NCBI GenBank assembly: GCA_041486085.1
Contig: JBGPKU010000009.1
Coordinates: forward strand, 375-64,374
From: Candidatus Limnocylindria bacterium
GTDB lineage: Bacteria > Chloroflexota > Limnocylindria > P2-11E
Reading direction: 5' to 3'
DNA: 64,000 nucleotides
Shown: one piece after another, positions 1-64,000 of the stretch
How positions within the stretch are numbered: position 1 is the stretch's first letter
Layout: the number at the start of each line of letters is the position of its first letter
The notes under the pieces: model-generated
Seen by the model: only the letters and a program-made list of their open reading frames with translations
What the model was told of the DNA's origin: nothing
The model's database searches: none
Position numbers and translations under genes: made by a program

Positions 1-963
1 CCGGCCAGTATCACCGCGAAATTCACAGGCACGGCGACCGGCTCGCGGACCGACGAGACGAAGGCGAAGGGCGTCGAGCGGTTCACGAACCAGACGACCA
101 GCGACATCCGGATCGCGAAAGGCACCTTCCTGAGGACGTCGGACAACATCCCGTTCCAGACGACGGAGGACAAGACGTTGCCGAAGAGCTCGATCGTGAT
201 CTTTCCGCCCAGCGTCAGCTTCGGGAGCGTCGACATCGCGATCGAGGCCGTTGAGCCGGGGCCTCGCGGGAACGTCGACGCGAAGAAGATCAACGTGAGC
301 TCGAGTCCGGGGCAGTACAGCGTCGAGAATCCGGCGTCCACGACGGGTGGCGACTCGAAGAAGATCCCCATCGTGCTGCTCGCCGACTACAGCCTGGCCG
401 CGTCGCGCACCGACGCGGAGCTCAAGAAGCAGGCCGACGCGCAGGTCGAGACTTGGAGGAAGTCCGTTCAGACCGGCCAGACGATCTTCGGCGTCCTCGT
501 GCGCTCGCCGGTCGTGACGCCCGCCGGCAACGTCGTCGGGACGGAGCTCAAGGTCGGCGAGACGACGTTCGAGCTCACCGCCACCGGCACGGCGACGGGA
601 TACAGCGTCTCGTCGAGCGAGCCTCGCAAGACCGCGGTCGAGCGCTTGGGGACGGCCGCGGACTCGGGCTTCGACATCGACAAGGAGGGCGCGATCGTCG
701 AGATCGTCGGCGCGCCGAGCGTCGAGCCGGACGGCGTTCACTGGCGGGTCCGCGCGCGCGCGAGCCAGTTCCGGCGGCCCGACGAGGCCGCGATCCGTGC
801 GGCGCTGGCCGGCCGGCGTTTCGAAGAGGTCTCGGATGTCGTCAGGGCTCGCGACCTCGAGCTCCGAACGATCTCGACGTGGCCGGGCTGGTGGCCGCGA
901 CTGCCCGTGCTCGATTCGCGCATCAAGATCCAGAGCGAAGCGCGAGCGGCGTCCACACGCTGA
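1..963 (+). CDS. hypothetical protein, 3' part (5' end lies upstream of the window)
   Basis: Phase 1 is open from nt 1 to TGA 961-963. The listed ORF 178..963 is only the part after the first TTG. Third positions are GC-rich. No catalytic motif recognised. Confidence 0.5.
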   Translation, partial: PASITAKFTGTATGSRTDETKAKGVERFTNQTTSDIRIAKGTFLRTSDNIPFQTTEDKTLPKSSIVIFPPSVSFGSVDIAIEAVEPGPRGNVDAKKINVSSSPGQYSVENPASTTGGDSKKIPIVLLADYSLAASRTDAELKKQADAQVETWRKSVQTGQTIFGVLVRSPVVTPAGNVVGTELKVGETTFELTATGTATGYSVSSSEPRKTAVERLGTAADSGFDIDKEGAIVEIVGAPSVEPDGVHWRVRARASQFRRPDEAAIRAALAGRRFEEVSDVVRARDLELRTISTWPGWWPRLPVLDSRIKIQSEARAASTR

Positions 964-964
964 G

Positions 965-1351
965 GTGCGCTATCTTGCGCTCGACGTCGGCGACCGCACG
1001 ATCGGCCTCGCGGTGGGCGACGAAGCGTTCGGTCTGGCACGGCCGCTCAAGACCATCCGCCGGCGGAGTGTCGCCTCGGACCTCGAGTTGCTTCGCGACA
1101 TCGTGGTCAAGGAGGACGTGGGCGCGCTCGTGATCGGACTGCCGCTGACCTTGAAGGGCGAGACCGGACATCAGGCCGCACGCGTCCGCGTGTTCGCTGA
1201 GTCGGCGCGATCGCTGGCGTTGCCGGTGGAGCTCGTCGACGAGCGCTTCACGACGGCCGAGGCCGCTCGCCGCGGCGCCGACGATCTGGATGCCGGGGCC
1301 GCGGTCGTCCTGCTCGAGGACTTCTTCTCGGAGCGCGGTCGGCGCGCATGA
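965..1351 (+). CDS. ruvX: YqgF/RuvX-like putative pre-16S rRNA nuclease (Holliday junction resolvase-like)
   Basis: GTG 965, in frame within ORF 797..1351. Motifs RYLALDVGDRTIGLAV, ALVIGLPL, DERFTT are typical of YqgF. Sits directly upstream of mltG, as in many genomes. Confidence 0.85.
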   Translation: MRYLALDVGDRTIGLAVGDEAFGLARPLKTIRRRSVASDLELLRDIVVKEDVGALVIGLPLTLKGETGHQAARVRVFAESARSLALPVELVDERFTTAEAARRGADDLDAGAAVVLLEDFFSERGRRA

Positions 1352-2520
1352 CGGGTCCGGCCGCGCGCGGTCCGCAGATCGGCGTCAGCTCACGGGCGCG
1401 GCCGCCCCGTCCCCAGTCGAGCGCCGGACCGCTGGTCTTCCTCCTCGCCGTCGCGATCGTCATCGTGGGGCTGGTCGTGTTCGCCCGGCCACTCGCCGAG
1501 GACGCGGTCGTCTCGTACGTCGCCGGGCACGACACGCTTCTGCGCCAGGACTTCGTCCGGACGCTCGTGGCGTCGCGCGTGAGTGGCGAGGTGGACCTCG
1601 CGCGGGACGTGCGAGGCGAAACGCGGCCCTTCGTCATCACCCGCGGCGAGACGGCGGGCGAGATCGCGCACCGGCTCGAGGCAGAGGGCGTCGTTCGCTC
1701 CGCGCTGGCGTTCGAGTTCGTGCTCTACGAGACGCAGAAGGAGAGCGCGCTGCAGTCCGGGACGTATCAGGTCTCCTCCGCGCTGACGCCTCGCGATCTG
1801 GCGCGGCTCTTCGAGAAGGCGCCCGGCGACCAGGCACTGCTCCGCCTCATCGAGGGGTGGCGCCTGACCGAGGTCGCCGCCGCCGTCGAGAAGGCGTTCC
1901 CCAAGATCACGAAGGACGCCTTCCTGGCCGCAGCCGTCGTGGGTGACCGCAAGAACGGGATCCTCGTCGGCCTCGATCCGAAGACGCCCCTCGAGGGATT
2001 CCTCTTCCCCGACACGTACTTCCTCAAGCCCGACGCGACCGCGGCGCAGATCGTCGACACGCTGCTGCAGCAGTTCGAGGGCAAGGTCGGGGCGACGCTC
2101 CGGGCGGCCGCGGCCCAACGCAAGACCACCGTGTACGACCTCGTGAAGCTCGCGTCCCTCGTCGAGCGCGAGGCGCAGGATCGCACGGAGAGCGCCACCA
2201 TCGCGGGCGTCTACCAGAACCGGATGGACATCGGCATGAAGCTCGATGCCGATCCCACGATCCAGTACGCCGTCGGCACTTGGCGGGAGCTTACGCTCGA
2301 CGACCTCAAACTCGTCTCGCCGTACAACACTTATCTCGTCGCCGGCTTGCCGCCGACGCCGATCGCCAACCCGGGTCTGGCCGCGCTCGAGGGGGCGGCC
2401 CGACCCGCGCAGCACGAGTACTTCTACTTCGTGGCGAAGGGCGACGGCTCGGGAGGGCACGCGTTCGCGAAGACCTTGCAGGAGCACGAAGCCAACCGGA
2501 TCAAGTACGGGAACCGGTAG
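1348..2520 (+). CDS. mltG: endolytic murein transglycosylase MltG (YceG-like)
   Basis: ATGA overlap with ruvX. N-terminal TM helix LVFLLAVAIVIVGLVVF. YceG motifs ASLVEREA, YQNR, SPYNTYLVAGLPPTPIANPG, YFYFVAKGDG. Confidence 0.85.
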   Translation: MTGPAARGPQIGVSSRARPPRPQSSAGPLVFLLAVAIVIVGLVVFARPLAEDAVVSYVAGHDTLLRQDFVRTLVASRVSGEVDLARDVRGETRPFVITRGETAGEIAHRLEAEGVVRSALAFEFVLYETQKESALQSGTYQVSSALTPRDLARLFEKAPGDQALLRLIEGWRLTEVAAAVEKAFPKITKDAFLAAAVVGDRKNGILVGLDPKTPLEGFLFPDTYFLKPDATAAQIVDTLLQQFEGKVGATLRAAAAQRKTTVYDLVKLASLVEREAQDRTESATIAGVYQNRMDIGMKLDADPTIQYAVGTWRELTLDDLKLVSPYNTYLVAGLPPTPIANPGLAALEGAARPAQHEYFYFVAKGDGSGGHAFAKTLQEHEANRIKYGNR

Positions 2521-2525
2521 CCGGC

Positions 2526-3323
2526 GTGAGCGACGTGTTCCTTTTCGGCCATCCGGTCGCGCACTCGCTGTCGCCGGCGATGCACAACGCCGCATTCAAG
2601 TCGCTCGGGCTGCCGCATCGGTATTCCGTCCGTGACGTCGCGCCTCCGGATCTCGCCGAGGCCGTCGGCTCGCTTCGGACGGGGGATTCGCTCGGCGCGA
2701 ACGTGACGATCCCACATAAGGAGTCGGCCCTGCGCCTGGTGGACGAGGCAGGGGAGGAGGCGCGCGCCACCGGCGCGGTGAACGCGATCGTGCGCCGTGG
2801 CTCGCGGCTGGTCGGGCACAACACCGACGCGTACGGCTTCGAGCAGGCGCTCGGCCTCGTCTCACGACCCGAGCGCGTCCTCCTTCTTGGCGCGGGTGGT
2901 GCGGCGCGCGCGTGCGCGCTCGTCCTGCTGCGTCGAGGTGCGCGGGTCGAGATCGCGAATCGCACGAGGCAGCGCGCCGAGGACGTGGTGCGCGCGATCG
3001 AGTCCGCCGGAAGGCGCGCGACGGTCGTCGACTGGCCCACGCCGGGAGGTGCGGTCGAGCAGGATATGGTCGTCAACGCCACCTCGCTGGGGCTGCACGG
3101 CGAGGACCCCCTCGACGGCATCGCGCTGCCGCGAGTCGTGGTGGACATCGTGGCCATGAAGGACACCACGCCGCTCGTCAGACGCGCGCGGCAGGCTCAA
3201 GATGTCGAGGTGGTGGACGGATCGACCATGCTGCTTCATCAGGCGGCGCGCTCGTTCGAGCTCTGGACCGGCTTGCCGGCACCGCTCGAGGTCATGCGAG
3301 CGGCTCTGCCTCGCCCGGCATGA
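2526..3323 (+). CDS. aroE: shikimate dehydrogenase
   Basis: GTG 2526 within ORF 2280..3323. Motifs LFGHPVAHSLSPAMHNAAF, GANVTIPHK, GHNTDAYGF, LLGAGGAARA. Confidence 0.85.
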   Translation: MSDVFLFGHPVAHSLSPAMHNAAFKSLGLPHRYSVRDVAPPDLAEAVGSLRTGDSLGANVTIPHKESALRLVDEAGEEARATGAVNAIVRRGSRLVGHNTDAYGFEQALGLVSRPERVLLLGAGGAARACALVLLRRGARVEIANRTRQRAEDVVRAIESAGRRATVVDWPTPGGAVEQDMVVNATSLGLHGEDPLDGIALPRVVVDIVAMKDTTPLVRRARQAQDVEVVDGSTMLLHQAARSFELWTGLPAPLEVMRAALPRPA

Positions 3324-4468
3324 GGCTCCTCACCGCCGGCGAGTCGCACGGCGCCGGACTGGTGGCCATCGTCGATGGCGTGCCCGCCGCGGTGCCGCTG
3401 ACCGCCGCCGACATCGATCCGGATCTCCGGCGCCGGCAGCTGGGCTACGGACGAGGCGCGCGGCAGCGCATCGAGCGCGATGCCGTGACGATCACCGGGG
3501 GTGTGCGTCACGGCAAGACGACCGGCGCCCCGATCGCGTTGCAGATCCCCAACCGCGACGCGGTCAACTGGGAGCGGGTCATGAGCGTCGAGCCCGTCGC
3601 TGATCCGCCGGCCGCGGTCACGCGGCTGCGGCCCGGGCACGCGGATCTGGCGGGCGCGTTGAAGTACGCACACGAAGACGTGCGCGACGTGATCGAGCGA
3701 TCCAGCGCGCGCGAGACCGCGGCGCGTGTGGCGGCCGGAGCGGTCGCGAAGGCGATCCTGCGCGTCGTTGGGATGGAGGTCCGCAGCGAGACCCGCGTCA
3801 TCGGCGACGTCGAGAGCACGCCGCGCTTCGAGAGCGACGCGGTCGAAGCGAGCGAGGTGCGCTGCGCGGATACGGCACGATCGGCTGCGATGATCGACGC
3901 GATCGCCAAGGCCCGCGACGCGGGCGACACGCTTGGTGGCATCGTCGCGCTGCGCGCCAGCGCTGTCGTCCCGGGCCTCGGCGCCGCAGCGCAGTGGGAT
4001 CGGCGCCTGGACGGCCGTATCGCCCAGGCGCTCATGTCGATCCAGAGCGCGAAGGGCGTTCAGTTTGCCGACGCCTTCGCCGCGTCTCGGGAGCGCGGCA
4101 GCACGGTCCACGATCCGATCGCGGTGATCGGCGGGCGATTCACCCGGGCGCGCAACCGCGCGGGCGGCCTCGAGGGCGGAATGACGAATGGCGAAGACGT
4201 CCTGGTGGACGTCGCCTTCAAGCCGATCTCCACCCTGATGAAGCCGCTGCCGTCCGCTGACCTCCGGACAGGCGCGGCTGCGCCCGCGCATGTCGAGCGC
4301 AGCGACGTCTGCATCGTACCGGCCGCCGGCGTCGTCGCGGAGGCGATGCTCGCGTTCGTCCTGGCCGACGCGCTGCTCGAGAAGTTCGGCGCGGACAACG
4401 CCGACGATCTCGCCGCGGCCGTCGAGCGGTACCGCAAGCGCCTGACGCCCATCGACCAGCGCGTCTAG
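3320..4468 (+). CDS. aroC: chorismate synthase
   Basis: ATGA overlap with aroE. Starts MRLLTAGESHGAGLVAIVDG. Also RRRQLGYGRGARQRIE and GGLEGGMTNGE. Confidence 0.9.
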   Translation: MRLLTAGESHGAGLVAIVDGVPAAVPLTAADIDPDLRRRQLGYGRGARQRIERDAVTITGGVRHGKTTGAPIALQIPNRDAVNWERVMSVEPVADPPAAVTRLRPGHADLAGALKYAHEDVRDVIERSSARETAARVAAGAVAKAILRVVGMEVRSETRVIGDVESTPRFESDAVEASEVRCADTARSAAMIDAIAKARDAGDTLGGIVALRASAVVPGLGAAAQWDRRLDGRIAQALMSIQSAKGVQFADAFAASRERGSTVHDPIAVIGGRFTRARNRAGGLEGGMTNGEDVLVDVAFKPISTLMKPLPSADLRTGAAAPAHVERSDVCIVPAAGVVAEAMLAFVLADALLEKFGADNADDLAAAVERYRKRLTPIDQRV

Positions 4469-6058
4469 ATGTACATCTTCCTGGTCGGGCCGCCGGGCAT
4501 CGGCAAGAGCACCCTCGCGCCCCTGCTCGCGGAGCGGCTTGCGGCGGGCGTGCTCGAGACCGACCGCGCGATCGAGCGCCGCACCCGCAAGAGCAACAAG
4601 GACACGATCGAGCAGGACGGCGTGGAGCGATTCCGGGATCTCGAGTCCCGTGTCCTGCAGACGCTACGGGCGACGCCGGCGTGGACGGTCGTCGACACGG
4701 GCGCCGGGATGCCGCTCCGCGAAGCGAACCGGCTCCGGATGCGCGAGCTCGGTCTGATCGTCGGCCTGCGCGGATCCCTTCCCCGCGTGACTGCTGGGAT
4801 CCCCGCGACGTTCGCAGGACGACCCGACCAGCAACTCTCGCCGCGGGCGCGCGCGCGTCGCGCGCTGACGAGTCCCGAGCGACGTGCTGCGTACGCCGAT
4901 GTTGACGTGGCATTCGACGTCGAAGAGGACACGCCAGACAAGGTCGCGACCCGGATCACGACGTGGCTGGCGGGCTCACGCGGTCTGCGGGTCGACGTTG
5001 GTGTGGACGACGCGTATCCGATAGTGGTCCGCGCGGGCCTGATCGACCAGCTCGGCACCTGCGTGAGCGAGCTCGGGTGGGCAGGTCGGATCGCACTCGT
5101 CACCGAGCGCAACGTCGCGGCTGTCCGTGGCGAACACGCAAGGCGCGCACTCCACGCGGCCGGCCTTGCGGTCTCGGTCCTCGTCATGCCGCAGGGCGAG
5201 GCGGCGAAGTCCCTCCGCGCCGTGGCCAGGCTGTGGGAGTCACTCGCCCAGGCAGGCGTCGGCCGTGACGGCGGCATCGTGGCACTGGGCGGCGGCGCGC
5301 TCGGCGATGCCGCCGGTTTCGCCGCGGCCACGTATCTTCGCGGCATTCCGGTCGTGATGGTGCCGACCACGCTGCTCGCGATGGTCGACGCGTCGATCGG
5401 GGGAAAGACCGCGATCGACATCGGAGCGGGCAAGAACCTGGTCGGTGCGTTCCATCATCCGAAGGCGGTGCTCGCCGACATCGGCGCGATCGCGACGCTT
5501 CCGCGCAGGCAGCGCTCGTCGGGGCTCGCCGAGGTCGTGAAGACCGCGTTCCTCGTGGATCGCGAGTCGGTCGCGCACGTCGAGCGCGCGATCCCGGGGG
5601 TGCTGCGCGGCGATACGGGGGCCGCGCTCACGTGCGTCACACTCGCGGCTGAGGTGAAAGCGAGCGTGGTGACCGCCGATCCGACCGAGCAGGGCCTGCG
5701 AGCGCTGCTGAACTTCGGCCACACCATGGGACACGCCTATGAGGCGGCGAGCGGCTATCACGTGACACACGGAGAGGCGGTGGCCGTCGGGATGGTCTAT
5801 GCGTCTGCCCTCGCCGAGACGCTCGAGCTCGCGTCACCCGCATTCCGCGTCGACGTCGAGCGGCTCCTCGTCAAGGCCGGTCTTCCGGTGAGAGCGCGGA
5901 TCCCGAAGGCAGCCTGGGCGCTCCTGGCGCGCGATAAGAAGGCGCGCGCCGGCAGTGTCCGCTGGATCCTGCCGCGCCGCGTCGGGCGCTTCAGCGAGGT
6001 GACCGGAGTCGATGACCGCGCGCTCCGCGCGGCAGCTCGCGTCGTGGAGGGAGCATGA
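4469..6058 (+). CDS. aroKB: bifunctional shikimate kinase / 3-dehydroquinate synthase (AroK-AroB fusion)
   Basis: N-terminal P-loop kinase (MYIFLVGPPGIGKSTLAPLLAERL). C-terminal DHQ synthase motifs (GGGALGDAAGFAAATYLRGIPVVMVPTTLLAMVDASIGGKTAID, NFGHTMGHAYE). Confidence 0.85.
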   Translation: MYIFLVGPPGIGKSTLAPLLAERLAAGVLETDRAIERRTRKSNKDTIEQDGVERFRDLESRVLQTLRATPAWTVVDTGAGMPLREANRLRMRELGLIVGLRGSLPRVTAGIPATFAGRPDQQLSPRARARRALTSPERRAAYADVDVAFDVEEDTPDKVATRITTWLAGSRGLRVDVGVDDAYPIVVRAGLIDQLGTCVSELGWAGRIALVTERNVAAVRGEHARRALHAAGLAVSVLVMPQGEAAKSLRAVARLWESLAQAGVGRDGGIVALGGGALGDAAGFAAATYLRGIPVVMVPTTLLAMVDASIGGKTAIDIGAGKNLVGAFHHPKAVLADIGAIATLPRRQRSSGLAEVVKTAFLVDRESVAHVERAIPGVLRGDTGAALTCVTLAAEVKASVVTADPTEQGLRALLNFGHTMGHAYEAASGYHVTHGEAVAVGMVYASALAETLELASPAFRVDVERLLVKAGLPVRARIPKAAWALLARDKKARAGSVRWILPRRVGRFSEVTGVDDRALRAAARVVEGA

Positions 6059-6492
6059 CCCGCTATCTGCTCGTGAATGGGCCGAACCTCAACACCCTCG
6101 GCACGCGACAGCCGGAGATCTACGGCAGCACCACGCTTCTCGAAGTCGTCGACCGGTGCCGCGCCATTGCGCGTGAGTCGAACGCCGAGCTCGCAGCGTT
6201 CCAATCGAACCACGAGGGCGCGCTCATCGACTTCCTTCAGGCGCGCGCGTCGTCGGATGGTGCCATCATCAATCCTGGCGGGCTGGCTCACACCTCGATC
6301 GCCCTGCGCGATGCCGTCGCGGCATGCAATTTCCCGGTGGTCGAGGTCCACATCAGCGACGTGACGAAGCGAGAGCCGTTCCGCCACCATAGCTATCTCA
6401 AGGACGTGACCGCGAATCAGATCGTCGGCCTGGGTGTCGTCGGATATGAGGTCGCCCTGCGCTGGCTCATCGAGGAGACAACGAAGAAGTGA
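6055..6492 (+). CDS. aroQ: type II 3-dehydroquinate dehydratase
   Basis: ATGA overlap with the previous gene. Motifs LLVNGPNLNTLGTRQPEIYG, INPGGLAHTSIALRDA, VEVHISD. Confidence 0.9.
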   Translation: MTRYLLVNGPNLNTLGTRQPEIYGSTTLLEVVDRCRAIARESNAELAAFQSNHEGALIDFLQARASSDGAIINPGGLAHTSIALRDAVAACNFPVVEVHISDVTKREPFRHHSYLKDVTANQIVGLGVVGYEVALRWLIEETTKK

Positions 6493-6514
6493 AGATCGGG
6501 CGATTGAGCAAGAA

Positions 6515-7072
6515 GTGATCAGCACAGGGGAGATCAAGCGGGGCATCACCGTCGAGATCGACGGCCAGCTCTACCAGATCGTCGAGTTCCAGCACATCAA
6601 GATGGGCCGCGGATCGGCGCAGGTGCGCATGAAGCTGCGCAACGTGCGCAAGGGCGACCTGATCGAGAAGACAGTGCAGGCGGGCGAGCGATTTCAGCGC
6701 GCGCGCCTCGACCACCGCAACGTCCAATTCCAGTACAAGGACGGCACGCACTTCCACTTCATGGACACGAACTCGTACGACCAGATCGCCCTGGACGCGG
6801 ATCAGCTGGGCGACGCGGTGAACTACCTGACCGACGGGATGGAAGTGACGCTGAACGAGTACGAGGGCGACCCTCTCGGGGTCGACATGCCCGCATCCGT
6901 GATCATGACGGTCGCTTCGACCGACTTCGGGTTGAAGGGCGACACCGCCACCGGCGCGACGAAGCCGGCGACGCTCGAGTCGGGACTGAAGGTCAACGTC
7001 CCGCTCTTCGTGAACGCGGGGGACAAGATCAAGGTCGACACTCGGTCGGGTGAGTATCTCGAGCGCGCCTAA
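6515..7072 (+). CDS. efp: elongation factor P
   Basis: GTG 6515 within ORF 6434..7072. Motifs ISTGEIKRGITVEIDGQLYQIVEFQHIKMGRGSAQVRMKLRN and KPATLESGLKVNVPLFVNAGDKIKVDTRSGEY. Confidence 0.9.
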   Translation: MISTGEIKRGITVEIDGQLYQIVEFQHIKMGRGSAQVRMKLRNVRKGDLIEKTVQAGERFQRARLDHRNVQFQYKDGTHFHFMDTNSYDQIALDADQLGDAVNYLTDGMEVTLNEYEGDPLGVDMPASVIMTVASTDFGLKGDTATGATKPATLESGLKVNVPLFVNAGDKIKVDTRSGEYLERA

Positions 7073-8273
7073 GGACATCCTGCGCGTCGGCCAGCTCGCT
7101 CTGCGGCTGGCCGAGCACATCCAGGCGAACGATCTGTTCAAGGATCTTTGGATCGAGGGCGAGGTCGTGCAGGCGCGCACCTCGCCCGCCGGTCACGTGT
7201 ACTTCACGCTCCGCGACAACGTCGGGCAGTTGCAATGCGTGCTCTTCGCGACACAGGCAGCGCAGATCCCGTTGACCCCGCGCGACGGCGCGAAAGTGCT
7301 GACGCACGGGTGGGTCGAGTTTTACCACCGCGACGGCCGCTGTCAGATCCGGGTCGACGATCTTCGGCCGGCCGGCGCGGGGGACGCCTATCTTCGATTC
7401 GAGGCGCTCAAACGTCGCCTGGTGGCCGAGGGATTGTTCGCCCTCGAGCGGAAGCGACCCCTCCCGACGGCGCCGCGGCGCATCGGGGTCGTCACGAGTC
7501 CCATCGGTGCGGTCTGGCAGGACATCCAGAACATCGTTGCGCGCCGCGATCCGCGGATGGAGCTCGTGCTGTCGCCCGCGTTGGTGCAGGGAGCTGGCGC
7601 GGTCGATTCGCTCATCGGCGCGCTCGATGGTCTCGGCCAGCTGCGGGAGCTCGACGTCGTCATCATCGCGCGGGGCGGCGGCGCCGCCGATGACCTCGCT
7701 GCCTTCAACGACGAGTCGCTCGTGCGCGCGATTGCGCGGTTCGCGCGCCCGGTCGTCTCGGGCGTCGGGCACGAGAGCGACGTCACGCTGTGCGACCTCG
7801 TGGCCGACGTGCGCGCGCCGACGCCCTCCGCCGCGGCCGAGCTCGTCGTCCCGGACGCCCGTGTGGGTCAGATGGCGGCGGACCGGCTCATGCGGCGCAT
7901 CTCCGCGCGGGTGCGCGAGTCGATCGACGGCCGCAGGCGGCGAGCGGTCGCCGCGCATCGCCTTCTCGAGCGGCACGCACCGCCGGCCCGCGTCGCCGCG
8001 CTTCGTCAACGACTCGACGAGGACCGGCGCGGGCTCGATCGCGCGATGGCGCGCCTGGTGCCGGGGCGCCGCCAGCGACTGGTGCACGCCAAGCGGCAGC
8101 TCGACGCGCTGTCGCCGCTGAACGTGCTGGGGCGGGGCTACGCGATCGTGGAAGAGATGGACGGCACGATCCGGGGGAGCGCGAGCGAGCTGCGGGTCGG
8201 CGGCCGTGCCCGCCTCCGGATGCGCGATGGTCGTGCGAGCGTCACGGTGGAAGAGGTGGAGCCGCATGGCTGA
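7050..8273 (+). CDS. xseA: exodeoxyribonuclease VII large subunit
   Basis: OB-fold N-terminus (LWIEGEVVQARTSPAGHVYFTLRD), then RIGVVTSPIGAVWQDI and IIARGGGAADDLAAFNDE. Confidence 0.85.
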   Translation: MSISSAPKDILRVGQLALRLAEHIQANDLFKDLWIEGEVVQARTSPAGHVYFTLRDNVGQLQCVLFATQAAQIPLTPRDGAKVLTHGWVEFYHRDGRCQIRVDDLRPAGAGDAYLRFEALKRRLVAEGLFALERKRPLPTAPRRIGVVTSPIGAVWQDIQNIVARRDPRMELVLSPALVQGAGAVDSLIGALDGLGQLRELDVVIIARGGGAADDLAAFNDESLVRAIARFARPVVSGVGHESDVTLCDLVADVRAPTPSAAAELVVPDARVGQMAADRLMRRISARVRESIDGRRRRAVAAHRLLERHAPPARVAALRQRLDEDRRGLDRAMARLVPGRRQRLVHAKRQLDALSPLNVLGRGYAIVEEMDGTIRGSASELRVGGRARLRMRDGRASVTVEEVEPHG

Positions 8274-8478
8274 CACCGAACCGACGATCGAAGAAGCGCT
8301 CAAGCGCCTCGAGACGATCGCCGACAAGCTTGAGGATCCGGAGCTCGACCTCGACCAGGCGGTGAAGCTCTACGAGGAGGGGCTTGGGCTGTACGAGCGC
8401 TGCGCGAAGAAGCTCGACGCGGCCGAGCTGCGCATCACCCAGCTCGCGGAGGCCCTGCAGAAGCAGGCGCGCAGCTAG
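8266..8478 (+). CDS. xseB: exodeoxyribonuclease VII small subunit
   Basis: ATG 8266 within ORF 8206..8478. 70 aa, with EEALKRLETIADKLEDPELDLDQAVKLYEEG typical of XseB. Overlaps the xseA 3' end. Confidence 0.85.
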   Translation: MADTEPTIEEALKRLETIADKLEDPELDLDQAVKLYEEGLGLYERCAKKLDAAELRITQLAEALQKQARS

Positions 8479-9383
8479 CTCGGCTGCTGCGTGCGCAGCC
8501 GGCGCAGGAACGGCTCGATGTTCTCCAGGAACTGCTCGGGCCGGTAACCGTGGATGATGTGACCGGTCCCCGGGAAGCGCTTCACGGTGAGGTCCTTGAT
8601 CGTCTTCTTGAGCTTCCACTCGCCGCCGTCGTCGAGGTTCGAGCCCAGGCGCGGCTCGCCCGCGATCACGAGCGTCGGAACGGCGACACGTTCTAGCCAG
8701 TCCGTGACGAGCGGCTTGCCATCCTCGCCGGCGAGGCGGTGATCGATGAACGCCGGGTCGACATCCTTGTAGTACGAGAGCACGCGCTCGGCCGCGTAGA
8801 AGCCGCGCATCTCGCCGTAGGTGCGCTCGCCACGCGGTCCCGGCGACGGAAGCGGGAAGCGATCGACCGCCTTGCGCAGCGCCGCGGCGTCCTCACCCCT
8901 CAGCGCGTCACGTAGCGGTGCGTACGTCTCAGCGGCCCACGGAGCGCCATAGGTCAGTGGTGCGTCCTCGATCACGAGCCCGGCGACGAGCTCCGGCGCC
9001 TCCGCCGCCGCGGCGAGCGCCACCAACCCACCGAGCGAGTGGCCGATGACGACGGTCGGCCCCTTGATCAGATCCCGGAGCACGTGCAGCGCGTCGTCGG
9101 CGAATGCGCGAAGCGTGTAGTCGCTCGCGCGCTCGCTCTTCCCGTGCCCGCGCTGGTCGTACGCGACGGTGCGATAACGGGTCCCAAGCCGCGGAAACAC
9201 GTTCTCCCAGTCCTCCGACCGCATCAGGCTGGAGTGGATGAGCAGGACCGACAGGGAGTCGTACGGCTCGGCACGCGCCTTCGCCGGCTCTGTGCCGAGT
9301 GCCGCCTTCGGAGGCTCGGCGTAGTAGTGCGCGAGCTTGACGTCACCTTTCAGGGTGCGCGTACGCGGCAGTCGCTTGGCCAT
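8475..9383 (-). CDS. alpha/beta-fold hydrolase
   Basis: Nucleophile elbow GHSLGG, HGKSE, C-terminal PGTGHIIH. The only long minus-strand gene in the first 25 kb with sensible composition. Confidence 0.7.
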   Translation of the reverse strand: MAKRLPRTRTLKGDVKLAHYYAEPPKAALGTEPAKARAEPYDSLSVLLIHSSLMRSEDWENVFPRLGTRYRTVAYDQRGHGKSERASDYTLRAFADDALHVLRDLIKGPTVVIGHSLGGLVALAAAAEAPELVAGLVIEDAPLTYGAPWAAETYAPLRDALRGEDAAALRKAVDRFPLPSPGPRGERTYGEMRGFYAAERVLSYYKDVDPAFIDHRLAGEDGKPLVTDWLERVAVPTLVIAGEPRLGSNLDDGGEWKLKKTIKDLTVKRFPGTGHIIHGYRPEQFLENIEPFLRRLRTQQPS

Positions 9384-9420
9384 GCATCGCAGTATGCGAA
9401 ATGCGGGAGAATCCGCGTCG

Positions 9421-10203
9421 GTGGCCCGCCGCGTGCGCCTCGATCAGCTCCTTGTCCAGCGCTCGCTCGCTCCGAGCCGAGAGCGCGCGCAGGCGCTCAT
9501 CCTGGCCGGGGTCGTTCGCGTGGACGGCGATCCGGTGCGACGAAGCGCCGACTCCGTGCCGGACGACGCGCAGCTCACGCTCGACGCCGGACCCCGATTC
9601 GTCTCGCGCGGCGGAGAGAAGCTCGACGCGGCGCTCGACGAGCTCGGCGTCGACGTCACAGGCCGGGTGGCTCTCGACATCGGGTCGTCGACGGGCGGCT
9701 TCACCGACTGCCTGCTGCAGCGCGGCGCCTCACGCGTATATGCGGTGGACGTGGGCAAGGGGCAGCTGGAGTGGAAGATCCGGATTGACCCCCGTGTGGT
9801 CGTGATGGAGGGGCTGAACGCGCGGGAGGGCGTGCCGCTGCCGGAGCCGGTCGACCTCATCGTGGCGGACGTGTCCTTCATCTCACTGCGCCTCGCGGTG
9901 CCGCCGTCCTTCGCACATCTGCGTGAGGGTGGTGAGATCGTCGCCCTGGTGAAGCCGCAGTTCGAAGCGGGGCGCGAGGCCGTTGGACGTGGCGGCATCG
10001 TCCGTGACGTGGCGCCGCGAGTCGAGGCCGTGGTGGCCGTGGCCGAACGCTTCGCGGCGGATGGCGTCCCGATAGTCGCCGTCGTGCCGTCGCGCCTACC
10101 CGGCCGCGAGGGCAATCGCGAGATCTTCGTGCAGGGACGCCGCGGTGGCGTGCCGCTCGGATCCGATGCGCTGCGTGCCGCGGCGGAGCGCGCGGCCGCG
10201 TGA
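9421..10203 (+). CDS. tlyA: TlyA-family rRNA 2'-O-methyltransferase (hemolysin A-like)
   Basis: S4-like N-terminus RVRLDQLLVQRSLAPSRERAQALILAGVV, FVSRGGEKL, SAM motif LDIGSSTGGFTDCLL. GTG 9421 chosen because GGGAGA lies about 10 nt upstream. ATG 9382 and 9394 are alternatives. Confidence 0.8.
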   Translation: MARRVRLDQLLVQRSLAPSRERAQALILAGVVRVDGDPVRRSADSVPDDAQLTLDAGPRFVSRGGEKLDAALDELGVDVTGRVALDIGSSTGGFTDCLLQRGASRVYAVDVGKGQLEWKIRIDPRVVVMEGLNAREGVPLPEPVDLIVADVSFISLRLAVPPSFAHLREGGEIVALVKPQFEAGREAVGRGGIVRDVAPRVEAVVAVAERFAADGVPIVAVVPSRLPGREGNREIFVQGRRGGVPLGSDALRAAAERAAA

Positions 10204-11024
10204 GGGTCGCCGTCTGCGTCAGGCCGAACTTCACCGATGCGGTCGCGGCCGCGAAAGCTGCCGCCCAGCGGATCCGGAGGGCCGGTCACGAGGTGGTGGA
10301 GAGCAGCCTCGACGACGTGAGATCGGTTGAGCTCAGGGGCGTCGAGCTGGCGGTCGTGTTCGGGGGTGACGGAACGATGCTGCATGCGGCTCGGGCGCTC
10401 GCGCCGCGCGGCGTGCCGCTTCTCGGAGTCAACATCGGCCACCTCGGCTTCCTCACCGCGGCGACGACGGAGGAGCTGGACGCGGCGTTCGCGGACGTGG
10501 TCGCCGGGCGCTACGAAGTGGAGGAGCGCGCGATGCTCGACACGACCCTCGTGCGTGGAGAGTCCGAGGCCGCGACCGGGCTCGCGCTGAACGATGTGGT
10601 CGTCGCGCGCGGGCAGCTGGTGCGCTCGATCCACGTTGACGTCACGGTCGACGACGATCTGCTCATCGAGTACTGGGCCGACGGGGTGATCATCGCGACC
10701 GCCACCGGTAGCACCGCGTACGGTTTCTCGGTCGGAGGGCCGCTCATCCTTCCGACGTCTTTGAACATCACGCTCGTACCGATCGCGCCCCACCTCTCGT
10801 TCCCGAACGCGTTCGTGTTCGACCCGGACCAGAAGATCGAGCTGGGCGTGCGCGACGAGCCGGCGCGCCTCTCGATCGACGGGCAGGTGGAGCATGATCT
10901 GCGTGCCGGCGACCAGGTCCACGTCGCTCGCTCGCCCACGGTCGCGAAGCTCGTGCGGACCGCGCACGCGCGTCCATTCCTCGCGCTGCTGCGCCAGAAG
11001 ATCCTGAAGGAGCCTGAAAAGTGA
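10200..11024 (+). CDS. nadK: NAD kinase
   Basis: GTGA overlap with tlyA. Motifs VVFGGDGTMLHAAR, GVNIGHLGFLT, TATGSTAYGFSVGGP. Confidence 0.9.
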   Translation: MRVAVCVRPNFTDAVAAAKAAAQRIRRAGHEVVESSLDDVRSVELRGVELAVVFGGDGTMLHAARALAPRGVPLLGVNIGHLGFLTAATTEELDAAFADVVAGRYEVEERAMLDTTLVRGESEAATGLALNDVVVARGQLVRSIHVDVTVDDDLLIEYWADGVIIATATGSTAYGFSVGGPLILPTSLNITLVPIAPHLSFPNAFVFDPDQKIELGVRDEPARLSIDGQVEHDLRAGDQVHVARSPTVAKLVRTAHARPFLALLRQKILKEPEK

Positions 11025-11827
11025 CACTCGACACGAATGCCGCCGTCGAGGCGATCCACGCGCTGACCAAGCAGCGTCCGACGGTGGCGATCGTCCTCGG
11101 AAGCGGGCTGGGCGCGCTCGCCGAGGACGTGCAGTCCGCCGACCGCATCCCGTACGACCGCATCCCGGGTTGGAAGCGCAGCACGGCGCCCGGCCATTCC
11201 GGCCAGCTGGTCATCGGGACGCTGGAAGGCAAGACCGTCGCCGTCATGAAGGGGCGCCTTCACTACTACGAGGGCTACGCGATGACCGAGGTCACGTTCC
11301 CGATCCGCGTCTTCAAGGCCATGGGGATCGAGACCGTCATCCTGACGAACGCCTGCGGAGGCCTGAACCCGTCCTATCACGCGGGCGATCTCGTGGTCAT
11401 CAACGACCACATCAACTTCATGCCGGAGAATCCGCTGCGCGGTCCGAACGACCAGGCGCTCGGGCCGCGATTCCCCGACGTGGTCGGCACGTACACCGAG
11501 GAGCTCCGCAAGCTGGCGCATTCGGTCGATGGGGATCTGCGCGAGGGCGTCTACGTCGCCGTGGCAGGGCCGAACTTCGAGACGCCCGCGGAGCTGCGGA
11601 TGCTGCGCCGCTGGGGCGCCGACGCGGTCGGCATGAGTACCGTGCCGGAGGTCCTCGTCGCGCGGCACGCCGGCATGCGCATCCTGGCGATCGCCACGGT
11701 GACCGACATGGCGACCGGGCTTCCCGGACTCATCTCGCACATCACCCATGAAGAGGTGCTCGCGGTCGCGGACAAGGCGGGCAAGCGCCTCGGCAACGTG
11801 GTGAAGGGAGTCGTACGGCGGCTGTAA
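11021..11827 (+). CDS. punA: purine nucleoside phosphorylase (PNP family)
   Basis: Motifs IVLGSGLG, STAPGHSGQLVIG, GRLHYYEGY, NACGGLN, FETPAELRMLRRWGADAVGMSTVPE. Confidence 0.85.
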   Translation: MTLDTNAAVEAIHALTKQRPTVAIVLGSGLGALAEDVQSADRIPYDRIPGWKRSTAPGHSGQLVIGTLEGKTVAVMKGRLHYYEGYAMTEVTFPIRVFKAMGIETVILTNACGGLNPSYHAGDLVVINDHINFMPENPLRGPNDQALGPRFPDVVGTYTEELRKLAHSVDGDLREGVYVAVAGPNFETPAELRMLRRWGADAVGMSTVPEVLVARHAGMRILAIATVTDMATGLPGLISHITHEEVLAVADKAGKRLGNVVKGVVRRL

Positions 11828-13134
11828 TGCGCGCCGTAGACCTCATCGAGCGGAAGCGCGACGGCGGGAGGATTTCGGCCGAGGAGATCGACTTCCTCGT
11901 CCTGGGCTACACCAAGGGTCAGATCCCGGACTACCAGATGGCCGCGCTGCTCATGGCGATCGTGTGGCGCGGGATGGACGCCAAGGAGACGGCGGCGCTG
12001 ACCGCGAGCATGGTCGCGTCGGGCGAACGCCTCGACCTGTCGCGGTTCGGACGCGTCGTGGACAAGCACTCCACCGGCGGGGTCGGCGACAAGACCACCC
12101 TCGTCGTCGCGCCGCTCGTGGCCGCATGCGGCCTCCCGGTCGCGAAGATGAGTGGGCGTGGGCTCGGTTTCTCGGGTGGAACGCTCGACAAGCTCGAGTC
12201 GATCAAGGGCTACCGCGTGGACCTCACGACGCAGGAGTTCCTTGCACAGCTCGAGCGCATCGGCATCGTCGTCACCGGTCAGACGAAGGACCTCGCGCCC
12301 GCCGACGGACTGCTCTACGCGCTCCGCGACGCCACAGGCACCGTGCCGTCGATCCCGTTGATCGCGTCGAGCATCATGTCCAAGAAGATCGCGGCCGGCG
12401 CGCACGCGGTCGTGCTGGATGTCAAGGTGGGGAGCGGCGCGTTCATGAAGGACCGCCGCACGGCGACCGCGCTGGCGCGCGCGATGGTCTCCATCGGCGC
12501 GGCCCATGGCCTCGCGGTGACGTGCGAGCTCACCGACATGGAGCAGCCACTCGGACGTGCGGTGGGGAACGCGCTGGAGGTGGCTGAAGCGATCGCCACG
12601 CTCCGGGGCGACGGACCGGCCGATCTCACCGAGCTGGCGCTCGTCGCTTCGACGGAGATGCTCGTGCTCGGCAAGCGGGCCCGCGCCGCGGCCGCGGCCC
12701 GGCGGCAGGCCGAAGCCGCGCTCGCGGATGGCAGCGGCCTGGCCAAGCTCCGCGCGCTCGTCGAGGCGCAGGGCGGCGACGTGCGCATGGTCGACGACCC
12801 GAAGCGGCTGCCGCGCGCTCCACAGGTCGTGACGCTCAGGGCAACGCGCGGGGCGTTCGTCGCCGCGATCGACGCGGAGCAGGTCGGCCTCGCGTCGGTC
12901 CATCTCGGCGCTGGCCGCGAGAAGAAGGGGGACCCGATCGACCATCGGACCGGCGTCGTGCTCCATGCCAAGGTGGGGGATCGGGTCGAGCGCGGGCAGC
13001 CGTTCGCCGATGTCCACGTGGCCGGGCGACCGGCCGACGCCGCCGCGGTCGACCAGATCCGGACCGCGTTCCGGTGGAGCGCGCGTCGTGTCCCAAGACG
13101 AAAGCTGATCCTCGGTCGGATCGGCGGTCACTGA
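11827..13134 (+). CDS. deoA: thymidine / pyrimidine-nucleoside phosphorylase
   Basis: TAATG overlap with punA. Motifs DKHSTGGVGDKT, SGRGLGFSGGTLDKLES, SIMSKKIAAG. Confidence 0.85.
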   Translation: MRAVDLIERKRDGGRISAEEIDFLVLGYTKGQIPDYQMAALLMAIVWRGMDAKETAALTASMVASGERLDLSRFGRVVDKHSTGGVGDKTTLVVAPLVAACGLPVAKMSGRGLGFSGGTLDKLESIKGYRVDLTTQEFLAQLERIGIVVTGQTKDLAPADGLLYALRDATGTVPSIPLIASSIMSKKIAAGAHAVVLDVKVGSGAFMKDRRTATALARAMVSIGAAHGLAVTCELTDMEQPLGRAVGNALEVAEAIATLRGDGPADLTELALVASTEMLVLGKRARAAAAARRQAEAALADGSGLAKLRALVEAQGGDVRMVDDPKRLPRAPQVVTLRATRGAFVAAIDAEQVGLASVHLGAGREKKGDPIDHRTGVVLHAKVGDRVERGQPFADVHVAGRPADAAAVDQIRTAFRWSARRVPRRKLILGRIGGH

Positions 13135-13163
13135 GGCGATTTCTTACCTAGACTGAACGCGCA

Positions 13164-13892
13164 GTGATCGCACGTCGCGGCGGACTCTTCGGCCCCGGCG
13201 GCACCGATCCGATGCTCATTTTCGGGCTGCTCCTCCTGATCTACGCATTCATACGCGGCACGCTCGTGTCGCCCGTGCAGCGCGCTTCGCAGGATCCGGT
13301 CGGATTCATCGCCTTCATCATCGCGATCGTGCTGGGGATCACCGTCCACGAATTCATGCACGCGTACGCCGCGCACCGGTTGGGAGACGACACCGCGCGG
13401 CTGCTCGGCCGGCTCAGCCTGAACCCGCTCGCCCACCTCGACCCGTTCGGCACGCTGCTCCTCGTGCTCGCCGGCTTCGGCTACGGCAAGCCGGTACCGT
13501 TCAACGAGTCGCGCCTGCGGTCGGCCGTCGGCGTGACGGTCGTGGCGCTCGCCGGGCCGCTGGCGAACCTCGCTCTCGCCGCGGTCTTCGCGATCCCGTT
13601 GCGCTTCGGCGCGGCTGGCGCGCTCGGAGCCACGTACGAGGCGATTCTTCTTGCGATCGTGTTCTGGAACTGCGTGCTCGCGATCTTCAACCTCGTGCCC
13701 ATCCCACCCCTTGATGGTTCGAACGTCGTCTACGGACTGCTGCCGCCCCGACAGCAGTATTCCTGGCGGACCTACCGGCAGTACGGACCGTTTCTGCTGC
13801 TCTTCATCCTCCTGCTCGCCCCGCAGATCCTGAGCGCGCTGGTGTTCGGCCCGGCCACCGGCTTGGCGCTCTTTCTCACTGGATTGCGTTGA
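13164..13892 (+). CDS. site-2 protease family (M50) membrane metalloprotease
   Basis: HExxH (VHEFMHAYAAH), second motif NLVPIPPLDG, multiple hydrophobic helices. Confidence 0.75.
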   Translation: MIARRGGLFGPGGTDPMLIFGLLLLIYAFIRGTLVSPVQRASQDPVGFIAFIIAIVLGITVHEFMHAYAAHRLGDDTARLLGRLSLNPLAHLDPFGTLLLVLAGFGYGKPVPFNESRLRSAVGVTVVALAGPLANLALAAVFAIPLRFGAAGALGATYEAILLAIVFWNCVLAIFNLVPIPPLDGSNVVYGLLPPRQQYSWRTYRQYGPFLLLFILLLAPQILSALVFGPATGLALFLTGLR

Positions 13893-14296
13893 GCGCGCTC
13901 GATCGCGTGGTGCAGACCTGGCGGTACCTCGCGGTCGCGCGCGGCGACGAGCGTCACGCCGAGCGGACGGCCGAGATCCTGCGAGCAACCGGCGCCGATG
14001 CCGACCTCGTCCTGGCCGGCGCGCTGCACGACCGCGCGAAGCCCAGCGGCACGCGGCTCTGGCACCGCATCGCCGGTGTGCTGCTGGAGACGTTCGCGCC
14101 GCCCTTGCGGACGCGAGTCGCACGTGGCGACGGGACCATGGCGCGCTATCTCGATCACGCGCGGCGTGGCGCGGAGCTCGCGCGAGCGGAGGGGCGTTCC
14201 GAGCGCGTGGTGCGGCTGATCGCGCGGCATCACGAGCGGCCGCGCGACGCCGACGAGCGCCTGCTGGCACGAGCCGACCGCGAGGCGACGCCGTGA
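13889..14296 (+). CDS. small HD-domain-like protein (function unknown)
   Basis: 4-nt coupled to both neighbours. GALHDRAK and IARHHERP resemble a split H...HD metal motif. TTG start as listed in the ORF track. Confidence 0.45.
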   Translation: MSALDRVVQTWRYLAVARGDERHAERTAEILRATGADADLVLAGALHDRAKPSGTRLWHRIAGVLLETFAPPLRTRVARGDGTMARYLDHARRGAELARAEGRSERVVRLIARHHERPRDADERLLARADREATP

Positions 14297-15036
14297 TGCT
14301 CGGGCACGAGGGCCCGAACGTTACGGTCGAGGGATTCGATGGACCGCTGGAGATGCTGCTCGAGCTCGTCGAGGAGAAGAAGCTCGACATCCTGACGGTG
14401 CGCCTCGGGGACCTCGCCGACGCGTATCTCAGCCGCGTGCGCGCGCAGGACACGCTGCCCGCGGAAGAGGTCGCCTCGTTCCTCGCGCTGGCATCGCGCC
14501 TGGTCTTGTTGAAAGCGCGCAGCCTGTTGCCGTCCCTCGCGCCCGCCAGCCTCGAGGACGAGGGAGAGACCGAGGAAGAGCTGCGGGCCCGTCTCCTCGA
14601 GTATGCGGTGGTGCGTGAGCGCGCTGGTGCGCTCGGCGACCGGATGCGTGCTGGAGAGCGCGCGTTCCACCGTGAGGGCGGGACTCCGGTCAACCTGCCG
14701 CCACGCGGGGGAGAGGTGAACGCGCTCGCGGCGGCGTGGACCCGCGTGCTCGCCCTCGCCGCTCGCGTACGCGAGGAAGAGAACATGGCGCCCGGCGAGC
14801 GCTATTCAGTCGAAATTCGCACCGCGGAGATAGAGCGGATCGTCAGCGAGCGCGGCGACGTCACATTCAGCGAGCTACTGGGTGCGAGGCCCACGCTCGG
14901 ATGGGCCGTCGTAACGTTCATCGCGCTGCTCGACCTCTACCGCCGCGTCGTGATCGACCTCGTGCAGAGCGAGCTGTTCACCGACATCCTCATCAAGAGG
15001 AAGGACCTGATTGCCGCGGTGCCCGAACCATCATGA
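14293..15036 (+). CDS. scpA: segregation and condensation protein A
   Basis: FDGPLEMLLELVEEKKLDILTVRLGDLADAYL is typical of ScpA. Followed by scpB. Confidence 0.85.
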   Translation: MMLGHEGPNVTVEGFDGPLEMLLELVEEKKLDILTVRLGDLADAYLSRVRAQDTLPAEEVASFLALASRLVLLKARSLLPSLAPASLEDEGETEEELRARLLEYAVVRERAGALGDRMRAGERAFHREGGTPVNLPPRGGEVNALAAAWTRVLALAARVREEENMAPGERYSVEIRTAEIERIVSERGDVTFSELLGARPTLGWAVVTFIALLDLYRRVVIDLVQSELFTDILIKRKDLIAAVPEPS

Positions 15037-15584
15037 GGAGCCCGCTCGCGAGCTCCATCGAGGCGGTGCTCTTCGTCGCGGAGAAGCCGGTATCGCGGGG
15101 CGAGCTGGCGAAGATCGTGAACGCGACACCGAGGCAGGTCGATGGCGCGTTGGCCGAGCTCGCGCAGAGCTACGCGGGCACGGGGCTGCGGCTCGCACAC
15201 GACGGTGACGACTGGCAGCTCATCACCTCACCGGAGCAGGCGCACGTCGTCGCGGCGTACCTTGGCGCCGACAGGCTGCGCGTCTCCCCGGCGTCGCTCG
15301 AAACGCTCGCGGTCGTCGCGTACCGGCAGCCCGTGACACGAGGCGAGGTCGAGGCGATCCGCGGGGTGAACTGCGACCAGACGATCTACACGCTCATGCA
15401 GCGACGGCTCATCGAGGAGCGCGGTCGCCGCGAAGTGCCGGGCCGGCCGATCCTGTACGGCACCACCTGGGAGTTCCTCGAGTGCTTCGGGCTCTCGAGC
15501 CTCGATGACCTTCCGCGAGCGCTGACGCCGGAAGGGATCGCGATGGGGCAGCCCGGCGCCGTCCCCGACGCGAGCGCGCCGTGA
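15033..15584 (+). CDS. scpB: segregation and condensation protein B
   Basis: ATG 15033 (ATGA overlap with scpA). Motifs IEAVLFVAEKPVS, SLETLAVVAYRQPVTRGEVEAIRGV, GRPILYGTT. Confidence 0.85.
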   Translation: MRSPLASSIEAVLFVAEKPVSRGELAKIVNATPRQVDGALAELAQSYAGTGLRLAHDGDDWQLITSPEQAHVVAAYLGADRLRVSPASLETLAVVAYRQPVTRGEVEAIRGVNCDQTIYTLMQRRLIEERGRREVPGRPILYGTTWEFLECFGLSSLDDLPRALTPEGIAMGQPGAVPDASAP

Positions 15585-16969
15585 TCCGCCTGCAGAAGGC
15601 GCTCGCCGATCGTGGCGTCGCGTCACGGCGGCGCGCGGAGGAGCTGATCACCGCAGGACGCGTGCGCGTGGAGGGCGAGGCGGTGATGACGCTCGGCACG
15701 AAGGTGCCGCCCGATGCGCGCATCGACGTGGACGGCGTCGCCACGCACAAGGCGGCGACTCGCTACGTGCTGCTCAACAAGCCGAAGGGCATCGTCTCGA
15801 CCGCGCACGACGAGCGGGGACGGAAGACGGTCGTCGACGTCGTGGGCGCCGCTGAGCGCCTGTATCCCGTGGGTCGCCTCGACACGGATTCCGAGGGCAT
15901 GGTGCTGCTCACCAACGACGGCGAGTGGGCCGAGCGAGTGCTGCACCCACGGTTCGGCCACGAACGCGAGTACGACGTGTCGGTGACCGGAGAGCTCACA
16001 CCCGACGGACTCGCGCAGCTGCGCAACGGCATCCGTCTCGAGGAGGGCCTCGCCCTGGCTGCGCGCATCGAGGTGCGCTCCCGCTCGCGCAACGCGAGCC
16101 GCATCACGATGGTCCTGCACACCGGCTGGCGCCGGCAGATCCGGCGCATGCTCTCGTCCGTCGGCCTGCGGACCGTTCGCCTCGTGCGGGTGCGCGTCGG
16201 CAACCTGCCGCTTGGCAAGCTTCGCGAGGGTGAGTGGCGTGAGCTCACGCCCAGGGAGATCGCCGACCTCGCTCGACCCGCTGAGAAGCGCGCGAGGGAG
16301 CAGAAGCCGGTCGCCGCGCCGAAACCCGAGCTACGACGGGGCAGCGAGCTGCCCCGGAGCCGCTCTGCGGTACGCGCCGCACCCCGTCGCTCAGTCGCGA
16401 CGGGGTTCCAGGGGGTAAGGACCCCCGGGCGCGTAGCGACCGCGCGGGGTCCATCGGCGCAGCGATCGGCTCATGCCTCGCCCCCGCCCGCCCTCTCGAC
16501 GGATCCGGCTCGCCGGCCCGCTTCGGCGCATCAGCGAGAACCGCGATCGACCGGGCGACCTTCGCCGGCAACCGCTGGACGGCCCCCAGCCCCAGCGGGA
16601 TCGGCTCGGCGGCCTGCTTCCGCGGAGCGATTCGTGCCTCAAGCGGCGCCGACGGGCCCATCGGGTAGTCGCGCGCGCCGGACCACGCTCTCGCAGCCGG
16701 CCGCTGTGCCGTCACCGACGCGTGGGTCGCGCGGTCCGGGTCGTCCAGCGACCGGCGGGCGACAAGCGGGTACTCGTCCGCCGGCTCGCGGCGCCAGCGG
16801 GCCGGTTCGTCGTGCGGGCTCGGCCCGTCCCCAATCCAGACCGTCCGCGCCTGCGCGCGGATCGCGCCCCGGTGCGATGCCGGCGCGTGGCGCGTCGCGA
16901 CCGGTGCGGCGGCCGCCGGCACCGTACGGCGTGCGGCGCGGGCCGGTGCGCGCGAAGGTCGCGCGTTGA
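15581..16969 (+). CDS. rluB: RluB/RsuA-family 23S rRNA pseudouridine synthase with a long R/P/A/S-rich C-terminal extension
   Basis: S4 domain (IRLQKALADRGVASRRRAEELI) and catalytic motif GRLDTDSEGMVLLTNDG. The core ends near 16290. The frame stays open for about 220 more codons to TGA 16967-16969. Whether the tail is translated is uncertain (see finding). Confidence 0.8.
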   Translation: MIRLQKALADRGVASRRRAEELITAGRVRVEGEAVMTLGTKVPPDARIDVDGVATHKAATRYVLLNKPKGIVSTAHDERGRKTVVDVVGAAERLYPVGRLDTDSEGMVLLTNDGEWAERVLHPRFGHEREYDVSVTGELTPDGLAQLRNGIRLEEGLALAARIEVRSRSRNASRITMVLHTGWRRQIRRMLSSVGLRTVRLVRVRVGNLPLGKLREGEWRELTPREIADLARPAEKRAREQKPVAAPKPELRRGSELPRSRSAVRAAPRRSVATGFQGVRTPGRVATARGPSAQRSAHASPPPALSTDPARRPASAHQREPRSTGRPSPATAGRPPAPAGSARRPASAERFVPQAAPTGPSGSRARRTTLSQPAAVPSPTRGSRGPGRPATGGRQAGTRPPARGASGPVRRAGSARPQSRPSAPARGSRPGAMPARGASRPVRRPPAPYGVRRGPVRAKVAR

Positions 16970-16982
16970 CGCCGCGGACCAT
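16245..16982 (-). CDS. candidate antisense ORF embedded in the rluB tail region (hypothetical; may be a shadow ORF)
   Basis: Fully open on the minus strand. A hand tally of phase GC over 16441-16920 puts the GC-rich third position in this frame. ATG 16982 is the first ATG, but the start is not established. Confidence 0.25.
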   Translation of the reverse strand: MVRGVNARPSRAPARAARRTVPAAAAPVATRHAPASHRGAIRAQARTVWIGDGPSPHDEPARWRREPADEYPLVARRSLDDPDRATHASVTAQRPAARAWSGARDYPMGPSAPLEARIAPRKQAAEPIPLGLGAVQRLPAKVARSIAVLADAPKRAGEPDPSRGRAGARHEPIAAPMDPARSLRARGSLPPGTPSRLSDGVRRVPQSGSGAARCPVVARVSARRPASAPSRASQRVERGRRSPWA

Positions 16983-17643
16983 CGCGATCGACGGACCGGC
17001 GGGCGCCGGCAAGAGCACGATCGGCGCGCTCGTCGCCGAGCGTCTGGGCTACACGTTCCTCGACACCGGTGCGATGTATCGCGCCCTCACGCTCGCCGCG
17101 CTGCGGCGAGGCATCGACCCCGACGACGCCGAGCGTCTCGGCAAGCTCGCGCGCGAGGCGCGTGTCCTGATCGGGCCGCCCACCGTCCGTGACGGCCGCG
17201 CGTACACCGTGCTGCTGGACGGCGCGGACGTCACCTGGGACATCCGCGCGGCGAGTGTCGACGCGACAGTGTCGCTGGTGGCGCGCGTTCAGGCGGTGCG
17301 TGACGCGATGGTCGAACAGCAGCGCGGTCTCGCGCAGCGCGGACGCGTCGTGATGGTCGGCCGTGATATCGGCACGGTCGTCCTGCCGAAGGCCGAACGC
17401 AAGATCTACCTCACCGCATCGGCGGCCGAGCGCGCGAAGCGCCGCGAAGAGGAGCTGCGGTCGCGCGGCGAGGTGCGCCCGCGGCAGGAGCTGCTGCAGG
17501 AGATCCTCCGCCGCGACAAGCTGGACAGCGAGCGCGCCGTCGCCCCGCTCAAGGCGGCGGACGATGCGATCGTGGTCCAGACAGACGGTCTGTCGGTGGG
17601 ACAGGCTCTCGAGAAGGTGGTGGCGATCGCCACCGCGGTGTGA
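16966..17643 (+). CDS. cmk: cytidylate kinase
   Basis: IAIDGPAGAGKSTIGALVAERLGYTFLDTGAMYRA. TTG start overlaps the rluB stop. Confidence 0.9.
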   Translation: MTPRTIAIDGPAGAGKSTIGALVAERLGYTFLDTGAMYRALTLAALRRGIDPDDAERLGKLAREARVLIGPPTVRDGRAYTVLLDGADVTWDIRAASVDATVSLVARVQAVRDAMVEQQRGLAQRGRVVMVGRDIGTVVLPKAERKIYLTASAAERAKRREEELRSRGEVRPRQELLQEILRRDKLDSERAVAPLKAADDAIVVQTDGLSVGQALEKVVAIATAV

Positions 17644-18317
17644 TCGAGCGCCTCTTCGCGAAGGCTCCGACGGAGCCGGAGTCACGGCTGTGGGTCTGGC
17701 GACTGCTCTTCCCGCCGGTCCGCGCCGTCGTGTCGGCGTTCGCGGGCATCGAGGTGAACGGGAGAGTCAACCTGCCGGCGACTGGCCCGTACATCCTCGC
17801 CGCGAATCACATGAGCTGGAAGGACCCGCCCGTCGTGTCCATCGCCCTCGCGACGCCGATCCGCTGGATGGCGAAGATCGAAGTGTTCGACTATCCGATC
17901 CTCGGGTTCGTGCTGCGCGGCATCGGGAACTTCGCGGTGCGGCGCGGAGAGAGCGATCGGAGAGCCATCGCGCTCTCTCTCAAGGTGCTCGAATGCGGAT
18001 TGCCACTCGGCGTTTTCCCCGAAGGTCATCGCAGCGACCGGGGGCTGCTGCGTGGGCAGCCGGGGATCGCGCTGCTCGCGGATCGCGCGGATGCGCTGAT
18101 CGTCCCGTGCGGCATCATCGGAACGAAGACGGCGCGTCTTCGTCCGGTGCGCCGGACCGAGGCGACGGTGAATCTTGGCCGGGCTTTTCGCATCTCCGAG
18201 CTTCCATCAGACACCAGACGCGATCGCCAGGCCACGGCCGACGCGATCATGCTGCGCATCGCCGATCTGCTCCCTGCGGAGATGCGTGGCGTGTACGCGC
18301 AGGGCGTTCCCAAGTAA
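17640..18317 (+). CDS. plsC: 1-acyl-sn-glycerol-3-phosphate acyltransferase
   Basis: HX4D box (ANHMSWKDP) and FPEGHRS box. 4-nt overlap with cmk. Confidence 0.8.
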   Translation: MIERLFAKAPTEPESRLWVWRLLFPPVRAVVSAFAGIEVNGRVNLPATGPYILAANHMSWKDPPVVSIALATPIRWMAKIEVFDYPILGFVLRGIGNFAVRRGESDRRAIALSLKVLECGLPLGVFPEGHRSDRGLLRGQPGIALLADRADALIVPCGIIGTKTARLRPVRRTEATVNLGRAFRISELPSDTRRDRQATADAIMLRIADLLPAEMRGVYAQGVPK

Positions 18318-18344
18318 CGACGGGCCAGCACCTAGAATCGATGC

Positions 18345-19199
18345 ATGGAAGTCCTGTTGGCCCGTGAGAACGGGTTCTGCTTCGGAGTGAAGAAGGCCGT
18401 CGAGCTGACCGAGGCGGCCGCCGAGACCGGTCGGCCGGTCTACAACCTGGGGCAGGTCGTCCATAACCCCAAGATCAGCGAGCGCCTCTCGGCGCGCGGC
18501 GTGAGGATCATCAAGGATCCATCGGACGCCACCGAGGGGATCGTCGTCATCCGCGCGCACGGCGTGCCGCCGGAGGTCCGAGCGGCGATCGAAGAGCGGG
18601 GGCTCGAATGCATCGATGCGACCTGCTCCCTGGTGCTGCGCGCGCAGCGCTTCACCAAGCAGCTGGCCGACGAGGGGTACCGGGTCGTCCTTCTGGGCAC
18701 GCCCGACCACCCCGAGGTGATCGGGCTCAAGGCTTACGCCGGTGACGACTACGTCATCGTCGAGACAGAGGAAGAATGGAAGAAGCTCCCGAAGATGAAG
18801 CGAGCGGGTGTCGTCTCGCAGTCGACGCAGCCGCCCTGGGCGTTCACCGCGCTCGTCGCGCACGTCGCGACCATCTCGCAGGAGATGAAGGTCTACAACA
18901 CCGTCTGCCCGGTTACCGTGAAGCGGCAGAACGCGGCGACCGAGCTCGCGCAGCAGGTGCGGACGATCGTCGTGGTCGGCGGAAAGAACTCGGCGAACAC
19001 CCGGGAGCTCGTGAATCTCGCGCGCATGCAGGGGCGTGATGCGTACCACATCGAAGCCGCGAGCGAGGTCCTTCCCGCATGGATCCACGGCCAGGACCGC
19101 ATCGGCCTCATCGGCGGATGCTCGACCCCGATGGACACGTTGCTCGAAGTGAAGGAGCGGATCGAGGCGCTGGGCTCGACGGACCCGGTCGCGGCCTGA
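18345..19199 (+). CDS. ispH: 4-hydroxy-3-methylbut-2-enyl diphosphate reductase
   Basis: Motifs GFCFGVKKAV, VVHNP, IDATCSLV, SQSTQ, NTVCPVT, GGKNSANT. Confidence 0.85.
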   Translation: MEVLLARENGFCFGVKKAVELTEAAAETGRPVYNLGQVVHNPKISERLSARGVRIIKDPSDATEGIVVIRAHGVPPEVRAAIEERGLECIDATCSLVLRAQRFTKQLADEGYRVVLLGTPDHPEVIGLKAYAGDDYVIVETEEEWKKLPKMKRAGVVSQSTQPPWAFTALVAHVATISQEMKVYNTVCPVTVKRQNAATELAQQVRTIVVVGGKNSANTRELVNLARMQGRDAYHIEAASEVLPAWIHGQDRIGLIGGCSTPMDTLLEVKERIEALGSTDPVAA

Positions 19200-19204
19200 C
19201 GCCG

Positions 19205-20518
19205 GTGGCGAGGCCGGTCGTGGCGATCGTCGGTCGCCCCAACGTGGGCAAGTCGACCCTCTTCAACCGCCTCGTGGGCGAGCGCGTTGCCATCGTCGAG
19301 GACCTCCCCGGAACGACGCGCGACCGTATCTATGCCACGGCCGAATGGCGCGGGCGCGAGATCTCCCTGATCGACACCGGCGGGCTCGATGACGGCCGCG
19401 CCGGCGAGATGGAGGCGGCGGTCCGCCGGCAGGCGGAGGCGGCGATCGCCGAAGCCGACGCCGTGCTGTTCGTCGTGGACGCCAAGACCGGGATCCTTCC
19501 GGTCGAGCACGATGTCGCCGACCTCCTTCGGCGGAGCGGCAAGCCGGTGCTGCTGGTTGCGAACAAGGCCGACTCGTGGCGGGGCGAGGCCCAATCGGCC
19601 GAGTTCTACGAGCTCGGCCTCGGAGACCTCCTCACGGTGTCGGCGATCCAGGGCATCGGGACCGGCGACCTCCTCGATGCCGTCGTCCAGCGCCTCCCGG
19701 AGAGCGAGCCCGAGGTGGAGACGGACGACGCGCGGATCGCGATCGTCGGACGGCCGAACGTCGGCAAGTCGAGCTTCCTGAACGCGCTCGTGGGCTCGGA
19801 GCGCGCGGTCGTGAGCGAGATCCCGGGGACCACGCGAGACAGCATCGACACGCTCGTCGAATTCCAGGGCCGCCGGGCCGTCCTGATCGACACCGCCGGC
19901 ATCCGCAGGCGTGGCCGCGTCGAGGTGGGGATCGAGAAGTACGCCCTCCTCCGGACCGCCCACGCGCTCGAGCGCGCGGACGTCGCGATCCTCATGACCG
20001 ACGCGACGGAGGGCACCACGGCGCAGGACGTTCACATCGCCGGGTACGCGCTCGAGGCCAAGGTCGGCTTGGTGCTGGCGGTGAACAAGTGGGACGTGGT
20101 AGACCGGGGCGCGGAGATGACGGCCGAGGTCGAGGCGGAGATCGCGCGGGAGTTCCACTTCGTGCCGTGGATGGGCCACCGCTTCGTTTCCGCGAAGACC
20201 GGACGGAACGTCCCCGCGACCCTGGCAGACGCCCTCGCGATCGTCGACGAGCGCAAGAGGAAGGTCCCGACGACGGCGCTCCGCGGCCTGCTGGTCGAGG
20301 CGGTCGCGGCGCATCCACCGGCGGCGCATCGCGGCAAGGAGATGCGCTTCTCGCATGTGACGCAGGCGCGCGGGAAGGCGCCGACGTTCGTGTTCTTCGT
20401 CGACCGCCCCGAGGGAGTGCACTTCACCTATCAGCGGTATCTCGAGAACAAGATCCGCGAGCAGTTCGGCTTCCAGGGCACGCCGATCAAGCTCGAGTTC
20501 AAATCGGCGCGAGAATGA
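19205..20518 (+). CDS. der: ribosome-associated GTPase Der (EngA)
   Basis: GTG 19205 within ORF 19079..20518. Two G domains (GRPNVGKSTLFN...DTGG...NKAD and GRPNVGKSSFLN...DTAG...NKWD) plus a KH-like C-terminus. Confidence 0.9.
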   Translation: MARPVVAIVGRPNVGKSTLFNRLVGERVAIVEDLPGTTRDRIYATAEWRGREISLIDTGGLDDGRAGEMEAAVRRQAEAAIAEADAVLFVVDAKTGILPVEHDVADLLRRSGKPVLLVANKADSWRGEAQSAEFYELGLGDLLTVSAIQGIGTGDLLDAVVQRLPESEPEVETDDARIAIVGRPNVGKSSFLNALVGSERAVVSEIPGTTRDSIDTLVEFQGRRAVLIDTAGIRRRGRVEVGIEKYALLRTAHALERADVAILMTDATEGTTAQDVHIAGYALEAKVGLVLAVNKWDVVDRGAEMTAEVEAEIAREFHFVPWMGHRFVSAKTGRNVPATLADALAIVDERKRKVPTTALRGLLVEAVAAHPPAAHRGKEMRFSHVTQARGKAPTFVFFVDRPEGVHFTYQRYLENKIREQFGFQGTPIKLEFKSARE

Positions 20519-21153
20519 TCACGCCGGCCGGGGCGCTCGCATTCGCGTTCGTCGCACTGGTCGGCTATCTCATCGGTTCGATCTCGAGTGGGTATGTCGT
20601 CGGCAAGATCTATCGGAATGTCGACCTGCGTGAGGTCGGCTCGGGCTCGACCGGCGCGACAAACACCTTTCGCACGCTCGGGCGAGGCGCCGGCGTGCTC
20701 GTCGCGACCCTCGACATCGTCAAGGGATCGGTCGCCGTGGTGTTCGCGCAGCTGATGTTCTCGGACGGCAACGCCGGCCGGTCGGTCGCGGAGGCGATCG
20801 CGGCCATCCTCGTGGTCATCGGGCACTGCTGGCCCATCACGCTGCGCGGCCGCGGCGGGCGAGGAGTGGCGACGGGGTTCGGCGCGCTCCTCTTCGTGGC
20901 GACGCCGGCGTGGGCGACGGCGGTCGCCGCGTTCGCGATCGCGCTGGCGCTCACACGGATGGTCTCCGTCGGATCGCTCGCCGCGGTCATCGGCGCGCTC
21001 GTCGGGTACCTCATCTTCAGCGCCACGGGCTGGCTGTCCTTCAACTGGGCGACGCTCGCCTTCATCGTCATCGCCGGCCTGATCGTCTACGTCCGGCACG
21101 TGCCGAACATCCAGCGCATCCTCCGCGGCGTCGAGCCCCGCCTGCGCGCATGA
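20515..21153 (+). CDS. plsY: glycerol-3-phosphate acyltransferase PlsY
   Basis: ATG 20515 (ATGA overlap with der). GSGSTGATN and DIVKG motifs. Polytopic membrane protein. Confidence 0.85.
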   Translation: MITPAGALAFAFVALVGYLIGSISSGYVVGKIYRNVDLREVGSGSTGATNTFRTLGRGAGVLVATLDIVKGSVAVVFAQLMFSDGNAGRSVAEAIAAILVVIGHCWPITLRGRGGRGVATGFGALLFVATPAWATAVAAFAIALALTRMVSVGSLAAVIGALVGYLIFSATGWLSFNWATLAFIVIAGLIVYVRHVPNIQRILRGVEPRLRA

Positions 21154-22205
21154 CCTCAGTCGCCGTCCTGCAGGCCGGCTCGTGGGGCACGACGCTCGCG
21201 ACGATCCTGGCGCGCGACGCCGGGCGCGATGTCGTGCTCTGGACACGCGACGCCGAGCACGCGCGGGCCCTCGCCGGCGAGCGCGAGAATCGCCGGTACC
21301 TCCCCGGCATCCGCATCCCCGATGGCGTCACGATCACCGCGGACCTGGATCGCGCCATCGCGGACGCGGACGACCTCGTGATCGCCGCGCCGAGCATCGG
21401 CGTGATGGCGCTGCGCGACCGAGTCGGCCCGATGATGCGCCCGGAGCATCACCTGCTGTCCGCGACCAAGGGACTGGCCGAGGACGGCCGCAGGATGAGC
21501 GAGCTGTGGGGCGAGCTCGTCGGCGCCGGTCGCGTCGCGGTCCTGTCCGGACCGAACATCAGCCGCGAGATCGCCTCGGGCCATCCCGCCGCGACGGTCA
21601 TCGCGTCCGCGGAGCCGACGACCGCGAAGCGCTTCCAGACGCTGATCGGAACGCCGATGTTCCGGTCATACACCGATGCCGACGTCATCGGCGTCGAGCT
21701 CTGCGGCGCGCTCAAGAACATCATCGCCCTCGGCGCCGGCGCGATCGACGGCATGGGCTACGGCGACAACGCCAAGGCCGGCTTCATGACGCGTGGCCTG
21801 GCCGAGATCGCGCGGTATGGCTTCGCCTGCGGCGCGAATCCCCTCACCGTCGCCGGCCTCGCCGGCGTCGGCGATCTCATCGCGACGTGCATGAGCAAGC
21901 ACTCACGGAACCGCACCGTCGGCGAGCTCCTCGCGAAGGGGCTCTCGACGACCCAGATCCGGGAACGGCTTGGCGGTCAGGTTGCGGAAGGCCTGACGAC
22001 GGCGGAAGCCACCTACCGCGCGGCGCGCGCGAAGGACGTCACGATGCCGATCACCGAGCAGACGCATCTGGTGCTCTCAGAGGGCAAGTCGATCCGGACC
22101 GCGATGCGCGACCTGATGGAGCGCGAGCGCGGGGAAGAGGTCGCCGGGCCACTCGCCGAGATATCTCGCCTTATCGCCAGCGCCGCCGCGGCACGGAGGA
22201 GCTGA
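21150..22205 (+). CDS. gpsA: NAD(P)H-dependent glycerol-3-phosphate dehydrogenase
   Basis: ATG 21150 (ATGA overlap with plsY). Motifs AGSWGTTLA, NRRYLPG, GPNISREI, GALKNIIALGAG. Confidence 0.9.
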   Translation: MTSVAVLQAGSWGTTLATILARDAGRDVVLWTRDAEHARALAGERENRRYLPGIRIPDGVTITADLDRAIADADDLVIAAPSIGVMALRDRVGPMMRPEHHLLSATKGLAEDGRRMSELWGELVGAGRVAVLSGPNISREIASGHPAATVIASAEPTTAKRFQTLIGTPMFRSYTDADVIGVELCGALKNIIALGAGAIDGMGYGDNAKAGFMTRGLAEIARYGFACGANPLTVAGLAGVGDLIATCMSKHSRNRTVGELLAKGLSTTQIRERLGGQVAEGLTTAEATYRAARAKDVTMPITEQTHLVLSEGKSIRTAMRDLMERERGEEVAGPLAEISRLIASAAAARRS

Positions 22206-22221
22206 TCCGCCGTTATCTGGC

Positions 22222-23709
22222 GTGATGCGTAGGCGCTGGGCGCTCTTGGGTCTCCTCGCCATCCTCGCGGCCGCCTGCTCGTCGTCACAGGACACGCCCG
22301 CGCCGTCGGTCGGCGTCTCGCCGACGACCGGCGCCGCGATCCCGCTGCGTGTCCTCGTGACCCGCGTCGAGGGCGGCCAGCCGGTCGCCGGAGCCCGCGT
22401 CTGCGCTTCCCGCGCCTCAGCGGCCACACCGAGCTGCGCCACCGCGGGCAGCGACGGGACTGCGACGCTCTTCGGCTCCGCGGGCACGTACTTCGTTCGC
22501 GTGAGCGGTCCGGCCGAGCAGCGCTGGCAGGACGCCACGCGCGTGGTCGATCTCGCGAGCGGGCCGGCCGGCGTCTGGGTCGAGCTGCAGCCGCTGCGGC
22601 GGATCAGCGGCATGGTCCGCGATGCCGCCGGCGCGAAGATCGCGGATGCGCAGGCGTGCGCCCATCCGGCGATCGATGAGTCGACGGTCTGTGCGCGCAG
22701 CGGCGCGGATGGCACGTACACGCTCGACGTGAAAGCAGGGATCTACCGCCTTGAAGTCAGCGGACCGGCCGGCGCGCGACTCGTCTCGCAGTGGGCGCGT
22801 GGCCGCGCGTTCCTCGAGGAGGCCGACGTCCTCGACGCGCGCGGTGCGGATGTCGCCGACGTCGACGTCGATCTCATCAAGGGCGTGGTCCTCCGCGGCG
22901 TCGTGCGTTTCGGCGGCGCGGTCGTCGAGGACGCGCAGGTCTGTCTGCGGACCCTCGCCGCGCCCCTGCCGCTGACATGCGAGCGCACCGACAAGCAGGG
23001 GCGCTACGCCGCTCTGCGGGAACCGGGTGAGTACTACATGTGGACGGTGCCGCCGGCGAACATCCGCGCGGTGCCGCAGTGGTACGACCGCGCGCTCACC
23101 GGGGTCGGATCGGTCGCGGTGCAGCTGACGGCCGATCGCGTGATCGACGTCGCGCTCCTGGGCGGCACCACGATCCGCGGCACGGTGCGCGCGACCGACG
23201 GCGAGCTCATCACGAACGCGCTCGTGTGTTTCGACACGCCGTTCCCGACGGGCCGCATCTGCCGCGAGACCGGCGGCGACGGACGCTACAGCATCACGAC
23301 GCGACCCGAGACCTATGTGGTCAATGTGATCCCGCCCGACCACAGCGACCTCATCTCCGAGTACTGGGAGCGCGCGCGGACCTGGCCGGAGGCCGATGCG
23401 TACAGCGTCGGGACGTCGGACGCCGTCCTCGATCTGACCGTGCGCCGCGGCACCCGTGTGAACGGCGTGTTGAAGAACGGACGCGGGGTCGGCGTCGCCG
23501 GGGGGTTCGTGGAGCTCTGGGACGATCAAGGCATCGCCGGTGCGTCGCAGACCGACGCCGCCGGGCGCTTCGAGATGGTCGTGCTGCCGGGTCAGTACCG
23601 CATGGAGGCGTTCCCGCCCTTCGTCGGCAACCTCATCGGCAAGGTGACCACACTGAACGTTCCGGCGTCGTCCGAGGTAACGGTCGTGCTCGACGACGTC
23701 GCGCCTTAG
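22222..23709 (+). CDS. lipoprotein with five tandem carboxypeptidase-regulatory-like beta-sandwich repeats
   Basis: Signal peptide plus lipobox (LLAILAAAC). Repeats of about 95 aa, each with G..V.DA.VC....C.....DG.Y.....G.Y. The first four carry a conserved Cys pair. Confidence 0.7.
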   Translation: MMRRRWALLGLLAILAAACSSSQDTPAPSVGVSPTTGAAIPLRVLVTRVEGGQPVAGARVCASRASAATPSCATAGSDGTATLFGSAGTYFVRVSGPAEQRWQDATRVVDLASGPAGVWVELQPLRRISGMVRDAAGAKIADAQACAHPAIDESTVCARSGADGTYTLDVKAGIYRLEVSGPAGARLVSQWARGRAFLEEADVLDARGADVADVDVDLIKGVVLRGVVRFGGAVVEDAQVCLRTLAAPLPLTCERTDKQGRYAALREPGEYYMWTVPPANIRAVPQWYDRALTGVGSVAVQLTADRVIDVALLGGTTIRGTVRATDGELITNALVCFDTPFPTGRICRETGGDGRYSITTRPETYVVNVIPPDHSDLISEYWERARTWPEADAYSVGTSDAVLDLTVRRGTRVNGVLKNGRGVGVAGGFVELWDDQGIAGASQTDAAGRFEMVVLPGQYRMEAFPPFVGNLIGKVTTLNVPASSEVTVVLDDVAP

Positions 23710-23781
23710 GGGCGTACATTGAGCCTGCGCCTGGGCGGCGATCCGCCTCTGGCAGCTCCACAAATGTCCAAGGAGTAGGCC

Positions 23782-24195
23782 GTGTTCGGTCGACTGCTCA
23801 AGCCCACGACCACCGCGTACGCGCACTGCGACATCCCCTGCGGCATCTACGACCCCACGCCCGCGAAGATCGCGGCGGACACCGTCGCGAAGATGGTGGA
23901 GAAGATCACCGCGCTTCCGAACCCCGCCCCCGACGTCGCGACGCGCAACAGCTTCGTGCGCATGGTGACGGTCAAGGAGCAGCACGCGCAGATCTGCAAG
24001 ACGGAGCTCGAGATCCTCTGGAGCGACTACTTCAAGCCGGAGCACCTCGAGAAGTACCCGAAGCTGCACGACATGTTCTGGAAGGCCGCGAAGCTCTGCT
24101 CGAAGAACAAGCAGAACGTCGACGCGGCCGCCGCCGCCGATCTCCAGGCCGCGGTCAAGGAGATCAGCGACACGTTCTGGGCGAGCAAGAAGTAG
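23782..24195 (+). CDS. sodN: nickel superoxide dismutase precursor
   Basis: AAGGAG SD 5-6 nt upstream of GTG 23782. 14-aa leader followed by the Ni-hook HCDIPCGIYDP. Confidence 0.9.
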   Translation: MFGRLLKPTTTAYAHCDIPCGIYDPTPAKIAADTVAKMVEKITALPNPAPDVATRNSFVRMVTVKEQHAQICKTELEILWSDYFKPEHLEKYPKLHDMFWKAAKLCSKNKQNVDAAAAADLQAAVKEISDTFWASKK

Positions 24196-24200
24196 GGACG

Positions 24201-24521
24201 ATGCGACCCTGGCGCGTGGCCGTGAGCGGCCACAGCATGGAGCCGGTGCTGCGGGAGGGGGACTGGGTCCTCGTGATCCCGCCGCGCCGGACGCCGCGGC
24301 GGGGAGACGTTGTCCTCGTGCGCGATCCGCGCGAACGCACGCGGCTGCTCCTGAAGCGCGTCGCCGAGGTCCAGGCGGATGGCCTCGTCGTTATGGTGGA
24401 TCGCTCCGATCACTCCACCGACAGCCGCCACTTCGGGGCGGTCCCACTCTCGGACGTCATCGGCCGCGCGGCATTCCGGTATGCGCCGCTGCGTCGCGTC
24501 GGTCTTCTCGGTCATGCCTGA
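24201..24521 (+). CDS. sodX: Ni-SOD maturation protease (S26 signal-peptidase family)
   Basis: ATG 24201 within ORF 23040..24521. Motifs GHSMEPVL, GDVVLVRDP, LKRV, DSRHFGAV. Lies immediately after sodN. Confidence 0.8.
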   Translation: MRPWRVAVSGHSMEPVLREGDWVLVIPPRRTPRRGDVVLVRDPRERTRLLLKRVAEVQADGLVVMVDRSDHSTDSRHFGAVPLSDVIGRAAFRYAPLRRVGLLGHA

Positions 24522-24762
24522 GCTCGTCACCTGCGTCCGGTGTCACGAGACGCGCGAGAGCGCGGGCCGTGTGTTGCCGGGGCCGCTCGGTGACGAGGTC
24601 GCGCGCAGCGTGTGCTCGGTCTGCTGGGCGGAATGGCTGCAGCAGCAGATCCGGGTGATCAATCACTACGCTCTGCGCCCGGCGATGAAGGAAGATCGCG
24701 ACAAGCTCTACGACATCACGCGCGAGTTCTTTGGGTTGGAACCGGTGAAGCGCGAGACCTGA
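24514..24762 (+). CDS. YggX-like Fe(2+)-trafficking / oxidative-damage protection protein
   Basis: ATG 24514 within ORF 24379..24762. 82 aa. C.RC...PGPLG..V....C..CW.EWL..Q...INHY.L resembles YggX. Confidence 0.6.
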   Translation: MPELVTCVRCHETRESAGRVLPGPLGDEVARSVCSVCWAEWLQQQIRVINHYALRPAMKEDRDKLYDITREFFGLEPVKRET

Positions 24763-24818
24763 CTCCGCCCTCGTTTTCGGTCTCGACACGATAGAACAGA
24801 CGTACTAACATCTGTGGC

Positions 24819-25804
24819 GTGTACGAGCCGCTTCTGCCGCCGGGCACTCCTGAGCCGCTCGACCGCGAACTGCTCGCGTGGGCAGCCGGCTTCTTCGATG
24901 GCGAGGGAACAACGATCGCCCGACGAGAGCGATCGCGGCCGGGCTACTACCAGCTCCAGGTCTCCGTGCCACAGGCTGGGGAGAGGGAAGTCCCTGAATC
25001 ACTTGCGCGATTCCAGGTCGCTGCCCTGGGTACGGGACGGATGGAAGGTCCTGACCCGTCGGCCTCTTTGCGTGGCGCGCGCGAGGACGTCTAGACGGCG
25101 AGGCGACGCTAGCACTGCTCTGGCCCTATCTCGGTGTGGTGAAGCGGGCGCAGGCGGCAACGGCCCTTGATCTTCTGGCACGCCAGTACGACTCCGGCGT
25201 CTACCGGCGCCGTGTCTCACGACATCGGCCCAGCTTCATCGCGCATCCCTACGCGCCGGAGACTGCGACGGGACCAAACATTGAAGAGCGCGCCTGGGCT
25301 GCCGGCTTTCTGGACGCGGAAGGCTACTTCGGGCTCATCCATTCGCATCGCCGACGTGGCGGACCTGACTGGTACCGGATACGCGTTTCGGCGAGCCAGC
25401 ACTCCCGCGACGGAAACGTCCCTGAGGTATTGCTGCGGCTTCAGGGTCTGGTAGATATCGGGCGAATCGAGTGCCACGGCGAGGCCGATGACTTCAAGTG
25501 GGTTGCTGAAGGTCGCGCCGCCATCCTTCGCGTGCTCGCGTTGACGGAGACGTGGCTCGGTAGCATCAAGCTCGCGCAAGCCGAGCGCGCGCTGGCCGGC
25601 TTCGACGCGCAGGAGCGCCTCAAAGGAATCTCATCGGCAGTGTGTCGACGCGGTCACGAGTACGACCGCGTGACGACGTCCTCATCGGGTCGTGCACGGA
25701 GGTACTGCAACGCTTGTGCGCGTCTCCTCGATCGTCGTAAGCGTGCCGCAGAAGGTGTCCCGCCGCGGCAATTCAGGAACGAGTCGAGGCGTTACAGCGA
25801 GTAG
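24819..25804 (+). pseudogene. free-standing double-motif LAGLIDADG homing-endonuclease gene interrupted by one -1 frameshift near 25053-25057
   Basis: Two LAGLIDADG motifs (LLAWAAGFFDGEG and RAWAAGFLDAEGYF). ORF 24819..25094 (phase 0) ends at TAG. Phase 2 is open from 25055 and continues the domain-1 fold (PVGLFAWRARG...LALLWPYLGVVKRAQA), which aligns to domain 2 (DDFKWVAEG...LTETWLGSIKLAQA). Confidence 0.7.
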
Positions 25805-25826
25805 AAGCGTGGACTGAGCACTCGTG

Positions 25827-25900
25827 TCGGGGTGCCGGGATTTGAACCCGGGACCTACAGTCCCCCAGACTGTTGCGCTTCCAGGCTGCGCTACACCCCG
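25827..25900 (-). tRNA. tRNA-Pro (anticodon GGG)
   Basis: The reverse complement folds as a cloverleaf: CGGGGTG/TA/GCGC-AGCCTGGAA-GCGC/A/ACAGT-CTGGGGG-ACTGT/AGGTC/CCGGG-TTCAAAT-CCCGG/CACCCCG/A. 74 nt, CCA not encoded. Confidence 0.9.
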
Positions 25901-25926
25901 TGCCATGGTGAGTCTACGTTAGTTCT

Positions 25927-26565
25927 GTGGCCTCTCGACGCGATGAGCTCGCGCTCGCACGTCTTCATCGCGACATCCGCGCGTGCACGTGGTGCGCGGA
26001 CGTGGGACTCATCCCGCGCGCACTTCCGATCGTCGCGGGCAAAGCAAGCGACCGCGTGATGATCGTCGGCCAAGCGCCAGGCGCGGTCGAGCTCACCACC
26101 GGTCTGCCGTTCTCCGGTCGCGCGGGCGCCGAGCTGCGACGCTGGCTCGCGCGCGCCGGGATCGATGAGGACCATCTTCCGTATCGCACCGCGATCACGA
26201 AGTGTTTCCCGGGCAAGGCCGCCAGCGGTGCGGGCGATCGCAAGCCCAGCCCACCGGAGATCGCGAATTGCGCACCCTGGCTCGAGAAGGAGATCGCGCT
26301 CGTGCGTCCGCGGATCGTGCTGCTCGTCGGTCAGCTCGCGATCGAGCGGTTCATCGGCAAACGTCAGCTGAGCGAGGTGGTCGGCACGATGCGAAGGGAC
26401 GGCGATCGCGTCCTCATTCCATTGCCGCATCCGAGCGGCGCGTCGCGCTGGCTCAATCAGCCGGCCAACCGCGCGCTGCTCGAGCGAGCGCTACGCATCC
26501 TCCGCCGTGAGCACAAGGCACTTGACAATGCAGGGAGTGCAGGCAAAATCACTTTGAGCACGTGA
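25927..26565 (+). CDS. uracil-DNA glycosylase superfamily protein
   Basis: Motif A GQAPG...F, motif B HPSGASRW, N-terminal C..C. The UDG sub-family cannot be decided by eye. Confidence 0.7.
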   Translation: MASRRDELALARLHRDIRACTWCADVGLIPRALPIVAGKASDRVMIVGQAPGAVELTTGLPFSGRAGAELRRWLARAGIDEDHLPYRTAITKCFPGKAASGAGDRKPSPPEIANCAPWLEKEIALVRPRIVLLVGQLAIERFIGKRQLSEVVGTMRRDGDRVLIPLPHPSGASRWLNQPANRALLERALRILRREHKALDNAGSAGKITLST

Positions 26566-26596
26566 CGCTCATAAAGCATCCTACGCAGGAGCCGCA

Positions 26597-26857
26597 GTGG
26601 CAACGCCCCAACCGCGATCAGACCACGATGCCTCGAGCGAGGAATTCCTCACGACAGATGAGGTCGCGCGGCGGCTCCGCGTCCATCCAACGACCATCTT
26701 GCGCCGACTTGGCGCGGTGGACGACCAAGATCCGTCCCGCATACCTGCGGTACGGGTCGGTCGGGTCTGGCGCATCCCTCGAAAGGAATTCGAGGAATGG
26801 CTCGCCCGGTCCAGTCAGGCATCACGCCTTGCTGGCCGCCAGCGACGCCTGTTCTGA
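26597..26857 (+). CDS. excisionase-family helix-turn-helix DNA-binding protein
   Basis: LTTDEVARRLRVHPTTILRRL....VRVGRVWRIPRKEFEEWL matches the MerR-like HTH_17/excisionase pattern. Confidence 0.6.
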   Translation: MATPQPRSDHDASSEEFLTTDEVARRLRVHPTTILRRLGAVDDQDPSRIPAVRVGRVWRIPRKEFEEWLARSSQASRLAGRQRRLF

Positions 26858-26901
26858 GAGAGCGCGTCAGATCACTCTCGTGGGAAGGGAGGTGACCTAG
26901 A

Positions 26902-26949
26902 TGCCGGCCAAGAAGAAGAAGGCAGCGAAGAAGGGCAAGAAGAAGTAAC
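26902..26949 (+). CDS. candidate micro-ORF, 15 aa, MPAKKKKAAKKGKKK
   Basis: GGGAGGTGA SD 5 nt before ATG 26902. Bounded by TAG just upstream and TAA 26947-26949. 10 AAG codons in a high-GC genome. A GC hairpin lies 22 nt downstream. Confidence 0.4.
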
Positions 26950-26970
26950 TCTTCTGACCTTGTGGTGAAG

Positions 26971-26992
26971 GCGCCGCGGGCGGGCGGCGCCG
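26971..26992 (+). terminator. GC-rich hairpin after the micro-ORF (no U-tract)
   Basis: GGCGCCGC-GGGCGG-GCGGCGCC, a perfect 8-bp stem. It is followed by GGAACCAA, so it is not a classical intrinsic terminator. Confidence 0.35.
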
Positions 26993-27093
26993 GAACCAAT
27001 CGAGCCGTCGGCGACCGAATTGATCCTTCAGGGTCCTAGTACATCGGTTCATCCACCAAACCGGTCTTGCGTTGCATCCGTTCCCCCTGGTAG

Positions 27094-28737
27094 ATGCACA
27101 GAGCCGGGGTGGGTGGCCGCATCGCGCGGGTGCTTGCTCTTCTTCCACTGTTCGCGTTCGGGTTGTTCTTCGGCTCGCCTGCCGCATATGCCGACGCCGC
27201 CGTCCAGACCGACATGCTCGCCCTTAGCAACCAGATGCGCTTCGCCATCGGCTCGCCGACGCTCTCCGCGGATCCGCGCGTGGCGCAGGCCGCGCAGAAC
27301 CATGCGAACTACAACGGCGCGAATCGCATCATCGACCACTACGAGACCGCGGGGAATCCGTACTACACCGGGTACGCACCGCGTGACCGTGTGATCGCCG
27401 CAGGGCTCACGACGTCGTTCGTGAGCGAGGTGGCGACCGGTGGAGGCGACGCGCTGAGTGGCGTGCGCCAGCTCTGGGACGCGCCATATCACCGACTCGG
27501 CATGATGCATCCGAACGCGTCGACGACCGGTTGGGGTTTCTCGACGCTCGGCAATAGCGCGACCGTCGCCGACATCGTTTACGACTTCTCGCTCCGCCCC
27601 GTCGAGTTCGTCCGGTCGCCCGCGAACGGGCAGACCGGCATCCCGACCTCGTGGAGCGGAAACGAACATCCGAGTCCGCTTCCGGCGGGGGTCTCAGGAC
27701 CGGTGGGCTATCCGATCATGGTCGTGTACGCCGCCGCGCCGCCGGTGGACATGCGCGCGGCCGAGGTCGTCGCGCCGAACGGAGCACGGGTCCCGATCTA
27801 CTACGTGCCGCAGCTGTGGGAGCGCGATTACCAAGTCATCATCCCGCAGCGGCCGCTCGCTGCGGGCACGACGTATCACGTGCGCTTCGACATCAACGTG
27901 TCTGGCCGCATGGCCACCAATGAGTGGGACTTCACCACCGCAGGCTCGGGCGGGACCGTCGTGCCGCCGCCGCCACCGGCGCCGAGCTACCACTCCGCCT
28001 TCGTCGACGAGTCCGCGTTCCCGACGCTCGCGCCGGGCGCGACGGCGCAGCTCACGCTCCGCTTCCGCAACACCGGCACGGCGACGTGGCAGAAGGGCGT
28101 TGCCGGATCGCAGGCAAATCTCGGCATCAACGGCGACGACGGGTCCTTCGCGGCCAATGGCATGAACGTCGGCTGGCTCTCGGGCGACCGTCCCGCGGCG
28201 CAGACCGAGTCCTCGGTGGCGCCTGGCGCGGTCGGAACCTTCACCTTCTCCGTCCGCGCGCCGATGGTGACGGGCACGTACCGCATCCCGCTGCGCCCGG
28301 TCATCGATGGGCGGACGTGGATGGAGGACCAGGGAGTCTTCCTGCTGGTGACCTCTGAGGCCGGCTATCACAGCCGCTGGGCCGCGCAGTCCACCTATCC
28401 AACGCTCGCGCCCGGCGCGCTCTCCGGGCCCTTGTGGATCCAGTTCACGAACACCGGCTCGCGTCCCTGGGTGATGGGCGCTGCAGGGCAGCAGGCCAAT
28501 CTCGGTGTCGTCATGGACAACGCTTCGTGGGCAGCCCTCGGGGTTGGGTGGCTGTCCGCGAACCGTGTCGCCGGACAGACCGAGGCGAATGTGGGGCCCG
28601 GTGCCGTGGGTACGTTCTCGTTCCAGGTGCGAGCGCCTTCGACTCCGGGCGTCTACCGCATCGCGCTCCGGCCGGTCATCGACGGCACGACCTGGATGGA
28701 AGACAACGGCGTCTTCCTCGTGATCACCGTCCAGTAG
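27094..28737 (+). CDS. secreted CAP/SCP (PR-1-like) domain protein with two C-terminal Ig-like (NBR1/CARDB-like) repeats
   Basis: Signal peptide (ARVLALLPLFAFGLFFGSPAAYA). CAP-like LSNQMR...AQNHANY...QLWDAPYHRLGMMHP...GWG. Two ~110-aa repeats (PTLAPGA...F.NTG...W....G.QANLG....W.....V.PGAVGTF.F.VRAP...G.YRI.LRPVIDG.TWMED.GVF). Confidence 0.7.
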   Translation: MHRAGVGGRIARVLALLPLFAFGLFFGSPAAYADAAVQTDMLALSNQMRFAIGSPTLSADPRVAQAAQNHANYNGANRIIDHYETAGNPYYTGYAPRDRVIAAGLTTSFVSEVATGGGDALSGVRQLWDAPYHRLGMMHPNASTTGWGFSTLGNSATVADIVYDFSLRPVEFVRSPANGQTGIPTSWSGNEHPSPLPAGVSGPVGYPIMVVYAAAPPVDMRAAEVVAPNGARVPIYYVPQLWERDYQVIIPQRPLAAGTTYHVRFDINVSGRMATNEWDFTTAGSGGTVVPPPPPAPSYHSAFVDESAFPTLAPGATAQLTLRFRNTGTATWQKGVAGSQANLGINGDDGSFAANGMNVGWLSGDRPAAQTESSVAPGAVGTFTFSVRAPMVTGTYRIPLRPVIDGRTWMEDQGVFLLVTSEAGYHSRWAAQSTYPTLAPGALSGPLWIQFTNTGSRPWVMGAAGQQANLGVVMDNASWAALGVGWLSANRVAGQTEANVGPGAVGTFSFQVRAPSTPGVYRIALRPVIDGTTWMEDNGVFLVITVQ

Positions 28738-28748
28738 GTCGGGCCTTC

Positions 28749-28769
28749 GCCGGCCCTGTCGGGGCCGGC
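28749..28769. terminator. hairpin between convergent genes
   Basis: GCCGGCCC-TGTCG-GGGCCGGC, a perfect 8-bp stem between stop 28737 (+) and stop 28785 (-). Confidence 0.4.
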
Positions 28770-28784
28770 TCGTGCGAGACGGAC

Positions 28785-28997
28785 CTAGCGGTCCGCGTCG
28801 CTGAACAGCACCTCGAAGAGCTCATTGCACCCCGGACACTTCACCGTCGCCGCGTACGGCGGATCCGGCGGGACGTCGAGATGCTCTCGGGTCACGTTGC
28901 GCGGACCGACGTTGGTCGCGCAGAACGGGCACACGACGGCGTAGGCCAGGAATTGATGGCGGTCCACCTTGAGCCGCCGCCGCTGATCCACGCTCAT
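28785..28997 (-). CDS. small zinc-ribbon protein (70 aa, CPFC...CPGC)
   Basis: ATG at 28997 with GGAGG about 9 nt upstream. Two CxxC pairs. The remainder of the listed 252-aa ORF (to 29543) is antisense to the peroxiredoxin and is rejected. Confidence 0.55.
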   Translation of the reverse strand: MSVDQRRRLKVDRHQFLAYAVVCPFCATNVGPRNVTREHLDVPPDPPYAATVKCPGCNELFEVLFSDADR

Positions 28998-29099
28998 TGC
29001 TCCATTAGCCTCCTCGACCTCCCGGCTTCGCCTCGAGACACGCTCAGGGCTTCGCTCCTCGCGGGTGTCCGCTCGTCGCTCGACTAGTCTAGGTCGTCG

Positions 29100-29606
29100 A
29101 TGGCCGCACCGAAGGGTCGGAACAAGATCGCGACCGAGACGAAGACGCTTCGTGTCGGTGATGTCGCACCCGACTTCACGCTGCGCGCGCACGATGGCAC
29201 CGAGGTCACGCTGTCCGCCCTTCGCGGACGGCGCGTGGTCATCGCGTTCTTCGCGTTCGCGTTCACGAACACCTGAAACAGTGAGGCGCCCGCGCTGAAC
29301 TCGCTGCAGGAGCGGTTCGCGGGCGGCGGTGCCCAGGTCGTGGGCATCTCGTGCGACACGGTCTACACGCTCAAGGACTGGGCCGAACATCTTGGTGGCG
29401 TGAAGTACCCGCTCTGCTCCGACTTCTGGCCTCACGGCCGGGTTTCCCAGGCATACGGCGTCTTCAACGAGGAGATCGGCCGCCCGGAGCGCGCGATCAT
29501 CGTGGTGGACGCGTCGGGGATCGTGCGGTACATCGACGTGCACCAGCTGCGCGAGGTGCCGGACGACGCGGAGATCGCTGCGGAGCTGAAGAAACTGGAG
29601 CCCTAG
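29100..29606 (+). CDS. AhpE-type 1-Cys peroxiredoxin with in-frame TGA (29274-29276) at the peroxidatic position; candidate selenoprotein
   Basis: ATG 29100 and ORF 29340..29606 share the same phase. Read-through gives VGDVAPDFTL...VVIAFFAFAFTNT-U-NSEAPAL...GISCDT...YPLCSDFWPHGRVSQAYGVFNEE...IIVVDASGIVRY. The Prx motif FTxxCxxE has TGA in place of Cys. Confidence 0.65.
29287..29325 (+). promoter_or_regulatory. SECIS-like stem-loop downstream of the in-frame UGA
   Basis: Outer stem CGCCCGCG (29287-29294) pairs with CGCGGGCG (29318-29325). Inner stem UCGCU/AGCGG. Apical loop GCAGG (29306-29310) starts 29 nt after the UGA. Confidence 0.45.
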
Positions 29607-29699
29607 CGAGCTCTTCCCTCCTCATCCGCGCGTACTGCGTACCGCGCGTCTTCGTTGATCCGAGCTCGCAAGCGAGCTCTTCTCTCCTCATCCGCGCGT
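29605..29699. repeat. two copies of a 29-nt direct repeat (28/29 identical), period 66 nt
   Basis: AGCGAGCTCTTC[C/T]CTCCTCATCCGCGCGT at 29605-29633 and 29671-29699. The 37-nt spacer also contains partial copies (CCGCGCGT, CGAGCTCG). Confidence 0.8.
29627..29656 (+). terminator. candidate intrinsic terminator of the peroxiredoxin gene
   Basis: CGCGCGTAC-TGC-GTA(C)CGCGCG, 9 bp with one bulge, followed by TCTTCGTT. Confidence 0.45.
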
Positions 29700-30140
29700 C
29701 GGGATCAGATAGGCCTTCCCGTCGCTCGCGATGGTGAAGGCGACGGCATCACCCTCGCTCACCGGGCCGAGCGTGTCGCCGCTCACCAGGACGTCGGCGC
29801 CGCAGTCGACCACAGCGATCTCGCCGGTCTCCTTCACGACACCCTCGACGCCAGCGCCCGCACCCACGAGGCCACCATTGACGCGGCCGCGCCCGCTGCC
29901 CTTGGTCACGTCCCTCGCGGCGAACGCGATGGCCATCGTCACGCGGTCGCCGATCGACAGGCGCTGCTTGCGCACGGCGCCGGTGGCGTCCTGGCCCCGA
30001 AGATCGAGCCGCGCGGGTCCGTCACCGACGCGCAGCGTGACGACGATGTCGCCGCGCGTTCCGTCGAGCACGACGACCACGCCGCGCGAGGCCTTCTGCC
30101 GCCACTTCTCGATGAACGCGAGCTGCTCGAAGTCCATCAT
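29688..30140 (-). CDS. hypothetical protein (150 aa)
   Basis: Balanced composition and GC-rich third positions on the minus strand. The overlapping + ORFs (29655..30200, 29731..30156) have R/H/A-rich shadow composition. No motif recognised. Confidence 0.5.
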   Translation of the reverse strand: MMDFEQLAFIEKWRQKASRGVVVVLDGTRGDIVVTLRVGDGPARLDLRGQDATGAVRKQRLSIGDRVTMAIAFAARDVTKGSGRGRVNGGLVGAGAGVEGVVKETGEIAVVDCGADVLVSGDTLGPVSEGDAVAFTIASDGKAYLIPTRG

Positions 30141-30160
30141 CGTGTCGATACGATAGCCAG

Positions 30161-30565
30161 GTGCCGCCGAAGATCACAGGGATCGCGCATGTCGAGCTGA
30201 GCGTGAGCGACCTCGATGCGAGCGTGGCGTGGTATTGCCGCGTGCTCGGCGCCAGAGACGCGTTCCGCACGCGGAGCGACGCGCTGGGGTTCCGCGCCTG
30301 CGCGATCCTCGAGCCCGAGACGCGGACCGTGTTCGCGTTCGCGCAGCACGATGCCATCGAGGGCGGCCCGTTCACGCCGCGGCGCATCGGGCTCGACCAC
30401 CTCTCCTTCGCCGTGGCGGATGGTCCGGCTCTCGAGGCGTGGCGCGAGCACCTCGACGAGCTGGGCATCGACCACGACGCGATCGACGATCAGGGCTTCG
30501 CGCTGGGTCTGAACCTGCGCGATCCGGACGGCATCGCGCTCGAGTTCTACGTCCTTCGGCGCTGA
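30161..30565 (+). CDS. VOC-family (glyoxalase/bleomycin-resistance/dioxygenase) protein
   Basis: IAHVELSVSDLDASVAWY, LDHLSFAV and DPDGIALEF are typical paired beta-alpha-beta-beta-beta modules. Confidence 0.7.
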   Translation: MPPKITGIAHVELSVSDLDASVAWYCRVLGARDAFRTRSDALGFRACAILEPETRTVFAFAQHDAIEGGPFTPRRIGLDHLSFAVADGPALEAWREHLDELGIDHDAIDDQGFALGLNLRDPDGIALEFYVLRR

Positions 30566-30568
30566 CGG

Positions 30569-31309
30569 GTGGCTCTTCGAGCCGCACTCTTCGACGTCGG
30601 CGACACGCTCGTAGAGCATTGGGCCCCGCGCGAGCGATTGAACGAGCTTCTGCGCAAGGCGCTTCGCAAGGATTTCTCGCATTGCCCGTGGATCGAAGAC
30701 TTCATCAACGCGGAGATCGGCCCGGGCCGGTTCACGTCGGCCCAGACCCCGAAGGCGGAGCCCATCCTCGACGGCGCGGCCCTGCGTCAGGAGACGCTCA
30801 GGTGGTATCGCGACTGGTTCGAGAACGCGAAGATCGAGATCGACGGCGTCGACCTCGATCGCCTTCGTGTCTGCATGACGGTGCCCCTCGATCTCGTCTC
30901 CACGCCCGTTCCGGGAGCGTTCGACGCCCTGCGCTGGTGCAAGGCGAACCACCTGGCGGTCGTTCTCGTGACGAACACGCTCTCGAGGGGTGACGCCGAG
31001 GTGTGGGAGGACTGGCGCCGGTTCGGCGTGGCGGACGCCATCGATGCCGTCGTGACGTCGCACGACGCCGGCTGGCAGAAGCCGCACCGCATCATCTTCG
31101 ACCGGGCGCTCGAGCTGGCCCAGGTGCCGGCGAGCAGCGCCGTCATGGTCGGCGACCGGCTCGACGCGGACATCGAGGGCGCCGCGCGCCTGGGGATGCG
31201 CACGGTGCTTCGGCGGACCGAGACCCCGCAGAGCGCCGCCGACGCTCATCCGGACGCCACGGTCGATGACCTGCGTGAGCTGCCGGCGGTGCTGTCCGCC
31301 TGGATCTAA
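30569..31309 (+). CDS. HAD-superfamily hydrolase
   Basis: Motif I LFDVGDTL, motif II VTNT, motif III/IV KP...MVGDRLDADIEGA. Confidence 0.7.
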   Translation: MALRAALFDVGDTLVEHWAPRERLNELLRKALRKDFSHCPWIEDFINAEIGPGRFTSAQTPKAEPILDGAALRQETLRWYRDWFENAKIEIDGVDLDRLRVCMTVPLDLVSTPVPGAFDALRWCKANHLAVVLVTNTLSRGDAEVWEDWRRFGVADAIDAVVTSHDAGWQKPHRIIFDRALELAQVPASSAVMVGDRLDADIEGAARLGMRTVLRRTETPQSAADAHPDATVDDLRELPAVLSAWI

Positions 31310-31460
31310 CGTGCCGACCGCACACCCATTGGCCACAGGCGGGATGAGCTCGCGCACCATGGGCTCTGCCGCGCACGACACGGTCGTCGAGTGATCGCGT
31401 GCGCGGTCCGATCCAATGGGTCGTGGTCCCATCGCGACGGGACTTGAACGGAGGTGCCAC

Positions 31461-32306
31461 ATGGCCGACTACGCTCACCCTGAGGCGCTGGCGGACACCA
31501 ACTGGCTCGCCTCGCACGGGAAGGACAAGAACGTACGCGTCTTCGAGGTCGACGTCGACACGAAGTCGTACGACGAAGGGCACGTCGAAGGCGCGATCGG
31601 GCTCGACTGGCGCAAGGACCTGCAGCAGCGGCCGGTCCGCGATCTGCTCGACAAGCGCGAGCTCGAAGCGCTGCTCTCCAAGTACGGCGTCACGCCCGAG
31701 ACGACGATCGCCATCTACGGCGACAACAACAACTGGTTCGCAGCGTGGTTCTTCTGGCTGCTGAAGTACTACGGTCACAAGGACGCTCGGCTGGTGAACG
31801 GCGGTCGCGCGAAATGGATCGCGGAGGGCAAGCCAATGACGACCGCCATCCCGTGGTTCGACAAGGGCGACTACCGCGCGAAGGGTCCCGATGCCTCCGT
31901 CCGCGCGCTGCGCGATCTCGTGCTGGAGCGCGTGACCGACGGCAGATCCAAGCTGATCGACGTGCGTTCGCCGAAGGAGTACGCGGGCGAGCTGCTCGCT
32001 CCCGAGAACCTACCGCAGGAGGGCGCGCAGCGAGGTGGTCACATCCCCGGCGCGCAGAACGTCCCGTGGGCGACCGCGGTCGCCGAGGATGGCAGCTTCA
32101 AATCGGCCGACGAGCTCCGGTCGATCTACGAGGGCAAGGGACTGTCAAAGGGCACCGAGACGATCGCGTACTGCCGAATCGGCGAAAGAAGCGCGCATAC
32201 CTGGTTCGTGCTCAGCTATCTCCTCGGTCACGAGAAGGTCCGCAATTACGACGGCTCGTGGACCGAGTGGGGCAGCATGATCGGCGTACCCATCGAAAAG
32301 AGCTAG
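31461..32306 (+). CDS. thiosulfate/3-mercaptopyruvate sulfurtransferase (tandem rhodanese)
   Basis: GGAGGTG SD before ATG 31461. Motifs DEGHVEGAI, RSPKEY, GHIPGA, active-site loop YCRIGERS, DGSWTEW. Confidence 0.8.
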   Translation: MADYAHPEALADTNWLASHGKDKNVRVFEVDVDTKSYDEGHVEGAIGLDWRKDLQQRPVRDLLDKRELEALLSKYGVTPETTIAIYGDNNNWFAAWFFWLLKYYGHKDARLVNGGRAKWIAEGKPMTTAIPWFDKGDYRAKGPDASVRALRDLVLERVTDGRSKLIDVRSPKEYAGELLAPENLPQEGAQRGGHIPGAQNVPWATAVAEDGSFKSADELRSIYEGKGLSKGTETIAYCRIGERSAHTWFVLSYLLGHEKVRNYDGSWTEWGSMIGVPIEKS

Positions 32307-32326
32307 AACCACCGGCAACGCATCAT

Positions 32327-32956
32327 GTGCGGGTGACCGCAACGCGCGACGAGATGATCCGGCAACTCCGGCACCTCGGGATCCGCGACGCGCGCGTCCT
32401 TGGCGCGATGGCCCGCGTGCCACGCGAGGAGTTCGTGCGCGACGCGGACCGTGGTGCGGCGTACGAAGATCGCGCTCTTCCCATCGAGAAGGGTCAGGCG
32501 ATCTCGCAGCCCTATGTCGTCGCCCGCATGAGCGAGCTGCTGGACGTGCGGCCCAGCGACCACGTGCTCGAGGTCGGGACGGGATCCGGCTATCAGGCTG
32601 CCGTGCTGGGCGAGCTCGCGGGCGATGTCGTCAGCGTGGAGCTGCACGAGCTGCTTGCCGCGACGGCACGGGACCGCCTCGCTCGATTGGGCTACCGGAA
32701 TGTGCGCGTGGTGCATGATGATGCATCGGTCGGTCACCCCGAGGAAGCACCCTACGACCGCATCATCGTCACGGCGGCCGCTCCGTCCGTCGACCCCGCG
32801 CTGGCCGGGCAGCTGAAGTCCGACGGGCGGCTCGTCGCGCCGGTCGGCGGCCGCGAGCTTCAGGAGCTCGTGTCCGTGCGTGGCGACGGTCGGACCGAGC
32901 GTCATGGCGCGGTCGGATTCGTGCCGTTGCGGGGACGAGCAGGTTGGCGCGAGTGA
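32327..32956 (+). CDS. pcm: protein-L-isoaspartate O-methyltransferase
   Basis: Motifs VPREEFV, ISQPYVVARM, VLEVGTGSGYQAAVL, YDRIIVTAAAP. Start is uncertain (GTG 32327, GTG 32333 or ATG 32354). Confidence 0.8.
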   Translation: MRVTATRDEMIRQLRHLGIRDARVLGAMARVPREEFVRDADRGAAYEDRALPIEKGQAISQPYVVARMSELLDVRPSDHVLEVGTGSGYQAAVLGELAGDVVSVELHELLAATARDRLARLGYRNVRVVHDDASVGHPEEAPYDRIIVTAAAPSVDPALAGQLKSDGRLVAPVGGRELQELVSVRGDGRTERHGAVGFVPLRGRAGWRE

Positions 32957-34530
32957 GCAGACCGCTGCTCTTCCATGGCGGACGAGTGCATGTCGGCGAT
33001 GGCCGCTCCGTCGAGGCGCTGCTGGTGCGCGACGGCCGCGTCGTCGCGCTCGGCGACGCGAAGACGCTCCGGCGTGACGCTTTGGATGCGGAGCGGATCG
33101 ACCTGCGCGGCGGCCTGATGGTGCCGGGGTGGGCGGACGCTCACGTCCACTTCATCTGGTGGGCGCTCCAGATGTCGCAGCTCGACCTCCGCGACGCGAA
33201 GACGCTCGACGAGGCTCTTGGAATGATCGCGGCGTACGCGACGCGCCTGCCCGAAGGCGCATGGGTCCTCGGAGGCCGCTTCGACAAGAACACCTGGGGA
33301 AAATGGCCGAACCGATCGGACCTGGACGGCGTGACCGCCGGACGGCCGACGGCGCTCCGGAGCCGCGACGGTCACTCGCGCTGGGTCAATACCGCCGCGC
33401 TCGCTCTGGCGGGGATCACGCGCGAGACGCCGGCCCCCGCGGGTGGCGCGATCTTCCACGACGCGGACGGCGAGGTGAGCGGGATGCTCCAGGAGAACGC
33501 GAACAATCTCATGGACGCAGTCATCCCACCCCCGGCCGACGACGAGATGCTCGCGGCCGCGCGCCTCGGTCAGCGCGAAGCCTGGAAGCGTGGCCTGGTC
33601 GGCTTCGAGAACCTGGACGCCTTCCGCGAGCGCCACGCGCTCGGAACGTTCCAACGCCTGCACGCGGCGGGCGAGCTCGGGTTGCGCGCGACGATCGGGC
33701 TACCGCGTGCGCGCCTGGACGAGGCGATCGCGCTCGGGCTGCGCACCGGCTTCGGGGATGAGTGGCTGCGCGTCGGCCACCTCAAGATCTTCACCGATGG
33801 CGCGCTCGGCTCGCAGACAGCCGCGCTCGAGGAGCCGTACGACGGCAGCACGGATCGCGGCATCCTCACGATCGAGCCGGAGACCCTGACGCAGGAGGTC
33901 GCGCGCGCCGCGGGCGCGGGCATCGCCGTCGCGATCCACGCGATCGGCGATCGTGCCGTCCGCGTGGCACTGGACGCGATCGCGCCGACGCGGCGCATCG
34001 CGCCCGACCTGCGGCAGAAGATCGAACACATCCAGCTCGTCCGCGCGGACGACCTCGGACGGTTCGCGCAGCTCGGCGTCATCGCGTCGATGCAGCCGCT
34101 GCACGCAACGAGCGACCGCGATCTCGCGGACCGGTACTGGGGTCCCGAGCGCACGGCGCGCGCGTACCCGTGGCGCACTCTGCTCGCAAGCGGCGCGGTC
34201 CTCGCGTTCGGCTCCGACGCACCTGTCGAGCCGATCGATCCGATGTTCGGCATCCATGCGGCCGTCGCGCGGCGCCGGCCTGGGGACGCGGACGCGTGGA
34301 CGCCGGCCCAGCGCCTGACTCTCGACGAGGCGCTCGCGGGCTACGCGGCGGGGACGGCGTACGCCCTCGGACAAGAAACGGACGCCGGCACGCTCGCAGT
34401 GGGAATGCTCTGCGATGCGACGATCGTCGAGCAGGACCTCGCCCGCATCGACGAGGCGTCGCTGGCCGCGGTGCGGGTCAGCGGCACCGTCACCGGAGGC
34501 GTGGTGCGTCACGCGGCGGGCATCGGATGA
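32953..34530 (+). CDS. amidohydrolase-family metal-dependent hydrolase (YtcJ-like)
   Basis: GTGA overlap with pcm. Motifs GLMVPGWADAHVHF, HAIGDRAV, IEHIQL, GSDAPVEP. Confidence 0.7.
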   Translation: MSRPLLFHGGRVHVGDGRSVEALLVRDGRVVALGDAKTLRRDALDAERIDLRGGLMVPGWADAHVHFIWWALQMSQLDLRDAKTLDEALGMIAAYATRLPEGAWVLGGRFDKNTWGKWPNRSDLDGVTAGRPTALRSRDGHSRWVNTAALALAGITRETPAPAGGAIFHDADGEVSGMLQENANNLMDAVIPPPADDEMLAAARLGQREAWKRGLVGFENLDAFRERHALGTFQRLHAAGELGLRATIGLPRARLDEAIALGLRTGFGDEWLRVGHLKIFTDGALGSQTAALEEPYDGSTDRGILTIEPETLTQEVARAAGAGIAVAIHAIGDRAVRVALDAIAPTRRIAPDLRQKIEHIQLVRADDLGRFAQLGVIASMQPLHATSDRDLADRYWGPERTARAYPWRTLLASGAVLAFGSDAPVEPIDPMFGIHAAVARRRPGDADAWTPAQRLTLDEALAGYAAGTAYALGQETDAGTLAVGMLCDATIVEQDLARIDEASLAAVRVSGTVTGGVVRHAAGIG

Positions 34531-35942
34531 TCCAGCTCGTCCTGCACGGCGAGCTCCGTCAATGGAGTCCGGGTGGGCGTAAGGAGCTCAGCGTTCCCGC
34601 CGCCGGCCGCCGCGCGGTCGACGTCGTCCGCGAGCTCGGCATCCCGACGGCGGAGACCGCGGCTTACGTCGTGAATGGTGAGCAGCGCGACGGCGATGTC
34701 GTGCTCGCGGACGGCGACACCCTCGAGCTGCTGCCGGCGATCAGCGGCGGCGCGGCGGAGGGTGCGCTTGCGGGCGTTCGGGTGCTCGATCTCACGCGCG
34801 CACTGTCCGGTCCGTATTGCACGCTGATGCTCGCCGACCACGGTGCCGACGTGGTGAAGGTCGAGCTTCCGGGCACCGGCGACGAGACTCGCGAGTGGAT
34901 GCCCCCACAGATCGGCGGTATCTCCGCGTACTACCTCGCCATCAACCGCAACAAGCGAAGCATCACCGTCGACCTGAAGCACCGTGAAGGGAAGAAGATC
35001 GTCGAACGACTCGTCGAGCGAAGCGACGTGATCGTCGAGAATTTCAGTCCGGGCACGCTCTCGCGCCTCGGCTTCGCCGACGACCGACTGCGTGCGATCA
35101 ATCGTCGCGCGATCGTCTGTCACATCAGCGGCTTCGGTCAGGATGGGCCCGGCCGCGCCTGGCCGGCCTACGACCTCATCGTGCAGGGAATGGGCGGGAT
35201 CATGAGCCTGACGGGGGAATCTGGTCAGGACCCGGTCATGGTCGGCGTGCCGCAGGCCGACATGGTGGCCGGGATGTTCGCGGCGTTCGCGGTCGCGGCC
35301 GCGCTCTTCGCGCGGGAACGCACCGGCGTTGGCCAGGTCATCGACGCCTCCATGCTCGGCGGCCAGGTCGCGCTGCTGTCACGGCAGGCCGCGCGCTTCT
35401 TCGCCGACGGCACTGTGCCGGGGCCCGAGGGGAACGTGCACGCGTCGATCGTCCCGTACCAGACGTTCCGCGCATCGGACGGACACGTGAACATCGGCGT
35501 CGCGAACAACGCGCTCTTCGAGCGATTCTGCCGCGCGCTCGACCTCGACGAGCTACTGGGCGATCCGCGCGCCGCGGACAACCCGACCCGGGTCGCGCAT
35601 CGCAAGGAGCTCGTGCCCATCATCGAGAAGCGCATCGCCAAGCTCACACGCGCAGACATCGTCGCGCGCTTACGGAATGCGGCCGTCCCAGTTGGCCCGA
35701 TCAATCGGCTCGATGAGGTCTTCTCCGACCCGGTCGTGCGCCACCTTGGGCTGATCGCCGAGGTCGACCATCCCACTGCCGGGCGCGTCCGCGCGCCGGG
35801 CATCCCGGTGCGGATGTCGGGCACGCCGCCGTCCGTCCGCGAGCATCCGCCGCTGCTGGGCGAGCACACCGATGCCGTGCTCAAAGACCTCGGCTACAAC
35901 GACGACGAGATCCGCTCCCTCCGCCGGGATGGCGCCATCTGA
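34527..35942 (+). CDS. fusion protein: N-terminal ThiS/MoaD-like ubiquitin-fold domain (ends ...LLPAISGG, nt 34527-34751) + family III CoA-transferase (CaiB/BaiF-like)
   Basis: ATGA overlap with the previous gene. YVVNGEQRDGDVVLADGDTLELLPAISGG is a canonical sulfur-carrier C-terminus. It is followed by GVRVLDLTRALSGPYCTLMLADHGADVVKVE, ENFSPG and GEHT, typical of CoA_transf_3. Confidence 0.75.
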   Translation: MIQLVLHGELRQWSPGGRKELSVPAAGRRAVDVVRELGIPTAETAAYVVNGEQRDGDVVLADGDTLELLPAISGGAAEGALAGVRVLDLTRALSGPYCTLMLADHGADVVKVELPGTGDETREWMPPQIGGISAYYLAINRNKRSITVDLKHREGKKIVERLVERSDVIVENFSPGTLSRLGFADDRLRAINRRAIVCHISGFGQDGPGRAWPAYDLIVQGMGGIMSLTGESGQDPVMVGVPQADMVAGMFAAFAVAAALFARERTGVGQVIDASMLGGQVALLSRQAARFFADGTVPGPEGNVHASIVPYQTFRASDGHVNIGVANNALFERFCRALDLDELLGDPRAADNPTRVAHRKELVPIIEKRIAKLTRADIVARLRNAAVPVGPINRLDEVFSDPVVRHLGLIAEVDHPTAGRVRAPGIPVRMSGTPPSVREHPPLLGEHTDAVLKDLGYNDDEIRSLRRDGAI

Positions 35943-36022
35943 ACGCCGCCCGGACCGAGGTCGCGAGACGGCGTCCACTATGGCTCGTCGCGGCGCTGTC
36001 GGCCCTCACGCTGGGCGCGTAC

Positions 36023-36466
36023 GTGCCCATCTGGTTCGGTCTCACCTGGCTCGAGGTCCGCCGCGAGACCGGCGATGAGCGGATGATGCCTCTCGGTCAC
36101 GCGCTCGCGACCCTCGTTCCAGGAATGAACGCGTGGATCGCGTGGCGCCATTTCGCCGCGATCAACGCGCTCGCCGAGAAGGCCGGCGTCGCGGTGCGCG
36201 CGGACCCGCTCAGCGCCGCGATCGGGCTCGTTATCTGGTGGCTCACATTCACGCACTACTCCGCGGACCCGCTCTTCCTGCTGCTCGACGCGATCGAGCT
36301 CGTGGCCGGCACGGCCGTGGTCGTCTACGGACAGCGGGGGCTGAACGCCTTCCTCTCGACACGCGGCGTCGAGGAGCACATCGTCCAGACCGACATGATG
36401 GCTCTCGCCATCGCCGGCACGTATGCGCTGTTCACCGTCGTCGGTTTCCTGCAGGGAGGGCCCTGA
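36023..36466 (+). CDS. hypothetical integral membrane protein
   Basis: 3-4 hydrophobic helices. The first listed start (GTG 36023) falls inside an apparent TM helix (upstream in-frame WLVAALSALTLGAY), so the true start is unclear. Confidence 0.5.
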   Translation: MPIWFGLTWLEVRRETGDERMMPLGHALATLVPGMNAWIAWRHFAAINALAEKAGVAVRADPLSAAIGLVIWWLTFTHYSADPLFLLLDAIELVAGTAVVVYGQRGLNAFLSTRGVEEHIVQTDMMALAIAGTYALFTVVGFLQGGP

Positions 36467-36467
36467 T

Positions 36468-37367
36468 ATGGCGCCGGGCATCCTCGTGGTCGGCTCGCTT
36501 GCGTACGACGACGTTCGGACCCCGGACGCGTCGCGTGCGGGGCTGCTCGGCGGCGGTGCGGCGTACTTCGCGATCGCGGCGTCGCTGTATGCACCCACGC
36601 GCCTCTCGACGGTGATCGGCGACGACTTCCGCGAGCATGACCTCGAGCGGCTTGGCAAGCGCGGTGTGGATCTGACGGGCGTGGAGCGGCGTCCCGGCAG
36701 GTCGCTCCGCTGGTCCGGGGCTTACGACGTCGCTCGCGACGTCGCGGTGACCTCGAACACCGACCTCGGTGTCGTGAGCGGCTGGCGACCGGATCTGCCG
36801 GAGCATTATCGGCGCAGCGACTTCGCGTTCCTCTCGAACACCGACCCGCTCATCCAGGCCGCCGCGCTCGAGCAGCTGCGCGACACAAAGCTCGTGGCGC
36901 AGGACACGATGCACAGCTGGATCACGTCCGCTCGTGAGGACCTGCTTCGCGTCATGCGCCGCGTCAACGCGGTCTTCCTCAACCGGAGCGAGGTCGACCT
37001 GCTGTTCGGCCGTGAGGTCGACGGTCCGCACGAGATGCTCGCGCTCGGTCCGCAGATCGCGATCATCAAGAGCGGCGCGCGCGGCGCGCGGGTAGGCACG
37101 CCGACCGGTTCATGGAGCTGCCCCTCGTTCGCGGTCAACGAGGTCATCGATCCGACGGGCGCCGGCGACGCGTTCGCGGGCGGTTTCCTGGGTCGCCTCG
37201 CGGAGTCCGGGAATCAGGGCGGCGCGACCCTGCGCGAGGCGCTGCTCCATGGGACCGCCTGCGCCTCCTTCGCGGTCGAGGGCTTCGGCGTCCTGGGCAT
37301 CGAGACCGCGACGCGCCGTGCCGTCGACGAGCGCGTCCGGGCGCTCGCGCTGCGGACCGCCGGGTAG
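36468..37367 (+). CDS. PfkB-family carbohydrate/nucleoside kinase
   Basis: ATG 36468 within ORF 36423..37367. Motifs VVGSLAYDD, GGGAAYFA, DPTGAGDAFAGGF. Confidence 0.8.
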   Translation: MAPGILVVGSLAYDDVRTPDASRAGLLGGGAAYFAIAASLYAPTRLSTVIGDDFREHDLERLGKRGVDLTGVERRPGRSLRWSGAYDVARDVAVTSNTDLGVVSGWRPDLPEHYRRSDFAFLSNTDPLIQAAALEQLRDTKLVAQDTMHSWITSAREDLLRVMRRVNAVFLNRSEVDLLFGREVDGPHEMLALGPQIAIIKSGARGARVGTPTGSWSCPSFAVNEVIDPTGAGDAFAGGFLGRLAESGNQGGATLREALLHGTACASFAVEGFGVLGIETATRRAVDERVRALALRTAG

Positions 37368-37413
37368 GGAACCGGCCCGGCGTGCGGTTGTAGAAGGGGT
37401 GGAGACCGACTCC

Positions 37414-37989
37414 GTGGAGGGCCGGCCAACGGAGGACGCCCAGCTGGTGGAACGTGCACGGCATCGCGATGAGAGCGCGTACGCGGAGCTCGTCACGCGT
37501 TATCAGGCGTTGGCCGCGCGCACCGCGTACGTCATCACGGGCTCCGACGCCGACGCGGAAGAGGCCGCTCAGGAGGGATTCGTGAAGGCCTATTACGCGC
37601 TCGACCGTTTCCACGCCGGCGCGCCGTTCAGGCCCTGGCTGCTCCGGATCGTCGCGAACGAGGCCATCAACCGCCGCAAGGCGGCGGGCCGCAGACCGAC
37701 GGTCGGTCTCAGCGTGGTCGAGGACCGGCCCTCGCCCGACACGGCCCTGTCGCCCGAGGGCGCGGCCTTGGCCAGCGAGCGGCGCGAGACCGTGCTGGCC
37801 GCGCTCAGGCAGATGCGCGAGGAGGACCGGCTCGTCATCGCGTACCGCTACTTTTTCGACCTCTCCGAGGCGGAGATGTCCGAGGCGCTGGGCGTGGCGC
37901 GGGGCACCGTGAAGTCACGTCTCTCGCGCGCGCTCGTCCGCCTGCGCGGGCTCATCGGCGAGATGCCCGAGGATCAGCGAGTTGAGTAA
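37414..37989 (+). CDS. ECF-type RNA polymerase sigma-70 family factor
   Basis: Region 2 (FRPWLLRIVANEAINRRK) and region 4 HTH (SEAEMSEALGVARGTVKSRLSRAL). GTG 37414 has AGGGGTGGAG upstream. GTG 37399 is an alternative. Confidence 0.8.
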   Translation: MEGRPTEDAQLVERARHRDESAYAELVTRYQALAARTAYVITGSDADAEEAAQEGFVKAYYALDRFHAGAPFRPWLLRIVANEAINRRKAAGRRPTVGLSVVEDRPSPDTALSPEGAALASERRETVLAALRQMREEDRLVIAYRYFFDLSEAEMSEALGVARGTVKSRLSRALVRLRGLIGEMPEDQRVE

Positions 37990-37999
37990 GAGCGAGCGC

Positions 38000-38779
38000 A
38001 TGCCCGACGACGAGCTCGAGAGGACGCTGCGCGACATCGGCGAGCGGCTCGACTACCCACGGCCCGTCGCGATGGCCGCGGCAGTCCGGGCGCGCCTGCG
38101 TGAGCCGCGTCCGCGCCGCGCGGCCTGGTGGCCGCCGCGTCTCACACTCGCGCCCGCGCTCGTCACGCTGGCGATCCTTGCGGTCGTCGTCGCGCTCGCG
38201 TCGCCGGATGCGCGCGCCGCCGCAGGGCAGTTCCTCCACCTACGCGGGATCGACATCTTCCCCGTGCCGACGGTGCCTGCGTCCCTGCCACCGCTTCGCA
38301 TCACCTTCGCCGGCCAGCGCGCCACGCTCGATGAGGCCAAGCGTCAGGTGCGATTCACGGTGCGGGTGCCGTCGGCGCCCGAGCTCGGTACGCCGGACGA
38401 CGTGTTCGTGGAGAGCGTCGGCACGAGCGACCGCGTCAGCCTCGTCTACCGCGAGCGCGAGGGCATCCCCGTGTCAAAGGAAGCTGGTGTCTCGGCTCTC
38501 GTGGTCGAGGTCAGGGGCACGGTCGACGAGGTGCTCCTCGGGAAGGCGACGGGGCCGGGGACCAAGGTAGAGGCGATCACGGTCAACGGAGCGCCCGGCT
38601 ACTGGCTCGAGGGCGCGCCGCACCTGTTCTTCTACCGTGAGCCCAACGGCAACGTTCGAGACGAGACCCTGCGGCTCGCCGGGAACACGCTCGTGTGGGT
38701 TCAGGACGGCCTGACCATCAGGCTGGAGGCGCAGGTCTCGAAGAGCGACGCCCTGAGGCTTGCCGCCAGCTTCCGCTGA
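38000..38779 (+). CDS. putative anti-sigma factor / single-pass membrane protein
   Basis: Immediately downstream of the ECF sigma gene. One TM helix (LAPALVTLAILAVVVALA) with an extracytoplasmic C-domain. TTG 37982 is an alternative start. Confidence 0.55.
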   Translation: MPDDELERTLRDIGERLDYPRPVAMAAAVRARLREPRPRRAAWWPPRLTLAPALVTLAILAVVVALASPDARAAAGQFLHLRGIDIFPVPTVPASLPPLRITFAGQRATLDEAKRQVRFTVRVPSAPELGTPDDVFVESVGTSDRVSLVYREREGIPVSKEAGVSALVVEVRGTVDEVLLGKATGPGTKVEAITVNGAPGYWLEGAPHLFFYREPNGNVRDETLRLAGNTLVWVQDGLTIRLEAQVSKSDALRLAASFR

Positions 38780-38817
38780 ATCGGCCGGCCACGGATCGCG
38801 ACAGGCGAAACCCCCGC

Positions 38818-38846
38818 TTGACAGAGTGAAACACTCGGAATCGAAT
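38818..38846 (+). promoter_or_regulatory. candidate sigma-70-type promoter for the TRAP operon
   Basis: TTGACA (38818-38823), 17 nt, TCGAAT (38841-38846). GGAGGTG SD at 38869-38875 precedes GTG 38882. Confidence 0.4.
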
Positions 38847-38881
38847 GAGCGCGCCGTGCGACTTGGCTTGGAGGTGCGCTA

Positions 38882-40069
38882 GTGAGCTTTCTGTCGAACC
38901 TGTCGCGACGTGGTTTCCTGAAGTACGGCGCTCTGTCGGGTCTGGGCGCCTTCATCACCGCGTGTCTGTCTCAGAACGCGCCGGCGGCCACGGGCACGCC
39001 CGCGGGCACCGCCGCCGCCGCCCCGTCCGCCGCCCCGACGGTCGTCGCCCGCGCGGACGCGATCACGTGGAAGATCCAGTCCGGCTGGGCCGGCAACGAC
39101 CTGTTCCAGGAGATGTTCCTCGACTGGAAGAACATCGTCGAGGAGATGGCCGGCGGGCGATTGAAGATCGACGCCCTTCCGGTCAACGCGGTCACGAACA
39201 TCAACGGAGCGATCGACGCGGTGCACGCCGGAACGTTGGACGGGGCGCACCACGTGCCCGCGTACTACTACGGCAAGGACCACGCCGTGAGCCTCATGGG
39301 CACGGGCCCGATGATGGGTATGAACGGCCAGATGTGGCTCGCCTGGTACTACTACGGCGGCGGCCAGGCGCTCTACGAGAAGCTCGTTCAGCAGAAGCTG
39401 AAGCTCAACGTGTACTCGCTGTTCCACATGCCGATGCAGAACCAGCCCCTCGGGTGGTTCAAGGACGTCATCAAGTCGCCCGATGACTTCAAGGGCATGA
39501 AGTTCCGCACCGTCGGTCTCGCGACCGGCATCTACCAGGGCCTCGGCGCGAGCGTCATCTCGGTCGCCGGCGCCGAAGTGGCCTCATCACTCGACCGTGG
39601 AGTCATCGACGCGGCGGAGTTCAACAACACGACGTCGGACACCGTCTATGGCCTGCCCGACGCGCGGAAGGTCCTCATGACGCAGTCGTACCACCAGCCC
39701 AGTGAGATCCTCGAGATCTCGCTCAACAAGACGAAGTACGACGCGATGCCCGCGGACCTGCGGGCGATCATGAAGTACGGAGCCTGGGCGGAGTCGGCCA
39801 ACGGCGAGTGGAAGCAGATGTTCAGGAACAGCGACGACTACCAGAAGCTGATCGCCAAGGGCATCAACATCCAGAAGACGCCGCAGTCCGTGCTCGACGC
39901 ACAGCTGAAGGCCTGGGACGCCGTCGTCGCGTCGGAGTCGAAGGACAATCCGGACTTCGTCGCGATCCTCGACTCGCAGAAGAAGTGGGCCCAGCGCATC
40001 TACGCGTGGTCGGAGAAGATCAACATCCCGACGCCCGATCCCGTGTCGTACAAGGCGATGTTCAAGTAG
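38882..40069 (+). CDS. TRAP transporter substrate-binding protein (DctP family), Tat-type signal
   Basis: SRRGFLKYGALSGLGAFITAC signal. Followed by small and large TRAP permease genes. Confidence 0.8.
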   Translation: MSFLSNLSRRGFLKYGALSGLGAFITACLSQNAPAATGTPAGTAAAAPSAAPTVVARADAITWKIQSGWAGNDLFQEMFLDWKNIVEEMAGGRLKIDALPVNAVTNINGAIDAVHAGTLDGAHHVPAYYYGKDHAVSLMGTGPMMGMNGQMWLAWYYYGGGQALYEKLVQQKLKLNVYSLFHMPMQNQPLGWFKDVIKSPDDFKGMKFRTVGLATGIYQGLGASVISVAGAEVASSLDRGVIDAAEFNNTTSDTVYGLPDARKVLMTQSYHQPSEILEISLNKTKYDAMPADLRAIMKYGAWAESANGEWKQMFRNSDDYQKLIAKGINIQKTPQSVLDAQLKAWDAVVASESKDNPDFVAILDSQKKWAQRIYAWSEKINIPTPDPVSYKAMFK

Positions 40070-40097
40070 CCGCCAGCGCCTGACGTGCATATCCTCG

Positions 40098-40125
40098 CGG
40101 GGTCCCCGGGCGACCGGGGACCCCG
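40098..40125 (+). promoter_or_regulatory. 12-bp perfect hairpin between the binding-protein and permease genes
   Basis: CGGGGTCCCCGG-GCGA-CCGGGGACCCCG. Confidence 0.6.
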
Positions 40126-40164
40126 TGACGTACCCGGCACTGGCGACGGAGTGGGTAGGAGGCG

Positions 40165-40761
40165 GTGATGCAGCGCGTCCTGTTCGCGATCGACCGGCTC
40201 TCCGCGTGGAGCGGAAAGGTCACGTCGTGGGTCGTGCTCCTGATGACCGTTCTCATCAGCTACGACATCGTCATGCGCTACCTGAGCAAGCCGCTGGGCG
40301 ATCCGATCCGGGCGATCTGGTTCACGTACACGTTCTCCTACGACATGTCCTATTACCTGTACGCGATCCTGTTCATGATGGGCGGCGCCTACGCGCTGTC
40401 CCGCGGGCAGCACGTCCGCGGTGACATCTTCTATCGCACGTGGTCGGTGAGGACGCAGGCGAAGGTGGATCTGTTCCTTTACTTGTTCGCGTTCTTCCCG
40501 GGGATGATCGCGCTCATCTCGGTCGGAGCGCAGTGGGCGGCGGCCTCGTGGGCGATCCACGAGCGCTCCTTCACGACGGCGGCGGCGCCGCCGCTGTACC
40601 CGCTGAAGACCGTCATCCCGATCGCGGCGACGCTGATGGTGATCCAGGGGATCGCCGAGACGATCCGTTCATGGCAAGCGCTTCGGAGCGGCGTCTGGCC
40701 GCCGCGCCTCTCTGATGTCGAGGAGACGGAGACCCTCCTCGCGAAGCAGAGCGAGCTATGA
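40165..40761 (+). CDS. TRAP transporter small permease (DctQ-like)
   Basis: Four hydrophobic helices, positioned between the DctP and DctM genes. ATG 40168 is an alternative start (GGAGG upstream). Confidence 0.75.
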   Translation: MMQRVLFAIDRLSAWSGKVTSWVVLLMTVLISYDIVMRYLSKPLGDPIRAIWFTYTFSYDMSYYLYAILFMMGGAYALSRGQHVRGDIFYRTWSVRTQAKVDLFLYLFAFFPGMIALISVGAQWAAASWAIHERSFTTAAAPPLYPLKTVIPIAATLMVIQGIAETIRSWQALRSGVWPPRLSDVEETETLLAKQSEL

Positions 40762-42107
40762 GCCCCGAGGTCCTGGGCCTCGTGATGATCGCGCTCATGG
40801 TGGTCGCGATCCTCATCGGCTTCCCGACCGCGTTCACGCTCATGGCCCTCGGTGTGACGTTCGGCTTCCTGGGGATCGGGTTCGTCGTCTTCGATCTCGT
40901 CGTACAGCGGACCTTTTTCGTGATGCAGAACGACGTGCTTGTCGCCATCCCGCTCTTCCTGTTCATGGGCTACATCATCGAGCGCTCCGGGATCCTCGAC
41001 GAGCTCTTCCATGCGATCCAGGTCTTGCTCGGATGGCTTCCGGGGTCGCTCGCGGTCGCCACGCTGCTCACGGGCACGATCTTCGCGACGGCCACCGGCA
41101 TCGTTGGCGCATCCGTGACGCTCCTCGGTCTTCTCGCGTTCCCGCAGATGCTCAAGGCCGGCTACGACAAGAAGTTCGCGGCCGGCACGGTGACGGCGTC
41201 GGGAACCCTCGGGATCCTCATCCCGCCGAGCGTCCTGCTGATCCTGTACGGATTCGTCGCCGGCGTGTCGGTGCCGCGCCTGTACGCGGGCGCGTTCCTG
41301 CCGGGGTTCATGCTGGCCGGCCTGTATTTCGGCTACGTCGTCATCCGCTCCTGGGTGCAGCCGAAGGTCGCGCCGATGGTGCCGAAGGAGATGCGCGAGA
41401 AGCTCACCGGGCGCGAGACCCTGATCCTCGTCTTCCGCGGATTCGTCCCGATCGTGTCGATCATCCTGTTCGTGCTCGGCGCGATCTTCTTCGGGTTCGC
41501 GACGCCGTCCGAGGGCGCGGCCCTCGGTGCCCTTGGCGGCATCGTCCTCGCCGCATTCCACCGGCGCCTCTCACTCTCGATGCTCCGCGAGTCGGTGTTC
41601 CTGACCGTCCGCACCGCCGCGATGGTGGGTTGGCTCCTCGTCGGCTCCAGCATCTTCGCGGCGGTGTTCGCGCGCCTCGGCGGCGCGGCGATCATCAGCG
41701 ACACCGTGCTGAGGCTGCAGCTCAGCCCAGAGCAGTTCTTCTGGGTGGCGCAGATCCTCATCTTCGTTCTGGGATGGCCGCTCGAGTGGACCGAGATCAC
41801 GATCATCTTCATGCCGCTCTTCCTGCCACTGCTCGCGACGTATCACCAGAATTACCCCGACAACATCACGACCGATGCCTTCTACTTCGGGATCATGGCG
41901 GCGCTCAATCAGCAGACCTCGTTCCTCTCGCCGCCGGTGGCGATGTCGGCGTACTACCTGCGCGGCGTCGCGTCGAAGTCGATCACGCTCAACGAGATCT
42001 TCACGGGGATGTATCCGTTCCTCGCGATCCAGATCGTGGCGATGGGCGTGCTGTGGCTCGTGCCCTGGCTTGCGTTCGGACCCGCGCAGCTGGTCTACGG
42101 AAGGTGA
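40758..42107 (+). CDS. TRAP transporter large permease (DctM-like)
   Basis: ATGA overlap with the previous gene. 449-aa polytopic protein with DctM-like GTLGILIPPS. Confidence 0.8.
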   Translation: MSPEVLGLVMIALMVVAILIGFPTAFTLMALGVTFGFLGIGFVVFDLVVQRTFFVMQNDVLVAIPLFLFMGYIIERSGILDELFHAIQVLLGWLPGSLAVATLLTGTIFATATGIVGASVTLLGLLAFPQMLKAGYDKKFAAGTVTASGTLGILIPPSVLLILYGFVAGVSVPRLYAGAFLPGFMLAGLYFGYVVIRSWVQPKVAPMVPKEMREKLTGRETLILVFRGFVPIVSIILFVLGAIFFGFATPSEGAALGALGGIVLAAFHRRLSLSMLRESVFLTVRTAAMVGWLLVGSSIFAAVFARLGGAAIISDTVLRLQLSPEQFFWVAQILIFVLGWPLEWTEITIIFMPLFLPLLATYHQNYPDNITTDAFYFGIMAALNQQTSFLSPPVAMSAYYLRGVASKSITLNEIFTGMYPFLAIQIVAMGVLWLVPWLAFGPAQLVYGR

Positions 42108-42114
42108 GCGCGGT

Positions 42115-42579
42115 CTAGAGTCTCGAGTCCTCCGCGAAAAGCCGTTCGACGAACCCACGGAGCTCGGACCGCTGATGTCTCGCCGAGACGGCGAACAGGC
42201 CTCCGAGCAGCAGCGCCGCGAGAGCGACGAGCACCACGTCGCCGCCCGAGAGCCCCTCCGCGCGACGCGACGCGATGCCGAGCCCGGCGGCGAGATAGAG
42301 CGCGAAGAACAGCGCCAGCAGGAAGCGCGTGCGAGGGGGAAGGAAGAAGCGGAGCTCGATCCGGCCTCCTCCGCGGATCCCGCGCACCTGTCCGAACGCG
42401 TGGACCGCGCGTTGCTGCCGCTCCCAGATCTCGAAGTCCGTACCGCGCACGACGCCGACATATTCGGACCGCGTCTTGAGCACGCCCAAGGTGCGCTTCT
42501 TCGGGAGATTGATCGCCGACGAGACGCGCGCGGCGGCGGCTTCCGGAGCGATCGCGACCTCAAGCGTCCAATCGGCCAC
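42115..42579 (-). CDS. hypothetical membrane protein (two C-terminal TM helices)
   Basis: Minus ORF 42115..42639 trimmed so that it does not overlap the tRNA. Candidate starts are GTG 42579, TTG 42489 and GTG 42483. No motif recognised. Confidence 0.4.
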   Translation of the reverse strand: MADWTLEVAIAPEAAAARVSSAINLPKKRTLGVLKTRSEYVGVVRGTDFEIWERQQRAVHAFGQVRGIRGGGRIELRFFLPPRTRFLLALFFALYLAAGLGIASRRAEGLSGGDVVLVALAALLLGGLFAVSARHQRSELRGFVERLFAEDSRL

Positions 42580-42581
42580 GG

Positions 42582-42658
<77 letters not shown>

Positions 42659-42734
42659 GGAACCCGCGTCGCGATGGACGCCGGCGACGCGCTCGATTGT
42701 ACGGTGCGCGCGCCGGGCTAGGCTGCGCATCGCC

Positions 42735-43409
42735 ATGACCTCGGACATCGTCGCATTTGCTGTCGCGGCGACGCTCGTCGTGGTCGCCTCCTTGACCGCG
42801 ATCACGAGGCGCGGCGCCGGCGGTGCCGCGGTCGCCGCCGCGCTGACGAACGCGGGCCTGGCCGCCCTGACCGCCATCCTCGGCGCGCCGCCACTCCTCG
42901 TGATCCTGTTCGTCGCGTTCGCCGCGGCGGTCGCGCTGTTCTCGGTCGCGCTCGGATCATCGACCGCGCCGTCGGTGGGCCCGGTCGCGCGGCCACGGCG
43001 TCCGCAGCCCGAGCTCGCGAGTGCGCTGGTGGCGTTCGGGTTCGTCGGCCTCGTCGGCTGGGCGCTCACTCGCGCTGGGCTCCCGCCCGGCTGGCCGACC
43101 GCCGGCGCGGTCCCCACCGAGCTTCATCTGGCGCTGGGCGGGTCCGTGTTCGCCGTGGGCATCGCGGGTCTCACACACCGTCCGAACGCCAAAGACGCGG
43201 TCGCGTCGCTAGGGCTGATGCTCGGCGCCGTCGCGTTCACACTCGTCGCGGGTGATCGCCGCTACGACCAGCCCGTGGGAGCGCTGGCCGCGCTCGTGGT
43301 CATCGCGGTCGGGAGCGCGCAGCTCGCGATCGCGGTCGGTCTGCTCGGACCGCTGCTGCGCCGCCGCGGCACGGCCGATCTCGACGACATCAGGGAGCCA
43401 CGAGGGTGA
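42735..43409 (+). CDS. NuoJ-like / NuoK-like fusion (complex I membrane subunits 6 + 4L)
   Basis: The C-terminal ~100 aa align end to end with NuoK (GLTHRPNAKDAV.SLGLMLGA...GSAQLAIAVGLLGPLLRRRG...REPRG). The N-half has NuoJ-like helices. Confidence 0.65.
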   Translation: MTSDIVAFAVAATLVVVASLTAITRRGAGGAAVAAALTNAGLAALTAILGAPPLLVILFVAFAAAVALFSVALGSSTAPSVGPVARPRRPQPELASALVAFGFVGLVGWALTRAGLPPGWPTAGAVPTELHLALGGSVFAVGIAGLTHRPNAKDAVASLGLMLGAVAFTLVAGDRRYDQPVGALAALVVIAVGSAQLAIAVGLLGPLLRRRGTADLDDIREPRG

Positions 43410-45160
43410 CCCTGTGGCTCGCGGTCGCAGCACCTCTCGCGGGTGCCATCCTCATCGCGGTCGCCGGCGGCGCGCTCGGCCGCCGTGGGGTCGCGGCCGT
43501 CGGAGCGGGCGCGCTCGCCGTGTCGTTCGGTGCGTCGGTCGCCCTTGCCCAGGCCTTCGCGGCGGGGAGAACGTCGCTCGTCGCCGACCTCGGACCGTGG
43601 CTGCCTTTGCGCGGATCGGCGCTGGCGCTCCGTCTCGATCCATCGACCGTGCCGCTGATCCTCGTCACGACCGCCGTCGCCGCGCTCCTGGCCCTCCATT
43701 CCATCGGCTCACTCTCGCGCACAGAGGGGACGCGCCGTTACTTCGCGGCGCTCGACCTGATCGTCTCCGCGACGCTGCTCGTGATCCTGGCGCGCGACCT
43801 GGTGCTGCTGCTCGCGGGGTGTGAGATCGCGGCCGCGTCCGCCTACCTCCTCATTACGCATCGCGCGTGGCGGCCAGGCGACGCGGATGCCGGTATCCGT
43901 AGCTTCGTCACCGGGCGCGTGGGCGACGCGGCGCTGCTGCTTGGCGCCTTCGTGCTGCTGGGCCTGTTCGGCACCGCCGACCTCGACGAGATCGGCTCGC
44001 GACTCGCCGCCATAAGGCTCACCTCGCCCGCGGACTCCACCCTTTTCGTCGCGACCGCGCTGCTCGTCAGCGGGGCGCTCGCGCGGTCCGCGCAGCTGCC
44101 GTTCCACGGATGGCTGCCCGCGACGCTCGCCGCGCCGGAGCCCGCGGCGGCGTTGCTGCACACCGTCTCGGGGATCCAGGTCGGCGTGATCGTGCTGGTG
44201 CGCTTGGCACCGCTGCTCCATCCCGGCGCGCTTGTCCTGGCGGCAGCGATCGGCGGGGCGACCGCGCTGCTTGGCGCGATCGTCTCGCTCGCGGAGAGCG
44301 ACCGCCGGCGCGCGATCGCGTGGTCGACCGCGAGCCACGCTGGGCTGATGTTCGCCGCGGTCGGCGCGGGCGCGCCCGGGGTCGCGCTCTTTCAGCTGCT
44401 GTCGCACGCGCTCGCGAAGGCGACGCTGCTCCTTGCGCCGGACGTCGCCGAGCGCGCCCCGAACGCGAGAGCCTTCGGCTTCGTGTCGGGCGTGCTCGGC
44501 CTCGGTCTGCTTCCGCCGGCCGCGACGTTCTTCAGCGCCTCCGCGCTCGCGTCGGCCTTCGCCGACCGCCCGCTGCTGCTCGGTGTCCTGCTCGCGGTCG
44601 CGCTCGTCTCCGGACTGCGCGCCGCACGCCTCATCGCGTCGACGTTCCTCGCACCGGCGACGGGTGCGCGCGTGTCGCACGCGCGCGGGTCCGGCCCGCT
44701 CGCGCTCGTGCCGGTCGTGTCTCTCGGTGTCCTTGCGGCCGGCACGCTCACGTTCGGCGGACTCGTGTTCGCGGGGGCTGTCAGCCTTGGCACGGCGGTC
44801 GCGCCAACGGCCTTGACGACCGGCCAGATCGCGGTCGCGGCAGCCTCGCTCGCAGGCGCCGCAGTCGGGCTCTGGTCCTACGGGCGCCGCCCGCGCGCGC
44901 TCACGCCAAGCCGTCCCTCGCTCGCGCTTGCTCGCATGTCGCGGGCCGATGCGCTCGTCGCCCGTGGGTTTGCCGCGCTCGCGGGTCTCCTCGCGATCGA
45001 GGGCGAGGGGATCGTGCGCAGATCCGTCGACGCGCTCGGTTGGCTCGTCCAACGGGGCGCACTGATCACGGGTCGCATCGAGAGCGGCGGGGTGCGCGCG
45101 GACCAGGCGGTCCTCTGGACGGCGGTGGTCACGCTCCTGGCGTACTGGACGCTGCGGTGA
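43406..45160 (+). CDS. nuoL: NuoL-like antiporter-type subunit (divergent, Ala-rich)
   Basis: GTGA overlap with the previous gene. Motifs LLLAGCEIAAASAYLLI, RSAQLPFHGWLPA, LLHTVS. C-terminal lateral-helix-like segment plus a final TM. Confidence 0.7.
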   Translation: MTLWLAVAAPLAGAILIAVAGGALGRRGVAAVGAGALAVSFGASVALAQAFAAGRTSLVADLGPWLPLRGSALALRLDPSTVPLILVTTAVAALLALHSIGSLSRTEGTRRYFAALDLIVSATLLVILARDLVLLLAGCEIAAASAYLLITHRAWRPGDADAGIRSFVTGRVGDAALLLGAFVLLGLFGTADLDEIGSRLAAIRLTSPADSTLFVATALLVSGALARSAQLPFHGWLPATLAAPEPAAALLHTVSGIQVGVIVLVRLAPLLHPGALVLAAAIGGATALLGAIVSLAESDRRRAIAWSTASHAGLMFAAVGAGAPGVALFQLLSHALAKATLLLAPDVAERAPNARAFGFVSGVLGLGLLPPAATFFSASALASAFADRPLLLGVLLAVALVSGLRAARLIASTFLAPATGARVSHARGSGPLALVPVVSLGVLAAGTLTFGGLVFAGAVSLGTAVAPTALTTGQIAVAAASLAGAAVGLWSYGRRPRALTPSRPSLALARMSRADALVARGFAALAGLLAIEGEGIVRRSVDALGWLVQRGALITGRIESGGVRADQAVLWTAVVTLLAYWTLR

Positions 45161-46596
45161 TCGCGACCGCGTTCATCGCCATCCCGCTGATCGCCGCGCT
45201 CGCGTGCCTGGCGCCGATCGGCGCGCGCGTGGCGCGCCCGCTTGCGGTGCTCGCGTCCGCCGCGGTTGGCGCGCTCGCGCTGTGGACGCTCGGCGCGCCG
45301 GCCTCGGAGGGGCTTCGCCTCTCGGCTGGCTGGGCGCGTGCGCTGGGCGCGGGTTACGCCGTCGAGATCGACGCGCTGTCGTCGCTGTTCATCGTCTTCG
45401 CGGCGCTGCTCTTTGTGGCGGGCGCCGTCGCGAGCCGGCGAGTGGGCGACCGGCGTGCGTACTTCGCGATCTGGTGCGCGCTGCAAATGGCGGTCGACGG
45501 AGTGTTCGTGGCGCGCGACCTCCTGCTGCTCGTGGTGTGCTGGGAGACGATGCTGATCGCGATCGTCCTCCTCCTCTGGCAGTGGGGTGGCCGCGATCGC
45601 CGGCCGGCCGGTCTGCGCCTCATCGCTCATATGCTCGTGGGCAGCGCGTTGCTGCTCCTGGCCACCGCGTCGATCGCGGTCGCGCGCGGCAGCCTCGACA
45701 TGGACGTCCTCGCTTCTCGACCGATCGGCGCGAGCGGTCAGCTTCTCCCGGCGCTGCTCTTCCTCGCGGCCTTCGCGGTCGCACTGCCGCTGTTCCCGTT
45801 CCACGGTTGGGTCGCCGACACCTACACCGCCGCCCCGATCCCCGTCGCGATCGTGCTCGGGGGTGTCGTCGGGAGCGCCGCCGTCCAAGGGATCCTGCGT
45901 GTCTGCCTCGACCTCTTCCCGCAGGGCATGCTCGCCGCGGCGCCGGTGCTCGTCGCGATCGCGGCTGTCGGGTCCCTCTACAGCGCGCTCGTCGCGACGC
46001 GGCAGGACGACCTCCGCCGTCTGGTGGCCTACGCGTCGATGTCGCAAATGAATCTCGTCGCGCTGGCGCTCTTCGCTGCGACGGCGACGAGCCTTCGCGG
46101 CGCGATCCTCGCGAGCCTCTCGCACGGGATCGTCGTCGCGGCGCTGCTCCTCATCGCCGCCGCGATCGCGCATCGCACAAGATCGTTCTCGCTGTCTCGC
46201 GCCGGGGGTCTGGCGTCATCGACTCCGGTGCTCGCCGCGTGTGCGACGCTCGCCGCCTTCAGTGCCGTCGGCCTCCCAGGAACGAGCGGCTTCGCCGCAG
46301 CGGTGATCGCCCTCGCGGGCTCCTACGAGCGCTTCCCCGCTGCGGCGGCCTTCGCCACGCTCGCGCTGATCGTCGCGCCGGTCTACGCGCTCGGCGCGAT
46401 CCGGCGCACGCTCCACGGTCCGCCACTCGCGAGCGGCCGCGACCTGGCGTGGCGCGACCGCGCGCTCATCGTGCCCCTACTCGCGCTGACCATCGCCCTC
46501 GGCGTCGTGCCGCGCCTGGTCACCGACCGACTCAGCGACGACGTCGTCCCGCGCGTCGAGCCGCGCCTCGACCCGAGCGCGGAGGGTGCGCCATGA
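45157..46596 (+). CDS. nuoM: NuoM-like antiporter-type subunit (divergent)
   Basis: GTG 45157 (GTGA overlap). Motifs VVCWETMLIAIVLLLWQWGG, LPLFPFHGWVADTY, GLPGTSGF. Confidence 0.7.
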   Translation: MIATAFIAIPLIAALACLAPIGARVARPLAVLASAAVGALALWTLGAPASEGLRLSAGWARALGAGYAVEIDALSSLFIVFAALLFVAGAVASRRVGDRRAYFAIWCALQMAVDGVFVARDLLLLVVCWETMLIAIVLLLWQWGGRDRRPAGLRLIAHMLVGSALLLLATASIAVARGSLDMDVLASRPIGASGQLLPALLFLAAFAVALPLFPFHGWVADTYTAAPIPVAIVLGGVVGSAAVQGILRVCLDLFPQGMLAAAPVLVAIAAVGSLYSALVATRQDDLRRLVAYASMSQMNLVALALFAATATSLRGAILASLSHGIVVAALLLIAAAIAHRTRSFSLSRAGGLASSTPVLAACATLAAFSAVGLPGTSGFAAAVIALAGSYERFPAAAAFATLALIVAPVYALGAIRRTLHGPPLASGRDLAWRDRALIVPLLALTIALGVVPRLVTDRLSDDVVPRVEPRLDPSAEGAP

Positions 46597-47987
46597 GCTC
46601 GACGGACGCGCTTGCCGCGCTGCCGACGCTGGTACTCGCGGCCGGCGCCGGCCTTGTGGCGATCCTGGGAGCCGCGCTGCGAGCCGAGGAGCGCGAGGTC
46701 GTCTGGCTGGGCATCGCGATCGCCGCGGCAGCGAGCGTGTCGGCCGCGGTCGCCGGCACCGGCGACGATGCCTTCGGCGGTGCGATCCGGCGCGACGGTG
46801 CCTCGTTGCTCGCCGCCGTGCTCATCGGCGCGACCACGGCCTCCGCGCTCGTGCTCGCGCTGGCCGCGGACCCGGGCGGATCGGACGCGCGGAACGAGAC
46901 GACAGCGCTTCTGCTTTTCTCGGCGGCTGGCGCGGTGCTGCTCGCGTCCGCGGCGCATCTTCTTGTTGCGTTCATCGCGCTGCAGCTGATGACGCTGCCG
47001 CTCTACGCGCTCCGCGGCATCTCGCGCGAGACGCGTGCAGCCGAGCGCGGGCTCGGCACATTCCTGCTCGGCGCGTCCGCGACCGCGGCATTCGCATACG
47101 GCATCGCGCTGGTCTACGTCGCGACGGGCTCCCTCACCATCGGAGCGCTCGCCACGGTCGGCTCGGCCATCGGCTTCGTCGGAATCGCGTTGCTCGTCGC
47201 CGGGCTCGCGGCGGCGGCCGCGCTCGTGCCGTTCCATCTCTGGGTACCGGGCGCGATCGCGCCGGCCGGACCGGCGTGCGGCGCCTTCATCGCGGTCGCG
47301 ACGCGCGTCGGCGCCGTGGTGGTGCTGGCGCGATTCGCGACCGCCATCGCCGCATCGGGGGCGCTGGCGGTGGACATGCGTGCGACGGCGGCGGTGCTCG
47401 CCGCGGGCACGCTGGTCGTCGCCAACGTCGCCGCGCTTGGGCAGACGACCCTCAAGAGACTGTTGGCGTATTCGTCCGTCGCGCAGGGTGGTGCCATCGC
47501 CGTGGCGATCGCCGCAGGCCCGGCTGCGGGTCCACCCATCGCGTTCGCACTGGTCGTCTACGCGGCGTCGATGCTCGGTGCGTTCGCGTTCGTGGCTCTC
47601 GTCGCGCGGCCGGAAGCGGATCCGCCGATCCGCGCGCTCAACGGGCTCGCCCGACGGCGGCCGCTGCTCGTCGCGGCGCTCGCCGCGATCCTCCTCGCCC
47701 TCTCCGGCCTGCCACCGACAGCGGGCTTCGTCGCAAAGGTCTACGTGCTTGAGGCGGCGGTGCAGGCGCAGCTGGCGTGGCTGGTCGCGCTCGCCGCGCT
47801 CGCCACGGTCGTTTCGGCGGCGGCGCATCTGCGCGTCCTGCTCGCCTGTTTCGAGAACGGCGCGCCAGCGATGGCACCAGGCTCACGCCTGGGTCGCGGC
47901 GCCGTCGTTGCGGCGGCGGTCGCAGTGGTGATGCTCGGGATCTTTCCCGGACCGCTGCTTGACGCCATGCAGGCAGTGCGGTTCTGA
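46593..47987 (+). CDS. nuoN: NuoN-like antiporter-type subunit (divergent)
   Basis: ATG 46593 (ATGA overlap). Motifs LQLMTLPLYAL, LVPFHLWVPG, LLAYSSVAQGG, GLPPTAGFVAK. Confidence 0.7.
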   Translation: MSSTDALAALPTLVLAAGAGLVAILGAALRAEEREVVWLGIAIAAAASVSAAVAGTGDDAFGGAIRRDGASLLAAVLIGATTASALVLALAADPGGSDARNETTALLLFSAAGAVLLASAAHLLVAFIALQLMTLPLYALRGISRETRAAERGLGTFLLGASATAAFAYGIALVYVATGSLTIGALATVGSAIGFVGIALLVAGLAAAAALVPFHLWVPGAIAPAGPACGAFIAVATRVGAVVVLARFATAIAASGALAVDMRATAAVLAAGTLVVANVAALGQTTLKRLLAYSSVAQGGAIAVAIAAGPAAGPPIAFALVVYAASMLGAFAFVALVARPEADPPIRALNGLARRRPLLVAALAAILLALSGLPPTAGFVAKVYVLEAAVQAQLAWLVALAALATVVSAAAHLRVLLACFENGAPAMAPGSRLGRGAVVAAAVAVVMLGIFPGPLLDAMQAVRF

Positions 47988-48010
47988 AGGGCGGGACCGG
48001 TACGATTGAT

Positions 48011-48038
48011 CCCCGAAAGCGGCTGCGCGCTTTCGGGG
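48011..48038 (+). terminator. 10-bp hairpin after nuoN whose 3' arm overlaps the first 4 nt of tRNA-Arg
   Basis: CCCCGAAAGC-GGCTGCGC-GCTTTCGGGG. Confidence 0.45.
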
Positions 48039-48107
48039 CTGTAGCTCAGTGGATAGAGCGCCGCCGTCCTAAGGCGGGCGTCGCCGGTTCGATTCCGGCC
48101 AGCCCCT
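48035..48107 (+). tRNA. tRNA-Arg (anticodon CCT)
   Basis: GGGGCTG/TA/GCTC-AGTGGATA-GAGC/G/CCGCC-GTCCTAA-GGCGG/GCGTC/GCCGG-TTCGATT-CCGGC/CAGCCCC/T. 73 nt. Position 32 is G, which is unusual. Confidence 0.8.
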
Positions 48108-48247
48108 CCGCACCAGTGTCGGCCGTCCTTGTGATCGTCTGCTCGGCGAACGTGAAGGCCCTTCGACCTTGGGACGCTTCGCGGAGCGATTGATGAGGCG
48201 CTCTCGGCCCGAGAGCGCAGCGCACCCATGTAACACTTATCGCTCTG

Positions 48248-48994
48248 ATGGCCACGCTCACCGCACGCCCTCCCCGGCGTTTCTCGGCGCCTCTGGTGCT
48301 GATCCTCCCGGCGATGCTCTTCGGGTTGCTCGTGTCGGTGCAGTGGCGCACGCAACAGGAGCGGAGCGAGCTCACGGTGCGCTACAACGCGCCGCTCCTC
48401 GATGCGGCGAAGTCCCTGCAGAACGAGCAGGACTCGCTGAAGGCGCAGCTCGCCGACCTGCGTGCGCAGCTCGACGTGATCCAGCGAGGGGCCGCCTCGC
48501 AGAGCACCACGAGCCGTGACCTGCAGGCCCGCATCGAGGAGCTGCGCTCGGCGGCCGGTCTCACGGAGCGGACCGGCGACGGCGTGCTCATCACGCTCGA
48601 CGACGCCAGGACCGCGGGGACGGCGGCGCAGCAGAGCAACGTCGACAAGTCGATCTGCCATTCGACGGACCTCACCGACATCGTCAACGCCGCGTGGCGA
48701 GGCGGGGCGGAGGCGATCGCGATCAACGAGGAGCGCATCGTCGGCTCCTCGAGCGTGTACTGCGTCGGCTCGACGATCATGGTGAACGGCACGCTGATGT
48801 CACCGCCGTTCTCGGTCGTGGTCATCGGCCCGCAGAATCAGCTGCTTGCGGCGTACGACGATCCGAACGAGCTGCGCGACATCAAGCAGCGTCGAGACGT
48901 GTATGGCCTCGGGTTCCGCGTCGCGCGTCAAGCGGGGTTGAAGGTACCGCCGTATGGCGGCGCGCTGAACGTCCGCTACGGCACTCCGCAGTAA
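48248..48994 (+). CDS. DUF881-family membrane-anchored protein (cell-division/envelope associated)
   Basis: N-terminal TM, coiled-coil, then GDGVLITLDD...DLTDIVNAAWRGGAEAIAINEERIV...PPFSVVVIGP, typical of DUF881. Confidence 0.7.
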   Translation: MATLTARPPRRFSAPLVLILPAMLFGLLVSVQWRTQQERSELTVRYNAPLLDAAKSLQNEQDSLKAQLADLRAQLDVIQRGAASQSTTSRDLQARIEELRSAAGLTERTGDGVLITLDDARTAGTAAQQSNVDKSICHSTDLTDIVNAAWRGGAEAIAINEERIVGSSSVYCVGSTIMVNGTLMSPPFSVVVIGPQNQLLAAYDDPNELRDIKQRRDVYGLGFRVARQAGLKVPPYGGALNVRYGTPQ

Positions 48995-49058
48995 GTGGTC
49001 ATGTTGCCAGGCGAACCTGACCGGCTTGCTGCTTCGCAGGAAGCTCCGCAGTAGTCGC

Positions 49059-49718
49059 ATGCGGACGAACGCCGGCGGCATCGCCGCGACCATCGTCGCG
49101 CTGTTCCTCGGTCTGCTCGCCGTCACGCAGATCAAAGCGCAAGACGTCTACACACGGAGCCTTCAGCTCGAGACGCCGTCGTCCCTGACGACGCTCATAG
49201 CGAACCTGGCGGAGCGGAACAACGGCCTGCGCGAGGAGATCTTCGATCTTCGCCTCCGTACGGAGAGCGCGCGGCAGGACGCCGCGAGCGGCACCGGATC
49301 GTTGACCGAGGCGCGGCGCCAGCTCACGCAGCTCGAGATCTTCGCGGCGCGCACCGCCGTGAAGGGCCAGGGCATCACCGTGCGCGTGGACGGCGCGTTC
49401 GACGACAAGGCGCTCTCCGATCTGGTGAATGAAATGCGCAACGCCGGCGCCGAAGGTGTCGCGATAAACGGCACGCGCGTCGGGCCCCGTTCCTGGTTCG
49501 GCTTCGCCGCCGACAAGTCCCTGACGGTGGACGCGATCCCGATCAAGGGTCCCTGGACGGTGAGCGCCGTGGGTGCGCCCGAGGTCATGTACGTGGCGAT
49601 GACGCGGACCGGCGGCATCATCGGTCAGTTCGAGCTGATCTACCGGAGCACGCGCTTCAGCGTGTCGAAGGAGTCCGCGCTCGAGCTACCGAGGCTGGCG
49701 AACCCACCGCGCGGCTAG
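49059..49718 (+). CDS. DUF881-family protein (second paralogue)
   Basis: ATG 49059 within ORF 49026..49718. Motifs GQGITVRVDG...LSDLVNEMRNAGAEGVAINGTRV...GPWTVSAVGAP. Confidence 0.7.
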   Translation: MRTNAGGIAATIVALFLGLLAVTQIKAQDVYTRSLQLETPSSLTTLIANLAERNNGLREEIFDLRLRTESARQDAASGTGSLTEARRQLTQLEIFAARTAVKGQGITVRVDGAFDDKALSDLVNEMRNAGAEGVAINGTRVGPRSWFGFAADKSLTVDAIPIKGPWTVSAVGAPEVMYVAMTRTGGIIGQFELIYRSTRFSVSKESALELPRLANPPRG

Positions 49719-49728
49719 ACTCGCCGCG

Positions 49729-49965
49729 ATGAGCGACGTCCGGACGGCTCGCGCGAAGGGGCCGATCGCGCTGTACCTCGACGACATCGTCGTCCTCCGC
49801 AAGCCGCATCCGTGCGGTGGCGACGCTTGGCGCATCGTGCGTCTGGGCGCGGACATCGGCCTTCGGTGCACCACCTGCGCCCACCGCGTCCTGGTCGCCC
49901 GCGCGGCCGTGGAGCGCGATATCAAGCGGTTCGTGGAGCGGGGACCGCTGGCGCCGCAGGAGTAG
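49729..49965 (+). CDS. DUF951-family small protein
   Basis: LRKPHPCGGDAWRIVRLGADIGLRCTTCAHRVLV is typical of DUF951. Confidence 0.6.
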   Translation: MSDVRTARAKGPIALYLDDIVVLRKPHPCGGDAWRIVRLGADIGLRCTTCAHRVLVARAAVERDIKRFVERGPLAPQE

Positions 49966-49973
49966 ACCGAGGC

Positions 49974-51317
49974 TTGTCCGAGGTCAAGGAGGCCGGGAAG
50001 AGCGGCCTCCTGCGCAATCGCGCGTTCATGGCGCTCTGGGGCGCGCAGGTCCTCTCGCAGACGGCCGCGAACGCCGTCACCTCGGCGCTCATCATCCTCG
50101 TCGCCGAGCTGACGCACTCGAACACGTCGTCGTCCTTTCTGATCCTCCTCGCGATCATCCCCGCGGTCCTCTTCGGCTTCGCCGGAGGCGTGATCGTCGA
50201 CCGGACCGACCGCCGGCTCATGCTCGTCGTCACGAACGCGCTGCGTGCGGCCGCGATCGTCCCGCTCATCCTCGCGGGCGCGAGCGTGACCACGGCCTAT
50301 CTGGTCAACTTCCTCGTCGCCACCGTGACGATCTTCTTCGTTCCGGCGGAAGCGGCCACGATCCCGTCGATCGTGCGCAAGAAGGATCTGCTCGTCGCGA
50401 ACTCGCTGTTCACCTTCACGTTCAACGGCGCGTTCCTCCTCGGGTTCGTGATCCTCGCGCCGATCATCGTCAGCCTGTACGGCTTCGAGACTCTCTGGAT
50501 CACGATCGCGACGATGTTCGCGGTGGCGTCGCTGCTCTGCCTCACGCTTCCGCAGGCGCCACCGGCCAGCACGCTCCTCAGCGTCGAGCTGGCCGAGCGC
50601 GCGGTCAGCGAGACGCGCCGCGGCATCGTCGAGGCGTTCACGTATCTGCGCACGACGCCCCTCGTGACGTGGGCGATGGTGTACATCGCCCTCACCAACA
50701 CGCTCATCGCGATCGCGGGGGCGCTCTCGCCCGGATTCGTTCGCGAGGTCCTCCGCCTGGGCGAGCGCAACGTGGTCGTGCTCGTGGGCCCCGCGGGCAT
50801 CGGCGTGGTGGCGGGGCTCGGTCTCCTGAACGTCGTGAGCCGTCGCATCGGCCGGCCTCACGCCATCGGCGCGGGCCTCATCGTCACGGTGGCCGCGCTC
50901 GTCTCGCTCGCCGCCGCGCGGCCGTTCGCCGACATCTTCGTCGACACGCGCCTGGCCGGGCAGCTCGGGGGTCTTGGCGGCGCGCTCCCGTTCTTCATCG
51001 GCATCGTGAGCGTCACGGCGTTCGTGTTCGGCGTCGCGTATTCGTTCATCACGGTGCCGGCGATGACCCTGCTGCAGGAAGAGCTGCCGGAGGAGCTGCG
51101 CGGCCGCGTGTTCGGCGTGCTGAACACGCTCGTGTCGATCTTCAGCTTTCTGCCGCTGATCATCGTCGGCCCGATCGCCGATCTCTGGGGCATCGCGCCG
51201 GTGTTCCTGCTCGCGGCGGTCGTCGTCTTCGGCGTGTGGCTCTGGGGCCGCTCGGTCCGAGTCCTCGCGGGGGAACGTCACCAAAGGGTCGCTCAGGAAC
51301 GAGGCCAGCTCGGGTAG
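49974..51317 (+). CDS. MFS transporter
   Basis: About 12 hydrophobic helices and VDRTDRRLML. TTG 49974 or ATG 50028 as start. Confidence 0.7.
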   Translation: MSEVKEAGKSGLLRNRAFMALWGAQVLSQTAANAVTSALIILVAELTHSNTSSSFLILLAIIPAVLFGFAGGVIVDRTDRRLMLVVTNALRAAAIVPLILAGASVTTAYLVNFLVATVTIFFVPAEAATIPSIVRKKDLLVANSLFTFTFNGAFLLGFVILAPIIVSLYGFETLWITIATMFAVASLLCLTLPQAPPASTLLSVELAERAVSETRRGIVEAFTYLRTTPLVTWAMVYIALTNTLIAIAGALSPGFVREVLRLGERNVVVLVGPAGIGVVAGLGLLNVVSRRIGRPHAIGAGLIVTVAALVSLAAARPFADIFVDTRLAGQLGGLGGALPFFIGIVSVTAFVFGVAYSFITVPAMTLLQEELPEELRGRVFGVLNTLVSIFSFLPLIIVGPIADLWGIAPVFLLAAVVVFGVWLWGRSVRVLAGERHQRVAQERGQLG

Positions 51318-51330
51318 ACTTGACCTCCGA

Positions 51331-53178
51331 GTGAGGTCCTCCCGCGCCACCCTCCTCCACTACCTGGGACAGCACAAGCTCCGACTCGTGATGGGCGTCG
51401 CCATCGTCGGCCTGAGCTCGTTCGTCGCGGTGCTGCCTCCTCTCCTGATCGGCCGCATCGTCGACACGCTGACCACCCGCGCGGATCCCGATGCCGTCCT
51501 CAGGCTTGCGCTCCTCATGGTCGCGCTCGCGGGCGCCGAGAACGTGCTCCGGGGCTTCGGCCGCTGGCGCATCCTCGACGCGTCCCGGCAGATCGAATAC
51601 CGCATGCGCAACGATCTGCTGGCGCACCTGCAGACGATGCATCTCGCGTACTTCCAGCATCAGCGCATCGGCGATCTCATGGCCCGGCTGACGAACGATC
51701 TCCAGGCGGTGCGCCAGATGGTCGGCTTCGGCACGCTGATGCTGACGAACACGCTGCTCACGCTGCTGTTCACGTTCATCTCGATGTTCAGCGTCAACAC
51801 GAAGCTGGCGCTCATCGCGGTCGCGCTCACGCCGATCTCGTCCTACGTGTTCTGGACGATCGGCCGGCGCGTGAGCCAGCGCTTCGAGCAGCTGCAGGCG
51901 CAATTCGGCGACCTGTCGGCGAAGGCGCAGGAGAATTTCTCAGGGATCCGGGTGGTCAAGGCATTCAGCCAGGAGGAGCCCGAGATCACCTCGTTCGCCG
52001 TCGTCAACCGCGACTACCTCCAGAAAGCGGTCGACCTCGCGAAGGTGAACGGCCTCGTCTGGCCGGCGATGCAGTTCCTTCTCGGCGTGGCGGTGCTCGC
52101 GATCCTCTACGTCGGCGGGCAGGATGCGATCGAGGGGCGACTCACGATCGGGCAGCTGGTCCAGTTCGTCGCGTACCTCCAGATCATCTCGTGGCCGATG
52201 ATCGCTCTCGGCGAGGTCACCAACATGATCCAGCAGGGCTGGGCGTCGCTCGGACGCCTCGAGCAGATCTACGAGGCCCGGCCCACCGTCGCCGATCCGC
52301 AGGATCCCGTGCCGAGCCAGATCGTCGGGGCGGTCGAGTTCCGCGGCGTCGCGTTCGCCTACGGACAGACCATCGTCCTGCGCGACATCTCGTTCAGCGT
52401 GCCGGCGGGTGGATCGCTCGCGATCGTCGGCCTGACCGGCGCGGGCAAGAGCTCGCTCGTGAACCTCATCCCGCGGCTCTTCGACGCGCAGCAGGGGGAG
52501 ATCCTCATCGACGGCGTCGACGTGAAGCGCTATCCGGTGCCGGCGCTGCGACGCGCCGTGGGGTACGTGCCGCAGGAGACTTTCCTCTTCTCCGTGCCGC
52601 TCCGCGAGAACGTCGGCTTCGGGCGCGAGAAGGCGCTGTCAGATGCGGAGCTCGACTGGGCCGGCGAGGTCTCCCAGCTCGGCAAGGACGTGGAGGATTT
52701 CCCGGCGCGCTACGACACGATGATCGGCGAGCGTGGCGTGACGCTGTCGGGCGGTCAAAAGCAGCGCGCCGCTATCGCCCGGGCGGTCGCGAAGGATCCC
52801 AAGATCCTGATCCTCGACGACGCGCTCTCCGCGGTGGACACCTACACCGAGGCGGAGATCCTCAAGCGCCTGCGTGGCGTCATGCGTGAGCGCACCAGCA
52901 TCGTCGTGGCGCACCGCATCTCGACCGTGAAGGACGCCGACGAGATCCTCGTCCTGGACGATGGTCGCATCGCCGAGCGCGGGACGCACCGCGAGCTCCT
53001 CGAGCTGAAGGGCCTGTACGCCGGGATGTACCGGCGCCAGCTGCTGGAGGAGGAGCTCGAGGTCGACGAAGAGCAGTCCGAGCACGAGCGCCGGGTCCGC
53101 AGCGGTGCGCAGGACGACGAGCGGCCCTTCCCGCGCCCGGCACCGCGGATCGACGATCTTTCGGACGGGGACAGCTGA
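51331..53178 (+). CDS. ABC exporter, fused permease/ATPase (heterodimer half 1)
   Basis: Six-helix TMD. Walker A GLTGAGKSS, signature LSGGQKQR, Walker B ILILDDALSAVD. Confidence 0.85.
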   Translation: MRSSRATLLHYLGQHKLRLVMGVAIVGLSSFVAVLPPLLIGRIVDTLTTRADPDAVLRLALLMVALAGAENVLRGFGRWRILDASRQIEYRMRNDLLAHLQTMHLAYFQHQRIGDLMARLTNDLQAVRQMVGFGTLMLTNTLLTLLFTFISMFSVNTKLALIAVALTPISSYVFWTIGRRVSQRFEQLQAQFGDLSAKAQENFSGIRVVKAFSQEEPEITSFAVVNRDYLQKAVDLAKVNGLVWPAMQFLLGVAVLAILYVGGQDAIEGRLTIGQLVQFVAYLQIISWPMIALGEVTNMIQQGWASLGRLEQIYEARPTVADPQDPVPSQIVGAVEFRGVAFAYGQTIVLRDISFSVPAGGSLAIVGLTGAGKSSLVNLIPRLFDAQQGEILIDGVDVKRYPVPALRRAVGYVPQETFLFSVPLRENVGFGREKALSDAELDWAGEVSQLGKDVEDFPARYDTMIGERGVTLSGGQKQRAAIARAVAKDPKILILDDALSAVDTYTEAEILKRLRGVMRERTSIVVAHRISTVKDADEILVLDDGRIAERGTHRELLELKGLYAGMYRRQLLEEELEVDEEQSEHERRVRSGAQDDERPFPRPAPRIDDLSDGDS

Positions 53179-55061
53179 TGGCCGGACGCGGTGGCGGTGG
53201 CGGCGGCGGGCACGGCGGCCACGGTGGTGGCGCCGCGGGGTTCTTCCACGAGGACGAGATCCTCGGCAAGGCCTACGACGCGACGCTCACGCGCCGCCTG
53301 GTCGGCTACCTCGCGCCGTACAAGCTCTGGGTGGGCGTCTCGATCGTGCTGCTGCTCGTGCAGTCGGCCGCGCAGATCGTTCCACCGATCCTCGCGAAGG
53401 AGATCGTCGACCAGGCCGTGATCCCCGCGGTGAACGGCGCGCTCCCGCGGGACGACGCGTTCGGCCGGCTCACGCTCCTCGGCATCTTCTACCTCGCGGT
53501 CCTCGGCGTGGGCGCCGGCATCCGCTACGGGCAGACGCTCCTGACGACCTGGGTCGGACAGCGAGCGATGTACGACCTGCGCCTCGAGCTGTTCCGGCAC
53601 CTGCAGTTCCTACCGCTCGGATTCTTCGACCGGAACCCGGTCGGCCGCCTGATGACGCGCATCACCAACGACATCGACGCGCTCACCGAAATGGTCACGC
53701 GCGGCGTCGTCTCCATCTTCGGGGACATCGCCATGATCGTCCTGATCTCGATCGCGATGCTCATCCTCGACTGGCGCCTCGCGCTCGTGACGTTCGTGTC
53801 ACTGCCGATCCTCATCGCGCTGACCGCGTACTTCCGCGGCATGATGCGCGAGTCCTTTCGCGCGATCCGCATCCGGCTCGCACGGGTGAACGCGTACCTC
53901 AACGAGACGCTGTCGGGTATGGCGATCGTGCAGCTGTTCACGCGCGAGCGGCAGACCTTCGACGGGTTCGACGCACTCAACCGCGACCTGCTGGCCGCGA
54001 ACCGGGGCCAGGTCCGCGCGATGAGCGTCTTCCAGCCGACCGTCAACTTCACCCGCAATGCGACGGCCGCGGCGCTCTTCGTCGTCGGCGCGAACTGGAT
54101 CCTCGGCGGGACGCTGACGCTCGGGACGCTGGTCGCGTTCTGGCAGCTGCTGAACCAGTTCTTCCAGCCGATCCTGGACCTGGCCGAGAAGTACAACATC
54201 ATGCAGGCCGCGATGGCGTCGTCGGAGCGCGTGTTCCGGCTCCTCGACACGCGATCCAACATCCTCGATCCCGAGCATCCGATCGTGCTGCCACACGTGC
54301 GTGGTGAGATCGCCTTCCGCAACGTCTCGTTCGCATACAACGAGGGCGACTGGGTGCTGCGCGATGTGGACTTCACGATCAGCGCGGGCGAAAGCGTGGC
54401 CATCGTCGGCGCCACCGGGGCGGGGAAGACGTCGATCATCAGCCTGATCTCGCGCTTCTACGACGTGCAGAAGGGCAAGATCGTCCTCGACGGCGTCGAC
54501 ATCCGCGAGATGCGCCAGGTGGACCTGCGCCGGCACGTCGGCGTCGTGCTGCAGGACCCGTTCATCTTCGCGGGCACGATCGCCTCGAACATCCGCCTGA
54601 ATGACGCGGCGATCAGCGAGGACCAGGTGCGCTCGGCCGCACGGTTCGTGAACGCCGACAAGTTCATCGACCGTCTGCCGAAGGGGTACGACGAGGTGGT
54701 CACCGAGCGCGGATCCACGCTCTCGGTCGGACAGAAGCAGCTGCTGGCGTTCGCCCGGGCCATCGCCTTCAACCCGGAGATCCTGCTGGTGCTCGACGAG
54801 GCGACCAGCTCGGTCGACACCGAGACCGAGCACCTCATCCAGGACGCGCTCGCGAAGCTCATGAAGGGCCGGACCTCGATCATCATCGCCCACCGTCTGT
54901 CGACGATCCAGAACGTCGACCGGATCATCGTCCTGCACAAGGGACGCGTTGTGGAGATGGGCTCGCACCGCGACCTCCTCGCGCTGCGCGGCGTGTACCA
55001 CCGCCTCTACGAGCTCCAGTACCGGGCGCACGAAGCCGCGTCATCGCTGAAGACGGGGTAG
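53178..55061 (+). CDS. ABC exporter, fused permease/ATPase (heterodimer half 2) with Gly/His-rich N-terminus
   Basis: TGATG coupling to the previous gene. Walker A GATGAGKTS, signature LSVGQKQL, Walker B LLVLDEATSSVD. N-terminus is MAGRGGGGGGGHGGHGGG. Confidence 0.85.
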   Translation: MAGRGGGGGGGHGGHGGGAAGFFHEDEILGKAYDATLTRRLVGYLAPYKLWVGVSIVLLLVQSAAQIVPPILAKEIVDQAVIPAVNGALPRDDAFGRLTLLGIFYLAVLGVGAGIRYGQTLLTTWVGQRAMYDLRLELFRHLQFLPLGFFDRNPVGRLMTRITNDIDALTEMVTRGVVSIFGDIAMIVLISIAMLILDWRLALVTFVSLPILIALTAYFRGMMRESFRAIRIRLARVNAYLNETLSGMAIVQLFTRERQTFDGFDALNRDLLAANRGQVRAMSVFQPTVNFTRNATAAALFVVGANWILGGTLTLGTLVAFWQLLNQFFQPILDLAEKYNIMQAAMASSERVFRLLDTRSNILDPEHPIVLPHVRGEIAFRNVSFAYNEGDWVLRDVDFTISAGESVAIVGATGAGKTSIISLISRFYDVQKGKIVLDGVDIREMRQVDLRRHVGVVLQDPFIFAGTIASNIRLNDAAISEDQVRSAARFVNADKFIDRLPKGYDEVVTERGSTLSVGQKQLLAFARAIAFNPEILLVLDEATSSVDTETEHLIQDALAKLMKGRTSIIIAHRLSTIQNVDRIIVLHKGRVVEMGSHRDLLALRGVYHRLYELQYRAHEAASSLKTG

Positions 55062-55105
55062 TCCCGCAACAGGCATCGCCCCAGGCTGAGCGCGCTCTTT
55101 GTGCA

Positions 55106-55134
55106 TTGACACGTCCCACGTGGTGTTGTATATA
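55106..55134 (+). promoter_or_regulatory. near-consensus sigma-70 promoter with an internal CCACGTGG palindrome, upstream of arsR-family gene
   Basis: TTGACA (55106-55111), 17 nt, TATATA (55129-55134). The palindrome at 55116-55123 lies in the spacer. The ATG at 55146 is only about 12 nt after the -10. Confidence 0.6.
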
Positions 55135-55145
55135 ACTGCTTGGTT

Positions 55146-55565
55146 ATGGACACGCAGCAGGCCCACCGGAGCGCCGCGGAGCACCTGGACGCGACCTTCG
55201 CCGCGCTCGCCGATCCCACGCGGCGAAGGATCCTCGCGCGCCTCGCCGCAGGCGAGGCATCCGTCGCGGAGCTCGGCTCGCCGTTCGCCATGAGCCAGCC
55301 GGCGATCTCCAAGCACCTCCGAGTGCTGGAGCGCGCCGGCCTGATCTCACGCGGCCGCGACGCGCAGCGACGGCCGCGCCGGCTGGAGGCCAAGCCCCTC
55401 GCGACCGCCACCGAGTGGCTGGAGCGCTACCGCAGGCACTGGGAGGGCAACTTCGAGGAACTGGACGCCCTTCTGGAAGACCTGACGACACGAGAGAAGC
55501 AGGACAAGACAGCCAAGAGCGACGAGCCACAGGAACGCAGAAGGAAAAGGGGAACAGAGCGATGA
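55146..55565 (+). CDS. ArsR/SmtB-family transcriptional regulator
   Basis: FAALADPTRRRILARL...ASVAELGSPFAMSQPAISKHLRVLERAGLI. Confidence 0.85.
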   Translation: MDTQQAHRSAAEHLDATFAALADPTRRRILARLAAGEASVAELGSPFAMSQPAISKHLRVLERAGLISRGRDAQRRPRRLEAKPLATATEWLERYRRHWEGNFEELDALLEDLTTREKQDKTAKSDEPQERRRKRGTER

Positions 55566-56059
55566 GCGACACCGGAGAGCTGAAAGTGACCACGCCCTCG
55601 GACCTGGAGATCGCGATGACACGCGCATTCGATGCGCCGCGCAGGCTGGTATTCGACGCATACACCAAGCCCGAGCTGCTGACGCGCTGGCTCGGGGTGC
55701 GAGACGGTTGGTCGATGGCCGTGTGCGAGGTCGACCTGCGCGTCGGCGGCGCGTATCGCTGGGTCTGGCGTGGCGAGGGCCCCGAGATCGAGAGCACCGG
55801 CGTCTATCGCGAGATCGTCCGGCCCGAACGTGTCGTGAGCACGGAGCGGATGCGGGTCGGCCATGAGGCGAACCCGGGCGAGGCGCTCGACACGCTGATG
55901 CTGGTCGAGGAGAACGGCAAGACCACGTCGACGTGGACGATGCGCTTCGAGACCAAGGAGGGCCGCGACATGGCCCTGCAGTCGGGCATGGACCGGGGCG
56001 TGGCCGAAAGCTACGACGTGCTGGACACGCTCCTGTCGTCGATCGCCGCGCCTCGGTGA
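55562..56059 (+). CDS. SRPBCC/AHSA1-family protein
   Basis: ATGA overlap with the arsR-family gene. R.FDAPRRLVFDAYTKPELL.RW.....W......DLRVGG.YR is typical of Aha1-like START-fold proteins, which are often paired with ArsR. Confidence 0.7.
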   Translation: MSDTGELKVTTPSDLEIAMTRAFDAPRRLVFDAYTKPELLTRWLGVRDGWSMAVCEVDLRVGGAYRWVWRGEGPEIESTGVYREIVRPERVVSTERMRVGHEANPGEALDTLMLVEENGKTTSTWTMRFETKEGRDMALQSGMDRGVAESYDVLDTLLSSIAAPR

Positions 56060-56107
56060 CCACCGCGCGACGGGAACGCGAGGAGGTCGCGCGCTAGCAT
56101 CGCCATC

Positions 56108-57658
56108 GTGCGTCGTGCGCTCGTCCTTCTCGCGGCCCTGCTCATCGCGTGCACGCAGACGACATCGCCGGCCGCGACACAAAGCGCCGCAAGAGGCACG
56201 GCCGGGGGCGCGCTGGCCGCCGACCGAATTCAGCTCATGCACACCGACGACATCCACGGCCACCTCGACTACGACGTCGTCGGGGGCGGCGGCACATCGT
56301 TCAACCAAGGCGGCCTCGCGATGGTCGCGGCGCAGGCCAATGCGTTCCGCGCCCGCGCGCCGCAGCGGACGCTGCTGGTCGATGGCGGCGACGCCTGGCA
56401 GGGGACGTTCATCTCGAACGCCAACAAGGGCGAGGCCGTCACCAGGGCGATGAGCCTGATGAGATACGACGCGCTCGCCGTCGGAAACCATGACTTCGAC
56501 TGGGGACAGGACGTGCTCGCGCAGCGTGCCAGGGAAGCGAGCTTCCCGTTCCTCGCGACGAATGTCGTCGAGACCGCCACCGGGAAGCTGCCGGCATACC
56601 TGAAGCCGTACCTCGTGAAGGATCTCGGGATCACGAAAGTCGGCATCCTCGGCGTCACCAATCCCGGCTCGAACACCATCGTGAAGGCGACGAGCGTCGC
56701 AGGGCTCACGTTCGGCCCCGCGACGCAGGTGCAGCCGTTCCTCGCCGAGCTGCAGAAGCTCGCGGACATCATCGTCGTCGTCGCGCACATCGGCACCAAC
56801 GACGCGGCGACACTCGCCCGCGACGTGCCGGGCATCGATGTCATCGTCGCGGCGCACGACCACGCGCCGATCCAGACGGCGCGCGTCGAGGGAAAGACCA
56901 CGATCGTCGACGCCGGCGCGTATACCCAGTACCTGGGACGCCTCGAGATCATCGTCGATCCCGCCACGCACAAGATGAAGGACGCGGTGCGCGCCGGCGA
57001 GCTGGTGGCCATCGCCGCGTCGCAATCGCTCAAGCCCGACGCGGAGGTGACCGCGATCGTCGACGCGCGGCGGGCCGAGGCCGACAAGTACACCTCGCGC
57101 GTCGTCGGCACGATCAAGTCGGATCTCGACAACCCACGCGACGAGTGCGGCCTGGGCAACATGATCGGCGACTCGCTCGTCGAGTACGGCAGGAAGATGG
57201 GCTGGAAGACCGACGTGGGCTTCTACAACGCCGGCGGCGTGCGTGCGCCGCTGAAGGCGGGGCCTGTCACCTACGGGCAGCTCTACTCGGTGCTGCCGTT
57301 CGAGAACACCGTCGTCAACGTCGACCTGACCGGCGCGCAGCTCAAAGAGGTGCTCGAGGACGCGTCGGGTCGCGCCGGGCGCCTGCAGATCGGCGGCGGC
57401 AGCTGGGTCTACCGCTTCACGAACGCGGGGGGTGAGCGCGTCCTGGAAGCGACGGTCGCCGGACAGCCACTCGATCTCAAACGCATCTATCACGTGGCGA
57501 CCATCGACTACCTACTGCTCGGCGGCGACGGCCACACCTGGTTCGGCAAGGGGACGAACGTGATCTACGGCGACATCGAGTCGGATGCGGTCGCCGCTTA
57601 CATGACCGCGCATTCGCCGCTCGACCCGAAGGTCGAGGGCCGGATCACGCAGCGTTAG
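56108..57658 (+). CDS. lipoprotein 5'-nucleotidase / metallophosphoesterase
   Basis: Lipobox LLIAC. Metallophosphatase motifs HTDDIHGH, GGDAWQG, GNHDFD, AHDH. C-terminal 5'-nucleotidase domain. Confidence 0.8.
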   Translation: MRRALVLLAALLIACTQTTSPAATQSAARGTAGGALAADRIQLMHTDDIHGHLDYDVVGGGGTSFNQGGLAMVAAQANAFRARAPQRTLLVDGGDAWQGTFISNANKGEAVTRAMSLMRYDALAVGNHDFDWGQDVLAQRAREASFPFLATNVVETATGKLPAYLKPYLVKDLGITKVGILGVTNPGSNTIVKATSVAGLTFGPATQVQPFLAELQKLADIIVVVAHIGTNDAATLARDVPGIDVIVAAHDHAPIQTARVEGKTTIVDAGAYTQYLGRLEIIVDPATHKMKDAVRAGELVAIAASQSLKPDAEVTAIVDARRAEADKYTSRVVGTIKSDLDNPRDECGLGNMIGDSLVEYGRKMGWKTDVGFYNAGGVRAPLKAGPVTYGQLYSVLPFENTVVNVDLTGAQLKEVLEDASGRAGRLQIGGGSWVYRFTNAGGERVLEATVAGQPLDLKRIYHVATIDYLLLGGDGHTWFGKGTNVIYGDIESDAVAAYMTAHSPLDPKVEGRITQR

Positions 57659-57687
57659 CCCAGGAATCTGACGACGCGCAGCGGCGC

Positions 57688-58461
57688 GTGCGCGTCGCGG
57701 TCGATGCGGCGCGCACCGCTGGGTCCGCGCTCCTCTCGCGCTGGGAGCGCCGCGGCGCCGGCCTGGGGACGAAGACCACCAGCACCGACGTCGTGCTCGA
57801 CGCCGACCGCGCGGCGGAGGCCGAGGTCGTGAAGATCCTGCGGGCCGCGTACCCCGACGACACCATCGTCGCGGAAGAGGGCTCGGGCGGCGGCGAGCAA
57901 TCGTCCGGCCACCGCTGGTTCGTCGATCCGCTCGATGGGACGGTGAACTACCTCTACGGCATCCCGCACTACGCCGTGGCCATCGCGTGCGAGGACAAGA
58001 CCGGTCTCCTCGCGGCGGTCGTCTACGACCCGTCGCGCGACGAGCTCTTCACCGCTGTTCGCGGGGCGGGGGCGTGGCTCCATCGGGAGCGCCTCGCCGT
58101 GAGCGGCGCATCGGATCCGGCGAGCAGTCTCGTCGCCACGGGCTTCGCCTACGTGGCGGAGGCGCGCGCCGAGCAGGCGCGCATCCTGAGCGGTGTGCTT
58201 CCGCACGTCCGCGACATCCGTCGCTTCGGCTCGGCCCAGCTCGACCTCGCCTGGACAGCCGCGGCCAGATGGGATGGGTACTTTGAGTCCGTCGACAAGC
58301 CGTGGGACTGGAAGGCCGGTGCGCTCATCGTCGCCGAAGCCGGAGGCCGTGTGACGCAGCTTCGGCAGGCGCGGCCCGGCCACCCGCACATCGTCGCGAG
58401 CGCTCCTCTGATCCACGATGCTCTCGTGACGCTGCTCGGGCGCGCCGTGCAAAGCCGTTAG
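57688..58461 (+). CDS. suhB: inositol monophosphatase family protein
   Basis: Motifs EE, DPLDGTVNY, WDWKAGALIVAEAGG. Confidence 0.8.
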   Translation: MRVAVDAARTAGSALLSRWERRGAGLGTKTTSTDVVLDADRAAEAEVVKILRAAYPDDTIVAEEGSGGGEQSSGHRWFVDPLDGTVNYLYGIPHYAVAIACEDKTGLLAAVVYDPSRDELFTAVRGAGAWLHRERLAVSGASDPASSLVATGFAYVAEARAEQARILSGVLPHVRDIRRFGSAQLDLAWTAAARWDGYFESVDKPWDWKAGALIVAEAGGRVTQLRQARPGHPHIVASAPLIHDALVTLLGRAVQSR

Positions 58462-58482
58462 AACTCTCTAGACTTGACCTCG

Positions 58483-59073
58483 ATGGCGATCGAAGAGCGC
58501 CCCGCCGAGACCGCCAAAGGCGTCCCCATCGACTTCGAAGAGGACGTCATCCAGCGGCGTCCGGTGACCACGCAGGCGGGCCTGGGCGGCGAGGACTTTC
58601 CGCCTCGGCAAGCCGTCCTCGCCAACGACGACAACGTCGTCTTCAGCACCGTCTCGAACCTGGTGAACTGGGCGCGCTCGCGCAGCCCCTGGCCGCTCGG
58701 CTACGGACTGGCGTGCTGCGCCATCGAGATGATGGCGACCGCCGGGCCGCACCACGACCTGTCGCGTTTCGGCGCCGAGGTGTTCCGGTCCAGCCCGCGT
58801 CAGGCCGACGTCATGATCGTCGCCGGCACCGTCACCCACAAGATGGCACCGCGGCTGCGGCGGCTGTACGAGCAGATGCCCGAGCCGAAGTGGGTGATCG
58901 CGATGGGCAACTGCGCGTCGAGCGGTGGTGAGTTCTGGGACAGCTACGCGACGCTGCAGGGCGTCGACACGGTCGTGCCCGTCGACGTGTACGTCCCGGG
59001 TTGCCCACCGCGCCCCGAAGCGCTGACCGAAGGCGTGCTTCGACTCCGTGAAAAGATCATCCGGGGCGGCTGA
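58483..59073 (+). CDS. nuoB: NADH-quinone oxidoreductase subunit B (N2 cluster subunit)
   Basis: Motifs [30 protein letters not shown] 58474 is an alternative start. Confidence 0.9.
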
Positions 59074-60259
59074 GCTGGCTACCACCGACGCAGAGATCCG
59101 TCAGATCCAGGACGGCGCACAGGTCCAGCTTCCGGTCATCGAGTCGGACGATGGGCTCGAGGTCGAGGAGCTCATCCTCAACATGGGACCGCAGCATCCC
59201 TCCACGCATGGCGTGCTGCGTCTGGTCCTGAAGCTCTCCGGCGAGAAGGTCGTCGACTGCATACCGGTGATGGGGTACCTGCATCGCGGCCTCGAGAAGA
59301 TCTTCGAGTGGCGCACCTACCACCAGGGCATCCGCTACGCGGACCAGTCGGACTACGTCTCGAACATGCTGAACGAGCACGCCTACGCGGGAGCGATGGA
59401 GGCCATCGGCGGCATCGACGTCCCGCGGCGGGCCGAGTACGTCCGGACGATCGTCGACGAGCTGAGCCGCTGCGCCGCGCACCTCGTCTGGCTCGGCACG
59501 TACGGCCTCGACGTCGGCGCGACGACGCCGTTCCTGTGGTGTCTGCGCGATCGCGAGGAGATCCTCGACATGTTCGAGGAGCTCTGCGGCTCGCGCATGA
59601 ACTTCAACTACTACCGCCCGGGCGGGATCCTCTACGACTTCCCGCAGGGGTGGCTGAGCAAGCTCGAGCGCTTCCTGGACCGGTACGAGCAGCACATCGA
59701 GGAGGACTACGTCCGCATCCTCGAGGGCAACGAGATCTTCCTCGAGCGGACGATCGGCGTCGGCACGATCCCCGCCGACGTGGCGAAGGCCTTCGGCCTC
59801 ACCGGCCCGATGCTGCGCGCATCGGGGGTCGCGTGGGATCTGCGCGTCGACCGGCCGTACTCCATCTACCCGGAGCTCAAGTCGATGAAGCCGGTGGTGT
59901 TCCCGGACGGCGACGCGTTCGCGCGCTACAAAGTGCGCGTCGGCGAGATGCACCTCGCGATCGCGATCGTTCGCGAGTGCCTCGCGAACCTGCCCGGCGG
60001 GGCCGTTCGCGCGCGCCTCGGCCATGTGTGGAAGTGCCCACCCGGCGAGGCCTACTACACGGTCGAGGGAGCGAAGGGCGAGGTCGGCATCTACATGATC
60101 AGCGACGGGGTGAGCCCGAATCCGTTCCGCGCGAAGATGCGGGGCGCCTCGTTCCACAACCTGCAGATCGCGCCGTGGCTGCTGAAGGGCCGCCTCGTCG
60201 CCGACGTCGTCGCGATCCTGGGCTCGATGGACTTCGTGCTCGGCGAGGTGGACCGATGA
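59048..60259 (+). CDS. nuoD: NADH-quinone oxidoreductase subunit D (49 kDa), no NuoC domain
   Basis: Motifs [54 protein letters not shown] 59048 is the only in-frame start before the conserved core. Confidence 0.9.
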
Positions 60260-60285
60260 GCGAGCGACGAGAGTCGGACCGCTAG

Positions 60286-61005
60286 ATGTTCGGGATCGCC
60301 ACCGGTCTCATCCGCACGTTGCAGCATCTGTTGCGTCCGCGCCTCGTCACGCGCGACTACCCGTACGAGAGGCGCGAGCTGCCGGAGCGGTCGCGCGGTC
60401 TCATCGCGCTCCTGCTCGAGCCCGAGACGAGCATCTTCAAGTGCGAGTCGTGCCTGATGTGCGAGAAGGCCTGCCCGCCGCGCGCGATCTCGATCTCGTA
60501 CAAGTTCCGGAACGGCTTCCGGCGCCGGCCACTGCTGGCGCCGCGCGCCTCGTACTACCGCATCCGCATGGTGCAGACGGCGCCGTACGGCGACCGCCGT
60601 CCGATGTCGAGCGCGGTCCGGACCGTGCCGGCCGAGGCGGAGCGCGAGCTCGATCTCTCGATCGTCGACGCGCTCCTGCGCAACGAGCCCGCCGGTCGCG
60701 ATCGCCTCACGCGCGTGCTGTACCGCACGAACGCGGCGTATGGCTATCTCCCGTGGACCGCCGCCCAGCGCATCGCCGCTGCGTTCGCGATCACCATGAC
60801 CGACCTGTACACGGCGGCGTCGCTGCTCGCGAACTTCCGCGGCGCGCCAAGGGACACGGGCACCGCTGTGCCGCGCGGTGGCCGCAAGTACACCGGCAAC
60901 CTGGGCATCGCGGGTGCCTGGCCGGCGGTCTCACCGCCGCCCGCACACGATGAGCTGCACGAGCACGAGGCGCATCACGTCCTGGAACCGACCTTTGCCC
61001 GCTAG
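60286..61005 (+). CDS. chimeric NuoI-like (single 4Fe-4S motif) / NuoE-N-terminal-like protein
   Basis: NuoI-like N-terminus (TRDYPYE...RSRG...KCESCLMCEKACPPRAISI) with no second CxxCxxCxxxCP motif. The C-half (RVLYRTNAAYGYLPWTAAQRIAAAFAITMTDLYTAASLLANF) resembles the NuoE helical N-domain and has no Cys. Confidence 0.55.
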   Translation: MFGIATGLIRTLQHLLRPRLVTRDYPYERRELPERSRGLIALLLEPETSIFKCESCLMCEKACPPRAISISYKFRNGFRRRPLLAPRASYYRIRMVQTAPYGDRRPMSSAVRTVPAEAERELDLSIVDALLRNEPAGRDRLTRVLYRTNAAYGYLPWTAAQRIAAAFAITMTDLYTAASLLANFRGAPRDTGTAVPRGGRKYTGNLGIAGAWPAVSPPPAHDELHEHEAHHVLEPTFAR

Positions 61006-62209
61006 CACCGCCGCCAGCATTCTCGAGGGTCGTGGGGACAGCGGCGTCGGAACGGCCCGTGGTCTCGCGCCCGACGCGCTCATCGCGCTCATCGAGCGGA
61101 ACGACGTGCGTGGCCGCGGCGGCGCCGGCTATCCGTTGTCGAAGAAGATGCGAGCGGTGCGCGCTGCCGCGGCCGCGAGCGGTCGCGAGCCGCTGCTGAT
61201 CGCCAACGCGTACGACGCCGATCCGGGCAGCCCGATCGCGCGAACGCTCATCGAGCGCAACAAGGCCAACGTCCTGCAGGGCGTCGCCATCGCGGCGCAC
61301 GCGATCGGCGCGTTCGAGGCCATCGTGTACATGCACCCTGAGGCCGACGCCGCCCGCAGCGTCATGGAGCAGGACATCGTCAAACGGCGCGAAGGGCTGG
61401 GTGCGCTCGCCGTCACCGTCGCGCTCGGCCCCGGCGGGTTCATGGGCGGCGAAGAGAGCGCCCTGATGAACGTGCTCGAGTCGCGTCGCGCCATGGCGCA
61501 CCAGCGTCCGCCGTACCCGGCGACCAACGGGGTGCAGCAGCGCCCGACGCTCATCTCGAGCGCGGAGACGCTCGCGTGGCTTCCCCAGCTCGTGGCGAGC
61601 GGCGCCCGCGCGGAGACAAAGCTCGTCTCGGTCACCGGTGCGGTGAAGAAGCCCGGCATCTACGAGGTGGCGCTCGGCACCACCCTCGGCGCGATCCTCG
61701 ATCAGGCGGGAGGAGTCAGCGGTCAATTGAAGGCGATCCATGTCGGCGGACCGACTGGAGGGATCCTCGCGGCCTCCAGGCGCGACACCAAGCTCGGCTT
61801 CGATGAGCTCAGGGCCGCGGGCACGCATATGGGCTCGGCCCAGGTGCGCGCGATCGCGAGCGACACCTGCATCGTGGCCGAGGCGGCGAAGATGTTCGCC
61901 TACCTGGCCAGGGAGACCTGCGGCATCTGCGTGCCCTGCCGCGTCGGCACGGCGCGGGTCACGGGCATCCTCGAGAGCGTGCAGAGCCAGCTCGGCCGCG
62001 ACACCGACACGACCTGGCTGGACGAGCTCGGCGATCACATGGAGAAGTTCTCGCTCTGCGGCTTCGGCATCACCGCTCCGTCGATCCTGCGCACGACGAT
62101 GCGCGAGTTCGCGGCCGACTACGAGGCGCACATCAGGGAGCGGCGGTGTCCGACGGGCACGTGCGCTCCGATGCGGGCGCGACGGTACGAGACGATGGCG
62201 CAGCCATGA
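60995..62209 (+). CDS. nuoF: NuoF-like NAD(H)/FMN/4Fe-4S subunit
   Basis: Motifs GRGGAGYP, NAYDADPG, FMGGEESAL, SLBB segment, ETCGICVPCRVG, LCGFG. The start is tentative (TTG 60995; the ORF is open from 60878). Confidence 0.75.
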   Translation: MPASTAASILEGRGDSGVGTARGLAPDALIALIERNDVRGRGGAGYPLSKKMRAVRAAAAASGREPLLIANAYDADPGSPIARTLIERNKANVLQGVAIAAHAIGAFEAIVYMHPEADAARSVMEQDIVKRREGLGALAVTVALGPGGFMGGEESALMNVLESRRAMAHQRPPYPATNGVQQRPTLISSAETLAWLPQLVASGARAETKLVSVTGAVKKPGIYEVALGTTLGAILDQAGGVSGQLKAIHVGGPTGGILAASRRDTKLGFDELRAAGTHMGSAQVRAIASDTCIVAEAAKMFAYLARETCGICVPCRVGTARVTGILESVQSQLGRDTDTTWLDELGDHMEKFSLCGFGITAPSILRTTMREFAADYEAHIRERRCPTGTCAPMRARRYETMAQP

Positions 62210-62228
62210 CCGATCAGGTGGTTCGCGC

Positions 62229-64000
62229 ATGAGTTTGCTCGAGAGATACGTCCAACCCGCCGAGGCGCAGATCCCCACCGTCAGCCATCAGGGCGAGATC
62301 CCGTCGGGCCAGCCGACCTGCACGATCACGATCGACGGCCAGGAGGTCACGGCGATCCCGGGCGAGGCGATCCTGCGCGCGGCGCAGCGCGCCGGCTTCA
62401 ACATCCCGACGCTCTGCGACGACGAGAAGCTCGCACCCGCGGCCGCGTGCCGCATGTGTCTGGTGAGCGTCGAGGGCTTCGACCGGCCGCTGCCGTCATG
62501 TCACCTCGCCGTCGAGCCCGGTATGAAGATCACCGCGACCGAGGACGGCCTCTTCAAGCTGCGCAAGCAGAACCTCGAGTACATCCTCAGCGACCACAAC
62601 GCCTACTGCATGCCACCGTGCCAGGTCGGTTGCCCGACGCACATCGACATCCCCGGCTACCTCGAGCTGATGACCAAGGGGCAGCACGTCGAGGCCGCGC
62701 GCCTCGTCAAAGAGGTGCTGCCGTTCCCGTACGCGCTGGGCCTCGTGTGCCCCGCGCCGTGCCAGAACGTCTGCCGGCGCGGCCTGATCGAGGAGGAGAT
62801 CGCGATCCGCCAATGCCACGGATACGGCGGCGAGCTCTCGCTCGAGATGGAGGTCGCGCCCACGCCGTTCCCGCAGGCGACGGCGACTGGAAAGCGGGTC
62901 GCCGTCATCGGAGCCGGTCCGGCCGGTATGACCGCGGCGTACTACAGCGCGCTGAGGGGCCACGCGGTCACGGTCTTCGAGATGATGGAGAAGCAGGGCG
63001 GCATGCTCCGTTACGGGATCCCCGAATACCGCCTGCCGAAAGTGAAGCTCGACAAGGAGCTCAACTCGGTGTGGCAGCTCCGCGACGCGGAGTTCAAGGG
63101 CGGCATGATGCTCGGCCGCGACTTCACCATCGACGACCTCTTCGGACAGGGCTACGACGCGATCTTCCTCGGCATCGGCGCGTGGCGATCGAACGAGCTG
63201 CGCATACCCGGCGAAGACCTCCCCGGCGTGATCGAGGCGATCAACTACCTGAACCAGAACGCTTCGGGCAATCCGGTGCCGGTCGGGTCGGGCAGCCGCG
63301 TCGTCGTGATCGGCGGCGGCTTCACCACCTTCGACTGCGCGCGGACCTCACGCCGTCTCGGCGCGGCCGTCAACGTCGTGTACCGCCGCTCGCGCAAAGA
63401 GATGGGCGCGCACTACAGCGAGGTCGACGACGCGGAGCACGAGGGCATCAAGCTGGAGTTCTTCGCCGCGCCGGTGAAGATCGTCGAGAAGGACGGCCGC
63501 GCCGCCGGTGTCGAGTTCCAGCGGATGGCGCTGGGCGAGCCCGACGCGTCCGGCCGCAGGCGGCCGATGCCGATCGAGGGATCGAATTTCGTCATCGAAT
63601 GCGACGTGGTGATCCCGGCGATCGGCCAGTCACCGAACCTCGACTGGTACGACCGGTCGCCGGGTCTGCGCAAGAGCCGGCGCGAGACGATCGTCACGAA
63701 CGGCGCGCTGATGTCCGACCGTCCCGGCGTCTTCTCCGGCGGCGACTGCCAGATGGGCGCGGTCACGGTCATCCAGGCCGTCGCGCAGGGCAAGCTCGCG
63801 GCGAAGGCGATGGACCGCTACCTCGCCGGCGACGACATGGCGCGCGTCGCGGAGGAGATCACCGAGGAGGAGAAGGTCCCCGAGCTCATCGACATCGTCC
63901 CCTACAAGCCCGAGGAGCCCCAGGTGCGCATGCCGTTCCTGCCGTTCGAACAGCGCGTTCGGAGCTTCGAGCTCATCGAGAACGGGTACGACAAGGCCGC
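62229..64000 (+). CDS. fusion: NuoG-type N-terminal 2Fe-2S ferredoxin domain + GltD-like NAD(P)H:FAD oxidoreductase; 3' end beyond the window
   Basis: Not in the ORF track because there is no stop before 64000. My translation from ATG 62229 gives TIDGQEVTAIPGEAILRAA...LCDDEKLAPAAACRMCLVSVEG...LPSCH, then CMPPCQVGCPTHIDIP...VCPAPCQNVCRRG, VAVIGAGPAGMTAAYY and GVFSGGDC. Confidence 0.75.
   Translation, partial: MSLLERYVQPAEAQIPTVSHQGEIPSGQPTCTITIDGQEVTAIPGEAILRAAQRAGFNIPTLCDDEKLAPAAACRMCLVSVEGFDRPLPSCHLAVEPGMKITATEDGLFKLRKQNLEYILSDHNAYCMPPCQVGCPTHIDIPGYLELMTKGQHVEAARLVKEVLPFPYALGLVCPAPCQNVCRRGLIEEEIAIRQCHGYGGELSLEMEVAPTPFPQATATGKRVAVIGAGPAGMTAAYYSALRGHAVTVFEMMEKQGGMLRYGIPEYRLPKVKLDKELNSVWQLRDAEFKGGMMLGRDFTIDDLFGQGYDAIFLGIGAWRSNELRIPGEDLPGVIEAINYLNQNASGNPVPVGSGSRVVVIGGGFTTFDCARTSRRLGAAVNVVYRRSRKEMGAHYSEVDDAEHEGIKLEFFAAPVKIVEKDGRAAGVEFQRMALGEPDASGRRRPMPIEGSNFVIECDVVIPAIGQSPNLDWYDRSPGLRKSRRETIVTNGALMSDRPGVFSGGDCQMGAVTVIQAVAQGKLAAKAMDRYLAGDDMARVAEEITEEEKVPELIDIVPYKPEEPQVRMPFLPFEQRVRSFELIENGYDKA

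Follow-up and report, generated by a model that had tools for sequence, protein, structure and literature searches.

A probable selenocysteine-containing AhpE-type peroxiredoxin in uncultured Limnocylindria, with a catalytic UGA codon followed by two conserved RNA hairpins

In an uncultured, GC-rich bacterium of the class Limnocylindria, found largely in soil, positions 29100-29606 very probably encode a single AhpE-type peroxiredoxin of 168 residues, the peroxidatic residue of which would be a selenocysteine (U59) specified by a UGA codon. This reading is built on comparisons of the gene with its relatives. Positions are counted from the first letter of the window, that is, the whole stretch of 64,000 nucleotides that was analysed, and all features described here lie on its plus strand. 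The ATG at 29100, the TGA at 29274-29276 and the TAG at 29604-29606 belong to one common frame, and read-through of the TGA gives a complete coding sequence (29100..29606) of 168 codons plus TAG, with selenocysteine as the putative residue 59. A first-pass annotation of this DNA had described the start codon and the downstream open reading frame as being in phase and parted by this TGA, and its coordinates are confirmed. It had also expected that gene callers would break the gene at this point, as is indeed seen in the ORF list and in database fragments. The mechanical ORF list cuts the region into 29100..29276 (58 aa) and 29340..29606 (88 aa), and gene callers split the gene at the TGA codon in all 36 related sequences examined. 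In the public annotation of all genomes examined, the gene is either split or represented by a fragment labelled “redoxin domain-containing protein”.

When Cys is put in place of the stop, the read-through protein matches the Pfam family AhpC-TSA (PF00578) over positions 1-124 of 124, with E=4e-35 and 120.8 bits for a cutoff of 26. The best solved relative is AhpE from Mycobacterium tuberculosis (Rv2238c; PDB 1XVW, 1XXU; E=5.6e-31). AhpE chains are found with E=6e-31 to 9e-30, and the next-best peroxiredoxin subfamily, a 2-Cys peroxiredoxin, with 4e-16. No subfamily-specific curated model exists for an AhpE-like call and the PDB ranking was used; judged by this ranking alone, the protein is on an AhpE-like branch, closer to AhpE than to AhpC/Prx1, BCP/PrxQ, Tpx, or Prx6. 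In a profile search, no NCBIfam model reaches its cutoff. The equivalog model of the characterised PrxU (NF040737) gives 66.6 bits for a cutoff of 270, and the protein is not this equivalog. In the alignment with AhpE, the UGA faces the peroxidatic Cys (aftntCnse in the query, AFTGICQGE in AhpE). The AhpE type and the position of the TGA on the catalytic Cys column, the latter first proposed by comparison with AhpE, agree with the full-length PF00578 match and with the PDB alignment. Hence, the putative selenocysteine codon (29274..29276) takes the place of the peroxidatic Cys (CP) in F-T-x-x-C, both in the AhpE alignment and across 37 loci.

Other active-site positions are in place around this codon. 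Thr56 (29265..29267), three residues N-terminal to the UGA in F-T-N-T-[UGA], corresponds to the conserved Thr/Ser of the peroxiredoxin motif TxxU (PMC13188914) and is Thr or Ser in every orthologue. Arg131 (29490..29492), the conserved active-site Arg of peroxiredoxins, is an invariant column (R131) of the alignment with Cys-type homologues (A3) and aligns with the Arg of the ANRG motif of AhpE. The conserved Pro of PxxxTxxC is replaced by Ala, or by Ser in one locus (L018), in all Sec-type orthologues (FFAFAFT, FMAFAFS), while at least 90% of the Cys-type homologues in A3 have Pro at the same position (column P52). Finally, a cysteine at position 85 (29352..29354), within G-I-S-C-D, is invariant in the Sec-type orthologues. 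Cys85 is also common to the nearest Cys-type homologues and is absent from AhpE and more distant ones. It may be the resolving residue.

The conservation of the UGA itself was followed in an orthologue scan using one genome per species, which gave 33 close loci (32 MAGs named Candidatus Limnocylindria or Chloroflexota). These loci show 70-91% protein identity, and the TGA is in the same column in 33/33, with intact frames on both sides and with the start and the frame of the gene kept. Four more divergent loci (L043-L046), reached via C-terminal fragments that share 64-66% identity with the window protein, have TGA as well. In total, TGA is found in all 37 related loci fetched, corresponding to 36 distinct sequences, and never TAA or TAG, a recurrence that goes far past what chance would give. 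The loci are syntenic. A tRNA-Pro(GGG) lies within a few kb of the gene in most of them, and the neighbourhood is conserved: an uncharacterised opposite-strand gene (about 150 aa) is followed by genes for HAD, rhodanese, PCMT, and amidohydrolase proteins. Pairwise dN/dS is 0.26 upstream of the TGA (42 codons) and 0.22 downstream (104 codons), with a mean dS of about 0.7, and the orthologues contain no further in-frame stops. It is thus extremely unlikely that the locus is a pseudogene in this genome, or that its TGA stems from faulty sequencing or assembly: purifying selection acts on both sides of an invariant TGA. No lesion is simpler than one in-frame stop, and this genome is represented by one assembly, but the same TGA recurs in independent assemblies, in 36 distinct related sequences. 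These come from different studies and assemblers, so that an artefact of one pipeline is unlikely, and at a dS of about 0.7 selection is maintained on both sides without further lesions. The first-pass annotation had named a decaying pseudogene as the outcome that would speak against it; the absence of further lesions in the orthologues and the dN/dS values of 0.26 and 0.22 do not point that way.

Full-length homologues outside this group differ at the same place. A survey of a collection of 5.8 billion proteins gave 104 homologues. Among these, 69 are C-terminal fragments beginning after the TGA, with called starts that vary from genome to genome, and 16 are N-terminal fragments ending exactly with F[TS][NG]T. 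The 19 others are full-length, all with at most 62% identity, and none of the 19 has a stop in that column. The closest full-length homologues have Cys there (FTGVCQGE and similar), and the two nearest Cys-type genes use TGC as the catalytic Cys codon. A UGA replacing a catalytic Cys that sister lineages have kept is the classical signature of selenocysteine (PMC13188914), and the UGA found here, where sister lineages have the catalytic Cys, therefore gives the standard Cys/Sec pair of selenoproteins (PMC13188914). Aligning orthologues at this column had been suggested at the outset; the TGA in 37/37 loci and the Cys of the nearest full-length homologues are the result. Together, the invariant UGA, the purifying selection on its two sides and the Cys/Sec pair support the candidate selenoprotein that was initially put forward.

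Two other readings concern what the ribosome would do at such a codon in general. One is a genome-wide reassignment of UGA (genetic codes 4 or 25), for which the in-frame TGA itself is the one argument and the probability is negligible. Indeed, TGA is the usual stop codon of the window, where it terminates 28 of the 50 likely genes, which argues against any reassignment of the code. Moreover, the scan of the window for in-frame TGA codons with coding signal on both sides returned this gene and a plain gene junction at 30563, and neither the window nor the 33 loci contain another in-frame TGA with two-sided coding signal. By the same token, there was no second in-frame TGA candidate in these sequences that would have been an independent sign of selenocysteine use. 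The other reading takes the UGA as a true stop and the locus as a split gene, giving two polypeptides of about 58 aa and about 88-110 aa that would perhaps reassemble into a non-catalytic peroxiredoxin-like fold. It agrees with the two pieces annotated by gene callers and with the existence of candidate internal starts, such as GTG 29340. Nevertheless, the interruption invariably coincides with the catalytic residue, and the codon is TGA each time, without a single TAA or TAG. All orthologues keep the 21 codons from the TGA to GTG 29340 conserved and in frame, C-terminal fragments are given different starts in different genomes, and the putative start GTG 29340 falls in the loop of an RNA hairpin described below (hairpin 2). 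We know of no function for a peroxiredoxin devoid of its CP residue, which also counts against two separate polypeptides. A split gene therefore appears very unlikely, and a UGA decoded as selenocysteine within a single protein is the reading retained here.

The signal for such decoding would lie in the mRNA, shortly downstream of the codon. The UGA is embedded in an invariant codon context, ACC-UGA-A (29271..29277), seen in the codon alignment of the orthologues. The Thr codon preceding the UGA is ACC in 33/33 sequences, while Thr codons vary elsewhere in the gene, and the base 3′ of the UGA is A without exception among orthologues. Further downstream, two hairpins follow each other within the coding sequence.

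Hairpin 1 (29287..29325) is a long imperfect stem-loop, the structure of which is conserved while its sequence is not. Its outer stem pairs 29287-29294 (CGCCCGCG) with 29318-29325 (CGCGGGCG), its inner stem pairs 29301-29305 with 29311-29315, and its apical loop GCAGG (29306-29310) is located 29 nt after the UGA, the stem starting 10 nt 3′ of this codon. When compared with dinucleotide shuffles, the hairpin shows no excess of stability (z=-0.74). Dinucleotide shuffling is a poor control for a coding sequence of 69% GC, and synonymous-codon shuffles with the protein fixed were used. With these, the window gives z=-3.2 and the 37 sequences a mean of -1.65, as compared with -0.14, -0.55, and -0.29 for three segments of this gene used as controls. 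In the codon alignment, the fraction of paired cells is 75-88% vs. 33-60% when partners are slid, and several pairs show compensatory, both-sided changes. In the divergent clade, the hairpin re-forms from another sequence, GAGCGGUC-AAACC-GACCGCUU, and the encoded peptide is also different. RNAalifold on the gapless codon alignment predicted almost no structure because the arms of hairpin 1 pair in different registers in different clades; conservation of the hairpins was hence measured by explicit pair counts and per-sequence folds. Hairpin 1 is real, structurally conserved and variable in sequence.

Hairpin 2 (29328..29348), which the first-pass annotation did not mention, has an 8-bp stem in the window and an apex that makes it a candidate SelB-binding element, with a core at 29331-29345 and a loop GGUCG at 29336-29340. 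Codons +19 to +22 (GCC/ACC CAG GTC GTG) show almost zero synonymous variation, as compared with an entropy of about 1-1.9 bits for other four-fold codons. Four stem pairs and the loop G-G-U are invariant in 34/34 aligned sequences, synonymous sites included, and the divergent loci L043-L046 have exactly the same core, GCCCAGGTCGTGGGC. The closing pair is G:C in 22 sequences, A:U in 10 and unpaired in 2, so that the covariation amounts to roughly one evolutionary event. Against synonymous-codon shuffles, the window gives z=-2.9, and the mean is -1.54. In the two nearest Cys-type genes, the same A-Q-V residues are encoded by other codons (GTG CTC vs. GTC GTG in the Sec forms) and hairpin 2 is not present. 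The loop starts 59 nt after the UGA, the stem core being at 54 nt and the 8-bp stem of the window at 51 nt.

Neither hairpin corresponds in full to the consensus of a bacterial SECIS element (bSECIS), which asks for a loop of 3-9 nt, a stem of 4-16 bp, a G in the first two loop positions, a distance of 16-37 nt from the UGA, and an MFE of at most -7.5 (PMC13188914). As implemented here, the test allowed no bulges and was therefore stricter than bSECISearch; its background pass rate is 12-15% of in-frame positions. Hairpin 1, taken with uninterrupted stems, satisfies the published criteria in only 3 of 34 orthologues. Its apical loop is GCAGG, CCAGG, CCAGC, CCAAC, or AAACC depending on the orthologue, and the loop G is not conserved. 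For hairpin 2, 23 of 34 orthologues agree with the model in loop, stem, and energy, but the spacing of 59 nt exceeds its 16-37 nt. Thus, no single hairpin satisfies all criteria, the first lacking a conserved loop G and the second being too distant. Searches of Rfam gave no match, either at gathering thresholds or with permissive E-values. The first-pass annotation had proposed hairpin 1 as the SECIS element. Its coordinates were exact, including the loop GCAGG 29 nt after the UGA, and the hairpin is real, with a conserved structure and a spacing that fits; its role as a SECIS element sits less well with an unconserved loop G and with a pass rate of 3/34. Based on the comparative analysis, hairpin 2 is most likely the better candidate for SelB binding.

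How an apex at this distance could serve the UGA is suggested by the arrangement of the two hairpins. Hairpin 1 accounts for 39 of the 59 nt between the UGA and the loop of hairpin 2, and when it is closed, the single-stranded path from the UGA to GGUC is 10 + 10 = 20 nt. Tentatively, the two hairpins could form a bipartite SECIS element, with a SelB-type apex A-GGUC-U at 59 nt and a 39-nt spacer hairpin leaving an effective unpaired path of about 20 nt. Other options may be considered, in which hairpin 1 is a non-canonical SECIS element and hairpin 2 has some other role. Additional pairings were looked at. A three-way junction, in which a further stem (columns 16-21 with 84-89 of alignment A2) would enclose both hairpins, is not supported, as its 66% of paired cells cannot be told apart from controls. 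Pairing of ACCUG (29271-29275) with CAGGU (29334-29338) may account for the invariant ACC; all these positions are invariant, so that they give no covariation signal, and this pairing leaves the invariant UGGG arm unexplained.

Selenocysteine insertion also involves dedicated genes, and these were searched for around the locus and beyond. No tRNA-Sec was detected with ARAGORN and Rfam in the 64-kb window and about 517 kb of related loci (about 581 kb in total). Likewise, selA, selB, and selD were not found in the same 581 kb or so, using regular expressions and tblastn with the SelD, SelA, and SelB proteins of E. coli and Miltoncostaea. Genes of the sel set need not be linked to selenoprotein genes, and their absence from these sequences therefore says little. 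In PLSDB, no Chloroflexota replicon with selA or selD was found. A search of the protein database with SelA returned only Actinomycetota-like relatives of the seed, and a SelA profile search of a representative library gave 4,189 SelA-like clusters, of which one of the ten looked up had a taxon assigned, Gemmatimonadota. A 2026 study of Limnocylindria genomics provides source data in which KOs are pooled by habitat for genomes of the CSP1-4 family, Limnocylindrales (PMC13212565). Among the KOs listed there, K01042 (selA) is given for the freshwater and sediment CSP1-4 sets, K03833 (selB) for the freshwater set, and K01008 (selD) for the sediment set (PMC13212565). Presence, but not absence, can be read from these lists, of which the sediment one was covered up to just before K03798. 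As the lists are pooled by family, the family of Limnocylindria to which the window belongs may differ.

These results bear on an alternative in which the UGA is recoded, but as another residue. It could be read as Cys, by a tRNA(Cys) resembling tRNA-Sec with a UCA anticodon together with a SelB-like factor. Near-cognate read-through, stimulated by the downstream structures, could also place Trp or Cys there. Transfer RNAs resembling tRNA-Sec and predicted to be charged with Cys have been described in some bacteria. Such recoding is unlikely overall; it would yield a peroxiredoxin of the usual thiol type, or small amounts of a read-through protein. The Sec machinery not found in the 581 kb or so examined and the non-canonical geometry of the RNA would accord with it, and the conserved hairpins are also compatible with structure-stimulated read-through. 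Several observations go in the other direction. With Trp at the catalytic position, peroxidase activity would be lost, which is at odds with the purifying selection on the gene. TGC or TGT is one mutation away and would give Cys with full efficiency, yet neither is seen in any of the 36 related sequences. The Cys/Sec pair formed with sister lineages is the classical signature of selenocysteine (PMC13188914), the apex of hairpin 2 matches the SelB-recognition motif, and KOs for selA, selB, and selD are reported in the class, as far as the pooled lists go (PMC13212565).

If the UGA is decoded as selenocysteine, the following scheme can be proposed. The ribosome would meet the UGA at 29274-29276, and SelB carrying Sec-tRNA(Sec) would be recruited by the downstream RNA structure within the coding sequence, with hairpin 2 acting as the SelB-binding element and hairpin 1 as a folded spacer. 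Selenocysteine would then be inserted at the UGA and termination would not occur. In the resulting enzyme, peroxide reduction would turn U59 into a selenenic acid, which the invariant Cys85 might then resolve.

Recognition of this gene would have consequences for the view of a widespread group. Limnocylindria (Ellin6529, CSP1-4, QHBO01, P2-11E) are among the most abundant uncultured Chloroflexota of soil and freshwater. The splitting of the gene and the labelling of its fragments in current annotations make the antioxidant repertoire and the selenium dependence of these organisms invisible. A selenoprotein implies a selenium requirement in a lineage for which we found no description of selenocysteine use in the literature; in particular, no report was found linking Limnocylindria/Ellin6529, or AhpE-type peroxiredoxins, with selenocysteine. 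If the reading is correct, an abundant and largely aerobic soil lineage would possess a selenium-dependent peroxide defence. The 36 diverged sequences also represent a well-sampled natural case of a SECIS element departing from the consensus, which can be tested with reporter constructs. A bipartite SECIS element, if true, would extend the bSECIS model and could explain part of the bacterial selenoprotein genes, roughly 13%, for which no canonical SECIS is reported.

Selenocysteine-containing peroxiredoxins (PF00578, TxxU) are an experimentally verified family of bacterial selenoproteins, first described in Eubacterium acidaminophilum in 2001 (PMC13188914, PMC1794560). They had already been found in 12 genomes by 2006, and some Chloroflexota are rich in selenoproteins (PMC13188914, PMC1794560, PMC13326102). 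The first-pass annotation overstated the novelty in confining such proteins to a few anaerobes, since the family has been verified since 2001 and occurs in many genomes. Hence, the kind of protein is already known, and it is the AhpE-like branch, the host lineage, and the SECIS geometry that appear to be new. Like PrxU of Eubacterium (Peptoclostridium) acidaminophilum, the window protein belongs to the thiol peroxidase family with the AhpC/TSA fold and would have Sec in place of the peroxidatic Cys in T-x-x-U. As in the Sec-peroxiredoxin family at large (PMC13188914, PMC1794560), the UGA would be decoded with a SECIS element inside the coding sequence, and Cys-type homologues exist in other lineages. 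In contrast to PrxU, the window protein is AhpE-like, remains below the NF040737 cutoff, has Ala or Ser instead of the Pro of PxxxTxxU, and comes from a GC-rich Limnocylindria host. It thus adds an AhpE-like branch to the Sec-peroxiredoxins. With M. tuberculosis AhpE, it is collinear over residues 14-156 and shares the motifs APDFTLR, AFT..C..E, SDFWPHG, and SQAYGVFNE. However, AhpE is a 1-Cys peroxiredoxin with Cys at the CP position, where the window protein has UGA and presumably Sec. The window protein also has the additional invariant Cys85 where AhpE has Val, Ala instead of the active-site Pro, and, at the N-terminus, about 15 additional conserved residues (APKGR(N/T)KIATET).

At the RNA level, the closest comparison is with the SECIS element of E. 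coli fdhF. In the real fdhF sequence, the apex is GCA-GGUC-UGC and the loop lies 18 nt after the UGA; G23, U24, and U17 are conserved positions of this element, U17 and G23 being SelB-binding sites (PMC8659212). The apex of hairpin 2, A-GGUCG-U, resembles it through an A:U closing pair, the GGUC sequence and the shared hexamer CAGGUC. On the other hand, GGUC is at 59 nt in hairpin 2 vs. 18 in fdhF, a structured 39-nt hairpin lies in between, and there is no bulged U comparable to U17. The upper stem of fdhF is 11 nt from the UGA, a position close to that of hairpin 1 at 10 nt, but hairpin 1 is without the loop motif. Departures from the consensus are not rare, as 12.6% of the 57,630 entries of BSepDB have no canonical SECIS (PMC13326102), and the gene described here may belong to this group. 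It shares with the non-canonical entries an in-frame Sec-UGA with strong comparative support and a downstream structure outside the consensus (PMC13326102), and differs from them in that a specific, conserved two-hairpin architecture can be described.

The candidate selenoprotein gene, which encodes an AhpE-type peroxiredoxin (Prx) with an in-frame UGA, has a recurrent set of neighbours. On its 3' side, a convergent gene on the minus strand (29688-30140) encodes a protein of 150 residues with no match in Pfam. In the divergent loci, further Sec-type loci with TGA in the peroxidatic-cysteine column and C-terminal fragments 64-66% identical to the window protein, a gene of 146-149 codons adjoins Prx at the equivalent position, and the 29688-30140 gene is a conserved neighbour of the Prx gene. 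On the 5' side, a small protein of 70 residues with two CxxC pairs (CPFC...CPGC) is encoded on the minus strand at 28785-28997, so that it is transcribed divergently from Prx across a gap of about 100 nt. Its sole Pfam match is sub-threshold and zinc-ribbon-like. Two of the divergent loci, L045 and L046, have a gene of 67 codons called at this position and in this orientation. Finally, a two-domain rhodanese (sulfurtransferase) gene is found about 1.8 kb downstream of Prx (31416-32306), and its position relative to Prx is kept in related loci. Selenium, too, can be handled by rhodaneses; any link of this one to Prx would be conjectural.

In the interval between Prx and its convergent neighbour sits a repeat-containing element; by chance, no such element would be expected. 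It contains two copies of a 28-nt direct repeat, GCGAGCTCTTC(C/T)CTCCTCATCCGCGCGT, at 29606-29633 and 29672-29699, the second starting 66 nt after the start of the first. Copy 1 overlaps the stop codon of Prx at the codon's final base. A palindrome, GAGCTCGC-AA-GCGAGCTC (about 29656-29673), is located between the two copies and overlaps the start of copy 2. The element may act as a terminator or represent a small repetitive element. None of the 48 fetched loci contains it, so it is specific to the genome of the window.

Some of the metagenome-assembled genomes (MAGs) carrying Sec-type Prx call for comment. Two carrier loci, L018 (DATLEG010000149.1) and L021 (DATJHW010000085.1), come from MAG records titled "Candidatus Saccharimonadales bacterium". 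Their contigs have a Limnocylindria-like synteny and a GC content of 70-72%, a poor fit to Saccharimonadia, and these bins are likely mislabelled or contaminated. The MAG DASWDY01 (SMAG_U2748) carries two copies of the locus on separate contigs (L015 and L016), 92.7% identical across 1.26 kb, which reflect either two strains in one bin or a duplication of the locus.

The nearest Cys-type homologue, with a cysteine in the peroxidatic column, is protein P0001 (locus L047), found on a JGI contig of 1052 bp. Over the C-terminal half, the amino-acid sequence of P0001 is nearly identical to that of the Sec-type proteins (IGRPERAIVVIDAGGVVRYIDVHQLREVPDDEEIAQELAKLE); its N-terminal half resembles another clade, of the CxxxxC type (FTGVCQGELCEIRDD). 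Recombination could have produced the L047 gene, or the contig could be a chimera.

All Sec-type orthologues have in common an N-terminal extension, (M/V)AAPKGR(N/T)K(I/V)ATET(K)T, preceding the Prx domain and corresponding to residues 1-17 of the window protein (29100-29150). This conserved extension is absent from the Cys-type homologues and, likewise, from AhpE of Mycobacterium tuberculosis (Rv2238c).

Follow-up and report, generated by a model that had tools for sequence, protein, structure and literature searches.

The systems closest to the locus described here are canonical complex I (Thermus Nqo1-15, E. coli Nuo and the mitochondrial core), the Bfu-type electron-bifurcating NADH/ferredoxin:NADP+ oxidoreductases StnABC (Sporomusa ovata, PDB 8oh5) and NfnABC (9bov/9bp5, 9n5u), the Nuo-Bfu clusters and the Mbx-like operons. 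In the Bfu-type enzymes, bifurcation has been tied to the Fe-S domains at both ends of the B subunit and to the [2Fe-2S] cluster of the A subunit (PMC9304861, PMC10482914). The Nuo-Bfu clusters proposed in 2022 by Schut et al. (PMC9304861) carry a HydABC-family module in the place of NuoEFG, midway along a nuo operon, and are reported there for Deferribacteres, Proteobacteria, Planctomycetes and Nitrospirae. As described there, they have the full set of BfuB/BfuC clusters and a separate NuoI, with no GltD domain, and the BfuB set was required to contain a 4Fe-4S ferredoxin-type domain. In the Mbx-like operons (Degli Esposti 2015, PMC4758237), a GltD-type flavoprotein replaces NuoI in a complex-I-related membrane enzyme. 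This enzyme is hydrogenase-derived; its NuoD homolog has vestigial [NiFe] cysteines, and it lacks a NuoF/FMN subunit.

The analyzed stretch of 64,000 nucleotides (the window) comes from a metagenome-assembled genome (MAG) of Candidatus Limnocylindria bacterium, whose habitat is given as soil/freshwater (82% complete; GCA_041486085.1, contig JBGPKU010000009.1, here C9). Between positions 58474 and 64000, ORF calls gave a series of genes for NuoB, NuoD, a 239-aa protein that joins an N-terminal half of NuoI to a NuoE-type helical region (I/E), a NuoF-like protein and a [2Fe-2S]::GltD fusion (Table 1), and all ORFs named in the initial annotation were recovered in place. With the Nuo-Bfu clusters the locus shares the HydABC-family module in place of NuoEFG, and with the Mbx-like operons a GltD NAD(P)H module at the NuoI position; in contrast to the latter, NuoD is of the quinone type and the NuoI sequence has been retained, though in two parts. 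The initial annotation had allowed for this exact architecture being an already described family; no published description of the order NuoB, NuoD, I/E, NuoF-like protein and GltD fusion was found in the literature searched.

Table 1. Features of the locus, with positions in the window
Feature	Position	Strand	Supporting matches
Inositol-monophosphatase family gene (SuhB-like)	57688..58461	+	PF00459, 187.6 bits
nuoB (199 aa)	58474..59073	+	PF01058, 108 bits; NF005012, 242 bits
nuoD (403 aa)	59048..60259	+	NF008974, 441.6 bits
I/E ORF (239 aa)	60286..61005	+	NuoI models, residues 4-81; HoxE, weak, residues 113-191
NuoI N-terminal half (I/E residues 1 to ~80)	60286..60525	+	TIGR01971 positions 1-67/68
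NuoE/HydC/StnA-type N-terminal helical domain (I/E residues 113-191)	60622..60858	+	HoxE, weak; AF2 and Foldseek
NuoF/BfuB-like FMN-NADH subunit (419 aa)	60950..62209	+	Complex1_51K, SLBB, NADH_4Fe-4S (Pfam)
[2Fe-2S]::GltD fusion, truncated by window/contig end	62220..64000	+	Fer2_4, Fer4_20, Pyr_redox_2 (Pfam; NCBIfam)

The two core subunits encoded in the window carry the motifs of complex I. A motif search placed Cys81, Cys82, Cys147 and Cys177 of NuoB within a 13-letter motif and PGCPP, so the N2 cysteine motifs are intact, as first annotated, and NuoB is predicted to be the carrier of cluster N2. NuoD contains GPQHPSTHG, GYLHRGLEK, an 18-letter motif and the C-terminal sequence DFVLGEVDR, and its best PDB matches are NdhH (343 bits) and Thermus Nqo4 (315 bits). 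[NiFe] CxxC ligands, even vestigial ones, were found at neither end of the protein by motif search, and NuoD is predicted to be a quinone-site subunit of the quinone type. The roles of the N2 and Q-site residues are known from the literature, and by these motifs NuoB and NuoD are assigned to the complex-I type. The only other NuoB-like gene of the genome is fused to a ferredoxin and lies in a [NiFe]-hydrogenase cluster (contig C54) in which both [NiFe] CxxC motifs are present and which is the true group-4 hydrogenase of this genome; the window copies are the only non-hydrogenase NuoB and NuoD of the genome. An alternative start for nuoB is the ATG at 58483. The 26-nt overlap of nuoD with nuoB holds if the GTG at 59048 is the nuoD start. 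The initial annotation was also right that NuoD contains no fused NuoC domain (PF00329 absent in the Pfam search), but with this start the residues preceding an 11-letter motif number 44 rather than about 35.

It had further been noted that nuoA, nuoC and nuoH are missing. They are absent from the cluster but not from the genome: all three lie on contig C24 in the arrangement nuoA-C-H-J-K-L-M-N, without B, D or I (Pfam). The ordinary Q- and P-module core of canonical complex I (A, B, C, D, H, J, K, L, M and N) is thus fully encoded, B and D in the window and the rest on C24. In this family, the nuo genes are distributed between two loci, one with B, D and the cofactor-binding cassette (I/E, the NuoF-like subunit and the GltD fusion) and one with the membrane genes A-C-H-J-N; the C-H-J-K-L-M-N operon was present in all four relatives sampled from the family, and in three of them nuoA immediately precedes it. 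In the 82%-complete genome itself, no canonical NuoE (PF01257, 0 matches), NuoG, whole NuoI (no TIGR01971 match at the cut-off) or second NuoF was found, nor was a canonical N-module comprising NuoE with its [2Fe-2S] cluster, NuoF and full NuoG. A standard nuoA-N operon, which together with evidence against expression of this cluster the initial annotation had set against its own reading, was not found elsewhere in it either, although such an operon could sit in the missing part of the MAG. Canonical NuoI and NuoG at the cut-off occur in only two of the 39 family genomes, the same two in both cases (G415 and G418), where the canonical form stands alongside the cassette form.

The gene order nuoB-nuoD-I/E-NuoF-like-GltD fusion-midA is conserved in every one of the 25 related loci that exceed 15 kb (hereafter, long loci). 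The last of these genes encodes a MidA/NDUFAF7-family methyltransferase (PF02636, 183.8 bits) and follows the fusion in each of them. NDUFAF7 is a complex I assembly factor, and this neighbor therefore counts in favor of a complex I role. The SuhB-like gene, which as first annotated takes the position of nuoA and ends 12 nt before nuoB, is immediately upstream of nuoB in 19 of the 25 long loci and 2.3-3.3 kb upstream in the remaining 6; it is a conserved upstream neighbor and probably no part of the enzyme. In all four genomes of sister families f2-f4, the order is midA-nuoA-B-C-D-H, followed by I/E, the NuoF-like subunit, the GltD fusion and J-K-L-M(-N), and in f19 the order is A-B-C-D-H followed by the same trio. 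In the sister families, the trio thus lies between nuoH and nuoJ, in the place of nuoI.

The NuoF-like subunit starts at the ATG at 60950 (the longest ORF begins at the GTG at 60878) and is the sole PF01512 match in the genome. Its FMN, NADH and N3 motifs, reported earlier as divergent, are present (GRGGAGYP, GGEESA, CGICVPC and LCG) and include an N3-type [4Fe-4S] motif. It scores only 229 bits against the NuoF model (cut-off 559), and its PDB matches are better to HydB/BfuB-type chains (212-230 bits) than to Aquifex NuoF (177 bits) or Thermus Nqo1 (153 bits), the closest being the B subunits of HydABC, StnABC and NfnABC. These alignments cover only the core of the ~600-aa B subunits (in one of 597 aa, residues 149-538). 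By Pfam, the NuoF-like subunit has neither a Fer4 nor a thioredoxin-like domain, and clusters B2-B5 of the Bfu B subunits have no counterpart. The protein probably lies outside the survey of Schut et al., as it lacks the 4Fe-4S ferredoxin-type domain required there (PMC9304861).

The GltD fusion is composed of a NuoG-type [2Fe-2S] domain (residues 34-107), a GltD-type 2x[4Fe-4S] domain (residues 130-203) and the FAD/NAD(P)H domains (residues 226-524), which bears out the domains first annotated. The gene is incomplete, as C9 stops 297 nt past the window, and it continues into NuoG-type Fe-S motifs (C9:64409-64657 matches NuoG positions 97-175) and a C-terminal half of NuoI, which closes a protein of ~806 aa in all 25 long loci. 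Contig C61 begins with the missing piece (C61:6-128, corresponding to NuoI positions 72-112); judging from the relatives, the C9-C61 junction runs through this gene, which would be broken across two contigs here. The window part of the fusion matches 9bov_A (441 bits), 9n5u_A (437 bits) and 8oh5_C (420 bits). In the full-length 806-aa orthologue from locus L023, residues 33-732 align with residues 6-696 of NfnA (9bov_A, 532 bits) and residues 5-695 of StnC (8oh5_C, 522 bits). The fusion is thus collinear with StnC/NfnA over ~700 residues and follows the StnC-like order of [2Fe-2S] domain, GltD FAD/NADPH insert and NuoG-type [4Fe-4S] clusters. The molybdopterin-fold FdhF-like C-terminal domain of StnC (1172 aa) is absent and is replaced by the NuoI C-half. 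Relative to canonical complex I, with which the locus shares the N2/Q-site motifs, the E-F-G input order, the FMN/N3 motifs and the NuoG-type [2Fe-2S] domain, the GltD module is inserted at NuoG position ~100, and NuoG is lost beyond its first ~200 model positions (the best NuoG match in the genome comprises positions 1-101 and 97-175 only).

The I/E protein, described initially as a NuoI/NuoE-like chimera, does contain both parts, but its NuoI part appears to be the N-terminal half of a split NuoI, which had gone unseen. The match to NuoI models is confined to residues 4-81, residues 5-81 align with NDUFS8/NuoI chains, and a BLASTP comparison with a canonical same-genus NuoI gives 39% identity between I/E residues 1-70 and residues 8-75 of that protein. 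The protein has exactly four cysteines (Cys53, Cys56, Cys59 and Cys63), all within a single CxxCxxCxxxCP motif, and these and Pro64 are invariant in all 31 aligned homologs. A frameshift artefact was excluded for this ORF, as GC3 of 0.82-1.00 in one frame from ~60280 to 60900 indicates a single reading frame. The second part corresponds to the N-terminal helical domain of StnA/NfnC: helices 116-179 were predicted by AF2 with pLDDT ~90, and the top Foldseek matches all belong to the NuoE family (FdsG, NfnC, HydC and StnA; ~66 columns, rmsd 1.6-2.0, E 0.014-0.08). This domain contains no cysteine and no thioredoxin-like [2Fe-2S] domain, so the NuoE-type cluster (A1 of the A subunits) is missing, whereas more distant homologs retain a full NuoE with its cysteines.

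The two halves of NuoI are complementary. In the genome under study, NuoI positions 1-68 are on C9 and positions 72-112 on C61, in different ORFs; among the matches listed, TIGR01971 positions 1 to ~70 fall on the 239-aa ORF in 37 of the 39 family genomes, and the end of the ~806-aa ORF matches positions 69-112 in 38 of 39. A split pattern in place of a single 2x[4Fe-4S] NuoI was thus found in 37/39 genomes. The C61 piece is 42% identical to residues 91-141 of the canonical same-genus NuoI (BLASTP). An unlikely alternative for the same single complex would be that NuoI was relocated, with the last two cysteine motifs of the fusion forming a complete NuoI-like two-cluster domain; the I/E half would then serve only as an N-terminal anchor to NuoH/NuoB-D and contribute one more cluster, which pairs with the CINCTQCVRIC motif. 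Residues 696-767 of the fusion do align with both motifs of NuoI (NuoI 58-141; phmmer, BLASTP) from E. coli, Thermus and the same genus, and Fer4_7 (Pfam) spans residues 696-742. However, the inter-motif loop would be 13 residues shorter than in canonical NuoI, and HMMER reads the end of the fusion as a full ferredoxin-like unit (NuoI 32-102, ~32 bits) and then a half unit with a higher score (69-112, 46-49 bits). Of these three motifs, the first two run collinear with the ferredoxin-like pair of NfnA/StnC and with Fer4_Nqo3 (Pfam), which leaves the last motif of the fusion and the single I/E motif as orphans, all of whose cysteines are invariant; even after relocation, the I/E motif would still have to pair with a motif of the fusion. 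In AF2 models, residues 18-106 of I/E and 637-806 of the fusion have pLDDT <50, and these Fe-S parts have no usable geometry.

Taken as a split NuoI, these features point to a single proton-pumping NAD(P)H:quinone oxidoreductase, likely the only complex I of the organism. NuoB, NuoD and the cassette would form one enzyme together with the C24-encoded NuoA, C, H, J, K, L, M and N, the cassette being a cut-down relative of the StnABC/NfnABC transhydrogenases in place of NuoE, F, G and I. NuoI would be built from two polypeptides, with the first cysteine motif supplied by the N-terminus of the NuoE-like protein and the second by the C-terminus of the fusion, and the resulting inter-subunit two-cluster ferredoxin fold (N6a/N6b) would fix the cassette to NuoB/D/H. 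Electrons from NADH would pass through FMN of the NuoF-like subunit and N3 to the [2Fe-2S] and NuoG-type [4Fe-4S] clusters of the fusion, and those from NADPH through FAD and the two GltD [4Fe-4S] clusters; both branches would then reach quinone through the split NuoI and N2, with proton pumping. The two nucleotides are assigned here from family membership. The suggestion in the initial annotation of an intact Q-module core with a rebuilt input side that might use another or an additional nucleotide donor gains support, because NuoB and NuoD are of the complex-I type and the nearest relatives of the NuoF-like subunit and the fusion, StnABC and NfnABC, are NAD(H)/NADP(H) enzymes.

Complex I is reversible, and the enzyme might run mainly in the opposite direction, with the proton motive force (pmf) pushing electrons uphill from quinol to NADP+ and/or NAD+, or act as a transhydrogenase between the two nucleotide sites. 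It would then supply NADPH to bacteria in which H2, CO or other high-potential donors deliver electrons to the quinone pool. The cassette derives from NADH/NADPH transhydrogenases, which are reversible (PMC10482914), and cultured carriers (Thermogemmatispora) oxidize atmospheric H2 and CO (PMC6776052). We regard this as improbable, slightly more so than relocation of NuoI: a canonical NADH-oxidizing complex I was not found in 37 of the 39 family genomes, so heterotrophic NADH oxidation would have no pumping entry point in them.

It is very unlikely that the locus joins two unrelated neighbors, nuoB-nuoD, serving a complex I of the 11-subunit type, and the trio, forming a soluble NADH:NADP+ oxidoreductase of the Stn/Nfn kind, even though the best matches of the NuoF-like subunit and the fusion are the soluble StnABC and NfnABC, and nuoB alone precedes the trio in some other classes (L114, L115, L125 and L126). 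Such a complex would be left without any NuoI, as no whole one was found in this genome and 37/39 relatives lack one; NuoI sequence is found at both ends of the trio, which lies between nuoH and nuoJ in 4/4 sister-family operons, and the FdhF-like domain by which StnC oligomerizes is missing. The least probable reading is a bifurcating Nuo-Bfu enzyme co-oxidizing NADH and reduced ferredoxin, as proposed for Geobacter-type operons: the NuoF-like subunit does match the B subunits of bifurcating enzymes with higher scores than it matches NuoF, and BfuABC is described in place of NuoEFG inside nuo operons (PMC9304861), but the N-terminal thioredoxin-like and C-terminal ferredoxin-like domains are missing from this subunit, I/E has no [2Fe-2S] cluster of the kind whose loss abolished bifurcation in Stn (PMC10482914), and the Nuo-Bfu clades listed by Schut et al. 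belong to other phyla (PMC9304861). The enzyme is probably non-bifurcating, because the Fe-S domains that mark its bifurcating relatives are missing.

If the single-complex reading with a split NuoI is extended, Chloroflexota in large part, including cultured Ktedonobacteria, might feed their main proton pump through an input module with two flavins, held by an inter-protein NuoI ferredoxin fold. It would act as a proton-pumping NADPH:quinone and NADH:quinone oxidoreductase or, in reverse, as a pmf-driven NADPH generator and energy-linked transhydrogenase. This extension is offered tentatively and is rather less probable than not; if true, it would represent a previously unknown way to dock an electron-input module onto complex I. 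The NuoF-like subunit of sister family f2 has an N3 motif that is one cysteine short (CGKAVPC), and the FMN branch may be non-working in some lineages.

The cluster ORFs noted by the initial annotation were all confirmed with two changes: 44 residues, instead of about 35, precede the characteristic motif of NuoD, and the last gene, a fusion of a [2Fe-2S] domain with GltD (hereafter, the GltD fusion), is present but truncated, as the contig (C9, of which the window spans positions 375-64374) ends 297 nt past the window. Among solved structures, NuoD has its best matches in NdhH, at 343 bits, and in Thermus Nqo4, at 315 bits. For the NuoF-like protein, homology with relatives favours a start at the ATG at position 60950, which gives 419 aa.

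Features of the cluster and its surroundings, and related features on other contigs of the same genome (window coordinates unless a locus is given)
Feature	Location	Strand	Remarks
ABC exporter	53178-55061		upstream of cluster
ArsR-type regulator	55140-55565		upstream of cluster
AHSA1/SRPBCC-domain protein	55415-56059		upstream of cluster
5'-nucleotidase	56108-57658		upstream of cluster
Inositol monophosphatase (suhB)	57688-58461	+	first of the cluster ORFs in order
nuoB	58474-59073	+	N2 motifs present
nuoD	59048-60259	+	GPQHPSTHG and GYLHRGLEK; non-hydrogenase C-terminus
I/E (239-aa ORF)	60286-61005	+	matches NuoI models and, weakly, HoxE
NuoF-like ORF	from 60878	+	longest form
GltD fusion	from 62220	+	runs off the window
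MidA/NDUFAF7-family SAM methyltransferase	contig C61, L013:317-1366		outside the window, directly after the end of the GltD fusion; PF02636, 183.8 bits
Group-4 [NiFe]-hydrogenase cluster	contig C54, L011:10536-17879	-	separate from complex I

A search for related loci returned 80, nearly all titled as Limnocylindria or Chloroflexota MAGs. In each of the 25 loci exceeding 15 kb, the order is nuoB, nuoD, I/E (a NuoI/NuoE chimera), the NuoF-like gene, the GltD fusion, a piece like that at the start of contig C61, and a MidA-family methyltransferase gene; 16 of them also have a 5'-nucleotidase upstream of suhB. All four genomes examined from sister families within the window's class (G034 of family f2, G124 and G381 of f3, and G133 of f4) have a single operon, midA-nuoA-B-C-D-H-[I/E]-[NuoF-like]-[GltD fusion]-J-K-L-M(-N), in which the trio occupies the exact place of nuoI in ordinary operons. 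G211, from another class, has A-B-C-D-H followed by the trio, and nuoB followed by the trio occurs in four genomes of other classes. This gene order suggests that the trio belongs to complex I. The family of the window is special in that nuoB and nuoD share one locus with the trio and midA, beside suhB, and A-C-H-J-K-L-M-N are at a second locus both in its own genome (contig C24) and in 4/4 relatives, nuoA being detected in three of the four under a 40% identity filter. Mitochondrial members of the MidA/NDUFAF7 family methylate the homolog of NuoD while it is being assembled, and the matching arginine lies within GYLHRGLEK of the window NuoD. A MidA-family gene precedes nuoA in three of the four sister-family operons examined (L123, L124 and L127).

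In family searches of the window's own genome (82% complete), contigs C24 and C54 each showed NuoC and NuoH, with NuoD on C54 and on C9. The nuoA, nuoC and nuoH genes, which the initial annotation had found lacking from the cluster and proposed to seek elsewhere, are all on C24, whose ORFs were identified with Pfam as nuoA-C-H-J-K-L-M-N, without B, D or I. The NuoB, NuoCD and NuoH proteins of C54 were dismissed as partners of C24, because they form a [NiFe]-hydrogenase with a NuoC-D-type large subunit carrying both CxxC nickel motifs, a NuoH-like subunit, two antiporter-like subunits, and a small subunit that is its own fusion of a 2x[4Fe-4S] ferredoxin with a NuoB-type protein. The hydrogenase cluster adjoins an aldehyde dehydrogenase and a TPP enzyme. 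On the basis of these searches, NuoB and NuoD of the window are the only partners for the C24 membrane operon, and C24 is their only home. PF01512 matches the NuoF-like protein alone in this genome, PF01257 (NuoE) has no match there, and tblastn found no second copy of I/E or of the NuoF-like gene. The GltD insert divides the match of the GltD fusion to the NuoG model into two stretches, positions 1-101 and 97-199.

The I/E protein matches NuoI models over residues 4-81 only and HoxE, weakly, over residues 113-191, and its sole cysteines are those of one CxxCxxCxxxCP motif. A frameshift or assembly artefact behind the chimera was ruled out by the GC3 plot, in which values of 0.82-1.00 are maintained in a single frame across the ORF; the presence of the gene in 25/25 loci and of 404 homologs, with most of the best 120 being 238-241 aa long, also argues against such an origin. 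The AlphaFold2 (AF2) model is confident only in the NuoE-like helices (residues 116-179, pLDDT ~90); the NuoI half has pLDDT <50, which is compatible with a half-fold and carries no evidential weight. A Foldseek search with the confident part retrieved only NuoE-family chains (FdsG, NfnC, HydC and StnA), in alignments of ~66 columns with an rmsd of 1.6-2.0 and E values of only 0.014-0.08, none at E <= 0.001. More distant I/E homologs retain a complete NuoE with its cysteines.

The best match to the NuoI model in the own genome is at the very start of C61 (positions 72-112, 48.9 bits), followed by I/E (positions 1-68, 39.7 bits), and neither reaches the cut-off of 113. A separate, true nuoI downstream of the GltD gene was considered for the C61 match and dismissed, because the GltD ORF of the related locus L023 enters the corresponding piece without a stop. 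The L023 frame is open for 806 aa and contains, from the N- to the C-terminus, the [2Fe-2S] domain, the GltD module, CxxCxCx5C, CINCTQCVRIC, CVSCGACAETCP, and the C61-type piece with CIYCGDCVEVCP. From this unbroken frame, C61 most likely continues C9, and its 'nuoI' is probably the C-terminus of the GltD fusion. The AF2 model of the full fusion is confident for the [2Fe-2S] and GltD domains, and residues 637-806 have pLDDT <35. Since this low-scoring stretch includes a motif pair whose folding in Stn is certain, the model has no bearing on how the motifs pair. Beyond the NuoI C-terminal half, the fusion ends in a conserved proline-rich tail with the consensus VRPPEVRPPAPPRWGA (L013:3-269; alignment A2) and two invariant prolines, P77 and P81. 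This tail is without counterpart in canonical NuoI and may contact a membrane subunit.

A whole NuoI above the cut-off was found in only two of the 39 family genomes searched (G415 and G418), and canonical NuoG only in the same two. Among the matches listed, NuoI positions 1 to ~70 are on a ~240-aa ORF in 37 of the 39 genomes, and positions 69-112 are at the end of a ~800-aa ORF in 38. The sequence immediately ahead of this terminal piece is parsed by HMMER as another, complete ferredoxin unit with a lower score (positions 32-102, ~32 bits). These NuoI and NuoG counts include two genomes flagged as unpublished, G409 and G421, and when they are excluded, 35/37 are without canonical NuoI or NuoG. 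The canonical NuoI of G415 aligns through residues 8-75 to I/E residues 1-70 (39% identity) and through residues 91-141 to the C61 piece of the own genome (42% identity). A two-cluster ferredoxin fold requires two four-cysteine motifs. In the GltD fusion, the two motifs ahead of the last line up with the ferredoxin-like pair in NfnA and StnC, and also with Pfam Fer4_Nqo3, so their eight cysteines are accounted for. What remains is the last motif of the fusion and the lone motif of I/E, with four cysteines each, all invariant. The simplest reading of these alignments is that NuoI is an inter-protein unit, divided between I/E and the GltD fusion. As an alternative, we retain an alignment of NuoI placed over the last two motifs of the fusion. 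For a NuoI divided between the two proteins, complex prediction with I/E residues 1-95 and the C61 NuoI C-terminal half (alignments A3 and A2) gave uncontrolled scores of 0.22 and 0.21 against a mark of 0.32, which argue neither way on binding.

G415, from the same genus, has a second, canonical nuo operon beside the cassette form (G415:C21, L128:4566-18519, minus strand). With tblastn, it comprises nuoA-B-C-D, F- and G-like matches, then H, a whole NuoI and K-L-M-N, and NuoE and nuoJ queries had no match in it. In G418, canonical NuoI and NuoG likewise pass the cut-off. Thus, the cassette and canonical designs can coexist.

Outside the family, the cassettes of loci L116, L123, L124 and L127 (sister families) were compared with those of L114, L115, L118, L125 and L126. 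The GltD fusion of the window family is 59-62% identical to those of other Chloroflexota classes but only 44-48% identical to those of the sister families; likewise, the window NuoD is 63% identical to that of G211, compared with 43-46% for the sister families. NuoB, too, is closer to that of the other classes. Lateral transfer, or two old cassette lineages, might account for this pattern. In L116 (G034, f2), the N3 motif of the NuoF-like protein is CGKAVPC, with one cysteine replaced, and the NuoE-like part keeps a thioredoxin-like domain without its last two cysteines. In certain lineages, the FMN branch may be degenerating.

The cassette resembles transhydrogenase-type enzymes. Residues 33-732 of the L023 GltD fusion align with NfnA of Caldicellulosiruptor (532 bits), StnC of Sporomusa (522 bits) and NfnA of Thermococcus (478 bits). 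With the B subunits of HydABC, StnABC and NfnABC, the NuoF-like protein reaches 212-230 bits, compared with 177 bits for Aquifex NuoF and 153 bits for Thermus Nqo1. As described in PMC10482914, Stn oxidises NADPH at the FAD of the GltD domain, electrons pass along the StnC clusters, and bifurcation depends on two StnB domains, one thioredoxin-like and one ferredoxin-like, and on the [2Fe-2S] cluster of StnA. Schut et al. (PMC9304861) set non-bifurcating homologs apart by the absence of clusters B2-B5. In contrast to the Stn and Bfu enzymes, the window cassette is missing the StnB-type extra domains, the StnA-type [2Fe-2S] cluster and B2-B5. Since these bifurcation parts are missing, we infer a non-bifurcating chain with two entries. 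One branch would run from NADH through FMN to N3, the other from NADPH through FAD to two [4Fe-4S] clusters, and both would feed the NuoG-type clusters, the split NuoI, N2 and finally quinone. The nucleotide specificities and the direction of electron flow are those suggested by family membership.

The input module of complex I is thought to be variable, accepting electrons from NADH, F420H2, ferredoxin or flavodoxin. To our knowledge, the Q-module subunits, including NuoI, are treated as its invariant core. The proposal of the initial annotation, that electron input to this cluster is rebuilt, is supported and sharpened: here, a core subunit, NuoI, appears to be divided over two proteins of a borrowed transhydrogenase-type module, which would add another flavin site, of the NADPH type. 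An enzyme working in this way would tie the NADPH pool directly to that of quinones and to the proton-motive force, offer a modular route for grafting input modules onto the pump, and explain why surveys (PMC4453560) score many Chloroflexi as without NuoG and hence without complex I. The same paper gives many Chloroflexi 13 of 14 subunits, with NuoG alone absent, and a figure legend in PMC6776052 lists 'nuoA-E,H-N' for Thermomicrobium. The nearest published statements also include 'Nuo-Bfu' operons in other phyla, with full Bfu clusters and without GltD (PMC9304861), and Mbx-like operons with GltD in place of NuoI (PMC4758237). A full-text literature search found no description of the present architecture, and supplements, e.g. 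the clade tables of PMC9304861, could list such clusters. On the evidence of gene content, this is a real, conserved variant of complex I, and it is apparently undescribed.

At E <= 0.001, the 90% clusters contain 404 homologs of I/E, and identity is 74-95% among the best 120; upon 50% clustering, only 16 representatives reach E <= 1e-30. Matches at E <= 1e-8 were found in 107/401 sampled Chloroflexota genomes, including every sampled member of families f1-f4, f9, f24 and f28 (89 genomes); the weakest matches, confined to query residues 1 to ~75, probably represent ordinary NuoI. Bacteria with the cassette are abundant in soil and freshwater. At E <= 1e-10, 510 homologs of the GltD fusion share its C-terminus, and they include proteins from Thermogemmatispora, Ktedonobacter robiniae and Dictyobacter, annotated merely as 'FAD-dependent oxidoreductase'. 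As these genera are in culture, the proposed enzyme is open to direct test. The NuoG-model search also matched, in the own genome and many relatives, molybdopterin-oxidoreductase frames of ~850-1150 aa with a single in-frame TGA (for example, G000:C38:24590-25174), which are probably selenocysteine formate dehydrogenases.
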